A stretch of 61,944 nucleotides of DNA, filler included. It is 16 parts of 16 records of this genome, joined end to end, with 100 filler letters (N's around TTAATTAATTAA, not from the genome) between each part and the next. Parts side by side here need not be neighbours in the genome. Positions count along the whole stretch, not along the records: positions 1 to 4,357 come from SRR7504441_134125; 15 more parts are not named here. One strand, given 5' to 3'. Shown here in pieces: positions 1 to 61,944 of the stretch. Numbering within the stretch: the first letter of the stretch is position 1; each line of letters starts with the position of its first letter. The notes under the pieces are model-generated. The model was not told where the DNA came from. It saw only the letters and a list, made by a program, of their open reading frames with translations, and made no database searches. The position numbers and the translations under genes are program-made.

Positions 1-130
1 CAAAAATTAAAGTCTAAGTTTATTCAAGTGCCAAGAGCTCCAAGAATCGTCCGCGCCCGCAAAGTGCCAAGACCTCCAACGGTCTCTAGACATCTCGCGA
101 GGCAGTTGAACAGGGCAGCGGGTGTTCCCG

Positions 131-3100
131 ATGAGCTACACCAAGGCTCGGCTCGCGGTACGGTCTCCCACACCTTGAGCCCTGACTCGTGCCACAGGTT
201 CGCACCTTCTCGTTGACTCAGGACAGCCAGGATCCGCGGGACCCACGTGACCTCTGGGGGCTGGAGCGCTCTCACGGGTCGGGCAGAATTCTGGAGCCAT
301 GCGGGCCGTGATCAGTTCACGTTGCGGCGGACTGTCAACGATTGGCGGTACTACTCTACCAGTGGCAAGATCTGGGGATGTGCGTGCGCTCGGTGGATGG
401 TGCTGAGTGTCGCGGGGCAGATTTTATCATGGGGTGTAACCTGGCGACGGCGGTGTTGTTCGTGCTGCTGCAGTACTCGTCCAAGATCGTCTCAGTCGAG
501 CATCCGTTCGACGTGCAAGTTACCGAAGACCACGACCTCTCGGACGAGAATATAATCACAGCCATGTACGCCATCTCATGGGTAGGCCCCCGCTCGCCGG
601 GCGGTCAGTGGTCGGGTCAGCTGTTCCTGATCGACCTTCTCGTGCGGTTGCTGTGCGCGCTTGACAAGTACCTGCGGGAACTGGCCACACAGTCTGACTG
701 GTCTGGCGCAGAGTCACCTTCTTTGTCCATTTGCGCGACAACATCGGATTCTTCCGCTATGTGCCGTTTCCGTCCATTAATGCCTTCGACCTCACCGCCA
801 TTTGCACCACTCAAGTGGCCTTCTTTTTTAGGAACAATGACGACATGGGTGCACGGTGCGCCAGGAGCACAGCTGGAGCCATAGGGCTGGGTGCGCAGGT
901 ATGACCTGAGTGTGTTCTCCACTGTGAGGATCCTGTACGTGTGTGAAGCCATCACACTCTTCCAGTGAGCCCGTTGGGCTCAGGTCACAGACTGAAGGTG
1001 CATCTCAGGTCACTGGGCTATAAAAAGGCGCGCTTCGCGTCAATCGTGCCCAAGGTACAGCGAGTGGTGCTGGACACAACGCTCACGGCACTCGCGATCG
1101 TTTTCATCGGGGCGGCAATTTTCATGCACATAGAAAACTGGTCTGGTGCCCGCGATCCCAAACTCACATACTTTGACTCGGTCTACTTCATCGTGGTGAC
1201 CATGACAACTGGTGTGCCGGCCGCTCAACCGAGCTGACTCGGGCTGCAGTTGGATATGGTGACTATTCGCCCTCGGACAACTACGCATATGCATTTGTGA
1301 TCTTTCTGATGCTTTATTTGGTTGTGGTCTTATTCCCGAAGGTGCTACCTACAAAGGCGGCCACCAACTGGCCGAACAGATCACCGTGCTGGCCGATGAC
1401 ATTGGGAAGCTCACACCGTACAATTCCAAGCCGGCTGTCTATTCTGAACAACCAGTGATTTTATGGCAGAATGGTGGCCACCCTTCGTTGGACAAGGTAG
1501 CAGCTGGTGTCACGTGCGCGACCGATTGCTGGGTACCAGATCACCAAGATAGCCAAGGAGCTGTTTCATCCAGACACCCATCAGAAGATAGCGCTCTGCG
1601 TTGGTCAGTATGCCTTGTGACCACGCAGTAGTATCTTCTAGGCAGGAGGGGCGGGTGGCCAGAAGCTGCTACTGGCAAAGTAGCACCTTTGGGCCGCTCG
1701 CACCTCCTGTCACTTTCTAACTCGACTTAAATTTAACAATAGCTAACCCGACCTGTGACAGTGAGCGACATGCCGCCTGCACCTGAGTTGGAGACTTACC
1801 TCCAGACCCCACGCATTGGCAATATCTGTTATATCCAAGGCTCGCTGAATGACCCTATGGTCTGCGATCGAGCTGGTGTGCAGTATGCCAAGGTCCCAAG
1901 CCCACCATGATATACACCAAAATGAGATTTGTCTCACAGGCGGTCATTCTGCTGCCAAATCCAAATGCGACTTCCGCACTGGTGGATGACGAAGCGTTGT
2001 GCATTGTGGCGACTCATGTGCGCCGGTTTACAGATGACGCTTGCCTAGCGACAGGGATGACAGCAGATCCTGTTCGGATTGTTCTCGTGCTCAACCAACA
2101 GCATCATGCTGTCTTTTTCGAGAAAAACATGTACGGCGCTGTGCCAAAGGCCTTCGAGGACGAGTGTGAAGTGCTGTCACTTCAGGAGATCGGGCTGCAG
2201 GCTCTGGCGAAGGGGCTGCTCATCCCAGGATTCGGCTGTTTCATTGCAAACCTCACTGCCCATGTGGATGGTCTCAGTAAGAGGACACTTGACCAAGCAT
2301 TCGCCCACGCCAGTGATGACTGGATGAAGGAGTACTTCACTGGGTATGCCAACGAGCTGTACAAGATGCCATTTGAGGCACTTGCTGCCAGAAACCCGCT
2401 GCTGGACCAGATGCCTTTTGAGCACCTGGCTGCATATGTCTATTCTGAGACTAACTGCCTCCTGTTGAGATATGGCAATGAACATGGAGGCACTACCTAT
2501 GAGATTCTGACAGACTCACTTCCGCGTGCAATAGAGGTGTGTCAGCGCGTGGGAGCAATCACACAGGAAGAGCTTCGCGATAAAGACATTTTCAGCGAGG
2601 CTAGAGATTTGCTAAAACAAGCAGGGACCACAAAGGCGAGTCTGATTAAGCAGCTCGATCACGACCGCGACGACGCCAATGCGGTGATTGAAGAAATGGA
2701 ACGCGATCTGTTCCTTCGACTCACTTTCAAAGCGACAGGATTTGAAGCAGCTTATGGAGGTAGTTTGAGAGAGTTTGCTTCTCGGCACCACGTGATAAAC
2801 CCCAACAAGCGACCCGACAAAGGTGGGCCCGATGGACTACTGCAGGAGATTGGCTCTGAGGCGTTGGAATCTCTTGATGGGCATACTATACTGATCGGAG
2901 GCCAAATGTTGCAGGTGAATCTGATAGCCTAGCTTGTCGTTGTGATGGCTAGCTGTACTCATTGTCAGTTGCGCACAGATACCACACTTCGTTCGCGTTC
3001 TCCGCACGTTTGATATGCGCAAAGACAGGATGACCTCAATCGTCATCGTCTCAAAGGAGGATCCGCATCCAGACGTCGTGATGATACTGAAGATGTTTAT

Positions 3101-4063
3101 CAACGTTTATGTGGTTGTCCTTCCTGAAGATGACAACAACAATTTGAGCCTCAGGACGCTCAAGGCAATTCAAATACACAAGGCTAGCGCTGCAGTCTTC
3201 GCCGCGTCTCATGGTGATGATGTAACTGAGACTGGTGTCAAGGATTTCCATCAGCTCTGCATTCGGATGGTAGCCAAGCATTAACTTTGCCAGTCATGTG
3301 TTAAATTGCGTCTGAGGTGTGCCTGTGTGGCAGATGGTTCGTTCGCTGAATTCCGAGTGTAAGACAATTGTGGAGGTGGACGATTATTCTCAGGTGCGCT
3401 ACTTCGTCATTGGAAGCCCTGAATCAAATGCTTGGAGTGACACGTCCAAAATCCAAGAAAGTTTTCACACAAATGTAGCCAAGCAATGGATTCGTCGAAT
3501 GAAGAATGTGAATCGGGCTGCGTGTCTGGCGAGTGGGTGGGTGGTCGAGTCGGTGAGATTGCTCCACGTAACTAACCTGTTGATGACAACGCTGCGTGTA
3601 GGATATGCTGCTCCCTCTCATCACTGCTGGCGTACACAAGAGTCGCAGCGGAGTGTTGCTGAAGGCTATGCTAGGCGGCAGCCAATTCGATTTTGCACTC
3701 AACTGTATTGATCTGCCAGCCGAGTATGTGGGCCGGACCTACAAGGAGCTGCTGCTCAGCATGTGCTACGTGAAGCACATTCCGCTTGCGCTTTACAGAC
3801 AGTCGATTACTGATCATCAAATGTTTGTATACACCAACCCTTTGCCAGATACCGTGCTCCGCGCAGATGACAAGGTGTATTTAACCACTTACCTCAAGGA
3901 AGTCGAATCGGAAGATGCAGGAGGAAGCGATGGTCTGTTGACCTCACAAGCATTCCACATTGCGCTGCAAGCGGGTGCAATTCCTCCAAATGAAATGTAC
4001 AGTCCGCATTCCTCCAAGAATGCGACAGCGGCGCCAATCGACGATGTTTCCGACCAGATGTAA
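131..4063 (+). CDS. Slo/BK-family (RCK-domain) potassium channel, about 15 introns
   Basis: Splicing GT-AG introns restores the pore YFDSVYFIVVTMTT-VGYGDYSP (intron 1212-1249 splits TVGYGD), RCK1 (CYIQGSLNDPMVCDRAGVQYAKAVILLPN; WMKEYFTGYANELY) and RCK2 (YVGRTYKELL..PLALYR..VYTNPLPDTVLRADDKVY). Confidence 0.88.
1641..1711 (+). other. Intronic 33-bp RNA hairpin (pre-miRNA-like geometry) in intron 1604-1761
   Basis: Position i pairs with 3352-i: 26 Watson-Crick pairs, 4 G-U pairs, 3 single mismatches, no bulges, loop GGCAA. Confidence 0.8.
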
Positions 4064-4357
4064 ACTCTGCGGTCGCATTGGCACAGCTGTTGACCCTTGT
4101 GGTGTCCTTGTGTGGTCAAATGAGAGTCGCTGGAATGAATGGAACCTCACTGTGTAGAGCAAACACATATATAGAATGATTAGATATAAGTACAAGTAGC
4201 ATACTTACCAAGATTTCGTGCTCAGTCTACATGTACAGTAGCTTGGCTAGAGCGAGCTCGTCACGTCGTAATTCGTAGAAGTAGTAGATCAAGTTCGAAC
4301 GAAATAGATGCAAAGGAGTAAGTTATTGTATAGGTTATGTGAGCCCTAGGGCCCCGA

Positions 4358-4457
4358 NNNNNNNNNNNNNNNNNNNNNNNNNNNNNNNNNNNNNNNNNNN
4401 NTTAATTAATTAANNNNNNNNNNNNNNNNNNNNNNNNNNNNNNNNNNNNNNNNNNNN
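4358..4457. other. Artificial contig spacer N44-TTAATTAATTAA-N44 (also 8934-9033, 12073-12172, 17071-17170, 21136-21235, 26311-26410, 29666-29765, 33348-33447, 36794-36893, 40488-40587, 43747-43846, 47426-47525, 50586-50685, 54713-54812, 58009-58108)
   Basis: The identical 100-nt N-padded six-frame stop linker occurs 15 times, and genes are truncated at it. Confidence 0.98.
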
Positions 4458-5780
4458 CACATGGTTCAGTGTGCCTAGCCCTACCTGTCCTGTGAGCGAC
4501 ATAGCTGATGCAACCAGATGTTTATGCACATTAGACTTCCATTCAAGAACGTGAATCCAAAGTTCATCCTGCTGCCACCTTGCAAGCGACCTCTTCATCA
4601 TCAATGTTGACGACTGCTGCCGCATTTGACTGTGCGTCTCCACTCCCAAAGTGGCTGCTTTGTCTCTCTGCTGCGCTGCCCAAAGGTCTCTCCTTAGCTG
4701 GTGTCTGTCAGCCTCTCCCTGCGGCGCCCGATCAGCCTGCCAGGCACTAGCGAGCCCTCCACCTCGGCATATGCCACTTTCAACTCCTCCAGCTTGTCGT
4801 TCTGACAGTTTAGATGGATTCGGTAAAAGGCCTTCATTACCATCGCCTCACGCCCGAGCTCAACGCGGCTGTTCAGCAGACTCATACAACCGTCACACGG
4901 ACACAACTCACCGCTTCTGGACGCCGTTGAGCACCAGCACAGCGCTGCGGACCAACTGGACCTGCCCTCGCGGCTCAGCCGGGCCTGTTCCCAGCGGTGG
5001 GGCACCCTCCGTCTCCAGGCAGCTACAGCCACCCAGCTGCCGCCCGGTGGCACTCAGTTGGCACCGCCGGCAGGGCTGGCACCGTTGGCCCTTTTGCCAC
5101 TCCATCAAGATAGCGTGCACCATCCGGAGCCCGGCCCGATGCTCCGACTGGCCCTGCCCGCCGCTCTGCCAGGCCCACCACTCGAGCCACCAGGGCCTCA
5201 GCAGACACGGCAGCGTGCGAGCCGTATGCAATTCCGAATTCGGCGACCAACTGCCCCGCCGATCGCACGGGCTGCGGCCACGCGGGGGGTGCACCAGGTC
5301 TTGATTCCCGCCGGCCCGCCAGCGGGCAAGCAGCTCGCTGAACTGACGGACACGCCAACGGACTAGCATCTGGACTGTGATCTCGAGGCCCTGACCCCCC
5401 GGCTCGGCCTGGCCGGAGGGAGCGCGCACCAGCCGAGTGTTGGCCCGGTTGAGGAGCGACTGGTAGAAATGGTTGCAGAAGTTGAGTTTCCACGCGCTGA
5501 GACCGCCCGGATCGCCAGGTGCCGGGCCGAGCGCCTGAGTGGACAAGTCCTGGAGGTCCAACCCAGCCTGCTGGGCCATACGCTCCGCTTGCTGAGCCGT
5601 CGGCTGGTTGCGTTGACCCCTCCGCTCCGCTTGCTGAGCCGTCCGCTGGTTGTGTTGCTGAGCCACCCGCTCGCTCTGCTGAGGCGTCCGCTGTTTGGAG
5701 GCCGACGCTCGGCTAGCACGCAGGGCCCGGGCCGCGGCGTACTGCTGGGCTGCCAGTGGCAGCTCGCTCTCTTCATACAT
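4458..5780 (-). CDS. Hypothetical protein with QQAER-type repeats, 3'-truncated, spliced; divergent from CFAP69
   Basis: Long open frame from ATG 5780 (MYEESELPLAAQQ), with a further probable exon near 4720-4860; no family recognised. Confidence 0.5.
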
Positions 5781-5928
5781 GGCAAACGCGACGATCCCTC
5801 GAACCCATGCTGGTTGGCTCACTGCGGTGTGATCTGATATCCATGGACACAACTGTGAAGCTTCACAGACAAACGGCCAAACTCGCCCACAAATAGCTCC
5901 AAATAGCCGGCGCCGCGGCGCCGCGACC

Positions 5929-8685
5929 ATGGCGCGAATGTCGGGCTCGCTCAGCCCGAATTTGGACCCACAGATGTACGACACGGCGCTGGCCCGGCGG
6001 GACATGATGCGAACCCGGGACATGGACCCAATGATGACCGTGGGCGCCGGGGCGATGCCGCCTGACTCGCCCGGGTCGCCCGGGTCGTTGATCGACGACT
6101 ATATGACCGAGACTAGCGTGCAGCCAGCCGCAGGTAAGGCGATCAACCTCGATCACCTGCAGGGGCTATTCGAGGGGCACCGAGCTTTCGCGCCGGAGAT
6201 GCGCGAGCGGCAGGCCAAATGCATGTGGCGGATCTGCAAGCACTACTGCGAGGGACTGCTCATCCGAGACCTGCCGTGCATCACCAGCGTGCTCACGGTG
6301 GCCAAGGCCAACGTTGAGTCAGGGCTACAAGAGTTCCAGCCTCCGTTGGTCGGCGTGCTCAAACTGCTCGGTCTGCCGCTCATCAAGCTCGCATCCTCCG
6401 ACGATCTGAGGAGCATACACAACTTGTGCGAGGTGGTGTGCGCGATGGGGCAATGCACCGAGTGCTCGGACCACGAGGTGGTGGATCAGGCCGCCAAGAG
6501 CTTGGTTGCATTCGCCGGACTCACGAGGATTCACACGTTGGGTGAGGAGGCCAGCGAGACTTTCCTGCAGACTTCGTTCACCCAACGGATTATAGAGCGG
6601 AGCCAGGTGATACCGATTGTCGTGGCAATTCTGCGGGACAATCTAGAGTACCCCGAGAACTCGGCAGCGATTGTTGAGGTCTTGTGTAAATTCTCAGAAT
6701 TCAGCTCCAACTCGAGGCAAATGATTGCTGCAGGGGCATCGGAACTGTTAGTTACGGTACTTACCGAAGACTTTTCACTCCCATCGGTCCGAACTGCGCT
6801 CGAGGTGCTGTGGAACTGTCTGCAGAACGAAGCGAGTGCAAAGGAGGTTCTGGGGACCTGGCACACTGTCAATACACTCAAGGAGTTGCTCGAGAGAATC
6901 CTGGTGCACGGATGCTCAAACCAGCACAAAGAGACGAGGAACGAAGTGCTTGTGCTCTTAAACTTAATCATCCGAAATCCTGAGGCCTTGCCACACTTCT
7001 TGGAGACTGGAGTGATCGAGTTGTTGCTTCACCTAGGCACATCACACGAGCTTGGCTGGGGCGACTCTTTTGTGGCACCATTTTTCCAGCTTACTACTGA
7101 TATTGATTTTGAGTTCAAACAACTGGTATTTGGGGTCATTGGACAACTGTCCGGCGCACCTGAGGCACTCAAGCTGATAATCGAAGCCGATGCAATGCTG
7201 GCGCTTGTGCAGCACCTAGACCCAAACTACACCCAAGTGTCAGTCTGGACCTCAGTACAGGAGCAGCAGCTTCAGCTGCAAGTGCTCCGGATCCTTTTTT
7301 CGATGGCTCCAAAGGCGCTCACAGAGTTTGACAAAGCAGGCGGGTTCACGGTTGTGCTCGATATGCTCTCAGAAGGGAATAACGAGGATGCCACCGAGCA
7401 GCAGGAGGAGAGGGTGCCTCAGGTGCTGTCGCTGGTGATGAGTTTGGCAGCCGAGCAAGGCTTCAAAGAGTCGATGGGCAAGTGTGGTTTCATTTTGCCT
7501 CTGTTGGAAGTGGTCAAGAGTGGCACCGCCTCCCATGCTGGCACTCTCAGGCGGCAGGATGCACTCACAGCCCTGTCGTTACTTTGTGAAGATTGCCCTC
7601 CCAATCAGAGGCTACTTCGAAAGGTGGGTGGGATTGCAGTGATCGCTCCATTGTTGCAGTACAATGCTCGTGATCCCAACAAGCAGGAAAAAGTTGTCAT
7701 GTCAGCAGTAGATTGTGTTTGGAATTCAGTGGTGGGAAATCCAAGGAACGAAGCTACCTTCTTTGGGGAGCGAGGAATGGAGCAGCTGATGGCTCTCACT
7801 GAAGGCTGTCCTCTCTCTATCAGAGCCCAGGTCCTTGGAACAATTGCAGACCTGATGCTCAATCCCAAGGCGCTCTCATTTATGTATGAGTGGAGGTCGG
7901 AGAGCTCGGGGAGGAACATTTTGCAGGTGCTGATTGAGTGCTGGCGCGAAGAGGAATTGCGGCTGGGGCACACTTGCCCCGACGGTGTAGTTACTGACAT
8001 CATGCGACCTTTGCTTGGGGTTGAGCCCAAAGGAGGTCGCCCAGTCGGCAAGAAGGAGAAGCAGGGTGCTGCACAACGCCCAGTGGAAGTGGTGCCCGAG
8101 GAAAAACCAGCAGATCTTAGTCGCACATTGCCTCCTCCTACTGTGTCAGAGGAGGACCTGCGAGCAAATCCGGTGCCTGTTACTGCAAAACAAGTCAAAG
8201 GGGCGCTTATGGGGGCTGAGGATCCAAGCATGATTGCTGGGCAAAACGACCCGTTGTTTATCCAAATTGCTACATCTGATTCCAAGGCAAAGCTTTTTTG
8301 TATCTTAAGGAGACTGGATGTCTCAAAGTTGGAAGATCCGACCCCGGAAGAGCAGGTGAAGCTTGCATTAATCAATTCATACCAAGCATTCAAGGAGTCT
8401 GAGGTTTGGCATGATATTGAAAGGGAGCTTGATGCCGAGGGTGTGCGACCAGTCACGCCGGATGCAACATTTCTGACTGCCAAGGTGGAGGAATCCGAAA
8501 TTAAAGCGCTTGAAGTGCAAAGTGTACAGCAAGCGCTGGTCAAAGATGTAGAAGAGGTTCGGCGAGTTGATCACGAGTGTTTCCTGGAGACAGTGGCAGA
8601 GAGCATGAACAAAGACATTGCACAGTCGATTAAAAAAGGTCGTGCAATGCTGGCTTTGAAGAAGGGGAGAAGCAGCAAAAAGTGA
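5929..8685 (+). CDS. CFAP69: Cilia- and flagella-associated protein 69 (ARM-repeat), essentially intronless, 918 aa
   Basis: Motifs GLLIRDL..KLLGLPLIKLASSD, AVDCVWNSVVGNPRNEATF and EVWHDIERELDAEGVRPVTPD match recalled CFAP69; length fits. Confidence 0.85.
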   Translation: MARMSGSLSPNLDPQMYDTALARRDMMRTRDMDPMMTVGAGAMPPDSPGSPGSLIDDYMTETSVQPAAGKAINLDHLQGLFEGHRAFAPEMRERQAKCMWRICKHYCEGLLIRDLPCITSVLTVAKANVESGLQEFQPPLVGVLKLLGLPLIKLASSDDLRSIHNLCEVVCAMGQCTECSDHEVVDQAAKSLVAFAGLTRIHTLGEEASETFLQTSFTQRIIERSQVIPIVVAILRDNLEYPENSAAIVEVLCKFSEFSSNSRQMIAAGASELLVTVLTEDFSLPSVRTALEVLWNCLQNEASAKEVLGTWHTVNTLKELLERILVHGCSNQHKETRNEVLVLLNLIIRNPEALPHFLETGVIELLLHLGTSHELGWGDSFVAPFFQLTTDIDFEFKQLVFGVIGQLSGAPEALKLIIEADAMLALVQHLDPNYTQVSVWTSVQEQQLQLQVLRILFSMAPKALTEFDKAGGFTVVLDMLSEGNNEDATEQQEERVPQVLSLVMSLAAEQGFKESMGKCGFILPLLEVVKSGTASHAGTLRRQDALTALSLLCEDCPPNQRLLRKVGGIAVIAPLLQYNARDPNKQEKVVMSAVDCVWNSVVGNPRNEATFFGERGMEQLMALTEGCPLSIRAQVLGTIADLMLNPKALSFMYEWRSESSGRNILQVLIECWREEELRLGHTCPDGVVTDIMRPLLGVEPKGGRPVGKKEKQGAAQRPVEVVPEEKPADLSRTLPPPTVSEEDLRANPVPVTAKQVKGALMGAEDPSMIAGQNDPLFIQIATSDSKAKLFCILRRLDVSKLEDPTPEEQVKLALINSYQAFKESEVWHDIERELDAEGVRPVTPDATFLTAKVEESEIKALEVQSVQQALVKDVEEVRRVDHECFLETVAESMNKDIAQSIKKGRAMLALKKGRSSKK

Positions 8686-9033
8686 GCTGGACGTCTCATT
8701 GATTGCCATCGAGCAGCTGAATCATTAGGAGGGCTCAAAGCTGTGGAACTGCTTGCCTCGCATGGTAACACGTGTTCATTTAGGTGAGGACTCGTGGGAT
8801 GCTTGCTACGCAGCTTGGAGATAACCCTTTGAGACCGATTGGAGCTGTATGAAGGGTTGTCTGGATCAGATTGTTGCTGATCTGAAAGAACTACTCGTTG
8901 GTATTTGCATCGCCAGCGGACTCTCCGTCTTCTNNNNNNNNNNNNNNNNNNNNNNNNNNNNNNNNNNNNNNNNNNNNTTAATTAATTAANNNNNNNNNNN
9001 NNNNNNNNNNNNNNNNNNNNNNNNNNNNNNNNN

Positions 9034-10415
9034 GCATCATGGAACACGTGGAGAGCGACAGCTGCTGAGCAGAGGCGTTTGATGCAATGGGCTGCTCGGG
9101 CTCTTAGGCAACAGTCCATCAAAAGAGGGCTGAATTCTTGGCGGGATTGGTATAAGCTTGACTCCAAAGCTCGCTGGGCAGCCACGCTCTGGCTAACTAG
9201 GCATCGCACCCAATACTGGTGGCGCTGGAGGTTCACCACCCGGCTAATGGTGTGTGCTCTCGGGCACTGGTTAAATATCGCGCTCTCAAGGAGCTGGTGC
9301 AGCTGGCTTCACGAGGTAAGTGCCATCGAGCGGCAACGCCAGCTTGGCAGGCGAGCTGTGCGCTGCTGGCGGAAGATAGCGCTGGCCCGGGCGACGCGCC
9401 GCTGGATCGAATCGCACTTGGACGACCAGCTTGCGAGGCGGCTCGCGACCAAGGCAATCCTATCGTGGAGCAAGGCTAAGCTTGGAGCAAGCTGGCGGCG
9501 CTGGCGTGAGGTAGCCTGGTACACCTTTGGCAGGGCTGACTGTAAATGCAGGTATATCTGTGCACGCGGGGCCAGCGGGCAGAGAGAGGGCTTGAGAAGC
9601 TCCAAATTCAGATGGCAAACGCATCTCGTCTGCTTGCTGCGCAGATGCTTGCACTACAGGCCAAGAAGAGCACCAGCGCAGCTGTGCTGCATGCTGTCCT
9701 CCGGTGGCGTAGCAACCGAGCTGAGGCGCTCGGGTTAGAGCTGGGGGCACACTGCAAGCAGCTGTTGGAGGCGATGGACAGCTCTCGGAACGCGGAGGCC
9801 GTGGCTGTGTCCAAGTTCCGGTCTCTTGAGAGCGAGAGGGAGCTGCTTCGGGTGCCGGGCCGACCGGGTAGGATGAGCGTGGGGCAGGTGCGGTTGTCAA
9901 TGGTCGAGGGCAACTTCATACAGCTGGACAAGACCGCCGCGTTCGGGGTGCACCACCACGCTATGTTCCACGACTTGATGCGCCAGCTGCCGGTGCTCGA
10001 GCTCAAGCTTGCCGAGGCCAAGCGGCAGCGCGAGTTTCTCGAAGGACAGATCACCCCAGTGCTGGCCCGGTGTAGAGAAGAGCTGCCGGATCTTGTGGAG
10101 CTGCGGCATCGTGGCGACCAGGCGCGGGCCACAGCAGCGCATGTGCACAACAAGTGCAACGCGCTTGAGGTGGAGCATAACGAGACGGTGGCCTCCGCCA
10201 ACCGGAGAGTGCAGGAGGTGGAAGTGGGGATGCACGATCTCCAGTTGCACTTGCAGCGGGCTGGGGAGAACAGTGGCACCAGCGCTGAGGTGCAAGTGTT
10301 GAAGGGCGAGGTGAAGAGGCTGGGCGAGATGCTGCAACAGATGGCCAAGGAGAATGCAGCTTTGAAATTGAACCGCTCAAACACTATGACACCGTACGAG
10401 TACCGGAAATCATGA
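9034..10415 (+). CDS. Sfi1-like Trp-repeat (centrin-binding) protein with coiled-coil C-terminus, 5'-truncated
   Basis: Periodic W repeats (LSRSWCSW, LARATRRW, LGASWRRW); intron 9511-9551 links to the coiled-coil ORF; probable in-frame intron 9852-9887. Confidence 0.6.
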
Positions 10416-10931
10416 GGAGGCAACTGTTTGTGACGTCCAATGTATCGAGTCAGGGTGTCAATAATTGCATCGAACAGAACATAATTACACACGTTTATAG
10501 TGCATTGATTAGAAAGTTGCTTCCTTTTATAACCCACCGGCTTCTCTTTTCCTGACGGTTTAGTGTTGTGTTCTTGTTGTATTCTTGCTATTCTTGCTGA
10601 GTTTTGTAACCATACAGTTACATGATTGTACTACTAGGAATCCTGAGGCAGCTGGCTAAAAATTATATGCACAACTGAACTAACACTAACTACGTACATA
10701 CACATACATGCATTTAAGCGAGTAGTAAGCGAGCAAACTCACACACACCTTCGCACTGAGCATACACACCTTCGTATAACCTTCGTACGTAGATCTCATT
10801 TTATCAATGACAGAAATGAGAATTATGACGTCGCGTACCTACGACGTCTTGGTCTGACTTAGGTCTGACTCGATTAAGGGTTTGAGAGAGACTCAATTAA
10901 ATTAAGTTAAGCAGTTTGAACACAGCGCATC

Positions 10932-11660
10932 TCAATGCCGTGTTTTTGTGCCTGCACCCCCCGAATAAATCGAGTACACATTAAAGCCGGCATCACCTTT
11001 AGATGACGCTTGAGTGAAGCGTTGGCGGCCTTGGGGCGGCCTTGGAATGTGCAGGCGCACACGAACACACCGAGAACTTTGCAAGCAGGGCAGAAATTCT
11101 GGCGGCACAGTGGGCACGCCTCGCCGCGCCGGTCAGCCTCGGTGTCGACGACACTTAGCTCAGCCAGTGATTCTTCCATCGCCTGTCCCCCCCGCTCAGC
11201 CAGCCCGACACCGAGCGCAATGCACCTTGACTTCCAGCGCTCGTCGAGCCTTGAGACTCTTCTTAGGCTTCTTCTCGGACTTCTTCTTGTAGTCTGACCG
11301 GACACGAACTTGTAGATCAGCGCTCGAGCAGATCAAAGTCCAGTCCTCGATGTAGCTTGGGTTCTCCTCGATGAAGATCTCGAACGGGCGGGTCCCATTG
11401 GCGACTGAGCCCTGTGCCCGCCCGCTCAGCCAGCCCGCCAGCCCGCCAGCCCGACAGCCTGTCACCTCCGTGTTCATCATATAGTCTTCCAAGGAACTTG
11501 TTGGGTCCCGGAGCAGGAATCGTGCCATCTCCTCCCGGACAATAGCCTGCCCGCACGCCCGGGCCACATCCAGATTCTCCTGCACGCCCGGGAGCTGGAG
11601 GATGCACTCCTCTTTCGGCGGCGAGGACGGCTTCTGCCAACTCTGCAAGCAAGCGCTCAT
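10932..11660 (-). CDS. Hypothetical protein with Lys-rich segment and CxxC-x4-CxxC motif
   Basis: Introns 11412-11465 and 11183-11225 give a continuous frame; CPLCRQNFCPAC; 3' end uncertain. Confidence 0.5.
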
Positions 11661-12270
11661 CCTCGGCAAGAGAGCACCACCCTGCGGTAGGAGACCCGTC
11701 CGGAGACAGGGACACACGAGGAGACCCGTCGGGGGGGGACTCAGAGCGCCCCTCCTCCCGGTACCGGCCGCAGAACATGCCGGCACAAGCGATTGAAGCG
11801 AACACAAATTTGCCAAACGTCGATTTGGCAGTTCCAAGTTTCCGTTACTCGAGCAACGCCCTTGGGCGCCCAAGGGGGTGGGGGGGAGGGGGCGGCGGTA
11901 AATCTTGGAAATGGCAGTAAACCTTGAGGGTAGTAGGGTAGATTGTCGCTAGTAACCACGGCAGTAACCCACCCTCGTGGTAAGAGCTTTTCAGCCGGGG
12001 TTTGACTCACATCGGGTGTGGCGACCTCGACCCGGCTAGCCTTGGTCACCGGCTATCGGCGTCTTGGCCGAGNNNNNNNNNNNNNNNNNNNNNNNNNNNN
12101 NNNNNNNNNNNNNNNNTTAATTAATTAANNNNNNNNNNNNNNNNNNNNNNNNNNNNNNNNNNNNNNNNNNNNCGAGGACGCTAAATCGTGGATCCGCTAG
12201 CAGCAACTCGAGGAACCAGCTAGCTGCAGCACACGCAGCGGCGGGAGAGAGCGAGCCGGAGGGGGGTTAG

Positions 12271-15200
12271 ATGTTCTTCGACGGGTCCACCGGGCGGAAG
12301 CGTCAGGTCTCGCTCTCCGGGAAGCGCTCGGGCCGCAATGCCACCGGCTCCTCCAAGGAGGACTTCCTGCAGCGCACCAAGCGGTGGCTGCAGGCTGTAC
12401 TGCGGCGCTGAGCTGGGCGGCTCCGCAGGGAGCGGGCAGAACGGGAACTCGAGCGGCTGCGGAACGAGAGCGCCGTCCGGATCCAGGTCAGTGACCCACC
12501 CATCCTGGGGCTGCTGTGTGCGCGCCTGCGCTGCTGACTGGCGGCCCAGGCGCTGAGGCGCAGCTCGGCCCGCCGGGGGGAACTCAAGCTGGCGGTCAAA
12601 CAGGGCTGGGCCCCGGAGCGCTCGCTGCGCTCCACCTGGCAACTCCTCTTCTTCTACCAGCGGTGTGTGGCCGGGGCGCGTCGCGCTCGGTGCTGACCGG
12701 GCTGGATGCGCAGGGGACGAGACCTGGACCTGCTGCAGGGCCAGCTGGCCCAGCTCACGCCGTTTGCCAGCTTTTTCACGGAGGGCGCCACCGCGGAGCA
12801 CAGTGGGCTGGCGCGGGTGGTGATGCTGGTGCGCGCGAGCTCTCGAGAGCGCTACTGAGCGTGCTCTCAGGACCTTTTAGAACTGGTGCTCTCAGAGTTC
12901 GACGCGGTTGTGAGCAGCGTCCGAGCGGGCGCCGACCCGAGCCTGCTAGAATGCTGGCTCACGGCCGACTCGACCAATCAGCCACTCCTCTCAGAGTTCC
13001 TCAGGCGCTCGATACTGATTGATTCAGTAGGCACTCTGAGCTGCCCGCGTGGCAGGTTTGCCACGACCTCTCGGATCGACTGGGCGGCTACCTCGGCTGC
13101 GAGCGCGGCGCTGCTCGGCCGGCTTGATGCAAAGCTCTACGCGGCGCTGCGCTTCTGCATCAGCTCTGCAATCGCGACTGGGCGTGACAATCTGCTGCGG
13201 GGTGCGGTCCGGATGGCGTGCGGCCCTCTGGCGGGCGCAGCCCAGACGCAGCGGACGCTGGCCAGCTTCGCGCTGTCGATCCTGTCTATCGAGGAGCTCC
13301 TGGCTGCGCTCGGGCGGGTCGGTGCGGTCGACTTGCTGGTGGCGGCTGTCGATCTGCAGGTGACGCACGGACTTGTCATGCGAGTTGGGTGTGAGCACAG
13401 GGCAGGTGCTTTGCGAGGCGGTGGCCGTCTGCACGGACAAGCCCGAGCAGCCGACAGGAGCCCTGCATGTGCTCGGGAATCTGACTCGAATGCTCCAAAT
13501 CCACCCGAATCAGCTGAAAGTGCTGAGCGCGTATGCAGCGGCGATGCGGGCTTTAGTGGACGCCACACCGGCCAGTGTGCTCAGTGAGCCGTCACAGCAC
13601 GGGGTGATAGGCCCGGTGCGCACAGCTGCGTGGCACTCGATTGAATGGTCTGGCAGGTGAAGTTGCTCCTTGAGGAGTGGCACGTGCGCCTCCTGCTGAT
13701 AGAGACTGCGCTGGTCACTGTAGGCTCTTCGCCCGGGATGCAGCCTCTCGTGGAGCACGGCGCGCTGTTCTGCAGTGTGCGTGCGTATGCCATGCTTGCA
13801 GATAGGCTGCCCAAGGTGTCGCGAGTAGGCGCTGAGCTTGTTGAGTCCCGGGCAGGACTACAGCGCGCGGATGCTCCATCTGATCGCATCGCCCACGCTG
13901 GGCATCCTCCGGCTGATGTGGGAATGGATCGCTCAAAGCGCTGACTTCTCAGATGCCATGAGCTCTGCAGATGATGGCCTGCTCGTAAAGGTCTGCCCCA
14001 CACTTACCTGCTGCATGTGACTTTTTGTTTGTAGCCTGATTTGCTTGTGTCACTCTCGCTCTTCAGTCGAGCCATGGACAGTCGAATGCGGCTGCTAGAC
14101 GACGACGAGTTTTATCAAAAGCAGTCGCTGCTGCCACTCGATCAGATTGAGATCGTTGTGCATACTCTAACCACGCTGCTTGCGCAGGTGCTTGCCCCCG
14201 GCGCTCGCTCTGTTGAGAGTTGCTGCAGGTCTATTGGCAGCCGTCAGCTGCGTTTAGCACTTTCTACCAGTCATTTCAGCCTTTATCCAAGCTGCTGAAG
14301 AATCTCCACCAGAAGAATTCGCGCCGACCCTTTGCTGCCGAGGAGACCTTCACGCCGCATCTCATCCCGGCCTCCTATTTCAGCATCACTCCGCACCTAA
14401 TGGCAGCCTCTGACCAAAGGCTTCTGAACATCTTGCGCGATTTGCCCCACTTTGCACCATTCGCGTTCCGTGCTCGGATCTTCCAATCGCAACTAGAAGA
14501 CGACCAAAAGAACCAGAGCCGTGAAGTCTGGGCAGACCACCAGCGGGTTAGGATCCGGCGGGGCTTTGAGGTGGAGGACGGATTCGATTCACTCAATCAC
14601 CTGGGACACAAGCTCAAGAATCATGTCCGGATTTCCTACATTGACCAATATGGCGAGGAGGAGGCAGGGATTGATGGAGGCGGCCTGTTTAAAGAATTCC
14701 TGACCAATCTGATTATGAAGGGGTTTAATCCAGATTATGGATTGTTCAAGCAGACCCCGGAGAACCGAGTGTACCCAAACCCAGGCTCCGAAATGTTTGG
14801 GGATCTGCATCTGCACTACATCACCTTCCTGGGCAAAATGGTCGGCAAGGCGCTCTACGAGGGGATACTGGTAGAGCTTCCTTTCGCCAACTTCTTCCTC
14901 AACAAGGTGTCCGGGAGGATCAATCTTGTGGGGGATCTGTATTCGCTCGATCCTGAACGGGCTCGGAACCTCATGATGCTGAAAGAGATGGGCCCAGCTC
15001 TTGACGATCTTGGTCTGTTCTTTTCGGTCAATGAGACACATGGGTTTGGGGAGGCAAGTGGCTGGGCAGGGCTGTCACTGATAGCACGCGCAGGTGAGGG
15101 AAGTCGAGCTTCTGCCTGGGGGCAGCAGCATGCCGGTCACCCAGAGCAATCACATCCAGTACATTTACTACATGGCAGACTTCTATCTGAACAGACAGGT

Positions 15201-15749
15201 GTTTGCCTGCCGCTGCATAGCTTCTTAACGTGTCGGCGGCAGATTAGTCGTCAGTGTAGGGCCTTCATTGCCGGGTTTCAAGAGATGATACCACAGGCAT
15301 TGTCAGGTCTGGTCAGGCTAAGGCTGTGTCTGCAGGATTTGTTAGGCATGTTTTCCTCCAGTGAATTGCAGTTGCTCATCTCAGGCGCCGAAGAGGTGCT
15401 TGATCTCGATGATTTCAGAGCCCACTGCACATATTCCGGCGAGTACAAAGCAAATCATCCCACCATCAAAAACTTTTGGAAGGCTGTGGAAAGCTTCTCT
15501 CGAGAGGAGCAGTCCCAACTTCTACGCTTTGTGACGTCCTGTTCGAGGCCACCACTGCTTGGGTTTAAATACATGCAACCGCCATTCAACGTCTCTTATG
15601 GCGGCAAGAGCGATGGTGTAGATACGAGGCTACCGTCAGCATCCACTTGCATGAATCTCCTGAAGCTACCCGATTATGATTCGTACCATACACTTCGAGA
15701 AAAGCTGCATTATGCAATTAGCTCGAATTCGGGTTTTGGATTGAGCTGA
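12271..15749 (+). CDS. UBE3C: HECT E3 ubiquitin ligase, UBE3C/UPL6 type (N-terminal IQ motif), many introns
   Basis: N-terminus MFFDGSTGRKRQVSLSG..SAVRIQ; EAGIDGGGLFKEF; LLRFVTSCSRPPLLGF; RLPSASTCMNLLKLPDY; ends GFGLS. Confidence 0.88.
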
Positions 15750-16081
15750 ATCCCTCAAGATTGCTATGCGAGAGCTTAGCGAGAACCAATGATACAGAGT
15801 ACTTAACAATTAACTAAACCATCACCTTTAAATGTACTACTTGTAGTAAGTATTTACTTCAATGCATGCATACACAATTATGATTGTAACGGGCCCGTCG
15901 TTTCGTCCTTGCAACGGATCAACTAGCGATACACTATAATCATAAATGATAAAACTATGAAAGCAAGCATAAAAATCATAAATTGAAAGTCAAAGTACCG
16001 GCAATGCGATAAATAAAATTAATCATGTTAACGTTGTTACGCTTTTAATTAAGTCATTAAAATCATTAATCTGGTGCGGGT

Positions 16082-17070
16082 TCAAGAGTAGGCCCAAGAG
16101 CACTTGATATCAGAGGCGCTCTGTTTGCCATCGAGGCACACGTGCGCAGGATTCGAATCAAAACTGCAACTAAAGGAGCTCACGTACGCATAGTTCGTGC
16201 GAGGGTCGCTAGGCGATACAGATGTCTCGTACATGTTGCCCGTGCCGTCCTTGCTAAAGTACCAGCAGGTGGACTCGCGCCAGAGCGGCTCTACGTTGTA
16301 GACTCCGGCGCCCTGCAGGAAGATACCTACTGTCACTGCAAGACACACCACTGACACCCAGTGGTCGAACTTGCAGTAAAGAGCAACGTACCAACAAACC
16401 CACCAGTGATGTACATGGACAACCCCGTCGTTCAGGCTGGCCAGGAGAATACTGAGCCCCCAGACCATCCCCACCAGGATCCGGACCGCAAGGTAGCCCG
16501 CCAACCCATCCAGCCCCCAGCCGAATCGCGACACTGCGAACCAGCCATGCCACACCACTGCAGCTAGCACCAGCACTCCGGAGCCCGCATAGAGCGCTAT
16601 TGTGCCCGCTGAGACGTCGCCGCCCGCATTACCGTCCGACAGGCTGAGGCTCGCTATCTCCCAGTGCGATAACTGCGAATAGGCCGGGCCTGCCCCAAGC
16701 ATCAGCACCGGCGCCCAGATCCATTTATAATCATTCAGAAGGTACTCCACTCGCTCCCGCCTGTGGATGCCAGTGGCCAAGGCCAGCAGCAGAGCGTACA
16801 ATAACAGGCTGGTGACATCATCGGCCAAGTCGAACGCATTCAGGTTGTTTTGTCCGTCGGATGGTAAGCCTAGGAAGGTCCAGCCCCTGTTGGACCAGAG
16901 ACCGACCTCGAGCAGCAGGTGGAAGAAGAACAGCCGCCGGAACACTTTCCATTCCGGGTCCGGCTGCATCTGCCCCACTGCCCCGGGCGTGCACTGGAAC
17001 TGCCGCCACTCATCCAGTGTGATCACCCCATTGCCGTTGCTGTCGATCTGGCTGAAGATCTGCATCGCCC
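16082..17070 (-). CDS. EF-hand plus multi-pass membrane protein, 5'-truncated, intronless part
   Basis: EF loop DSNGNGVITLDE, several hydrophobic helices, HVHHW motif, Cys-containing tail. Confidence 0.7.
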
Positions 17071-17360
17071 NNNNNNNNNNNNNNNNNNNNNNNNNNNNNN
17101 NNNNNNNNNNNNNNTTAATTAATTAANNNNNNNNNNNNNNNNNNNNNNNNNNNNNNNNNNNNNNNNNNNNACAGCTGCAGAAAATTCGCAACAAAAATAA
17201 TCGAAATCGGCAACTGAAAAAAGCGCGGACACGCGTACGCATACATACACAATCTGGGCCCCAGTGTGTCTGTCAAATTTATTTCAGAGAAATTCCGAGG
17301 CGGACTCGGCCGTTCCGGCTACGTTCCGGCCTCGTACCCCCCCGGAACTTGGATTAACTC

Positions 17361-18406
17361 TCATCGCAACCCCATACGACCCTCCAATGCTCTTAATTGT
17401 TCGAGAAAGATGAACACTAAGATGCAGTACGGCCCGAACCGCAGGTAATTAGCGGTGACGCCATTGTAAATGGCTGCCAACCCCTCCTTTTGCACCGTCT
17501 GCCTTATGCAGTCAAGTGGGCCCGAATAAAGCCGCTCCGCAGCTGCTTGATTCACCACGCGAGTGGCTGCAAAGTCGAACGGCTGCATACACCCCACTAC
17601 AGCTAGGCCCTGCAACCGAGCTCAGTCATGGCTGAGCGTGGCTCCGGCTCACTGTGATCCAGCTAGCTACAACGTGGCAGCCGATTCCGTCGCTCCAGCC
17701 GAGCTGTCGCATTATGGAGGCTTTTGTCACATCGTACGTGCTCAGTTGTACCCCCGAGGCCACCACCACTCTCGGGCAGAACGCGCTCAGCCCTGGCCCA
17801 CCACTCCCACACAGAGCCCCGGCTGCATCACCGCGGAAATAACCGGCGGCTCCTTCTTGTCGGCCGATGCTGACAAAGCTCCTAAGCAGTTCGCCAGGCC
17901 TCGACGGAGCGGTGCGGTTGGCTTGGAATCGGGTCTTGATGATAAAGAATGGGTTCGAGAGCAGCGCACCCAGCCCCCCAGACAGCCCAGCCAGCGCGGC
18001 CGACTTCGCCCACCGGTTTGGGGTTTGGTCGTCCATGTTCAAACGGCGCTTGGCGACGTCGTAGACGCCGAAACGCAACGACACGTTGGTGAACTGCCAC
18101 CAGCAGGCGGGGCCCAGCCCACGCTGAAGCCCGCGCATGCCCTCTTCCCGGCCTATCTTGAGCAGCGCCTGAGGCACGTTGCGGTACTGCTTGACCGCCC
18201 CTTGGCTGAGCTGCCCCTCGAGCTGCATGCGGGTCTTTACTACCTGCCCCCAAAGGTCTGGCTGCGGTAGTCTAGCCGCGCACGTCGATCGGGTTGCAGC
18301 AACAGATGGCCAGTACCGCAGACGCGCCCCCGTTGAAGAAGTCCATCGGTACTGGATCCCCGGTAAAAAGGTCGTTAGCTGAGACCACGTCTATACTGGC
18401 GTACAT
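17361..18406 (-). CDS. Mitochondrial carrier, OAC1/SLC25A34-35-like, 3 introns
   Basis: Three PxD/FxxK(T)R carrier signatures after splicing (NPIDVVKTRMQ, NPFFIIKTRFQ, QPFDFAATR); alternative start ATG 18346. Confidence 0.88.
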
Positions 18407-18566
18407 GTATTGGTCAGTACACTACCGGTAGTGGCGGACCGGCAGCACTTGTGAGACGAGGGCTTCGTTCTAATGGTTTTAAGCGAATACGCGAATATTA
18501 TAAAAGGAACCAAGTTACTTGAAACCAAAAATCGCAGCCATCAGGTCAACATTGAGGTAATCATGA

Positions 18567-19131
18567 TCAACGCCCTACAGAGATATTCCAATCTTGATGA
18601 AACATGATGGCAGCCCCAATCATGGTTGCGCGGCTCGCATGTACCCTGATAAACTCTCCATTGAGGCGATTGTACTTGCGCACTTGATGACCAGAGACCA
18701 CATAGACGTAGTCGTTAAATTCCCTGATGTCTGACGGGTTAGCAAGACCCTCGTCTTCAAATGCTTGGAGAAACGCACCTGTGGTACGGTTGAACCTGAT
18801 AATCGCTCGGCCCGGGTGTGGCCCGACAGCGTAGAGGCTATCCACCGTGAGCTCTAGGCCCTGTACGTGAGGCACAATTGTGCTAGTCATCCCATTCAGG
18901 CTCGTCGGCCGGACGGACCCTCGGCAGATCCAGCGGCTTCGGGGACGGGTCGGCCGGTCTAGGGCGGGCGGCAGGCTGTTGCTGGGCCGGCGGGGACGGC
19001 TTCAGGTCGGGTATCTGACCTGTGGCGAAGAATGCTGAGACCTCGGCGCGCGAGTCGTCGATCCATGTGCGCGGGCTGGCCACCGCCACGCAGCACACCG
19101 CCAGGCAGGCCCCGACCCACTGGCACCGCAT
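18567..19131 (-). CDS. Small secreted protein with NHL/beta-propeller-like blades
   Basis: Signal peptide MRCQWVGACLAVCCVAVA; a 58-nt GT-AG intron 18861-18918 joins the two ORFs as LDLPR-GLELTVDSLYAV, resembling the second blade LANPSDIREFNDYVYV. Confidence 0.55.
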
Positions 19132-19673
19132 CTGTCCTGCGCTATCTCATGTTTGCCTTGTCCTAGATTTATTACAGCTGTAGATCTGGTCTACGGTACC
19201 AGGTACGCTTAATTAATTAAGCCAGGTACGAGTACTTGAAAATCAGTACGTACGGTCAGGCGTGTATGTAGTGGCTATACTTTCTCACCCGACCTTTTGT
19301 TTATTAGATATTTATTAGATTGGCGAAATTAGGTAGCTATTAGGTAGCGTGCAGACATCGGTCCGCGCCGCGCGCATGGCCGCGCGGCACGGCCTGCACC
19401 AGCCGCCTGCATCAGCCCAATCGCCCAGCGCCCCGGGTGAAAGCCATCGCTGACGGTCAGCTCCTCTCTTTGAGAAGTGACAAACGGACTCAGATCAGGA
19501 GGGACTCGGATCAACACAGTGACCGCATGGAGGAGATAATTATTTAATTGTACTGATAAATCTCAGGTCAGGAGTGAACTGGCAAGTGCCCGGGAGGGTT
19601 GTTTAGATACCAGGCGTCTCGGTCCCGAACCCCGGTTTTCTACCTATCTAACCTTCGAGAGATTACGGTATGT

Positions 19674-20704
19674 CTAATTCGTAGGGTGGAGAACCCGCCG
19701 CCATTGCTTGCCCGGCCCCGCGAGCTGCTCGTGCGGCCCCCCTTCGCCTAGCAACTGATTAAGCTGCTCACGGCTCTCGACGGTGTATTGCACTGTGAGC
19801 CACCGGGCCGTGTCCGCGGGCCGCAGCTTGGCCTCGATGGCCTCCATAGCCGGTTTGACCCTCGCAAAGACCTAGCCCGCCTCAGCCCATCCGGACAGCA
19901 AGCCACCTGCTCAGGCGTGCCGGTGTTGGCATCGATCGTGATGCAGCTCCCGAGGTTGCGGTAGGTGTCTATGATCGGCTCGGTCGACTCAGCGTACGTC
20001 ACAAACCGCTTCTGGATCGACTGGACGTTGTCGTCGTTCCGTCGGTCGGCCCCAGCGTCCTCACCCCTCTTGATCAGCCGGGACATCATCGTCTCGAGTG
20101 AACAGTCAAAGAAGAGCACCCCTTCCACGTTGGCCTGCTCGCCCACCACTCGGATCCAGCCCTGAAGGTTGTCCTGGTTCCGCGGGAACCCGTCGATCAG
20201 GAACTTGCGCTTGGGGCTCCGCTCCATCGCTTTGACCAGCAACGCGATAGTGATCTCTACGGGCACGATCGCTCCCCGCTGGATGTAGTCGTTGATCAGG
20301 TCGCCGTACTTTGAGCCCGGCTGCTTCCGCTCTGCCCGCAGACAGTCGCCGGCCGAGATATGCTCATAGCCGTACTCTCGCACGATGTTCCCGCATTGTG
20401 TTCCCTTGCCCGCCCCGGGCCCACCCAGCACAAACAGCACGGTTGGTCGGGGCTCGATCGGGGGCTCGGCCTCGAGAAGCTGGGCGCTCTGCACCTGGCT
20501 CCCGACCAGCGTTCGGTTGAGCTGGGTGATCCTTCTCTTGAGCTCGTCTGCCGCCTCGCGCTCCACCTCACAGTTGATCTCATAGACCATCGGGGCGAGA
20601 CTGGCCGACCCGCCTGCCGTAGCTGCAACTGCAAGCCCAGCCGCTGCCCATCGCCTCCGGTCCGCTGGCTGCCTCGCGGCGCGCGCGACTCGACTCAGCC
20701 ACAT
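19674..20704 (-). CDS. UMP-CMP kinase (adenylate kinase family) with N-terminal targeting-like extension and C-terminal extension
   Basis: VLFVLGGPGAGKGTQC, HISAGDCLR, FLIDGFPRN, RNDDN; intron 19872-19906. Confidence 0.88.
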
Positions 20705-20829
20705 CGGTCTCACCGTGCCGTTATACGCACTGCAGCTGACGGAGAGAGGTTGGGATTCGCGATGGTGAATGACAGCAGAGCTGACAGCAGGAGTGCCAGC
20801 AGCGCCAGATTCTAGGCCGATCTAGTAAG

Positions 20830-21135
20830 ATGAGGTGGCAGCTTGGGTCGGTACTTGCGGCGGTGCTGGTGGCGTACTTGGGCCACAGCCTGCTGGGCGA
20901 GCGCTCGGTGGTGCTGGTGCTGCTCGCGGAGCTCCCTGGTGCTAATGTCCGGCCGGGCTGGCCGAGGTTTGGTGCAGACCACGGGCATCTGCTCCGCACC
21001 CACAAGGGCCGCGGCCGGAGCATCCAACCTGCTGCGCTCGCCAATCTGACCGAGTTGCTCTTCGCCGGGTGCTCCGCAGCCGTGCATCGGCGGCTCAGGC
21101 CGGGTAGCGCCGTGGACACTGTGCTGGCCTCACGC
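20830..21135 (+). CDS. Hypothetical signal-peptide/anchor protein, 3'-truncated
   Basis: ATG followed by a hydrophobic stretch, open to the spacer. Confidence 0.45.
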
Positions 21136-21235
21136 NNNNNNNNNNNNNNNNNNNNNNNNNNNNNNNNNNNNNNNNNNNNTTAATTAATTAANNNNNNNNN
21201 NNNNNNNNNNNNNNNNNNNNNNNNNNNNNNNNNNN

Positions 21236-21753
21236 GCGCCAAGAACTACAATCCGTATGGCTGCGACCGGCTCGTGAGCTGGCCCCGGCCGTCTGTATGG
21301 CAGTGCCACGGGTGTCCTTACAAGGTGCACTGCCCCAAGCGGGTTCGGCGACTGGGCCTGCAGGATCTAGCTCCAGAGCGACTCCGGCCGATGCTGGACG
21401 TCATGGGGGTAGCCCGAGGCGAGCAAGCTCAGGTCCTGGAGGCTGCTAGCCAGAAACGGCCTCAGGTGCTCTGATATATATATAGTACTAGTGCTGAGGC
21501 TGGGCAGCTGGCGTGTAAGCGGGCGTTTGAGATAGTGCACCGGGTGGAGTTCCAGGGTGGTAGCGAGGGCGGGGTGACGCATCCACACGAGTTCTTCAGG
21601 CAAGCCAGGGCGGCGACTGTGGTCCAACCAGGAGAGCCATCCGAGGCTGAGGAAGAGGCAGTTGATGATGACTCGATTGACCAGCCGCATGGAGACCAAC
21701 AATTACATGACGCCCATGCATATGAAAGCCAAGACCCTGCCGAATACATGTAG
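21236..21753 (+). CDS. PRIM2: DNA primase large subunit, C-terminal Fe-S domain, 5'-truncated
   Basis: NYNPYGC..HGCPYK..QLACKRAFEIVH..VTHPHEFF matches YTPYSC..HGCPF..QVACQKYFEMIH..LNHPNQFF; two short introns. Confidence 0.8.
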
Positions 21754-21969
21754 TAGGTTGTGCAAATCTTTAAATGATGCTTTCGTAATGGCCAAAAGAT
21801 AGTTTTTAAACAGTTTCCATTGGTAAGTTTACACATGTCGAGTTTATTAATACGGATCCATTACGCCTGAGTCGCCAATGATTGAAGAGTACACCAGCGC
21901 ACACAGACGCCCATCGGCCGACCTATCTACATATAGGTACCATCGCCACACCCGGTACAGCACTGAGGT

Positions 21970-23853
21970 CTACGTTCCTCTCCTTGAGCGTATTGGCATG
22001 GTGACATTCTCGAGAGATTGAAGATTGAGATCCTGGCTGTTCTCTGACGAATCGGAGCTAAAACTATCCGACAGACTCTGCTGGTGGCCTTGGCGGAACC
22101 ACTCGTCGTTCTTGATTTCTTCGAGCGTGGCTCGCTTATTTGGCTCAATCACTAGGATTTTCCGGAGCAGCGCTGCCACAGCATGGTCAGGGCGATACGG
22201 GACGGCATGCGCACCCTGGAGACCGGGAGACATGCCGGCGGGGAACTGAAACTGTCCGTTCATGTAATCGACGAACTCTTCGCATTCCTCACACGCATCA
22301 TCCCACGGCAGCTGCCCCTGAGTGCACGCATACAGCACAATTCCGCATGACCACACATCCGCGCATCGACCATCGTACGTGTCAGTCCCCCTCAGGATCT
22401 GACAGATCGCCGGTAAGTCGGCGATGCACCCAACCATGCTCTGTGTACCTCTGGCGGTGCATAGCCATTGCTGCCGCAGGCCTGGCACAGCAGCACAGGC
22501 CCAGTCTGTCCGCCAATATAAGCACTCAGCCCAAAGTCGGTCAATTTAATCCTGCCGCCCGAGGTCATCGGCGCTGCCAGGCAGGTCGGAGGGGCACCGG
22601 CCGTTGGTTGTGCCGTCGTCGATGATCAATAAGTTGTCTGGTTTCACATCCAAGTGCACCACATTCACCTGGAGCTGGTGAGCTGCCATGCAGCACCCGC
22701 GGCCACCTTATGGCAGCAGTCCACGCCGTTGATCAGGTCGCGAAAGTAGCTACGGGCGGTGTCTTCATCGATGCACCCGAGTGCTGCGACCAGTCTAATC
22801 AGCCTCTGTGCGACAGCAGGGCACAACGCAGTACAAACTCGCTAGGCACGAGAGGATGGCCAGCGGGCGAGGGCGGGCAGGGGCGCGCGCACCGTTGATC
22901 AGTTCGAGCAAGTCCATCTCCGCAAGCTCCATTACTAAGTAGTCCATCTCGCCCCTGTTGAGCACCTGTGAACCACCACAGGTGAGACCAGCGCACAGTT
23001 TGCTCCAGGGGCAGCCCCAGCTAGCGGCGCGGGCACGGCGCGCAGCTCACCTCGTAAACTTTCACGACGTTACGGCTCTGTGAGCGACGCGTGTTCTCGG
23101 ACTGTAGAATAGCCCAATCAGAGGAGCGCAGGTTGGGGCGGGGCGCAGGTGACCTCTGAGTTGGTGCACTCCTGGTTGTGGCGCTTTTTGCTGGTGATCT
23201 TGATGGCCAGAGGCTTCCCGTTGGTCACATTCACGGCTCGTACCACCTGGGTCACCAGGATTACACCAGGTTGCCAAACAGGGGCCCGAACCGTGCCGTC
23301 GTTCCCTTTTCCAATCGTCGAGCCCAGCTGATACCTGCGAGGCGAGCACGGGGTCAGCGCGTCTACCACTGCACGTGTGGATGTGGTGCGCAGCTGTTAC
23401 CTCCCACTGACGAGAGTGCCGGGGGAGCAGCACGCGCCCGCGGTACCAGCGGCCGGGGGCGGCATCGCTCCAGCCAAGGCCGCGTAGGGATCCGTCTTGG
23501 GCGGTTGGTACACAGGGAGCATATGGTCGGATGTATCAGTGTCGTCCGCCGCGTCGAAGTCTCCAAACGGGCACGGTGGCGACTCGTCCGTGGTGCATCG
23601 CACCATCTGCGGCCAGTGCACAGTGAGTGCCACTCGCGAGCAGCGGGCGGCACCTCGAGTTGCGGCAACTGGGGGATCAGTTGATCATGAAGTCGAACTC
23701 GTTCAGAATGTCTATGTTGTCGCCCGCCTGCCCAGACCCTGCTCTCAGTACGCGGTCCGCTTTGCAGCAGGGTCCATCACCTGCACTGCCTTGTTGACAG
23801 AGATAGTCGCTCAACTGCACGATTTGCTTTGCCGTTGGTCCAGAAATATACAT
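21970..23853 (-). CDS. Ser/Thr protein kinase, CAMK group (CHK1/SNF1-like), non-RD, about 11 introns
   Basis: Spliced motifs IGKGNDGTV, LAIK, HLDVKPDNLL, DFGLS, CGSNGYAPPE, ADVWSCGIVL, LPWD. Start is ATG 23606 or 23853. Confidence 0.85.
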
Positions 23854-23977
23854 TGTACAGTATAATTAATAGCTGTGAATGCAGCGGCTAAGCGGCGTGT
23901 AGTTCTCGGTACTTGGTTCCGCGTCGCCGCGTTGGGTTAACGTGCTTACATTAGTTCATAAGATCTAGCCTTGTTTA

Positions 23978-25315
23978 TCATGAGGGTATTTGCTCAAACC
24001 CGGCACGCAAGCTATCTTCGATGTCGTCGATCTCACCGATACAAACTAGCGTGCTAACTGTGTCCTCATAACTGCACACATTACTCGTGGCAGCTCGACG
24101 AGCACCCAATTCCTCAGCGGCAGCTCGCCCCTCCGCCGTCGGGGGAAAGCATATTCCAGACGGGGTAGTGTGGTAGCGTGGTCCAGGCTCTCTGCCTGAA
24201 CCGTGCGCACTCGAGCCATCTCCGGCTGGCGCTGGGTACAAGCTCTCGTCGATCCGGTCCACTTCGGCATGCCCCCGCACACACTGCACCAGAGACCTGC
24301 CTTCCACCCTGCTGAACTCGCATATCCCTTTCACTCTGTACAGCTGCCCGCCATGACGCTCCATCACTTCTGTCAACCAGTCTGTGAACGCCAGCTCATC
24401 CATCGGGGCGGTCCGCTCCAATGAGATCGCACCGAACCGCTGGTGCAGATGCGTCGCGCCAGCCCGGCTGCTAGCGAGCGCCCTGCACGCCTGCAGAGCC
24501 CTCTCAGCGGAGAAAGCGTCCACCCTGAGCACGCTGTCTAGAGGCACCTGCCCGTGCTCGCACTGGAGCACGGCGCTGGTCGGATTGAGGCTCCGAACCA
24601 GCCCGTCCAGCACGGCCCGCTCGTCAGCCCCGGCCAAGTCACACTTGTTGATCAAGACCACGTCAGCTAGTGAGAGCTGCTCTATCAGCAACTGCCCAAC
24701 AGCCGGCTCGATCTCCTCACTGTCCGAACCCCAGCTGTCGCTGTCCTCCTCCACCGTCTCCGCCGCGCTCTCCGGCTCGAGCGCGGCCTGGATCCGTTCC
24801 GTGGCCGCCTGCGCCTCGAGCAGAGTGACGATAGCGTCCAGCCGGAAGCTCCGCTGGACGTAGGTATCCGCGAAGAAGGTGCTCACGACCGGGCCGACCT
24901 CACTGAGCCCCGACAATTCGATCAGCACCCCGTCCAGGTGCTTGCCCGCCAGCTCGGACACCAGCTGGCGGAGCCCAGACACCAGGTCGCCCCGCACCCG
25001 GCAGCACATGCACCCGCTCGCCATCGTGAGCACCGCCACCTCCCCGAACTTGGTCACCACCAGCGCGTCGTCCACCGCGGTCTGCCCGAACTCGTTCTGG
25101 ATCACGCAGTACTTGCCGGCCGCCCCGGTCAGGATTCGGTTGAGCAGGGTGGTCTTCCCGCTCCCCAGGAAACCAGTGAGCAGCGTGCACGGCACCCGGG
25201 TCGGCAGCTCGGGGCAGGCCTCGATCTCGAGTAGCTGGGCGTCGGTCAGCCGGAAGTTGTCCCACGAGGCCATGCCCCAGGAGCCCTCCGGCTCCCGGGC
25301 ACAGAAGATGCACAT
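23978..25315 (-). CDS. CobW/COG0523 (ZNG1-like) zinc-binding GTPase metallochaperone, intronless
   Basis: TGFLGSGKTT, QNEFG, GCMCC, NKCD and the CobW_C motif LYRVKGI. Confidence 0.92.
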   Translation of the reverse strand: MCIFCAREPEGSWGMASWDNFRLTDAQLLEIEACPELPTRVPCTLLTGFLGSGKTTLLNRILTGAAGKYCVIQNEFGQTAVDDALVVTKFGEVAVLTMASGCMCCRVRGDLVSGLRQLVSELAGKHLDGVLIELSGLSEVGPVVSTFFADTYVQRSFRLDAIVTLLEAQAATERIQAALEPESAAETVEEDSDSWGSDSEEIEPAVGQLLIEQLSLADVVLINKCDLAGADERAVLDGLVRSLNPTSAVLQCEHGQVPLDSVLRVDAFSAERALQACRALASSRAGATHLHQRFGAISLERTAPMDELAFTDWLTEVMERHGGQLYRVKGICEFSRVEGRSLVQCVRGHAEVDRIDESLYPAPAGDGSSAHGSGREPGPRYHTTPSGICFPPTAEGRAAAEELGARRAATSNVCSYEDTVSTLVCIGEIDDIEDSLRAGFEQIPS

Positions 25316-25370
25316 TCGCGCTCGTGCGGTACCAGCGGCGTCCGTTATTGTGGAACGTCGAATCGGAGGG

Positions 25371-25395
25371 TAGGAATATTCGCCAAATATTCCTA
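25371..25395. promoter_or_regulatory. Perfect 10-bp inverted repeat upstream of the CobW gene
   Basis: TAGGAATATT-cgcca-AATATTCCTA, with a third half-site ATATTCCTA at 25402-25410. Confidence 0.45.
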
Positions 25396-25689
25396 ACTAC
25401 TATATTCCTACTGCGTACATATTGTTTTGTTATCTAGATTTTAGTGTATAATCACACGATCAAAAGACTTAGTAGATCAAGAGCCCAGTTGATTTCTAAG
25501 ATCGATGATTTATTCATAATTATAAATTAAAACATGTGCAATGTCATATTCGCAACACTTTCGAGGTCAAGTCTAGGGTCATCGAGTCCCTTTTCGATAA
25601 TTATTCGATAATCATAGTGTCACATATCGCTTCGCTGGTACATAGTAAGAAATATGACGCAACAAAGCCCTGAGGACCTTGTGCGGACC

Positions 25690-26310
25690 TCAGGGCTCAT
25701 CCGGGTGGCTAGGCTGCACAGCCACAGCACTATAAGATGTGGGCTGGCTGGTCATTGGAATTTGCTCCAACTCAACAACGTCACGCTTGGCCCACAGCGT
25801 CTTATACACCACAAGGAGCACGATGGCAGTCACCACACTGATACTCAGGATGACAATGAATGCAACGAGTCCCTGACACAAGCTCAATTAAGACAAGACA
25901 CAGATACCTTTCACCTGATTGTGGCTGCCACTTTCACTCGAGTGCGAGGTCACAGCGCCACTCCGCGCATTTAGCTCGGTCGCGGCAACGGCGGCACCTA
26001 CCGCACGCTGATTTGTTTTTCTGGCAAAGGGAAGAGCTCACCTGAAGCAGATTTTGCATCAAGGGCATCCAGGGCCTTCTTGAGCTGAGCCCGCACATCC
26101 GTCAGTTCCTGCTTGAGTTTCTGCTTGAGCTTCAACCAGGCGGGGATGGTCGGTGATGCTGTGGGGGATGGAGTCGGTGATGGGGTAGGGGCTGGAGTCG
26201 GTGCAGGTGGACCTACCACCGCCCTAAGCTGCCTTTCTGGCCGAGGCAAGAGCTCACCTCTCACAAGGCAGAATTGCGCCAGTTGCATGGATGATAGCCG
26301 GCTGAGCGAC
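25690..26310 (-). CDS. Single-pass membrane protein with PT-repeat linker and coiled coil, 5'-truncated
   Basis: PAPTPAPTPSPTPSPT; two short introns; TM segment GLVAFIVILSISVVTAIVLLVVY. Confidence 0.65.
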
Positions 26311-26416
26311 NNNNNNNNNNNNNNNNNNNNNNNNNNNNNNNNNNNNNNNNNNNNTTAATTAATTAANNNNNNNNNNNNNNNNNNNNNNNNNNNNNNNNNN
26401 NNNNNNNNNNATAATG

Positions 26417-27222
26417 CTACAACGGCGGAAGCTCGGTCGAGTCTTGCTTTCTGCTAGATTTTTGATGATGCTCCAAATTGGGGTCACGGTCATGATCACG
26501 GTGCATGGTCACCACTCCACCTTGTTGCATATTCCTCGCTCGAATAGCCTCTTCCACGGCACATGTGCGTGTAGCCTGGGGTATCAAACTCCTAGATTGC
26601 CGTGAGCCAGGACGGCTGACCGATCCCATCCGAGGAGCTGGGGCTGGAGTGACCGTACAGCCTCGCACACCTTCTTGGTTTAGCTGAGGAGGTCTCACGT
26701 CTGGTGGTGAAGGTGAACGCTCTCGAGGTGTCCTAGTGTGATTCTCACTTACAGCCAAATACTGAGCAGCATCCGCTGTGTAGAGGTAAGGTGGTTCAGA
26801 TACAGTCCCAGCGGCATCCGCCCAATATTGCTCCAATATATCTGTTTCTGAATGCCTTTGTGCCGTCTGGGGACTGGCGACAGTTACCGGATGCCCATGG
26901 GATAGATGCTCCGATAGAAGCTGCTGAAAATAGTTGGTGACGGCCACGAGCTGTGATCGGTCGACCTTATCTTGAATCGTACCGCCCAGCTCCTGCAGTT
27001 CCACCATCTACAGGAGCACCGACCAAGGTTTCAGTTCTAGTTTGCAGGGTGACGTTACCTGATTTTGCAGTGGTTTCAGTTCTTCCTCGAACTTCCCCTG
27101 AACTCCCCGTACCGATGACTCCTGCCAAACTATGAGTCACGTACTGCTGATGCCAGTGCGAGGAACCTGCTGTTCACTCATAGCCTGTAGTTGATCTTTG
27201 AGGTCGGTACCATCAACGCCTG
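26417..27222 (-). CDS. 3' part of a hypothetical coiled-coil protein; 5' end replaced by unrelated sequence
   Basis: Spliced frame DLKDQLQAMSEQQ-ESSVRGVQGKFEEELKPLQNQ-MVELQELGG. Confidence 0.55.
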
Positions 27223-27366
27223 TTCTCTGGATCCGCGGCCACCATCTGCTCTGTCTGTTCCATAATGCGGGTGAAGAATCGATCGCGGGCCTCAAGCTGG
27301 GGTGGTGTGATCCGCCAGTCATAACTCGCCCCGATCACGCTGCCGTGCTGCCCGTCCCACTCGTTG
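27220..27366 (-). pseudogene. Isolated LCAT/PDAT-family fragment
   Basis: VIGASYDWRITPPQLEARDRFFTRIMEQTEQMV matches the LCAT/PDAT motif APYDWRLSP..LEERDGYF; it stops before the HSMG nucleophile. Confidence 0.7.
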
Positions 27367-27447
27367 CATTGTACCCATCTCAGACGGTCTAGGCTGGTGT
27401 CGGCTGCTGAGGGCTTTGCAGGGATTTGAGCACACACAGCACGTGCT

Positions 27448-28054
27448 ATGCGGCACCCAGCAACCGGACCCGACCTTAAGGCTGCGTGAAGGGTACCATT
27501 ACTGGAGGCGTGTGATCAGTGGCAGGCTTTAGCTGACTTACAGCGCGATGGCTATGTTCGAATCGGCAAGGTCCAGCTCGCGGATGAGCAAGGCGCCTAA
27601 CAAATGGAGGTTAGATTCTGCCCAAGGAGCCACTCCTGCAGCTCCGGAAGGAACTGATCGAATGGCAGCGCAACAGCCCTGCAGCAGACGTGGGCGATTG
27701 TGTGATTTATGACAGCTCGATTTCGCACTTTGGAACTTGCAACCAACTTGAAACTGACAGGTCTCTGCTAATTTAGCCGCCTAGAATATGATCGTGATTG
27801 CAGGCACGTCGTCAACTTCAATTTCCGATCCAACTCAGATCCACGCTCAGGTCTTGGATACGACATTGTTGAAGATTGGTGACCTATGCGTTGGCATGTC
27901 GACGTCTTGGAAGCATTATTCACTGAGCGTGTGGTGCAGGGTGGAAGAGGGCTTTCCTAAGCACAAGATCGATACTTACTTGGGAGAAATGAGCAAAATG
28001 CGGGGTGAATTTGAGGCCCAAACACGCCACTTGTGGCCTGTCCCGTTCCTATAA
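27448..28054 (+). pseudogene. PhyH-family 2OG dioxygenase lacking its central part
   Basis: Spliced N-terminus ALADLQRDGYVRIGKILPKEPLLQLRKEL directly abuts C-terminal GDCVIYDSSISHFGTCNQLETDRHVVNFNF; no HxD segment; start uncertain. Confidence 0.6.
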
Positions 28055-28355
28055 TCCAAACCTCGCCTGCTACGTTACTGCTACGTGTAACATAAATCAT
28101 TAGTTAACAAGCTAATCGGCATTGTCGCTTCAATTGTGTACATACAACGGCAGTAGCGCTCGCCCGGCCCGGAAATCGTGCAGGAATTGTGCCTGGCTGG
28201 TGCCCGCAAGGACAAGTAACGTATTGTTCGCAAGAATCATTAGAATCACTACATGTAGCTATAGGGGGATTCATCTTACCTTTATTCATAGCAACAGAAT
28301 GAGCTCTATACATGCACATGTATAATTTATTTCTCAATCGTATATAAGTAACACG

Positions 28356-29665
28356 TCATAGGTGTTGGGATGCAAAATTCTTAACTGCAAACAAACCTGG
28401 GCCAACCAGCTTTCCGCTCTTGAAGCTGATTAGTTGCTGGTGCTGCTCTGGGGTATTTCGCCACACCGTATACGGCGAGTAGTCGGATGTGTTGGTGTAC
28501 ACGTAGTCGGCAAACCTATATTTATCCGCATTTCCTCCTTCCTTTTGGACTAGAGGGGAAAAAATACCAAAGCCCGTCTTTTCATCCATTCCATTCCTGG
28601 GCTGGTAAACTTCTCGGGCCGTCGGAGAAAGATCAGCGATGATATTCATGGTCGAGGAACCGAGCACTATGGCGTTGGCGCAGAACATGTGGTTCAATAC
28701 CGTAACAAACGGTTGGGCAATTTCGGTGGACAATACGACATCGTCCCCAAAGTTGAATTCTTGGACCTTCTTGATCACTGGATTTTTCAAATCCTCTGCT
28801 AAAATGATTACCTCCTTGAGTTGTCCAATGGCGTCGGGGTGGCGCAGGGCTTGAAGGGTGGACTGGACATAAAAGTGCAGCGGTGGCTGGCCATACTTCC
28901 AATGCGGCTGTTTGTCTCTGAAGACGTCTCCACTGCGGAAATACACTGCCACCTTGTACAGGTTCGGGGCTGAGCATGGCTTGCAGCGGAAATAGCGGTC
29001 ACGAAGACCCCAATAAGATGCTACCGCTCGGTTGGCTACCGCTTCCCGAAATAAGTCGTTATTTCCACGACCGCCACTGTGCTTTTTACGCGCTTCAAAA
29101 TATTTCATGTACCACCAGGCGGTTCCCTTCGTGGCCCGCAGCTTTGAGCAGTAGCTCCTGCCACGGCTTTCAATGCGGATATGAGTGTGGTTGGGGTAGG
29201 CAAGGTTTCGAAAGTCGGCGCAATTGAAGGCCGGCGCGTTGCCTTCCGGCGATTTGGTGATGACATTGGGCAGCTTGATCAAGCCATTGCACTCAGCCGC
29301 CCCAACAAGAGTCCATTTGATGGTCACTAGCTTATTGAAGAACCGTCCAATGGTATTGGACGGTTCTTGAATAACGGCAGGGTCATAACCATTGGCGTGC
29401 ATGAAATCGGCTTGCGACATGGTGTGGATGGTGGCGGTGCGGCCATCCGACGATGGCACCAGACAGCGCAGCGTATTCTGGTCAGATCGGGCCGTGGGGC
29501 AAAGGATAGACTCTTCTAGGTCACGGAAGGCAAAGGGCGGCCACGATGCCTTAGCTCGAGCCGGCGGTGCCGGCGCTATCTTGCCAGGTTGCACAAGTGT
29601 TGGCGCAGCGGTAGGAGCTCCAGTGGTCGGAGCATCAGTGGTTGGGGCTGAAGTGGTAGGAGCAC
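28356..29665 (-). CDS. Putative glycosyltransferase (GT11/fucosyltransferase-like) with N-terminal APT repeats, intronless, 5'-truncated
   Basis: VAVYFRSGDVF..YGQPPLHFY..IILAED..ANAIVLGSSTM. Confidence 0.62.
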
Positions 29666-29765
29666 NNNNNNNNNNNNNNNNNNNNNNNNNNNNNNNNNNN
29701 NNNNNNNNNTTAATTAATTAANNNNNNNNNNNNNNNNNNNNNNNNNNNNNNNNNNNNNNNNNNNN

Positions 29766-32700
29766 AGACATGCTCTTCTCACAGGCCGAGATGCTAACCA
29801 TCCTCCGGAGTGTGCCAGTGAGCCAATATTTGCTGCCGGTTGGCGACTGGCACGACGGGCTCGACTTGCCGTTTGTGTATCTGCGTGAGACGATCTCGTG
29901 CAGGGTGTTCATAGGACAGTTGCATGAGCTTGACTCTTGCGGCGAGGAGGCTCACGAATTCAGTCTTCGTGTGAAGATAAACGGCACTCGGGTAGTGTGC
30001 CACCAGTCGCTCGACTTTCACAGCAGCCACCCGTTCGCGGAGTGTATCAGCTACTCGCTCCCACCGGACGCCAGTTCTATCTGTGCCAAGATAACGTTGC
30101 TGTATGATGGTTTCCCCGAGGCATGTGCAACTCACACGATCACCAGTGAGCAATGGGCTGCGAATGGGCAGTATTCCGGTCAGATCGCAGTGCCGCTCAC
30201 GTTCACAAAGCGGGCTAGACTGCGGAGGCGTCTGGGCGATTTCGTTCACGCGCCGGAGAGCGATTCGGTCCAAGCCGCAAGAACTTTAAGAGAAAGCCAG
30301 GTGGGCAGGCTAGACCTGCGGTTTAGCTTGACCGTCTGTGAGCCCGGGAACTGGTTCAAGCCTTCAGAGCACGCCCTCGCTCAGCACAGCGGCGGGCAGC
30401 CGGCGCGTTATGATTCGTGCACCATGGGCAGGCACGCCTGGAGCCCGGCGAGCACGCTGGCACTGCACGACTTCGAGGAAATGCATAAGCAACGCCCAGA
30501 GATTTGGCAGGTACCTGACGGGTCCGGGGGGCTCGCTGACTGCCACAGCTGCCCGCCTCCAGTGGCGCGGGTGACTGCCATCTACGGTGTGAATCTCCCT
30601 ACACCAAGGACCCTTTTCTTGCGCCACCCAGCCGCGCTCTGCACGGGTGGGGCTATGGACGAGCATGCCTTGCGGTCTTGTTTCGAGTTGGACGCCTCCG
30701 GTGATTACGACGGGTTGGCGTGCGTCGATGGGGTGGGTTACGAGACGTCCCAAACTCCGCAGTTTCGGCCCGGTGATCGTACGCCCGTCTTTATGAGTGG
30801 CGATGGCACAGTGCCATACTGGAGCCTGCGGCACGCGGCAACCTGGAGATCCGAACACTGTCAAGTCCAGATCCATGAGCTGCCAGACTGTGACCACAGG
30901 GGAGTGTCGTCTGATTCTCGGATGTTGCACTTGCTCGAGGGCATCCTTGGATTGTGCAGCACACAGGAGCACGAGCAACTCAAGCAGGAGATCGACAAAG
31001 CCGGAGCTGCCGCCCAGGAGCGGTGGAGTAGCTCGCGATGTGCTGGAAACGATTTGTGCGCAGGAATCGCCAAGTTAGGCAGTAGACGATTCGACCAACT
31101 CCGGACGAGGTTTCGTCTGCTGGTTGTGTCGCTGGCAGTGATAAGCCTGCTTGCCTGCGGCTTGGCCCTGGTATATGGCGCCTCCGAGGACTATGGCTTC
31201 ATCTCAGCGATGTCTTGGGCATCGGGCGGGATGGATCTAAAAGGGAGCAGCCTGTCGGGGACAGGATCAGCGTTCATCGTCGATTGGGACCCCAAAGCTT
31301 TTGACCTTGGCGTGCTTACTTATGCATACCTGGGGGACATGATTACCCAGGATGTCACGTACTTGCAGACTGCGGGCCTAATCGCGTACGAGTACGATGC
31401 ATCCTGCAGCACCGCGACCCAGACTTACTCGCAGTTGATATTCCAATACGGGGCCGTCAGCCAGGTTGTGGCATTCAGGCCGGCTTCTATAAAGCTATGT
31501 GTCAAGGTGAACTGTCAAACACACGCACTTGCGCTCCAAGAGTACTCGGATACAGCCGAGTGCGTTGGTCTCGATTCGACTTCGGACTTGTGGGGCGGCC
31601 TGTTCAGTGACAACAGCTGTGTGACAGCCACATTCGCGTACCAGTCCACGACATACAGCATGGGCTTACGAGGGTGTGATTCGAGCGTCGAGACAAATAT
31701 CGACAGTAGGCGAGCATCGGGGCAGGCGTATCTTCCCACTGCACTCGTCTATTACTCGAGCTCCGCAGCTGTGGCCGCACAAATTGTGGCCGTCTTGGGG
31801 GGCATGACTGCATCAGCCTTTGATGCTGCCGCAAAGGCGGCGTTCAAGGACACCATTGCAGCAAGTGCGGGTAGTGTGTGTGGGTGGTCAGGAACCAGTG
31901 CATGCACGGCAACAGACGTCACTATCGTGAGTTCCTCGCGGCGAAATCTCGAAGTCACTTTCGCGTTGACCGCACGAAGCGACGCCTGGGCAACAGAAGC
32001 CCTCTCGAGGATTTCCAGCTACATGGAGACTGAACAATTTATAACCGACCTGGGGGCTCGCAGTGTCATCATCACAAGCGCGCAAGTCACGGAATCTTCT
32101 ACAGTGTCTGAAGTTGCTGAAGAAACTTGCAGGGCGTTCGTACCTAGCGCAGCAGATTGCTACCCAATCGTGTACGACCCTGCGGAGTTAGTCTCATGCA
32201 CGGATGGCCGACAGAGCGTGGCAAGCACCTGTCCGAAGTACTGCAATTTGGCCTACGAGTGTCCTGGTGGGTGTCTTGGAGATGGTTCAGGAAGTTTATT
32301 CGACTGCGGGACAGTTTGCCCCGTGGAAATCTGCACAGTTTCGCGGCGGTCGACTGGCCCTTCCCTGAGGAACGCCACCAGGTCGGCGTCCATGTCGGAG
32401 CATCGGAGGACCACCACAATACCAGTCGTCGAGAGCAGTTCAGTGACCGGTACAAACGGCATGAGCCTAGATGCCGGTGTCTTCTCATACACTGGCCTCA
32501 CATGCACAAGTCTCACCTCGGGTGTCTTGAGCACCAGCGACGGGGAGGTCGCTGTCACTGTACCATACGATTTGACTGTCAGCGGACAAGTGTTCGCCTT
32601 CTACTGCATCTCAGCAGACACGTTGGTTCAGACGACAAGGGGCCTTCCCACCGGCGAATACCAGAAGTGTGTCAACACGTATCAGGCGTGCGTGGAGGTA

Positions 32701-33347
32701 GGGCACGAAGGCACTGGGCTGTGGAAGCACATAAGCTATCTTTGTAACAAGGGATTGGATGCAGATATGTGCAAGAACTGCTACCAGGCGGGCATTGAGA
32801 CGTACATTATTCTGGCTATCACCTGCGCAGTTCAGTTGCCCCTCGTCTGGCTCAGTATTGTGAGGACATCGCCTTTGCAGGATAGCCGGTGCAGCAAATT
32901 CATGTCACTGCCACTGGCTGCTACAGTGATTGCAGGCTCGCTCCTAGCCTATCTCACGTGGTACCTGAGATGCTACGATGGACTCGAAGATCTGATCGAT
33001 GACTCGATTAGCGAGGAGAGTCTCCAAGGCTTTGTTCGAGCCAGGACCGAAGTCAACTGGAACAGCATGCTCCCTCTGCTTGTTGCTAGCCTGGTGCTTT
33101 CTGTATCGGTGGTGAGTATGTTCTTTCATGTGCCAGAGCCGTGGGGTAGCGTGTGCAGAGACCCACGGATCATCGAACCGAAACCAAACAGCGTTCATCT
33201 GGAGTGCTGCTCCGTATCACCTGACCATTGGGGCGCTGATAAGGAGCTGCAGCACTGGCCCATGGATGGAGAGCAAATAGAGCTGGTCCATGGATTGGGG
33301 CTCGCACAAAGGCCCACGGATGGAGAGCAAATAGAGCTCGTACCTAA
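29766..33347 (+). CDS. Large intronless ORF: LCAT-type alpha/beta-hydrolase C-half followed by a claudin/amastin-like 4-TM module with a very large Cys-rich loop; truncated at both ends
   Basis: AIYGVNLPT, SGDGTVPYWSL, DHRG; one TM near 31110-31180 and three near 32800-33130; SEA-like segment; 54-nt tandem duplication (33257 and 33311). Confidence 0.7.
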
Positions 33348-33447
33348 NNNNNNNNNNNNNNNNNNNNNNNNNNNNNNNNNNNNNNNNNNNNTTAATTAAT
33401 TAANNNNNNNNNNNNNNNNNNNNNNNNNNNNNNNNNNNNNNNNNNNN

Positions 33448-35180
33448 GAGCTCATCCAGAAATTTCTGGCCGGGCTAGATGCCAACACGCCGTTATATCA
33501 CAAGCATACTGGGCTATGCAGCCGGTTTGACTCCCAACTGCCTGCGAGCCCGGCAGCTGTGCTGTACCCAGCTTCAGCAGCTTCCAAGTACAATCAATGC
33601 AAGGTAGGCACTCGACTGTTTGCGAATTTCACGGTGCAGAAGATGGTTGGACAAAGCATGATGAACGCGAGCTATTTAGCCGCACTCAAAGCAAACCTTA
33701 CCTCCGTTAGCCAGTTGCAGCAGTCCTTTGTCAAGGCCTTTGTCCCGCATTTCAGGGCAGGTCGCAAAATGTGCTGGGCGCTAATTTTAATTGTGGGTGT
33801 CGCAGGTCGGTTTGACAATGCTTCTGACCCCAGTCATCAATGGGCCAAGCTGGGAGCCGAGACAGTCAACTCCAGCGAGCACCAAGCTGTTGCAGCGCAT
33901 GCAGCAGAGCAGGCCTTGGTGCTGCTCAAAAACGATGACGCCTTCTTGCCTCTGCAGCAGCAGAAACACCGAATCGCAGTGCTTGGTCCTCAAGCAGTCA
34001 CGAAGATGGGCTTGTTTTCGACCTATAGTGGCGGCGATCGGGTGGGTACCTCTGTTAGGGTCCGTCGCATGACATGCTGGGTGCAGGATATGCAGTCGTG
34101 TTTTAACGCGTCCCGGGCATGCTACCCTGCGAGCTGTGGCTCAACGAGCTGCTTTCCTAGCATTGCCGCTGCTGTGGCCGAGCTGAATGGGCTCAATCAC
34201 ACGGCAGCGGCAAAGGGAGTAGAAATCAACAGCAACGATACCTCCCAAATCGCTGAAGCACTCAAGATCGCCAGGCAGGTTGACGTGATCGTTCTTTGTC
34301 TCGGAAATGATAAAACAGTTGAAACTGAAGGCAAGGATCGTATTAATACTGTGTTGCCCGGCCAGCAAGCCAAGTTTGCACGAATGGTCATTGATCTCGG
34401 AAAGCCCGTTCTCCTGGTGTTAGTGAACGGCGGCCAGATAGCAATAGATGAACTGGTGGTGGGACCAAAGGCGATCATTGAGGCCTTCAATCCAAACACA
34501 CAAGCAAAGGGCTTGGCTAAAGCAATTTTCGGCTTGGCAAACAAATGGGGGAAGTTGCCGTACACAATCTACCCTCGCGACTATATTGACCGAATTCGGG
34601 CGGATGACTACAATATGTCAGCCTGGCGCTCTGGCGCCTATTCAAGCCCGGGACGTAGCTACCGATTCTACACGGGCCGGGCGCTCTGGCCATTTGGTGA
34701 GTCAATCGTATTTGAAACAACCATGACTTGTGCTCTGCAGGCTACGGGCTGTCTTATACTACGATCGAGATACTTAGATGTTGGCTAAATGAGCAGTCAT
34801 CACAAGGTTGGCCAACACTAATGTGTCAGCTCCGGAATACTGGTCAGCGTGAAGGTGACCAAGTGCTTCAAGTGTTTGTGGCTCTGCCTGAAGACATCCG
34901 ATTGAAAGCGCCACACCCAACGCCCTTCAAGACACTTGTCAACTTCGAACGTGTCAGCTTGAAACCACAACAGAGCCAGACCGTCTCTTTTGGCTTGGGG
35001 AGAGAATCCTTTGAGGTGGTGAACGACGATGGCGAGAGAACCCTTTATCCAGGCGCAAAATACAAGATCGTCGCATCGATTGGTACCGGGATACATTTAG
35101 ATAAGATCTTATACTACGATATTAGTTTAGAGCTTACAAACCTTGTGAAAGTCAGGGAAATCCGACAGTATCAAGATTAA
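33448..35180 (+). CDS. Glycoside hydrolase family 3 (beta-xylosidase-like) with Fn3-like tail, 5'-truncated
   Basis: LVLLKND..LPL, ETEGKDR..LPGQQ, GKLPYTIYP, GRSYRFYTG..WPFG-YGLSYT, NTGQREGDQVLQVF. Confidence 0.92.
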
Positions 35181-35442
35181 ACATAATTTTAGTCCAGATT
35201 AAAAACTAAAATCAAGTGTTCACTATGATTAATTTTACGCATGAGTTTATTACATGACATTGTACATGTATGTCTTAATATGCCTAGTCGCGATCGTGAC
35301 GCTGATGATCGTCCCGCGGCTTTTGACAATCGTTATATTAATTTAAGTGTGGTCATCCGCTTTATGACCAGCTTAGTGATTTGAAGTCGTCCAGGTCTAG
35401 CAGCGTTTGAGGATCGACGTTATACCTGTCACGAAACAAATA

Positions 35443-36793
35443 TTAAGCGAATAGCCAGATGAAGCGAATCACCTCTCCAGCGCAGTCGCCATCGGACGCA
35501 GCTTCATTGCGCACGTTATGCCAAGGGCGGCAGTAAGCCGTGAGAAGCCTTCTTTCCTTAACTGCAACTCGTCTGAATAGATATCGGTCACGCGGCTCAG
35601 GCACCTTCCCAGCAAAAAGTCTGCCGTCGCCTGGTTCGCTATTTACCTGCACCGTTCTCATGAGGGTGGTTGAAGGCTCGAGTGACAATCACCAGAGATT
35701 TAAAAGTCTCCTGGATCTGCACATTATCTGGGTCTTGCAAGCGGTCCCGGCTAAGCTGCATGGCCCGCACTAGTAGCCACTGCAGACCGTCCACCTGCTC
35801 CGCATTGCGCCAAGCAGAGTGGTCGGGCGGTTGACCTCAAGGGGGTCGCTTGAATCCAAGTCCAGCTCAGTCAGAGCCTCAAGAAAGTCTCCCAGCCGGA
35901 AAGTGTCCTCGCATGCCAGAGCGACCTGTCACAGTTCCAGTGAGATCCTGCAGATAACCTGTGCGCCTGTGCAAACCCTCGCACTGCGTCTCCGCACAGC
36001 ACTGTGTTGCCGTTGCCGAGCTCGGACAGCACTTGCAGTGTGCACGGATCCGCATTGCTGGCAGCTTGAGAAGGGCTCTGTATTGGTGAAGCAGACACGC
36101 CAGATAAATTGGTGCATATGGGCCCGGGACTTGTCTGGGATCCGGTCCTGAAGGGAGTTGATGGCGGCAGCTGGTATCTGTCGTCGATCCCGTCTCCGTC
36201 ATCGTCGACGAATCCGCTCATCTCAGTGATCTCTTGCTCACTCAGGCCGTTTTCGAACACCTAACGGCGCTTTACCCGGGCCAATCACTGGGTGCGTCAC
36301 CTCTATGGTGCGATGAGTCAACAGCTTGAACTCGCCAAATGTTAATCGGGCCCATCTGCACAACCCACATGGCTAGAACCTACACCTAGGGCCACAGCAA
36401 GATACCCCTTGGATGCTAGTGACGCAACCAGCCGCTTAACGTCGTTATAACGCGCCTCGTCTTTGCCCGGGGCCTTGCCAGACTGGCTGGTGTCAGGCTT
36501 GATCCCCACCAACTCAGCAATCTTATGGAAATTATCCGCGAGCTGGCTCAGTTCAATTTCGCCTTTATGGTCGAGGTCGAGTTGTTCAAACAGAACCCGA
36601 AGCCTTTCGGCCGAGACTGGCTCCTGCTGTGTGCAAAGGAACTCGCTGAGCGATGGCATCCCGTCAGTCCCTACAGCGAATGCTCATGAGTCACATAAGC
36701 AAGGCTCACCCCCGAACTTGACGCCGAGTCGGTGAGAGGTGTCAACTGCTGCGGCCAACAGTGCCTGCAGCTGCGGACAGAGCGTCCCGTCTA
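35443..36793 (-). CDS. Hypothetical EF-hand-containing protein, spliced, 5'-truncated
   Basis: LFEQLDLDHKGEIELSQL; DDDGDGIDD; GT-AG introns link the ORFs. Confidence 0.55.
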
Positions 36794-37395
36794 NNNNNNN
36801 NNNNNNNNNNNNNNNNNNNNNNNNNNNNNNNNNNNNNTTAATTAATTAANNNNNNNNNNNNNNNNNNNNNNNNNNNNNNNNNNNNNNNNNNNNCAACTCG
36901 GTAAGCAACCACCCGGCACTACCTTGGGGGTTTTAATTAATAACACAAACTTTGTGATACGGTGCAGTTCGTGAGCTGGCAAGGAGTTGGCCCCTTTTAA
37001 AGAAGAGCACGTAATTGCATGTCACTACGATGGGGCTCTTCGCGACCCAACAACTACAGCTGTACACGCGCTAAATAATTTTATCTGCGCGAGCGTACAC
37101 GTATGTCTACACGTATGTCGTTTCCTCTGTAACACTGTTTTTGGTGGAGCCAGCAGATGCAATGCAGTGCATGGAAGCGCTCCCAAATGAAATGTCCTGG
37201 AAATCAATCAAGCCCTAGCGGCTTGACAATTATTTAATTAACAATTATTATTTCCTTAAATACTACTTAAATCTACCGGCTTCAGTAAATACCGCCCTAC
37301 TTAAGTCTTTAGAAGTCTTACCTACGGCCCACGAGCACAGAGCTTAGAAGTACCGCCATCACCCAGAGCTTGAGTATAGACCAGTGCTGAATTAA

Positions 37396-38981
37396 TTAAG
37401 CTCTGTTCCGACCCGAAGTCCGGGGCAAGCGCTGCTCAAACTCGTCTTTCCAAACCTTCTCATACGGGATTCCGGAGAGCTGTTGGAGCATCGAGAGCGA
37501 CTCCGGCTGCAGCTCGGCCGCCCCGGGGGCTTTCTGTGTCAGGATCACCCGATTGAGCTTATCTGTGGTGGTGAAACTCTCCAAGTGCCGGAAGCATCTC
37601 ATACACTTCCGCATGGTGCCGTAGCTCACCATATCGTGAACAACCCATGTGTTGATCACTAGGAACCCCGACGGCCGTAGCAGCAGCTCCGCGGCCTCTA
37701 CCAGCTCCTCCGTGATGAAATCGATTGGTACGCCGTCGTTATCGAACGCGTCAATGAAGATCATATTGTACGTTTCGCGCCCGCCCGCAGCAGCCGCATC
37801 GATGATAAACTTTTGTCCGTCAGCCACGTGAAGCTGGAGCGATCCAGCGAGCTCAAGCTCGGCGCACCCGAAGAAGTCGTGTGCCATTCTGACCACGACT
37901 GGGTCCAACTCGACCACGTCGACTGAGAAATGCTCAAACAGCGTGAGAATGAACCGGGGCATCACCGCTCCGCCAAGCCCAATCATGAGAGCATTCGAGC
38001 CCGCTTGTTGGATCTGGCTTTCCTGACAGTAGCTGCCGGTGCACGATCAGGCCCGATGGGGCGGCTGCTCGCACCCGAAGACCATCATCATGGTCTTGCA
38101 GTAACCGTCCAGCCTAGAGAAGTCCGGAGGCTGCTTTAGCATCCCCTGCCACTAACTGAGCTAATCATGCGCCGATTCACTCGCCTTGGGGACTGCAGTC
38201 TGCACGCTAGGCTCGCTGCCTTGCACGTTGTCCACAAATCTGAGCTCGAGCCCTTCGTCCACTCTGTGCACCTCCACAGCGAGTTAGCGCTTGATCAGAA
38301 CCAGCAAGCGGCACCTCGACCGTGTACCCCCCCACCGCCGACTTTTCCTTGGCCACCACCACAGAGTGCAGCCCTGCGCCCTCGGTGCAGTGCGCCGGCA
38401 GCTTTGTCAGCTCCGCCACCACGTGCGCCGCCACCTTGGAAGGGGACCCGGCCTGCCCCCCTCCTGACGCCGCGCAGCCGGCTCAGTCTCACACCGGGGC
38501 CGTTTCCCGCACTGCGTGCCTGCACTCGCCCAGGGCCGCGACCACCACTTCGACGTCGCTCCCACGGTTCATCAGCGCCGAGATGTCCGCCATTATGAAC
38601 ACGTTGTGCTTGTGTGCGGAGAGCAGTTGAAGGTGGTCGACCGAGTCTGCCGGCGGGGCTCGGCCGGACCCTCCCCCCTGCGGCCACCGTCGGGCTCGTG
38701 AGGCGGGATGTGGGTCGGTGGCAGCATCGGGAGCACCCTGTCGCTCACCTGGCGCCCCGTTCTCCCAGGACCGGCAGGTCACCCACCTTGCTGATCCAGC
38801 GCTGCCTCTTGCTCGGGTCAGTGAGCCGCGGCTCGACATCGACCAGCTGCCCGCTGCTCAGAGCGGGCAGGCCCGTGGGCAAGACCTTATCTGCCAGGCC
38901 GGAGAGCCAGCGGGGGCACTGCTCGGTAAGGACCTGGTTCTGCTCGCATCTTATCGCTTCCAGCCTCGCCAGGTCCCCCAT
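37396..38981 (-). CDS. Spermidine-synthase-like SAM-dependent methyltransferase (METTL13 C-domain-like) with N-terminal extension
   Basis: ALMIGLGGAVMP, VDVVELDPVVVRMAHDFFG, VADG, IFIDAFD, LRPSGFLVIN; several introns including GC-AG 38146-38184. Confidence 0.82.
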
Positions 38982-39436
38982 CCTGCCCTCAGCCACTCGC
39001 GGCCCGGTACCCCCGCCGCGGACCTGTGCGTCTGGCGCCACCGCCTCTGCTGCTCCAGCAGCAGCCCACGCTCTACCAGCCGGCGTCCCGTCGCGATCGA
39101 TCTGTCGCCGCAGCCCAGCGCTGCGTTCGAGTCTTCGAGAGCCTTCCAACCACTTCGAAACAAGAAATGGACGGAGAAATAAACAATGACAAGAAATGCG
39201 AGTGCATTAAAATCATACTTTTACGACTTTTACCGAAGTTGTCTAGTATAGACCGGAGACCCTACGGCCGTATAGCGCACAGGTGGAGTCTGATTCTATA
39301 TCAGAAAATACCGAAGTACAAAGACTATAGATATACCGGTACAATGCGTACAATGTCATAATACCGGTACGAGTATTGCATGTAAGCTTATTGATTCCAA
39401 GGGGCAGCCGTTTGCTCACGCCGATCACGCTGGTTG

Positions 39437-40487
39437 TCAAGTTATCAGCCGGAAGGATAGCGTGAACGCCCGCACGCCCATGCCGTAGAGGACGTAGCCG
39501 CTCGTGTTCCCGGTGCTCACTAGACTCGTATAGCTGGTCGACAGCCGCGGGAACCGGCGCGAATTATTGGTGGCGTCGGGTGGAAAGCTCCAGTTGGCGT
39601 TGGTGTTGGCCAAGTTATGCCAGTAGCTCACCGAATAAGCCTGCCAATACTCACCGTCCCCATCCGCGTTGAGCCAGACCAGCACATCCCGTGATAACGG
39701 GTTGGGCCGGCCGCCCGAGAGCACCAGGCTGTTGCCGAGGGCCATCAGCCGAGGGCGCACACAGCCAGGGCCGTTAATTCCGCCGCTGCCCTCGCCACGG
39801 AGCGATCGGAGGCTGTGCCATGTTGAGCCATGGTCATCAGAGAGCTTTGAGATGTAAGGCGAGTAAGCTCCCGACTGGCCTTGCACACGCATCACCGCGA
39901 TGACGGTGCCGTTGCGCAGCACTGCCAGTGTGCCCTCGCTGGGCCCCTCGGCGGCGTACGGCACCTCAGCGGCGCTGGCTACCACCGAAGCAAACTGCCA
40001 GTGGAACCCTCCATCGGTCGAGCGGAAGGCCACGCACGAGAGCTTGGCGGGCCCAGTAGCGAGTATCGATTTGGCCACGCCGAGCATGCTACCATCGGGC
40101 AGCGTGAGGAAGTCTCCGCTGAAGCCGAACATCCGCAGCTGAGGCAGCCCTGAGATTCCGGCCCCCGGCCCGAGCTGCCGCCTAAACTGGCCGGTGCTGT
40201 CCACCATGAAGCCAGTGGACGAGCCGCCCTGCAGCCCAGTCAGGTTGGTCTTGCTGCCCACTGTCTCGTTCATCGGGCCGAGAGTATGAAAACCCGCAGA
40301 ACCTAGCCGATGGACCGCATCGCCGGTCTTGGCGTCGCAGTCCGCGCACGAGTCGTTGAAAACCAGCGTGTCCCAGCTCCGCCCGCCGTCCCGGCTGGCG
40401 ATCAAATGGTCCTCGGCCCAACCGAGCGCGTCCAGCCGTGGCAGGAGCGCATCCAGTCGGGCGGCCACGGAGAGCCGCCGGTCGAGC
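39437..40487 (-). CDS. Sialidase/BNR (Asp-box) beta-propeller protein, intronless, 5'-truncated
   Basis: Asp-boxes SRDGGRSW, STDGGFHW, SDDHGSTW; TSYTSL near the C-terminus. Confidence 0.8.
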
Positions 40488-40587
40488 NNNNNNNNNNNNN
40501 NNNNNNNNNNNNNNNNNNNNNNNNNNNNNNNTTAATTAATTAANNNNNNNNNNNNNNNNNNNNNNNNNNNNNNNNNNNNNNNNNNNN

Positions 40588-41504
40588 CCGGCAACCTTGA
40601 GTTTGAGCTTGGCCGCGACCACCACCGAGACCCCGCAGGCCAGGCATGCGTCTAGCACTCCACACTCGTGCGCATCGTGATTGAGTAGAGAGTACATGTT
40701 GGCACAGAGCAGAAAGTCGACTCCACGCTCCTCACCGGGCAGCTCATAGAGCAACTCCCGGACGTAACGGTCGTTCCAGTCCCGCTTGACCGCCTTGTCC
40801 TCCCCGTCCTCGTCGCTGTTCACGCCGGCGCCAAACGCCCGGATCTTGCCCTCTGCTCGTAGCCGCTGCAGCGTCGCAAACCCGCTCGCCCGGAGTTCTC
40901 CCAGATGCTGCTCAGCCTCGGCGACGCCGTTGGATTGATCGGTGATGTGCGCGGTGGGCTCGAGGTCGTGGATGACCAGCGATTCGACCCGGCCGAGCCC
41001 GGTCCGCTGCAAGCTGTCCTCGAGCTGCCGTTGGAGCGCCGGGCCGGTATAGTCAAACTGGATCCCGAAGTGGTACCCGCCGATCCACCCGACCTTGGTC
41101 CCGTTGCGCGCCTCGGGGTCCGGAACCAGAAACCGGCCCACCTTGGTCTGCACTGTGAACGAGTCCCTGGCCAGCCGATGGAGAGCCAGCCCAAATCTGG
41201 CCTCGCTCAGCCCAACGCCATACCACGGACTGGTATCGAAGAAAGAGACGCCCAGCCGATGGGCAAGCTCGATGGTCCCCAGCGCTTGCTGGTCGGACAC
41301 GTGCTCGTACAAGTCGCCCAGCGGAGCCCCGCCCTGCCCCAGCACCGGCACCCGCAGCGACGAACGGCCCACTTGCCGGAGCCGCTTGTGACGGTCGCGG
41401 TTATCGGGCAGCCGGGCCCGGATCAGGGATACGGCGGCGGCCGCGAGCAGTGCTGGGGGCAGGAGCTGGACGAGCCTTCCGACGCGGGACTGCTCCGAGG
41501 ACAT
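40588..41504 (-). CDS. Aldo/keto reductase, L-fucose/D-threo-aldose dehydrogenase-like, 3'-truncated
   Basis: LGQGGAPLGDLY, FFDTSPWYGVGLSE, TKVGR, FDYT, SLQRTG..IHD, YSLL. Confidence 0.88.
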
Positions 41505-41728
41505 GGCCTCAAGGTCTGTCGACACCCGAGATGACTTGGACCTAAGGTCTGTCTCCTCCCAGCTGCTCCTCCCAGACCGGTCTGCGTGCCGTTAAAAATT
41601 TACGTACTGCACTGCGATGTGCTACCACCGTACGAGTGTACCACCATTCAGGCGTGTGCGGTTCTATGTGCCAGGCCTGCGCAAATCTTGAGCAAATCCT
41701 TATCATTACATTGTATAGGTAGTCAAGT

Positions 41729-42937
41729 CTAAAGTTCACTCTTCTCGGTTCTATCTGAAGGTAGAGCCACATACCCCGGTTCCAATGTCAGCGGGCCCTT
41801 GACGAACAGCAGCCAACCTTGCACCAGATTGCCCATCCATTCGCGCTCAGCCTCCCCGAGCGACCGTCCAAACGGGTTCTCAACCAATCCACTCAAGTAC
41901 AGCTGGTGGTTACCCCAGTCCGGCGTAATATCTTGTCCCGCCGGTTGACGAAACACCCCGTCTACATGCTTGAGCCACCCCCACACTTTCCACAAGAAGC
42001 ACGACCGGCCAAACACTCTCCACTCGCGGCTCAGTCGGAACTGCTGCTCGGTGAGCTCAAGCGTCTCAACGAGGAATCCGCCCTGGACCACCCTCCCAGT
42101 CATCACTCCGCCCGCTCCCCAGAACGGCAGCGAAAACAGCACAAAAGGGAGCGGTGCGCCAGTCCAGAGTGCCAGTCCAGTCCAGAGTGCGACGAACCCG
42201 TTCCAAAAGAGCGCAAACCCCCCGAGGGCCAGCACATCTGAGGCGAGCCAAGGGGGAGGGATGGTGAACACCAGGGAAAACAACCGGCTGCCTCGGGGCG
42301 TCTCCTTAAAATGGCTGTCCACAGTCACTAGGCTGCCCCGGGGCGGCGGCCCCGGCTCCTGGGTCCAGTCTATCGGTTTGATCCCCGGTGCCGCCGGTAC
42401 CAGCGGGTTGACATCGCCTCGCCATACCAGCGGGGTCCTGGGCATGCCCCGCGAGACGCCGTGATGCATACCGAAAAACCAGGACGCCCCGACGAACAGA
42501 ATCACGGCAGCACTGGAAAAGGCGGCTGGCAGGATCCAGCGCAGTGCCCCCGGCAGCCCGCGGGGCCGGGGCACTGGTGGGGCGGCTGGTGCGGCGGTCG
42601 GCTGTTCTCTGGAAGGCCAGCCGGCCGGGGTGCGGGCGGGGTGCTCGTCCAGCCAGGCAGCCACGGCCTTGCGCTTGTCCCAGTTGGTGATGAGCGTGCT
42701 GTCGGCCAGCGGGGTGTTGCTGTTGGGGTCGATGTACGGATTGGGTTGGCCTGCCCTGGACTGCCAGTAGCGCTCGATGGCGGCCCGATCGTAGGTGTGC
42801 CCGGACAGGTTGACCACCGGATCCCGATACATGATTCCTGTGACAGGGCAAAGCAGCGCGTCGGGCTCCACCGGTGCCTCAGCCTCCACCGGTGCCTCGG
42901 CCTCAGCACGGGCCGGCGCTGAAGCCTCCGTCACCAT
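41729..42937 (-). CDS. U-box E3 ligase with membrane-embedded C-terminal domain, intronless
   Basis: LLCPVTGIMYRDPVVNLSGHTYDRAAIERYW..DPNSNTPL..LITNW; three TM segments. The true start is likely ATG 42937; the longer ORF is antisense to the HMG gene. Confidence 0.85.
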   Translation of the reverse strand: MVTEASAPARAEAEAPVEAEAPVEPDALLCPVTGIMYRDPVVNLSGHTYDRAAIERYWQSRAGQPNPYIDPNSNTPLADSTLITNWDKRKAVAAWLDEHPARTPAGWPSREQPTAAPAAPPVPRPRGLPGALRWILPAAFSSAAVILFVGASWFFGMHHGVSRGMPRTPLVWRGDVNPLVPAAPGIKPIDWTQEPGPPPRGSLVTVDSHFKETPRGSRLFSLVFTIPPPWLASDVLALGGFALFWNGFVALWTGLALWTGAPLPFVLFSLPFWGAGGVMTGRVVQGGFLVETLELTEQQFRLSREWRVFGRSCFLWKVWGWLKHVDGVFRQPAGQDITPDWGNHQLYLSGLVENPFGRSLGEAEREWMGNLVQGWLLFVKGPLTLEPGYVALPSDRTEKSEL

Positions 42938-43000
42938 CGCCCGGTCACCACAGAGGTCACGGAGATCCAGCAACGGAAGGAGCTGAGGATTCAACAAAGC

Positions 43001-43746
43001 ATGCCCGGCCAGAAGCGCAGCAGGCAGCAGGCCGAGGCGCCCAAGAAGCAGCGACGGGTCCGGCGGAAGAAGGACCCGACCGCGCCCAAGAAACCGCTGA
43101 GTTCGTTCGTGCTGTTCTCCCAGGAGATGCGGAGCAAGCTGACCAGCAAGCACCCGGAGATGGGCTTCACCCAGGTTGGGGTCGAGCTGGGAAAGCTGTG
43201 GAAGGCTCAGACCAACCGGACCAAGTGGGACAAGCAGGCCGAGAAGGACAAGCAGCGGTACTCGCGCCAGATGGAGAGCTACGTGCCCGACCCTGTCTTC
43301 CTCCAGCAGCAGGCCAGCAAGGGCAAACGGCTCAAGAAGGACCCGGCCAAGCCCAAGCGGAGCAAGTCGGCCTATCTGATCTTCTGCGACAGGCACCGGC
43401 CGGGGCTCCAGAAGCGGCACGCCGATAAGAAGATGGTCGACCTGGCCAAAGTGCTTGCCGACATGTGGCGGAAGGCCTCCGCAAAGGAGAAGGATCAGTG
43501 CGAGAAGCAGGCCGCCAAGGAGAAGGCCGCGTACCAGAAGCAGCTCGAGAGCTACGTCCCCAGCGCCGAGTACCTGGCCGCGATCGAGGCCAAGAAGCAG
43601 CAGAAGGAGGACGACGCGAACGTCAAGAAGAAGCAGAAGGAAAAGTTGAAGAAGGCCAAGGATAAGGTCAAGGAACTCAACTCGCAGATCGGAGCGATCG
43701 AGAAGAAGATGGTGGCCGCGGCCAAGCTCAAACTCAAGGTTGCCGG
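43001..43746 (+). CDS. Tandem HMG-box protein, 3'-truncated
   Basis: KKDPTAPKKPLSSFVLF..LGKLWK and KKDPAKPKRSKSAYLIF..LADMWR. Confidence 0.92.
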
Positions 43747-43861
43747 NNNNNNNNNNNNNNNNNNNNNNNNNNNNNNNNNNNNNNNNNNNNTTAATTAATT
43801 AANNNNNNNNNNNNNNNNNNNNNNNNNNNNNNNNNNNNNNNNNNNNCTCCGGCCATGGTTT

Positions 43862-46800
43862 TTGTCCGTTGGAGCTCGAGCTGACAGCTCGGGAGGTCAC
43901 CCAACTGCCCATCTCGCCGAAGCCACTCTCCCGCAGATGCAGCAAGTGGCAGCATGGCCGCAGCAGCACCAAGTGAGTCCCCGCATAGCGCCCGGCCGCC
44001 GGTGCCCTCAGCAGCTGCTTCCTCGGCAGGATCTGGTCCCGGACCAGCACCCGTTCTACCCGCCCCCCAATCCCTTCCAGACCAGGCCCTTCCAGCTCGG
44101 GGATCAGTTCCTACCACCCGGCGCGTCACCACCGGCCAACATCTCGACAAGCTCTTCGGCCGACCAGGCGCTGATGTCACACTCGGTCCGCCCGGCCCAC
44201 CGGGCCTCCTACGGGCTCAGCCGTCCCCGCAAGCTCCTCCCGGCCGAGCACTTGGCAGCGCTAGAGGCTGCGCTGGCCAACGCGACCGCTTGGGACGATC
44301 TGGGCGACGTCAAGCCGATCGTGCGGTCCCGGTACAACAAATCCAGCTGGGCCCGTGCCATCAGAGAACGCGGCCAGCCGGGCGATGGTGCGAGCGCCCG
44401 AAGCGAAATGGATACTGAGCTCGCGCCGCTCTGCGATGATCTGTCCGCCGTGTTCGATGGGGTCTGTCACAGGTGGGACTGCGCAGCCACCGGAGTGTGG
44501 CGCACACCGTTGCTTTCAGCAAGCATCTGTGAGCAAATCTGCTCTGATATCGCAGAGCTTAAACGAGAACATCCGTCGCTGGCCGAACATCTCCAGCCGC
44601 GGGCGGTGCTGCCACCTTCCTAATCAGGAAATAATCTGTTAACACAGGGACTCCGCGTAGAGCAGCGGTACAAGCCGTTACTCGACCAAGTGCTGCACAT
44701 GTTCCGTTCGACGTTCATCTCACCCAGGAAACCTTACGCGATTCCGGAGCTGATCGCGGCGCTTGTTGTCGAATATGAAGGCGAGCACTGGCACGTGCCG
44801 CATTCTGACGGGAGCGATTTGACGCTTAATATTTGCCTCGGGGAGCAATTCACTGGTGGGGAGTTCTCTGTGGCGCGGGATCCGTTGGAATGCTTTGAGG
44901 TCAATAGCAAGTTCGAGAAGGAGCATGGAGCTCACGACGACAAGTTTTGCAAGATCAGCAGAGGGCTGATGCCTGAGTTTCTGTACCAGCGGATGCAGCA
45001 CCAGGTGGGCCAAGCGATGGTACATGCCGGTCAGTGTGAGCATTAGGACAAAGCATAGTTAGAACAGCCGTGATTATTAGTGGATTTAACAGCTGCTGTG
45101 CTCAGGGAGACATCTGCATGGCGCAGATCCAGTGACTAGCGGAAAGCGACTTAACCTAGTCGTCTGGGTCTCTCTTGGGTACAACTTTGGACGATTCACA
45201 GAGCTCACACACCAGGCCAGACGAATCATCCTCGGAAGGCAACGGGCTCTAGCTAAATGCACCTAGCTGGTGTATCGGTTGTATGGATTAAGAAGCGTGT
45301 CGAGGGGTTTAATTTGGCCCACTGATGAGTCGGTTGGTGCAGGTTCTGCTCGGAACGGGTGGTGTTCATGCTCTTGCGGACAAGCAAGCAAGTTCGCGAG
45401 CTCATCATTAACGACGATGACCTCTGGGAGTTGAAACTTCAGAACACAACATTCCACCTGCAAGCTCCTGTTCTCACAAGCGCGATAACAGAAATAAAAA
45501 AGCCACCTGTCGAGGCAGCACCACACCAGGGGCTACAGGAGCAGCCTATGCGCTTGGATGACCCGAATTGGGGCATCCACCGGGATCCGTTCGCGGGCTA
45601 TCGCCAGGTGGACTATCGCCCCAAGTTGGCGAGCACTGAGACAGTTAATCTGCTGGAGGTGCACCAGCCACTCGACTCAGCTGATGTGGCTGAATTGGCA
45701 GGCGGCTCGAGACGAATTTCCGGCTTGCGGACTCAAGGAACAGATCATGCAAAGAATCGGCTTTACCAAGGTGATAGGCCTGGCTGCTGTTACAACCTTG
45801 TTCGTGGCTTTTCTGAGCAAATTTATGCCTGCAGGGGCTCCCTCCTGCATTTGCCGAGTATGTTCAGGAACGCGTGTTGCACTGTTTCGCCAAAAATCTG
45901 CAGCAAGAGGATAACACTAGAAGAGAAATATTCGAAGCAAGCAGGCCACAGATGCCGATGAAAATGGCAGCACCTCACATGATGAATCTGTATGATGCTC
46001 CGGTGGGCCTTCCCGTGAGCTCTGTCACTCTAGCGCCAGCAGACACCACAGGGTGGCTCCCTGACCTGCAGCTGTTCCCGGAATGCTCTCTCTCTCTGGA
46101 CGAATCGAGAGTGGATGAGCTCCTGAACAAGCTGCAGGACTATGTGTATCAGCTAGAGAAACAGGAGGTTCTAGAGAAGTGCAAGAACATGCACGGCGTG
46201 GGTCAGAACTTTGTGTATCCTATCTTGCTCAAAAGGAAATTCACCAGTGGGCTGCCACAAAACACACCGCACAGGAGGGGTTCTGGCCATTCTCTCGAAG
46301 CTGTCAAGGTTGGATTCTCACAGGACGAGCTGGTGGCGGCTGGCTTCAATGCGACGCCTCCTGTGGATTCGAATTCAATTTGGGCCCAGCAAGTTTACAC
46401 AGCCATCGACGCCTATTCTCGTGACAGATCGGATGACTGCCTGACGGACGTGATGACTGGCACCCCAAATCTTGGCAGACAAGGTATCGCAGATGCGCGT
46501 CATTTGATCAAGTGGCTGTCTGGTTTCACTGAGGATCCCACGCGCACCATTGTGTCGCTGCTTGTTGAATGCTGCGCCTTGGAGGCGGCCAGGTCCGATA
46601 TTCCAGCAGGTCCCCGCCCTGGGCAGGTCAGTGTTGTCACTGCTTGTTGGTACTGTTCGAATATATCGTTGCTAGCACTGATCGATTGTTGTTGCAGCTT
46701 TTCAAACTCGTGGAATTGTTGATGAGCGAGCAGGACATCGGCGAATCCGAGGCCGCCGAAGTCATTTGCCGGTCGGGGTACGAAAGCAAGCTGTGGCATA

Positions 46801-46937
46801 GGAGTCGTCGCTGTATTTTGAGAGAATTTCGCTTTCCACCGATAAAAGAGGCGTTGGAAGCGTATTTTGATAACCCAACAGCCCATACCGTGACGGCTTC
46901 AGAGCAGGACCAATCAACATCTTTAGATTTTTATTGA
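43862..46937 (+). CDS. 2OG-Fe(II) oxygenase (OGFOD2/PLOD C-terminal-like) followed by an F-box and an unknown C-terminal region; about 6 introns
   Basis: PHSDGSDLTLNICLGEQFTGGE..GQAMVHAG-RHLHGADPVTSGKRLNLVVW, then FTELTHQARRIILGR-FCSERVVFMLLRTSKQVRELIINDDDLW; start uncertain. Confidence 0.75.
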
Positions 46938-47525
46938 GCTTAAAGATCAGAGATTTCCAGAGGGGCTTGTGCCTGATCAGAGTACATCTCCAGCGTTGAG
47001 GCGAGAGTTCTTTGCATCACTGTATGTTGAGCCTTGAGAACACTATGTTTGGAGTTGCCTGCCGGGTCTGACGAATGGTCCTTCAATCTGAATTAGTTTA
47101 GAAAAGCATCCGCCCAAGCGTTGAGCTCCGCAGCACTTCCCTGAGGAGTCTCGGGCCAGATGTTACACATGAGTCATTTGAATGCGCTAGGAGGTTAGAC
47201 AGCTTAGCTGCAATAATCTAGATCTCTGTCTAGATACGTATGATGAAAGATACAAGCTTAGGGGCGGACCTAGGGTATAGCGTAATCACTTGAATGCGTT
47301 GAGTGTAACCACGAGTCCACAACTAAACCTTAGACTACCGACTCGACGACATCGTACGTACGGAGCTTCGTAAGTAGTCTCAGTGAACACTCGAGCAACG
47401 GACGAACCATGGCCGGAGGAGCGACNNNNNNNNNNNNNNNNNNNNNNNNNNNNNNNNNNNNNNNNNNNNTTAATTAATTAANNNNNNNNNNNNNNNNNNN
47501 NNNNNNNNNNNNNNNNNNNNNNNNN

Positions 47526-48063
47526 CCTGCCCCGGCTCGGCCTCACTCCCTAGCTCCTCGCTAACCTGCTGCTCTGTCAGCTCGGTGAGCAGGCGGGGCC
47601 CGTCGAAGCTCCCGACGGTGTCCCAGATCACCGGGTTCCCCTCGGCGTCCTCCATCGTGAACAGCCGCACCCGCCAGTGCCGAGTCACCGCCGCGTACAA
47701 AGGGTGGTCGCTCGGCCGCAGGTCCCGCTCAACGATCTGCCGCCTGATCTTATCGATCCCCAGCCGCCGCCGCCAGTCGAGCATCGCCTCGAACTTTTGG
47801 GCCGCCTGCCCGTAGTCGCCCTTGCACGCGATCAAAAAACGGAGCAGCCGGACGTCCCCCACCACCTGCCGGCCGCTCGCCCCCCGACCGGGCCGGGGCC
47901 GGCCTCCGGGAAGGGCGGGGCGGCGTCGATCAGCGGCTGGACCTTGACCTTAAGCGGCTCCAGCTTGGACCTGCGCGCCCGGGTGGGAGGCCGGGCCCAA
48001 CTGCCGGCACCAGTCGAACTCGTCGAGCCTGACGCTCGGGGTCGCCCCGTTGAGCGGAGGCAT
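47526..48063 (-). CDS. CRAL-TRIO/Sec14 lipid-binding protein, 3'-truncated
   Basis: PFPE-VVGDVRLLRFLIACKGDYGQAAQKFEAMLDWRRRLGIDKIR; DAEGNPVIW. Confidence 0.8.
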
Positions 48064-48159
48064 CTCCTCCTGCGGGAGCCGCCGCCGCCGCGCTCTGGTG
48101 CCTGGTGGGCCCAAGCGAGTGCACAACCGGTCAACGCCGATTCCAACGGTACTGCCTCG

Positions 48160-49665
48160 ATGGAGCGTGCTGCGAAGATCGTGGGGCACCTGGAGCCGGT
48201 GGAGGTACTGGCCGATCAGCAGTCTGGGCTGGCGGCCATCACGCTCAACCGGCCCCAGAAGCTCAACTCGCTCTCGCTCGGCATGATCAGGCTGCTCACC
48301 GAGGCGTACAACCAGGCGCTGGCCGCCGGGGACACCCGATGCGTGCTGCTCACCGGAGCTGGCCGTGCATTCTGCGCGGGAGGTGCCCAGCCCGGCGCGG
48401 TACCGGCTCACTTGGGCTGCAGGCGACGTGGCCGCGGTGCGGGAGCAGGCTCTGGCCGGCGGCCCGCTGCCCTACGATTTCTTCTTCGAAGAGTGCTTGG
48501 ACAGCGCGGGGCGCCGGGCTGAGCGGGGCGGCAGGTACCAGCTGGTCCATACGATCGCCACCATGTGGCACAAACACCGCATCCCACAGGCGCCGCACCC
48601 CGCGGGCTCGACTGTGCGATCTGGCGGCAGCTCGCTGTGTGGAATGGAATCACCATGGGCGGCGGGGTGGGCCTTTCAGCCCACGGCCGGTTCCGCGTCG
48701 CCACAGAGGCCACCACATTCGCCGTGCGCCGCCGTACGAGGCTGGCTGACCCGGAGGCCAGAAACCAGAGACTCGGATCGGGCTGTTCCCTGATGTTGGG
48801 AGTACGTGGATGCTACCGCGGCTGGCGGCCGGGCCGGCAGTCGGGCTGTATATCGGGCTGACCGGGGTTCGGCTCAAGGCGGCCGACTTGCTCTGGAGCG
48901 GCCTGGCCACGCACTTCGTCCCCAAGGCCCAGGTAGGCTCAGCTCCCGACTGCACTCAGCCCGTGGCGCAGCTGCCCAAGCTGGAGGCCGAGCTGCGCCA
49001 GCTCGGGCCGCGGATGTCCGAGAGCTCCATCACGCAGCTGCTCGACCGGCTCTCGGGCCAGCCTGATCAGGTCCGGCCCGCCCCGGCTGGGTTCGAGCGG
49101 GGACAGGCCCAAGCCGTGTTGGAGCCTCATGCTGCTGCGATCGAGCAATGTTTCGGGCAGGCTACGATGGAGGCGATCTTTGAGGCGTTGGAGCACCAGG
49201 CAGCCGCCCAGCTGCTCGGGCAGTGAGTGCGCCGCAGAGCAGCCACGGGGAGGACAAGGCGTGGGCGGCCAAGACACTCGATACTCTCCGGAAGATGAGC
49301 CCCACAAGTGCAGTCTGGCCCGGCCGACCATTGACTGTGCGGCAGGCATGAAGCTCACTCTCGAGGCTTGTCGGCGGAACGGCTCGGAGGGGGTGGAGAT
49401 CGGGGAGGCGCTGATCACGGAGTATCGGATGGTCCAGCGATGCGTGCTCAGACCGCAGCCGGCGTCCGATTTCTACGAAGGGATCCGCGCAGTGCTGGTG
49501 GACAAGGACCAGGCTCCCAAGTACGCCCGGCAGCCAACCGCGGCTGACCGGTGGTTCAGGTACGATCCGGATACAATTGAGAATGTGTCGGCGAGTTCGG
49601 TTGAAAGCTTCTTTGAACCGCTCAACTCAGAACATCCTCGGGGCGAGCTGCAGATATTGGTCTAG
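48160..49665 (+). CDS. HIBCH: 3-hydroxyisobutyryl-CoA hydrolase (crotonase family), 9 introns of 36-42 nt
   Basis: ITLNRPQKLNSL, AFCAGGDV, FFFEEY, GITMGGGVGLS, PETRIGLFPDVG, SPTSMKLT, DFYEGIRAVLVDKDQAPK. Confidence 0.92.
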
Positions 49666-49954
49666 TTCTACTGAATTAAGTTCTAGATACTCGAACACGT
49701 GGTAGACAATGTCACGTGAGGCACACGTCGCCCATCGAGAGACTCAAACAATTAAGTGCAGAACTCGTTTCTCATAAAGTTAATAATGATGCAAATAGTT
49801 TATGGATACTCCATTTCAATCAACGGTCATTGCGATTGTTGAACATTTTGTCTTTGCTACTGATACTTGTAAGTACGTAACAGCCTCGGCTTGATGGGCT
49901 TTTCATTCCAAGAGAGCCGACACAGCTCGGGCTATGCCGGCTACAGGCTCCTGA

Positions 49955-50585
49955 TCACCACCGGCCCTTGCCGCCGCCCTTGCCGCCGCCGGACCGCCAG
50001 TTGCCTGCAGCTGGCCGTGTGGCTATGCTCACCTGCCCAGAGAGACTGACCATCGTCAGCCCACGGCGCGCACCTTGATGATCTTGCCGGAAGTGCCAAA
50101 CTCCTTTTCGTTGAACCAGTCTACGGCCGCCTTGGCAGTCTCCACGTCCTGTGCCCAGTCAGCATCCCCCACCTGGATCGAGCAATTACTTGGAATGAGA
50201 CAGTCGCGTCGCCCTTGGGCTGGCGGGTCCTCTTGTCCATGTACACCTGAACCTGCCTCGCAGCCGGCCCGGCCCGACCGCACGTGGATGGTGGGCTGCC
50301 CGAGCGTGTTGCGCTTTTTGGACTTTTTAATCGGCCTGAGCCGATCATTCGCCTTTAGATCATTCAAGCGCACCCACCCAATCTGAGAGAAGAAATCGTT
50401 CAGCCGGTCAGTCGTGCAGCTCCCTGCCCGCCTGCTCGCCCCGGCCGCGCCACAGCCCACCGGTCGGCAGCCCCGACACGTAGATTGTGTTCTCCCATGA
50501 AAGTTCTTCAGAGCCGCCATCCCCGCCGTAGCCGCCGCCGCCGCCTCGGTCGCCACCGCCGCCGTAGCCGCCTCGATCACCGCCG
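49955..50585 (-). CDS. FET-family (FUS/EWS/TAF15-like) RGG plus RRM RNA-binding protein, 5'-truncated, 5 introns
   Basis: GGDRGGYG repeats; NTIYVSGLP..FFSQIG..IHVYMDKRTRQPKGDATVSF..AKAAVDWFN..IKVSIATR. Confidence 0.88.
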
Positions 50586-50685
50586 NNNNNNNNNNNNNNN
50601 NNNNNNNNNNNNNNNNNNNNNNNNNNNNNTTAATTAATTAANNNNNNNNNNNNNNNNNNNNNNNNNNNNNNNNNNNNNNNNNNNN

Positions 50686-53600
50686 TGTCATCGGCTTCTG
50701 CCAGTTTTTCCTCCTCGCCAGCAGTTTTGGCCTGCAACTCGGCTCGCGCTTCCAGTAGCTGCAACCCGGTGCACTCCTCGATTGGCAGCCACGTGTGGTC
50801 GTCTGCTTTCACCTTCTCGTCGACATACTGCTCCAGCTGTGTGAACTCGTCATGGTCACCCTGCCGTAAAACTGCCGACCCATCACAAGTCACGCTCTAA
50901 AGTCAACCGGACACATACCTGTCATGAAGCTGAGGTAGTGCCAAGGGTTGTGCTCGTCGGCAACGTGATGTCTCATTCCTCCAATCAGGTCGAACTTGAA
51001 TCGACTAATGCTGCAGACAAGACAATTGTCGTTCGTGTCAGTCTCCGTGGCTGCTTGCTTGGCCCGCAGTCCAGCAAAGGCTCCTACAATTGTGGCTGTG
51101 AGAATTGCACGGAAAATGAAAGTCCAAGATATGCTCTGGAGCTGGATGAGCAACCACTGGACCTGCTGCGAATTTTGATCCGAGATACTGTCTGGCCAAT
51201 GTTCCTTTATGTTGATGTCCCACTCTCGTCCAATGTCGCCTCTCAGCCCACCAGTCATTAACGATATCATGCAGTTGTACGCCGTGGTGCACGTGCCCGG
51301 ATTAGCCTCTTCCAGATCATTATGAAATATCGCAAACCCTCCCAGTCCAGCCCAGAGCATCACAATGAGCATGTATCCGGCCACTAGCTGAAAGAGGTAT
51401 AGGCCAGCCACAGCCAGCGCCTTGGTGACGATAGCCCCCTGATTCGGCTGCCACCCGAAACTAATCAATTGCAACCTTAATGTGCCTTACCGCTCGGAAG
51501 AAATCAAAGATCCAGATGCCAATCCCCCAATGAAACGTTCTCCCTCCGCAAAGAGAGACAACAGAGACAAGCCAAAATGCGATGTGGTACCAGCAGTGGC
51601 AGATATATTCAATTTGGCGCGACTGTCGTTCACCATAAGTCTCTTCCTCCTCGGCCACTGGCCGAGACGGCAGAGGCGTGTCGTACGGCATGACTTTGTC
51701 CCCTCGCAAATTCCAATCAACTTTAATTGAACTGCGCCTGCGGCGGTCCTCGGCCACAGCCTGTCTCTTACGAGCAACTAGCTTCTCCTGTTTCTTGAGA
51801 GCCGTCTTGCAATCAATCGGCACTTGTATCTGCAAAGGGGATCATCTGCAGGCACAGTCTAGCACCATACCACATAGAACGTCAGAACCCATTGTGTTGC
51901 CACTAACAGTTGCACCACCAGTATGCCCCAGACGACGTATTCCGCCCACTTGTAGTCCCCTGCCGGCTATTCAGATACTTGCAGCCCTCGCAGAGGCACC
52001 ATATGGGTCATCCCATGTTCCGTAAAAGAGCACCATTTGAATATACGCGACGATGGCTAGCTGATACGGCTGGTCTTGGATAAAGTCACTCCAATCTACA
52101 ATGTAGTAATAGAATCTGTCAGCGACCAATTGCCCCATGTGATCCATTTCAAATACAAGGCGTTTGATCTCAGCGTGCAACCTCGCCGCCTGTTCAAAGT
52201 TGAGTCGGCGACACGTGCCAGCTAGGCGACCTTCTCGTCAGGATTCCCTCGCGGAATAGAATCGAAGCGAGCGGCGGCCATGGACTGGAAGACGTCGCGT
52301 TCCATGATTTCTTGCATGAAAAATGGTACAACAAAGTGGACTCGGTATGTGCGATCACCACTTTTGACCTGCACAACAAGTCAGAATGATGCAGCAAACT
52401 AATTCCGACCTCACAGGCAGCTGTCCCAGCAGTACAAATTGGAGCTACTTTCAAATTCGCATTCGCGTCCTCGTTCATTTCCTCCTCGTCCATCTCCTCC
52501 TTGGTGCCAGTGTGCATAAACTGCCCTATGCGATCGGCGATGTGGGAGTGTTCCTCCGGGTCAAGTCTATCTTTGAGCATTTGAACCAGACAGAATGTCC
52601 TGAGCGCTAGATGCTTGATGTCATCTGGATCTATGTCATCTTCTGTGAGCTCCTTGATCTTCTGCAATTCCTTTTGCTCATCATGCACACCCTTGTTTTG
52701 GAGAATTGCCATAATTTCTTTGAAAAACACATTGACATTTACAGTGGCGCAAAAATGATTGGTGATCTCGGGGTGGTAGTTCTTTTCGAGCAGGGAGTAG
52801 AGATGGTTTATGAGCAGCGCCTTCAGTTCTGACTTGATTGTTCGCATGTTTGCGTTCAGCGACGGAACTATGTCGTCGTCATCGTCATCGTAACTGAGCA
52901 TCTGATATAAACTCAAGTACCTGCCCCTCAAGTGAGCAACTGACCCGACGGGTAGGCATTGGACATTGCCAATGCTGCCGTGCTTGAAAGTTCGAGCTGG
53001 TTGTCCTCAGATCCTTGTATCGTCTCAGTGAGAAACTCAAGATGCTGCCGAAGAAACAGACTGATCAGCAAGATCTAGTGGGGACTGCTGCGGAACCTGG
53101 GTCAGCAGCGGCACGACGCACATCTCCTTGTTGCGGATCGCAATCGGCATGACTCCAATCAGCGTTTCGAGGAGCTCAACCCCCATAGCCATCAAATTAA
53201 AGCTCTTTTGGTTTGTGTGCTGTTCACGTAGAAAGTTTTGGAAAGCCTGGTTGTGACCTGCAGCATGCCCTCACTCCGTCAACACGAGCTTGATCTAGTT
53301 ACCTTCACAGGTCCTCTGCAAGAACTTGAGCGTGAGCATGCCTTCATCGAAGTTGCTCGCATCTGTACTCAACCATGTTGCGTTGCCACCCGCTGTTCGG
53401 AGAGATCGCAAAGATCCCCGCTTAATTTTCTCCTCGACTTCGCTGCAAGCCCCCAGGCACAGGTCAAATAGACCAATACATACACAATCACCTCATATTG
53501 ACACCCCACTTCTTGACATTCTCTGCGCAACTTTTGAGTATATCGTGTATCCTCTCAAACATGGCATGATTCTACCCACAAATCTCAAAAGAGCCAAGGA

Positions 53601-54712
53601 AGCGACGATGGCGCATTGACCTGCGTTGCCTGGATGCTGGACAAAATTGCGTCTTGAGCAACTCGCGGCCCATGCTCCAGAATGGTCATCCCATACCTGC
53701 GTGCGACGAGCTTATATTATTTCCAGCCACAGTGGCGCACCGGAGAGCGGCCATTGTCACTGCACCGTCTTTGCTGGCTATCTGGTTGACGATAGCACCA
53801 GCTGCCCCAAGCGCGATGTACTTGTTTTGAACCCATTTAAGATTCTCGTGGTGCGGATGAGCCTTTTCGGGTGTGTCGTCGCTAATAAATAAGTCCCAGT
53901 TCTTGTCCTGCCCCCAAGCCATGAGCCACGCTTGGGCTGGGAAGCGGAATTGCACCTTTAGCTCTTTGTCCTTGGGCGCGACTGCGTCCTCGAGATATAG
54001 AGTTGCCCGCGTTGTGCGTAGGAGTTTGGAGGCCAAGGCATGGCTGAGGTCTGGCGAGCCTGATGCCAGTACTTGAAATATCTGGAATGAGCAGGTTACT
54101 GGCTATGAGGCAACTGAATGCCTTGTATGCAGAGTGGCGGTACGTTAGCCGCGGCACCATTCCAGGAATTTCTCCTTGAGACAACAAGACAGCAATATTT
54201 CTAATCCCCACCTGTCACCCAGACATCATGCTGACCCCCTTGGCGATGCACCCCAATCTTGCGTTTAAGATCTGCTATCCCCACTAGTCCTGCAAGCTCG
54301 GGTACAAATGCGTTCGAGACGCCATCCTTGAATAGAATTGCTCTCGTTGGTGGTGGATACGTCTCTGGTTCATCTGGTGGTTCACATAGACCTTGACGTT
54401 CCAGATTGTGAATGTACTTATCGAGGCACCTCTTGTAGTTCTCATCTTTCAGGAATGAGCTAGTTTTTAACTTCAGCACCAGCGATGCGATGGTGGCCGA
54501 CACTGCAAGCTGCATCTCGTTGGCAGACTCGGGAAAAAACACATGAGTGTAGATTGCGTCGAGCATTGGGATGCAGGAGCCATACACATAGTCGGTCAAG
54601 AGATGAACGTAGTTCATGTCTGGAGCGAGCAAGTCCTCTGCGGTTTGAAGAAGCTTGTGATGCGGCCGAGCTTTCTGTTTCTGTGGAACCGGGGGCCTAT
54701 CGTGCCACTTTG
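50686..54712 (-). CDS. IP3 receptor/ryanodine receptor-family Ca2+ release channel, truncated at both ends
   Basis: CTTAYNCM..GLRGDIG..IVGAFAGLR..CLVCSISRFKFD..HVADEHNPWHYLSF..FTQLEQYV..WLP; many short introns. Confidence 0.82.
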
Positions 54713-54812
54713 NNNNNNNNNNNNNNNNNNNNNNNNNNNNNNNNNNNNNNNNNNNNTTAATTAATTAANNNNNNNNNNNNNNNNNNNNNNNNNNNNNNNN
54801 NNNNNNNNNNNN

Positions 54813-57800
54813 AGTACACCCGTCGATTCAGTTAGGTTGAGAAGGGCTTCCAAGTGCATTTGACAGACATCGGTCGCTGTTTGCGGAGACGGCGAAGTAC
54901 GTGTGCCGTGATTCATGATGTTGAAATCCACTCCCGCACTGACAAGCCCATCACAGAGATCTCCAATATTATGAAGAAAGAATACCGGTAAGGGCACCAG
55001 ATTCGTTTCCGCTTGGGGAATACCACCAAGACGCTTAGAGATCTCCAAGACGCTTAAAAAGGACTGAATGAGGGCACCATCTTGCGAGCGTTCCATAGGG
55101 GAGAGCTCGGCTAGCGATGAGGGAACGTGCCACCATCCCCTGCTACCACCAGGTCCTCCTCCAGGCGAGACCATTGCATGAAGAATGCTTCCACCACGGG
55201 CATAAGGATTCCGGCAATGGACGAAAGCACCATCCGAAATGGCGTCACGAGCTGCTGCTGCATCTCCAGCTCTGCATGCGTGCCAAAGTCGCTGGTTTGG
55301 ACTTGATCTTACTCTATTGAGGAATGTTGCATCCACCTCGGCGAATGGATGGATGCTGTAGATGTAATTCTTAGGCCCATCGAATACAGTCAATTTGGTC
55401 CAGTCCAATCCTAATGTATTACCTGTTGAAAGCTGTGGCAGACAGGCAAAGGGCTGCGTTTGTTCAGAGGGCCTGGGGAACTTGACTGAGACTACGGCAG
55501 CGTTGATCAATACATCAGCTTGAGCTGCCTCACCGGGTGATCCTTGCATAGTCTGTGCGTCTGCTATATGCCTGGACCAGAAAGCTCCGCATTCTTTGCT
55601 TACCTCCCAGCTATTGGCATAGCTGTACTCCAGAGTCGATATACCACTCATTTGGAAAGGAGTCCGCCACTCATTGTCAAATGTCCACTTGATTCCTCCG
55701 TAACGTATCAGCTGATTTGCAGCATACTCGAGTTCGTCGGCGGTAGAACCGGTCCGAGTTGCAGCCGTAGGTCGACTGAACTCAAGCACATGGTGCCACA
55801 ACTGCATACTTAGTGGGCCCAAGACATTGTTGTCAGGACGAAGCAGAGTGTGCCTTACAAGCAGCTCGAGCAGTGGCAGGTGGCTACCGACACGATCGTC
55901 GGTGGCAAGGCACTCAGCCAGATGCATTGCGCCTGCGCGTGTAGCTGCTTCAATGACATGGGCTCTACTGCTATCACTGTTGTTGATTGTCACACACTGC
56001 TTCAATGTCACGACCAGATCACAACTGTGCGAGACAAACTTGTTGTCCGGAACTGTGGACCCTTTGCAGTAGACACGACAATACCTGAATCGCACTGGTG
56101 CATTGATAGGAGGCATGGGGCTCTGATAACAGAGCCTGAGCTGAATGGCCTCAGCGTTGGAGCTTGGGTCTTCATTCTGATTGTGCAAGTCTCCAACGAG
56201 CATGACTGCTTCACTGGCTTCGGGGAGCCTACTCAAGTCCCACAAAATGCAACCCTGCAGACCGTTGTGGATGTCACCACCGGTTGCTTCCAAGACCTTC
56301 CATGAACAAGGCATACAAATAGTCAGAATGGCACAGGCTAGCCACCCCTGCCCTTCTGCAGGAGCAGTCCAAGCTCTATTCTTGACCTTGATGCAGGCTG
56401 CACGTGCGCAACTCTCGCATTGCATTGTCATCGGCAGCTGATCGACCTCGAGCCTACCATCGAGGTCAAACTGGGCCATCTCTGCAGATGGAGCGCCCCA
56501 GGCCACACTGCAGATCATAAGCGCCTCGTCAGTAGTGTTTGACTGGGCCATGGCTGGCTGCTCTCCGCGCACTACGGGCTTCTCTTGCCTCTTGTGTAGA
56601 GCGGCAGGGTGATAGAGAGGAATGCTTCTACGTGGGGCCAACATCGCATTTAAGCATAATTTATGCTGGCATGCCGACGGATGACCAGGCCCTACGATGG
56701 TAGCTCTGACTTGCCCTTGCTGCACGTATGTCCGATTTGTGTAGCTGCTGCCATCTGGAGTTAGCGAGGCAGAGATGCTTTGACGAAGGTTCAAGAACGC
56801 CCAGCGACGGCTGAAGTTGCTCCACCCTTCATCTAACGGAACACCACCATTCGGTAGCTCAGCTGCCGCTTCAACTGCTGCACTGAATGCAGACATGAAG
56901 GCTACAAAGGAGGACGCTTCAAGGAAGCCTAGTGTAACCAAATGGTGCCGACGCTCCTCCAGTGCCCACTGGCGCTTCGGCGGCTTTGGACCTTTGGGCC
57001 TTTTGGGCCTAGGCGGTGGAGGGGATACTTTCTCAAAGACCCAATGGATGCCCGAGAGATATTCGTCCCAGCTCGAACTGCAAGCTTGAACATACCATTC
57101 CCTTCGACTCGGTTTGAAAAAATTACGGAGATCCATGATCGCAAATACTTCAGTGATGCTGCACGCCCCGGGAAGATCCGAATTGCCGGCCAGGATAAGC
57201 ATCGGCGGAGCGGGTGGCTCTAGAGTGGGCTCGGCCAGCTCGAGCATGTGCCTTGTGGCTTGCAAGTTAGCTCGATCTGACGCATCGACTAGCAGAATGA
57301 ATGCACTGGCGTTTCGTGTCTGTTCTATCGCATCTTGTAGACCTGATGGGTCTATCTCTGAGGGAATTTCCAGCATGGGGCAGTGGCACGAGTATTGAAC
57401 TCCTCTGGGATGGTCGTAACGGTATGTTACTGCGCCATCTGCAGCCTGCGCAGCCTTGGGCTGCTCAGCCATCTTATCTTGCAGCATTCTGTACCGCATA
57501 CAGCCCGCGAGGCCCATGAGCAGTACCTCCCCAATGTCGCGCTGCAGCGGCATCTCTTCCACCGTGGGATACTGCTCGCTGTCTTCATCTGTGTCCTCAC
57601 TGCTGCTAAAACTGCTGCTGTCGCTTTCTTCATCCACCGTGCCTAAGCGGCGGACTTCAGGCCCCTGCTGGTTCCTGTACGAGACGGTGTCCACAGTGGT
57701 GGACTCGGACTGCTTTAGGCCTTCGGTCTCCATGTAGCTGTACCGCTCAATCCCGAGGCACAACACCGGAGGCCCGTTGGCCGCAGGAAAGGGTGGTGTC

Positions 57801-57952
57801 AGTTGGATGGCTGCGTGGATCGCGATTTGCAGCGCTTCGTGTTCGGTGGTCTGATGTACCAGTTGCAGCGTTGGGGTTGGAGTGATGGTTGCCTCGCAAG
57901 CAACCCAGCCGGGGGAGCGCGGGTCCTGGCGGAACACCCGAATCGCTGACAT
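54813..57952 (-). CDS. Intronless multidomain protein: EVH1/PH-like segments, degenerate Arf-like GTPase, ankyrin-like repeat; 3'-truncated
   Basis: AFILLVDASDRANL..MLILAGNSDLPGA..REWYVQACS..GIHW (Arf C-half); LWHACRAGD..GAFVHCRN..GGSILH (ankyrin). Confidence 0.72.
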
Positions 57953-58212
57953 CAGTGACGCATCCGACTAGGACCAACCGGGAGGCGGAGGACCGATCAG
58001 CAACGCCANNNNNNNNNNNNNNNNNNNNNNNNNNNNNNNNNNNNNNNNNNNNTTAATTAATTAANNNNNNNNNNNNNNNNNNNNNNNNNNNNNNNNNNNN
58101 NNNNNNNNTAGAGGGTGCCTACTGTAATCTTAGGTATACAATAAACAATATTTCTACGGCTCTTGTGCGATTTTCGTTTCTTGCGAGATCGAGAGCTTAC
58201 GTACTTGCACCG

Positions 58213-59660
58213 ATGGGCTGTGTCAGCTCCAGCGAGCGGCCTGACACGATGCAGCGGCTGCCAGCCCGGCAGATGAACACCCCACCGGCCACCCCCAAAC
58301 CCAAGGCCCGCCCCCCGCTCCAGCCCCTGCCCCAGGGCCCCTGCTGGTTCCAGCCCATCGAGGACGCCCCCGCCCGGCCCTCACCAGCTAGCAACAGGCG
58401 CCGCCGGAGACGGGCCGCCGCCCAGGCCCTGCTGCACGCGCTAGAGACGGCTGAGCGAGGCCTAGTGAGCTTTGAGCTCTCGTCCGGGCTCGCCAGGCCG
58501 CTGCGGGAGCGAAGGCAGCGGCAGGCAGCCACCGAGGTCAAGTCAGTTCTCCGGGCCATGCTGACCAGGGCTGGCCGGGCCCAGGCTGCGGTGTGCGTGC
58601 AGAGCGTGGTCCGGGCGGCGCTGGGGCGGGCGGCTGCCATTGAGGCCGGCGCGAGTAGTCCCGGCGCGCCGACCACCGAGGAGAACGCTAGCAGTCCTAG
58701 TGAGGAGCAGAGCCTCGAGTCTCTCCGCTTGCGGCTGAGCCGGATGCGGAGTGAGGCTGGCCGGGGGAGCTCGGGCGGGTCTCTGTTCGGGGCCAGGCTC
58801 GGGCTGGAGCGACTGCGGAGGAAGCAGCACTGGGAGCGGCGGGCGGCGGCCGAAGATGGAGCGCCGCCACAGGACTCGGAGGCGGGGAGCGGCCCGGTGA
58901 ACGAGGTGCTGAGCAAGCACAGCGAGGTGATGGACGGCGCGAATAGCTGTTTACGCGATAAGCTAGCCGAGCGCTCGAGGGAGCTGCACAAACAGCAGGA
59001 GGTGTGTGCCCCCGGGGGGGAGGGGGGGTGACGGTGGGTGGGCAGCAACATGCGGCCGCCATGCTGAGCCGGCAGCGGGAGCGGGCACAGAGCGACCTGC
59101 AGGCCGAGGCACGGAGAGAGGAGGCGCGAGCCCAAGCGGAACAGGACAGGCTTAGGCAGCGGCAGCAGCGGGCACGCGAGGAGCTTGAGCTGCGATGGGA
59201 GCGGGAGCGGCAGGAGAGGGAGCAGCGCGAGCAGCGGGACATGTTAGACGAGCTGGAGAGAGCCCAAAGGGAGTTGAGGAAACAGCACGAGGCCGCCAAG
59301 GCCAAGAGAGACTCGGAGCGCGAGGCTGCCAAGGCGAGGAGAGCTGGCGAGGCAAAGCAGGAGCGGGAGCGGCCAGTGCCGACGGTGGCGCGGGGGGTTG
59401 GCGGGTTTGAGGCGGCGGATGATGCCCGGTGGGAAGCGTTTGAATCGTGCGAGGCCGAGGCTATTGGACTGGCGGATGTGTCGTTCCCGGAGATTGGGAC
59501 AATGCGGTTCCGAGGGGCTAGTTTCAAGAAGCTGGCCAAGAGATGGCATCCGGACAAGTTTCTGCAGACATTCGGGGCGCGGTTGAAACCGGGCGAGCGG
59601 GAGGAGGTCATGCAGAGGGTCAAGGCGACCTTCCAGGCACTCAACGACAGCACCCGCTAG
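58213..59660 (+). CDS. Coiled-coil protein with an N-terminal MGC acylation motif and a C-terminal NFKBIL1-like/J-like HPD domain
   Basis: MGCVSS; intron 59002-59045 joins the ORFs; KRWHPDKFLQTFG..VMQRVKATFQALN. Confidence 0.72.
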
Positions 59661-59930
59661 AACTAAGTTACAAACTTTCAATTTGCTTTCAATTATTGAT
59701 TCAACTGATTGAAGGTGTTAAGGCGGGCACTAGTATGCGTACGTTATGCATGCCTATATGACTTGTCAAAGTAAATGCAACTTTAGCAAGGCTTAGCCGT
59801 CCCAGGCTTAGCCACCCGTGGGATCAACTCGCCAGCCCACTGACATGTGCATGTATGAATTGTACATAGTAATTATGTACGTACGGTACACTGATGATAA
59901 GTCATTCAAAGCTGAGTGCCAGCTCGCCGG

Positions 59931-60833
59931 ATGCACGCGTGCGAGAATGACTTCGTTGATAATGAGGTATGCCACCATGGGGAGTGCAGTGATGACCATG
60001 ATCCAGGCGGCCTTTCCTGTCAGGACTTTTCGTGGCTCCACCACTGGTTCTCCCTTGTGCGCCCCTTGCATGTCACCCTCGTCCAGTGCTAACAGGCACC
60101 CCTGGCAGTTGCGATTTTTGGAAGGAGCACATCATAACGTGGAAGGAGGGCAAGATTCTAATGTTGATGGTCTACCAATACATTGCGCTTGGGCCGGTTT
60201 CCTCTGTGATGAAAGTGTTTGCCAGCTACGGCGGTTCGTTTAATGCCGCCCCCCCGCCTCTCACTGCTCTGAGGCCAGCCGCCGGGGTGCGGCCCTCGGG
60301 CGGCTACCTTGCTGTCTCACACAGGGCTATAGGTGGAACTTCCGCCTGGTAGTGACGAGTACAAGCAGTTTCACGCAGCCGCCAAGATCCAGACCGGCCT
60401 GCGCGGGCGTTACGCCCGGCGCCGAGTGCGCAGGCTCCAGTCCGAGAGGAGGCGGCTGGTGCGGATGAGGTGTGCTGGTGGGTGCTGACGGGGGGCCCAC
60501 AGGAGGATGGCGTCGAGTACATGCAGGAGCACACCGAGGCGGCGCTCCGGGTGCAGCGGGCCCAGCGCGGCAAGCACTCCCGGATGCGAGTGCGCAGGCT
60601 GACCCGGGAGCAAGCTCGGCTGGTGGCTGGCCGAGGGCTCGGTGGGGGTGAGAGTGGGCGCAGGAGGCGGGCGGTTGGGATTACAGTTACATGGAAGAGA
60701 ACGCCGCGACCATCCTCCAGGTGGCGGCTGAGCGTTTGAGCGATTGACCTGTGGGCGGCAGGCGAGGCAGCGAGGGCAGCGAGGGAGGGCGAAGGCAAAC
60801 AACAAGCGAGCACAAATCGAGAAGTTCGGATGA
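59931..60833 (+). CDS. IQ-motif (calmodulin-binding) protein, about 6 introns; not visible as a single ORF
   Basis: Spliced exons give AAAKIQTGLRGRYARRRV, AALRVQRAQRGKHSRMRV and AATILQ-ARQRGQRGR; stop TGA 60831-60833; 5' exons less certain. Confidence 0.68.
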
Positions 60834-61013
60834 AGTGATCACCGTTGCGTGGCGATTCGGCGGCCAATAAAGCATGTAATCGCTGTTCAATTGATACAAC
60901 CCCGTTTACTATACGCTCAAAACTATCGTCTTGCTATAATTATCAAGGCCAGTGCACTACAGCCGGGCAAAGCTACGTACACCGGAACTATTGATCAGGC
61001 GATCGACTATTGA

Positions 61014-61944
61014 TCAAGCCACGTCCAAGTTGGACTGGGTGAAGTCGAGCATCGTGGCCCGCATCTCGCCGGTGCCAAACCAGCCACGGTCCTCCTCCCC
61101 CTCCACCACTAGCGCAGCGTTAAACATTGAGAGCAAAAACGCCGAATGCGCCGCAACAGCCAGCCTCCTCTCTGACCTGCCTGCCAGCCACCTCAAGAAG
61201 GCGGCTGCCCGTGCCGCCACAGCCGCGGTCTCCTCCCTGGTGACCCCATCGCCCCACAACGGGTCTTCCTCCTCGGTAATTAGGCTGTAGTCGACAACAG
61301 GGTACAATTGGGCCAATTCTGACCGGGGCAGCCTCTTATCGCAGGTGTGCCGCCCGCCCGTCTCGTGGCACAGCTCGTTGGCGATCACCGGCAGCGATCC
61401 CAGCTGGGCGTTGAAGGCCAGCAGTCCTGTTTGGGTCGCTCGCCGCAGCGGGGAGACCACCAATAGCTCGGGCTGGAGTGTGGCGGTACGGGCCTGCAGC
61501 CCCTCGGCCTGGCCTTGTCCCGTCGGGGTGAGCAGCGCATCGATGTACCGAAACTCAGGATCGTTGTCCACCGTGTACGGCTCGCTCTTCCCGTCCCAGC
61601 CCGGGTCAGCCCGCCACTCGCGCTGGATGGCATTGTGGTACCCTTCGCCGTGCCTGATGAAGTACACCAGCTTGTGCCCCGCAGGCGGATCCGCCTGGTC
61701 CGGGACGACAGCCCCGCGGACCGAGCCGATCTCAGACCGGGTGGCCGGCCCCACCGCCCGGAGCGCGGCCAGGTGGCCCGAGACTTCGGCCTTCTGGTGC
61801 GATTCTACCTTCTCAGGCTCGGTTGCTGCAGGCATGGATGACGGCATCGACAGCTCACTTGACGGCGCGGAGGCCCCGCGTGACTCGCCACTCAACACTT
61901 TCTTTGCCGCCGGGGACAGCGGAAACAGCAGCTGGGCCGGCGCG
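61014..61944 (-). CDS. Histidine phosphatase / phosphoglycerate mutase-like protein; frame open to the window edge
   Basis: YFIRHGEGYHN, DALLTPTG, VSPLRRATQT, AVAAHSAFL. Confidence 0.9.
   Translation of the reverse strand, partial: APAQLLFPLSPAAKKVLSGESRGASAPSSELSMPSSMPAATEPEKVESHQKAEVSGHLAALRAVGPATRSEIGSVRGAVVPDQADPPAGHKLVYFIRHGEGYHNAIQREWRADPGWDGKSEPYTVDNDPEFRYIDALLTPTGQGQAEGLQARTATLQPELLVVSPLRRATQTGLLAFNAQLGSLPVIANELCHETGGRHTCDKRLPRSELAQLYPVVDYSLITEEEDPLWGDGVTREETAAVAARAAAFLRWLAGRSERRLAVAAHSAFLLSMFNAALVVEGEEDRGWFGTGEMRATMLDFTQSNLDVA

What the first reader, a model, noticed from the sequence alone, without database searches (positions are those of the whole stretch)
1604..1761. Pre-miRNA-like 33-bp hairpin inside the only long intron of the K+ channel gene
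Seen: the other channel introns are about 38-64 nt. This one must be 158 nt, because removing it restores IALCV-VSDMPPAPELETYL (BK RCK1). Bases 1641-1711 fold with no bulge into 33 positions (26 Watson-Crick, 4 G-U, 3 isolated mismatches) with a GGCAA loop, followed by an AU-rich flank and branch point GCTAAC. All four transition differences are G-U on the sense strand (A-C on the antisense strand), which points to selection at the RNA level rather than a decayed DNA palindrome. Known: Microprocessor/Dicer substrates have stems of about 33-35 bp with single-stranded flanks. Inference: an intron-encoded miRNA-like small RNA in an unexplored protist, or a splicing switch. 1604-1641 itself looks like a normal 38-nt GT-AG intron, and the hairpin could mask a frameshifting 38-nt exon (1642-1679).
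Basis: partly seen in the sequence, partly recalled or inferred. Interest (0 to 1): 0.78.

Follow-up and report, generated by a model that had tools for sequence, protein, structure and literature searches.

The report
Stable RNA hairpin inside a spliced intron
A long intron in a potassium-channel gene of an uncultured marine protist holds a very stable 33-rung RNA hairpin that is removed with the intron; it looks like a one-off inverted-repeat insertion, and nothing yet shows it is a microRNA gene.

Summary
Bases 1641-1711 form an ungapped 33-position stem (26 Watson-Crick, 4 G-U, 3 mismatches, 5-nt loop). Its energy is -53.0 kcal/mol on the sense strand (z -7.8, 0 of 1000 shuffles) and -42.1 on the antisense strand. 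It is the most stable of 11,838 80-nt stretches scanned. A metatranscriptome contig joins 1603 to 1762, so the 158-nt GT-AG intron is real and leaves as one unit. No internal splice site was seen in use. An independent DNA contig carries the identical intron. The other 11 introns of the gene are 38-64 nt (5 RNA-confirmed, 1 from a loose end).

I found no second copy in the other 57 kb, in four laid runs, or in three public collections. Rfam gives only noise. No small-RNA data, whole genome or orthologous intron could be reached.

Best reading (0.5): a single-copy inverted-repeat insertion, with a possible TTCTA duplication. As RNA it folds and loops out 71 nt. It fits the positional rules of yeast zipper stems and buries cryptic splice sites. 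A miRNA-like precursor is not excluded (about 0.15). The 5-nt loop, 71-nt foldback and missing evidence leave that reading untested. The window is 16 joined contigs.

The parts
1604..1761 (+). 158-nt GT-AG intron (phase 1) of the BK-type K+ channel gene
   Evidence: An RNA contig of run X1 skips exactly these 158 nt. Removing them keeps the frame open through 9 exons to the stop at 4062.
1641..1711 (+). 71-nt hairpin: 33 stacked positions and a 5-nt loop
   Evidence: 26 WC, 4 G-U, 3 mismatches. Energy -53.0 kcal/mol, z -7.8. Pair probabilities are 0.96-1.00 for 29 of 30 pairs and 0.75 for one, in a 353-nt exon-intron-exon context.
1641..1673 (+). 5' arm, G-rich
1674..1678 (+). apical loop GGCAA
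1679..1711 (+). 3' arm, C/T-rich
1636..1640 (+). TTCTA, left copy of a possible target-site duplication, directly against the stem
   Evidence: A repeat of 5 nt or more this close to both stem ends arises in 1.7% of random flanks of the same composition. This is a post hoc test.
1715..1719 (+). TTCTA, right copy, 3 nt after the stem
1680..1685 (+). Cryptic donor GTAGCA, the same hexamer as the authentic donor of intron 1497-1539, buried in the stem
   Evidence: Sequence. Mean unpaired probability 0.0. No use seen in RNA.
1709..1714 (+). Cryptic donor GTCACT at the foot of the stem; with the 3' splice site it would define a 53-nt intron
   Evidence: Sequence. Unpaired probability 0.46. No use seen.
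1639..1641 (+). Cryptic acceptor TAG at the foot of the stem; with the 5' splice site it would define a 38-nt intron
   Evidence: Sequence. Unpaired probability 0.36. No use seen.
1742..1747 (+). Likely branch-point motif GCTAAC, branch A 15 nt from the 3' splice site
   Evidence: Sequence only. The other introns carry CTGAC or CTAAC-like motifs roughly 15-30 nt from their ends (listing). Inferred, not mapped.
1540..1603 (+). upstream exon (ends ...IALCV plus one base)
1762..1892 (+). downstream exon (VSDMPPAPELETYL...)
1009..4062 (+). Resolved part of the BK/Slo-type K+ channel gene (pore with TTVGYGD, then RCK region). The gene continues upstream to at least about 230.
   Evidence: Pfam hits: Ion_trans_2, BK_channel_a (3.3e-11), Slo-like_RCK (2.1e-05). 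Splice joints. The model for 840-1008 is not resolved.

Best explanation
The 158-nt stretch is an ordinary spliceosomal GT-AG intron. It holds a single-copy, 71-nt inverted repeat.

Origin (inferred). The repeat most likely arose as a one-off event. It could be a small foldback-type insertion, with a possible TTCTA duplication at its ends, or a replication template switch. The host would have been an intron of about 79-87 nt.

Action (inferred). On the pre-mRNA the two arms pair into a 33-position stem. [quoted passage not shown] About 37 nt remain before the stem and 30-34 nt after it. The stem also buries internal splice-like sites (GTAGCA at 1680, GTCACT at 1709, TAG at 1639-1641). The spliceosome therefore removes the whole intron in one step, as with zipper stems in yeast introns. 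No separate RNA product is needed.

Shown: the stem, its stability, its strand bias, the one-step splicing, the single copy in the data at hand, and the identical sequence in a second sample.

Inferred: the insertion origin, folding in vivo and the help to splicing. Whether the stem is required or only tolerated is open.
For: Splicing and presence:
- The intron is spliced as one 158-nt unit in an RNA contig that also removes the neighbouring 43-nt intron.
- An independent DNA contig (run X2, 435 nt, 1349-1783) has the identical intron, so it is not an assembly artefact.

Stability:
- The stem is far beyond chance and forms with probability of 0.96 or more in context.
- The sense strand is 10.9 kcal/mol more stable than the antisense strand.

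Geometry:
[quoted passage not shown] - That paper also reports structure enriched around cryptic splice sites (discussion passage seen).
- Here GTAGCA at 1680 has unpaired probability 0.0.

Foreign make-up:
- Hairpin GC is 0.66 against 0.46 and 0.38 for the intron flanks.
- TTCTA flanks both ends (1.7% by chance, post hoc).

Single copy:
- No other match in the window with up to 3 mismatches or by blastn-short.
- No repeat of 30 nt or more anywhere in the window except one contig's ends.
- In the four laid runs the bin 1607-1752 holds only the one X2 contig (depth 2.6) at 80% likeness or more.
- 0 matches in metagenome contigs, viral contigs and genome contigs.

Base rate:
- Template switching made over 6,000 suitable hairpins in primates, of which at least 18 became miRNA genes (PMC10710096, abstract seen).
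Against: - The zipper-stem rules come from modelling the yeast spliceosome, not this organism.
- 0 of 7 other candidate long introns in the window (121-224 nt) fold better than shuffles (z -1.7 to +1.0). A stem is therefore not a general need of long introns here. Those seven are unverified predictions of a noisy script.
- Without the hairpin the intron would still be 87 nt, longer than the other 11 (38-64 nt).
- The authentic 5' splice site is itself predicted to be partly paired (unpaired 0.29).
- The TTCTA repeat is offset by 3 nt on one side and was tested after it was seen.
- There is no in vivo probing, no mutant, no relative and no raw reads.
Confidence: 0.5

Rival explanations
1. Intronic miRNA-like or siRNA precursor. 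After or during splicing a Dicer-type enzyme cuts the roughly 30-bp stem into 20-24-nt RNAs that guide Argonaute.
For: - The stem is 33 positions with isolated mismatches and no bulges, has single-stranded flanks, and lies on the sense strand of an expressed host gene.
- All four transition-type differences are G-U on the sense strand, and that strand is 10.9 kcal/mol more stable.
- Intronic, same-strand location is usual for Ectocarpus and animal miRNAs (PMC4513859, passages seen).
- TSM-made hairpins that became miRNAs are enriched in introns (PMC10710096, abstract seen).
Against: - No small-RNA data exist for it. None of the 23 runs listed is a small-RNA library.
- Rfam gives only mir-498 at 20.9 bits against a gathering score of 85, E 0.22. 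The whole window has 0 gathering-level hits.
- The apical loop is 5 nt, against 10 nt or more preferred by the animal pathway (PMC10710096, introduction seen).
- The foldback is 71 nt, against means of about 82 nt in eumetazoans and 132-170 nt in plants, green algae, slime moulds and brown algae (PMC4513859, passage seen).
- Stringent miRNAs are accepted in only six lineages (same paper, abstract).
- No complementary site longer than 14 nt occurs in the window.
- The G-U bias is not significant (p 0.06-0.13, my arithmetic).
- Presence of Dicer and Argonaute could not be tested.
Confidence: 0.15
2. Regulated splicing switch or poison exon. When the stem is melted or bound, the 38-nt (1604-1641) and 53-nt (1709-1761) sub-introns are spliced separately. 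A 67-nt frameshifting exon (or a 38-nt one using donor 1680) is then included, giving a premature stop and lowering channel expression.
For: - Both flanks look like complete introns of the organism's usual size, GT..AG at 38 and 53 nt.
- The internal donor GTAGCA equals an authentic donor hexamer of the same gene.
- Inclusion would shift the frame: 67 and 38 are not multiples of 3, and my reading runs into a stop.
Against: The single RNA contig across the site removes all 158 nt. No joint at 1641, 1680 or 1709 was listed in either of the two RNA runs laid. Contigs drop rare forms, however, and X5 had no cover there. The stem is so stable (-53 kcal/mol) that opening it would need an active factor.
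Confidence: 0.08
3. One copy of a dispersed mobile family, either a very small MITE or an introner element, that spreads through the genome.
For: - The sequence is an inverted repeat with a possible 5-bp duplication (TTCTA) at its ends.
- Its GC content is foreign to the flanks.
- Introners with inverted and direct repeats are common in marine protists (PMC7789003 and PMC11282704, passages seen).
Against: - No second copy in 57 kb of other contigs, in four laid runs at 80% likeness, or in three collections.
- The long inverted repeat is internal, 37 and 50 nt from the splice sites. It is not at the intron ends as in described introners. The ends pair over only 4 nt, GUCA/UGAC.
- There is no direct repeat across the exon-intron borders beyond 1-2 nt (printout, my reading).
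- The arms differ at 7 of 33 positions, so it is not a recent copy.
Confidence: 0.1
4. A DNA-level palindrome with no consequence at the RNA level. It is a neutral relic, or a protein-binding or cruciform site, and is simply carried along in the intron.
For: - Both strands fold far better than shuffles (z -7.8 and -5.9), as expected of any decayed palindrome.
- The G-U bias is not significant.
- There was no variation to test covariation. X2 shows 0 differences in the intron. I expected about 1.4 from the roughly 0.9% difference of its other pieces (my arithmetic).
Against: The region is transcribed and the stem is predicted to form with probability near 1. Some effect on the RNA path is therefore hard to avoid. 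The sense strand is favoured by 10.9 kcal/mol.
Confidence: 0.12

Closest known systems
Zipper stems of Saccharomyces cerevisiae introns (for example RPS17B), as defined in PMC12350175
   Same: [quoted passage not shown] The linker lengths here (37 plus 30-34 nt) fall inside the published window. Both are found in introns that are long for their genome.
   Different: At 33 positions this is a much longer and more perfect stem than the 6-bp minimum. The organism is unknown, with 38-64-nt introns. No probing or mutational evidence exists. Here it is one case, not a class.
Intronic pri-miRNA hairpins (animals; Ectocarpus, PMC4513859)
   Same: Both are stems of about 33 bp with isolated mismatches and single-stranded flanks, on the sense strand of an expressed host intron.
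   Different: The loop is 5 nt and the foldback 71 nt. There are no small RNAs, no family match, no known processing enzymes in this organism and no conservation data.
Hairpins made by template-switch mutations (PMC10710096)
   Same: Both are a single-locus inverted repeat created inside an intron, which can be born nearly perfect in one event.
   Different: The event cannot be shown here without an ancestral or sister sequence. The arms have since diverged at 7 of 33 positions.
Introner elements and MITE-derived introns (Micromonas, Aureococcus, Amoebophrya; PMC7789003, PMC11282704)
   Same: Both are oversized introns with an inverted repeat and a possible short direct repeat, in a marine protist.
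   Different: In introners the inverted repeats sit at the intron termini, the direct repeats overlap the exon borders, and many similar copies exist. Here the repeat is internal, the borders show no duplication and no second copy was found.
Internally symmetrical stwintrons of Hypoxylaceae (PMC8469720, abstract seen)
   Same: Both are introns with 45-55-nt inverted repeats that could form a double-stranded intron RNA, without flanking tandem duplications.
   Different: Those are nested twin introns that are repeated many times per genome, with terminal symmetry. This is a single canonical intron with an internal stem.

Membership tests
Spliceosomal GT-AG intron | Removed from mRNA exactly at GT..AG borders | tested here: met
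   An RNA contig joins 1603 to 1762, skipping 158 nt with GT..AG.
Zipper stem (yeast definition, PMC12350175) | [quoted passage not shown] | tested here: met
   37 nt before the stem and 30-34 nt after it to GCTAAC, 67-71 nt in total. The branch point is inferred from the motif only.
Zipper stem (yeast definition, PMC12350175) | Stem of at least 6 bp formed in vivo with high helix confidence | tested here: inconclusive
   The predicted probability is 0.96 or more for 29 of 30 pairs. There is no chemical probing.
Zipper stem (yeast definition, PMC12350175) | Disrupting the stem lowers splicing and restoring it rescues splicing | not testable with these tools
   This needs a minigene assay.
microRNA gene (stringent criteria, PMC4513859 passages) | Hairpin with sufficient pairing between the two products | tested here: met
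   30 of 33 positions are paired.
microRNA gene (stringent criteria, PMC4513859 passages) | Reads for both the miRNA and the miRNA*, with a 2-nt offset and homogeneous 5' ends | not testable with these tools
microRNA gene | Dicer-type RNase III and Argonaute present in the genome | not testable with these tools
   No whole genome is held. Only 10 of the window's long ORFs were scanned and none is such a protein.
microRNA gene (animal Microprocessor substrate) | Stem of about 35 bp with an unstructured apical loop of 10 nt or more (PMC10710096 introduction) | tested here: not met
   The stem length fits (33) but the loop is 5 nt.
Known RNA family (Rfam 15) | Score at or above a family's gathering threshold | tested here: not met
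   The best hit is mir-498 at 20.9 bits against 85. The whole window has 0 hits.
Introner element | Many sequence-similar introns in unrelated genes | tested here: inconclusive
   There are 0 further copies in 57 kb, in 4 runs and in 3 collections. The genome itself could not be searched.
Introner element | Inverted repeats at the intron termini that pair the 5' and 3' ends | tested here: not met
   Only GUCA/UGAC (4 bp) pairs the ends. The long repeat is 37 and 50 nt inside.
Introner element | Direct repeat (target-site duplication) overlapping the exon-intron borders | tested here: not met
   The borders CTGCGTTG|GTCAGT and GTGACAG|TGAGCG share no duplication that restores the spliced sequence beyond 1 nt (printout, my reading).
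MITE | Terminal inverted repeats flanked by a target-site duplication | tested here: inconclusive
   The whole element is an inverted repeat. TTCTA lies at 1636-1640 and 1715-1719, offset by 3 nt on the right. The chance rate is 1.7%, tested post hoc.
MITE | Multiple dispersed copies | tested here: inconclusive
   The evidence is the same as for introners: none were found in the limited data.
BK/Slo K+ channel (host gene) | Pore with a K+ filter, plus BK_channel_a and Slo RCK domains | tested here: met
   Ion_trans_2 on the two pore exons falls below the cut-off when each exon is scanned alone (20.8 and 16.0 bits against 22.5). BK_channel_a scores 43.8 bits (cut-off 26.8) and Slo-like_RCK 24.6 bits (cut-off 24). 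TTVGYGD appears after splicing.

The most novel reading that the evidence does not exclude
The hairpin is a young, intron-hosted miRNA-like gene in an uncultured marine flagellate. The nearest relatives that the word-based search scored are unnamed environmental proteins, about 71% identical for a ciliary protein encoded on another contig of the window. It would have been born from a single inverted-repeat event and would already be shaped at the RNA level (all transition differences are G-U on the sense strand). It would add a further independent origin of hairpin-derived small RNAs outside the six accepted lineages.
Probability: 0.12. Interest if true: 0.65.

Novelty: new member of a known kind. 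Interest (0 to 1): 0.3.

Why it matters
If the stem helps an oversized intron to be spliced in an organism whose introns are otherwise 38-64 nt, it is a clean natural example of RNA structure making up for intron length outside yeast. A simple arm-swap experiment could test this.

If it instead yields small RNAs, it would point to a miRNA-like pathway in an unsampled marine lineage.

As it stands it is a well-documented single hairpin with an ordinary most-likely explanation. It also shows that stem-length resemblance alone does not make a miRNA.

Tried and rejected
Dead ends:
- Whole genome: none is held. No genome-wide scan of long introns and no search for Dicer or Argonaute was possible.
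- Earlier notes of this scan: nothing for this genome, this sequence or its relatives. A word search gave only an unrelated Naegleria case.
- Public collections: a 26-position degenerate pattern that fits both arms found 0 matches in metagenome contigs, viral contigs and genome contigs. Not even the locus itself is there, so these blanks are weak.
- Orthologous loci: the search for related loci with the 325-aa exon gave 125 pattern matches, none confirmed.
- Protein searches: the same exon against longer proteins found none.
- The repeat finder over the whole window was swamped by the N linkers (after a parameter error). I replaced it with my own scan.
- My ORF-linking intron finder was noisy. 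It gave 27 candidates, and its long ones often jump over small exons, as two known cases in the channel gene show. Its 7 candidates of 121-224 nt are unverified.
- Flanking exons against solved structures: too short to hit BK chains.

Limits of the laid runs:
- Stretches without cover in the laid runs (for example X1, X3 and X5 over 1607-1752) prove nothing.
- All runs were contigs, so neither RNA level, ends nor rare isoforms can be read.

Rejected readings:
- Assembly or amplification artefact: rejected. The arms are imperfect, and an independent DNA contig repeats the sequence.
- The second-best hairpin (29332-29374) as a 45-nt hairpin intron: rejected. Its translation carries a GR..N motif with an invariant Asn shared by 8 distant relatives.
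- snoRNA or another known RNA in the intron: rejected by Rfam.
Full report
**What the window is.** The 61,944 bases are not one locus. They are 16 contigs of 3.0-5.1 kb joined by N44-TTAATTAATTAA-N44 linkers. The finding lies on the first contig (1-4357, GC 0.52). No whole genome is held. Parts of this contig occur in marine and seawater metagenomes and metatranscriptomes of 15 studies. Other contigs encode eukaryotic proteins: CFAP69-like, HECT, U-box and adenylate kinase. The CFAP69-like ORF has only unnamed environmental relatives among those scored, the best at 71% identity. The source looks like an uncultured marine flagellate, but I could not name it.

**The gene and the intron.**
- Single exons hit Ion_trans_2, BK_channel_a (3.3e-11) and Slo-like_RCK.
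- Splicing joins ...MTT|VGYGD....
- One RNA contig of run X1 (298 nt) skips both 1497-1539 (43 nt) and 1604-1761 (158 nt, GT..AG). The long intron is therefore real and leaves in one step.
- Other RNA-confirmed introns are 41, 38, 64 and 49 nt. A loose end suggests one of 40 nt. Five more of 38-64 nt follow from the reading frame.
- The model for 840-1008 stayed unresolved.
- I could not align the junction peptide to a BK structure, because the flanking exons are too short.

**The hairpin.**
- Bases 1641-1711 form 33 stacked positions: 26 Watson-Crick, 4 G-U and 3 isolated mismatches, with loop GGCAA.
- Alone it folds at -53.0 kcal/mol, z -7.8, and 0 of 1000 shuffles reach it. The antisense strand gives -42.1, z -5.9.
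- It is the most stable of 11,838 80-nt stretches and the best ungapped stem in the window (23.5, next 17.5).
- In a 353-nt exon-intron-exon context, 29 of its 30 pairs have probability 0.96 or more.
- An independent DNA contig (run X2, 1349-1783) repeats the intron letter for letter, with one difference at 1389 outside it. It is therefore not an assembly artefact, but there is no variation to test covariation.

**Is it repeated?**
- No second copy occurs in the other 57 kb, with up to 3 mismatches or by short-word blastn.
- The window has no repeat of 30 nt or more apart from one contig's 37-nt terminal inverted repeat.
- In the four laid runs at 80% likeness or more, the bin over the hairpin holds only the single X2 contig.
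- A degenerate pattern fitting both arms found nothing in JGI metagenome contigs, IMG/VR or the GTDB genomes.
- These blanks are weak, because the locus itself is absent from those collections. Still, nothing points to a dispersed family.

**Signs of an insertion.**
- The stem has GC 0.66, while its intron flanks have 0.46 and 0.38.
- TTCTA stands directly before the stem and again 3 nt after it. Such a repeat arises in 1.7% of random flanks, and I tested this only after seeing it.
- The exon-intron borders show no duplication, and the intron ends pair over only 4 nt. The architecture of described introners is not met. Those have terminal inverted repeats, direct repeats over the borders and many copies (PMC7789003 and PMC11282704, passages seen).

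**How it may work.**
- The stem begins 37 nt after the 5' splice site. It ends 30-34 nt before the likely branch motif GCTAAC, which lies 15 nt from the 3' splice site.
- That fits the positional definition of yeast zipper stems: at least 10 nt and at least 20 nt from the two sites, and 42-85 nt of linker in all (PMC12350175, methods passages seen).
- Both flanks look like complete introns of the usual size: 1604-1641 is 38 nt and 1709-1761 is 53 nt.
- The stem buries an internal GTAGCA donor (unpaired probability 0.0) that is identical to an authentic donor of the same gene. Folding would thus shorten the path and hide decoys.
- Against a general rule: 0 of 7 other candidate long introns in the window fold better than shuffles. 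Those candidates come from a noisy script.

**The miRNA reading.**
- The stem length, the single-stranded flanks and the sense-strand intronic position fit.
- Against it: the loop is 5 nt, where 10 nt or more is stated for animal pri-miRNAs (PMC10710096, introduction seen).
- The 71-nt foldback is shorter than the lineage means of about 82 to 170 nt (PMC4513859, passage seen).
- Rfam gives only mir-498 at 20.9 bits against a threshold of 85, and nothing over the whole window.
- The defining evidence could not be obtained. That evidence is paired small RNAs with a 2-nt offset, plus Dicer and Argonaute genes.
- The 4-of-4 G-U bias gives p 0.06 to 0.13 by my arithmetic.
- As a base rate, template switching made over 6,000 hairpins in primates, of which at least 18 became miRNA genes (PMC10710096, abstract seen).

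**Verdict.** My confidence in each reading:

| Reading | Confidence |
|---|---|
| Single-copy inverted-repeat insertion that folds on the pre-mRNA and is spliced out with its intron, acting like a zipper stem (whether needed or only tolerated is open) | 0.5 |
| miRNA-like precursor | 0.15 |
| DNA-level relic | 0.12 |
| Dispersed mobile family | 0.1 |
| Regulated switch | 0.08 |

It is a new member of a known kind, of modest interest.

Noticed in passing
whole window; linkers at 4358-4457, 8934-9033... 58009-58108: The window is 16 separate contigs (3.0-5.1 kb, GC 0.51-0.65) joined by N44-TTAATTAATTAA-N44 linkers. Statements about 'the genome around the gene' apply only to 1-4357.
   Followed up: yes
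window 29332-29374 (minus-strand ORF 28356-29717): This is the second-best hairpin of the window: a 20-position stem (19 Watson-Crick pairs, 1 mismatch) with a 3-nt loop (z -5.7). On the minus strand it reads GT...AG over 45 nt, like a small hairpin intron. It is coding, however. Its translation carries a GR..N motif with an invariant Asn, aligned in 8 distant relatives.
   Followed up: yes
window 28359-29663, minus strand (P0009): The protein has no Pfam hit. The word-based search found no relative, but 76 relatives (E up to 0.001; best 1.4e-29, 33% identity) appear in the exhaustive library. Invariant Cys, Asp, Gln-Pro and Trp columns are shared. The family is uncharacterised.
   Followed up: partly
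window 40588-40624 and 43710-43746: This contig begins and ends with a 37-nt inverted repeat (97% identical, 30 nt perfect). The next contig's ends look similar by eye. This could be a fold-back assembly artefact or a real terminal repeat.
   Followed up: no
window 247-711 versus 1893-3601: Introns in the 5' part of the channel gene are 39-44 nt with GC 0.64-0.77. Three of them fold into small stems of about -18 kcal/mol. Introns in the 3' part are 47-64 nt with GC 0.45-0.49. Intron make-up therefore shifts sharply within one gene.
   Followed up: no
window 840-1008: I could not find GT-AG introns that join the coding frames here (frame 2 to frame 3 to frame 2). No RNA contig covered this part. 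An unusual splice site, a tiny exon or a sequence error may be involved.
   Followed up: partly
window 5833-8682, 29767-33345 and 54815-57967: Three ORFs of 950-1193 codons run without any intron, while the channel gene has about one intron per 300 nt. Intron density is very uneven among the contigs of this bin.
   Followed up: no
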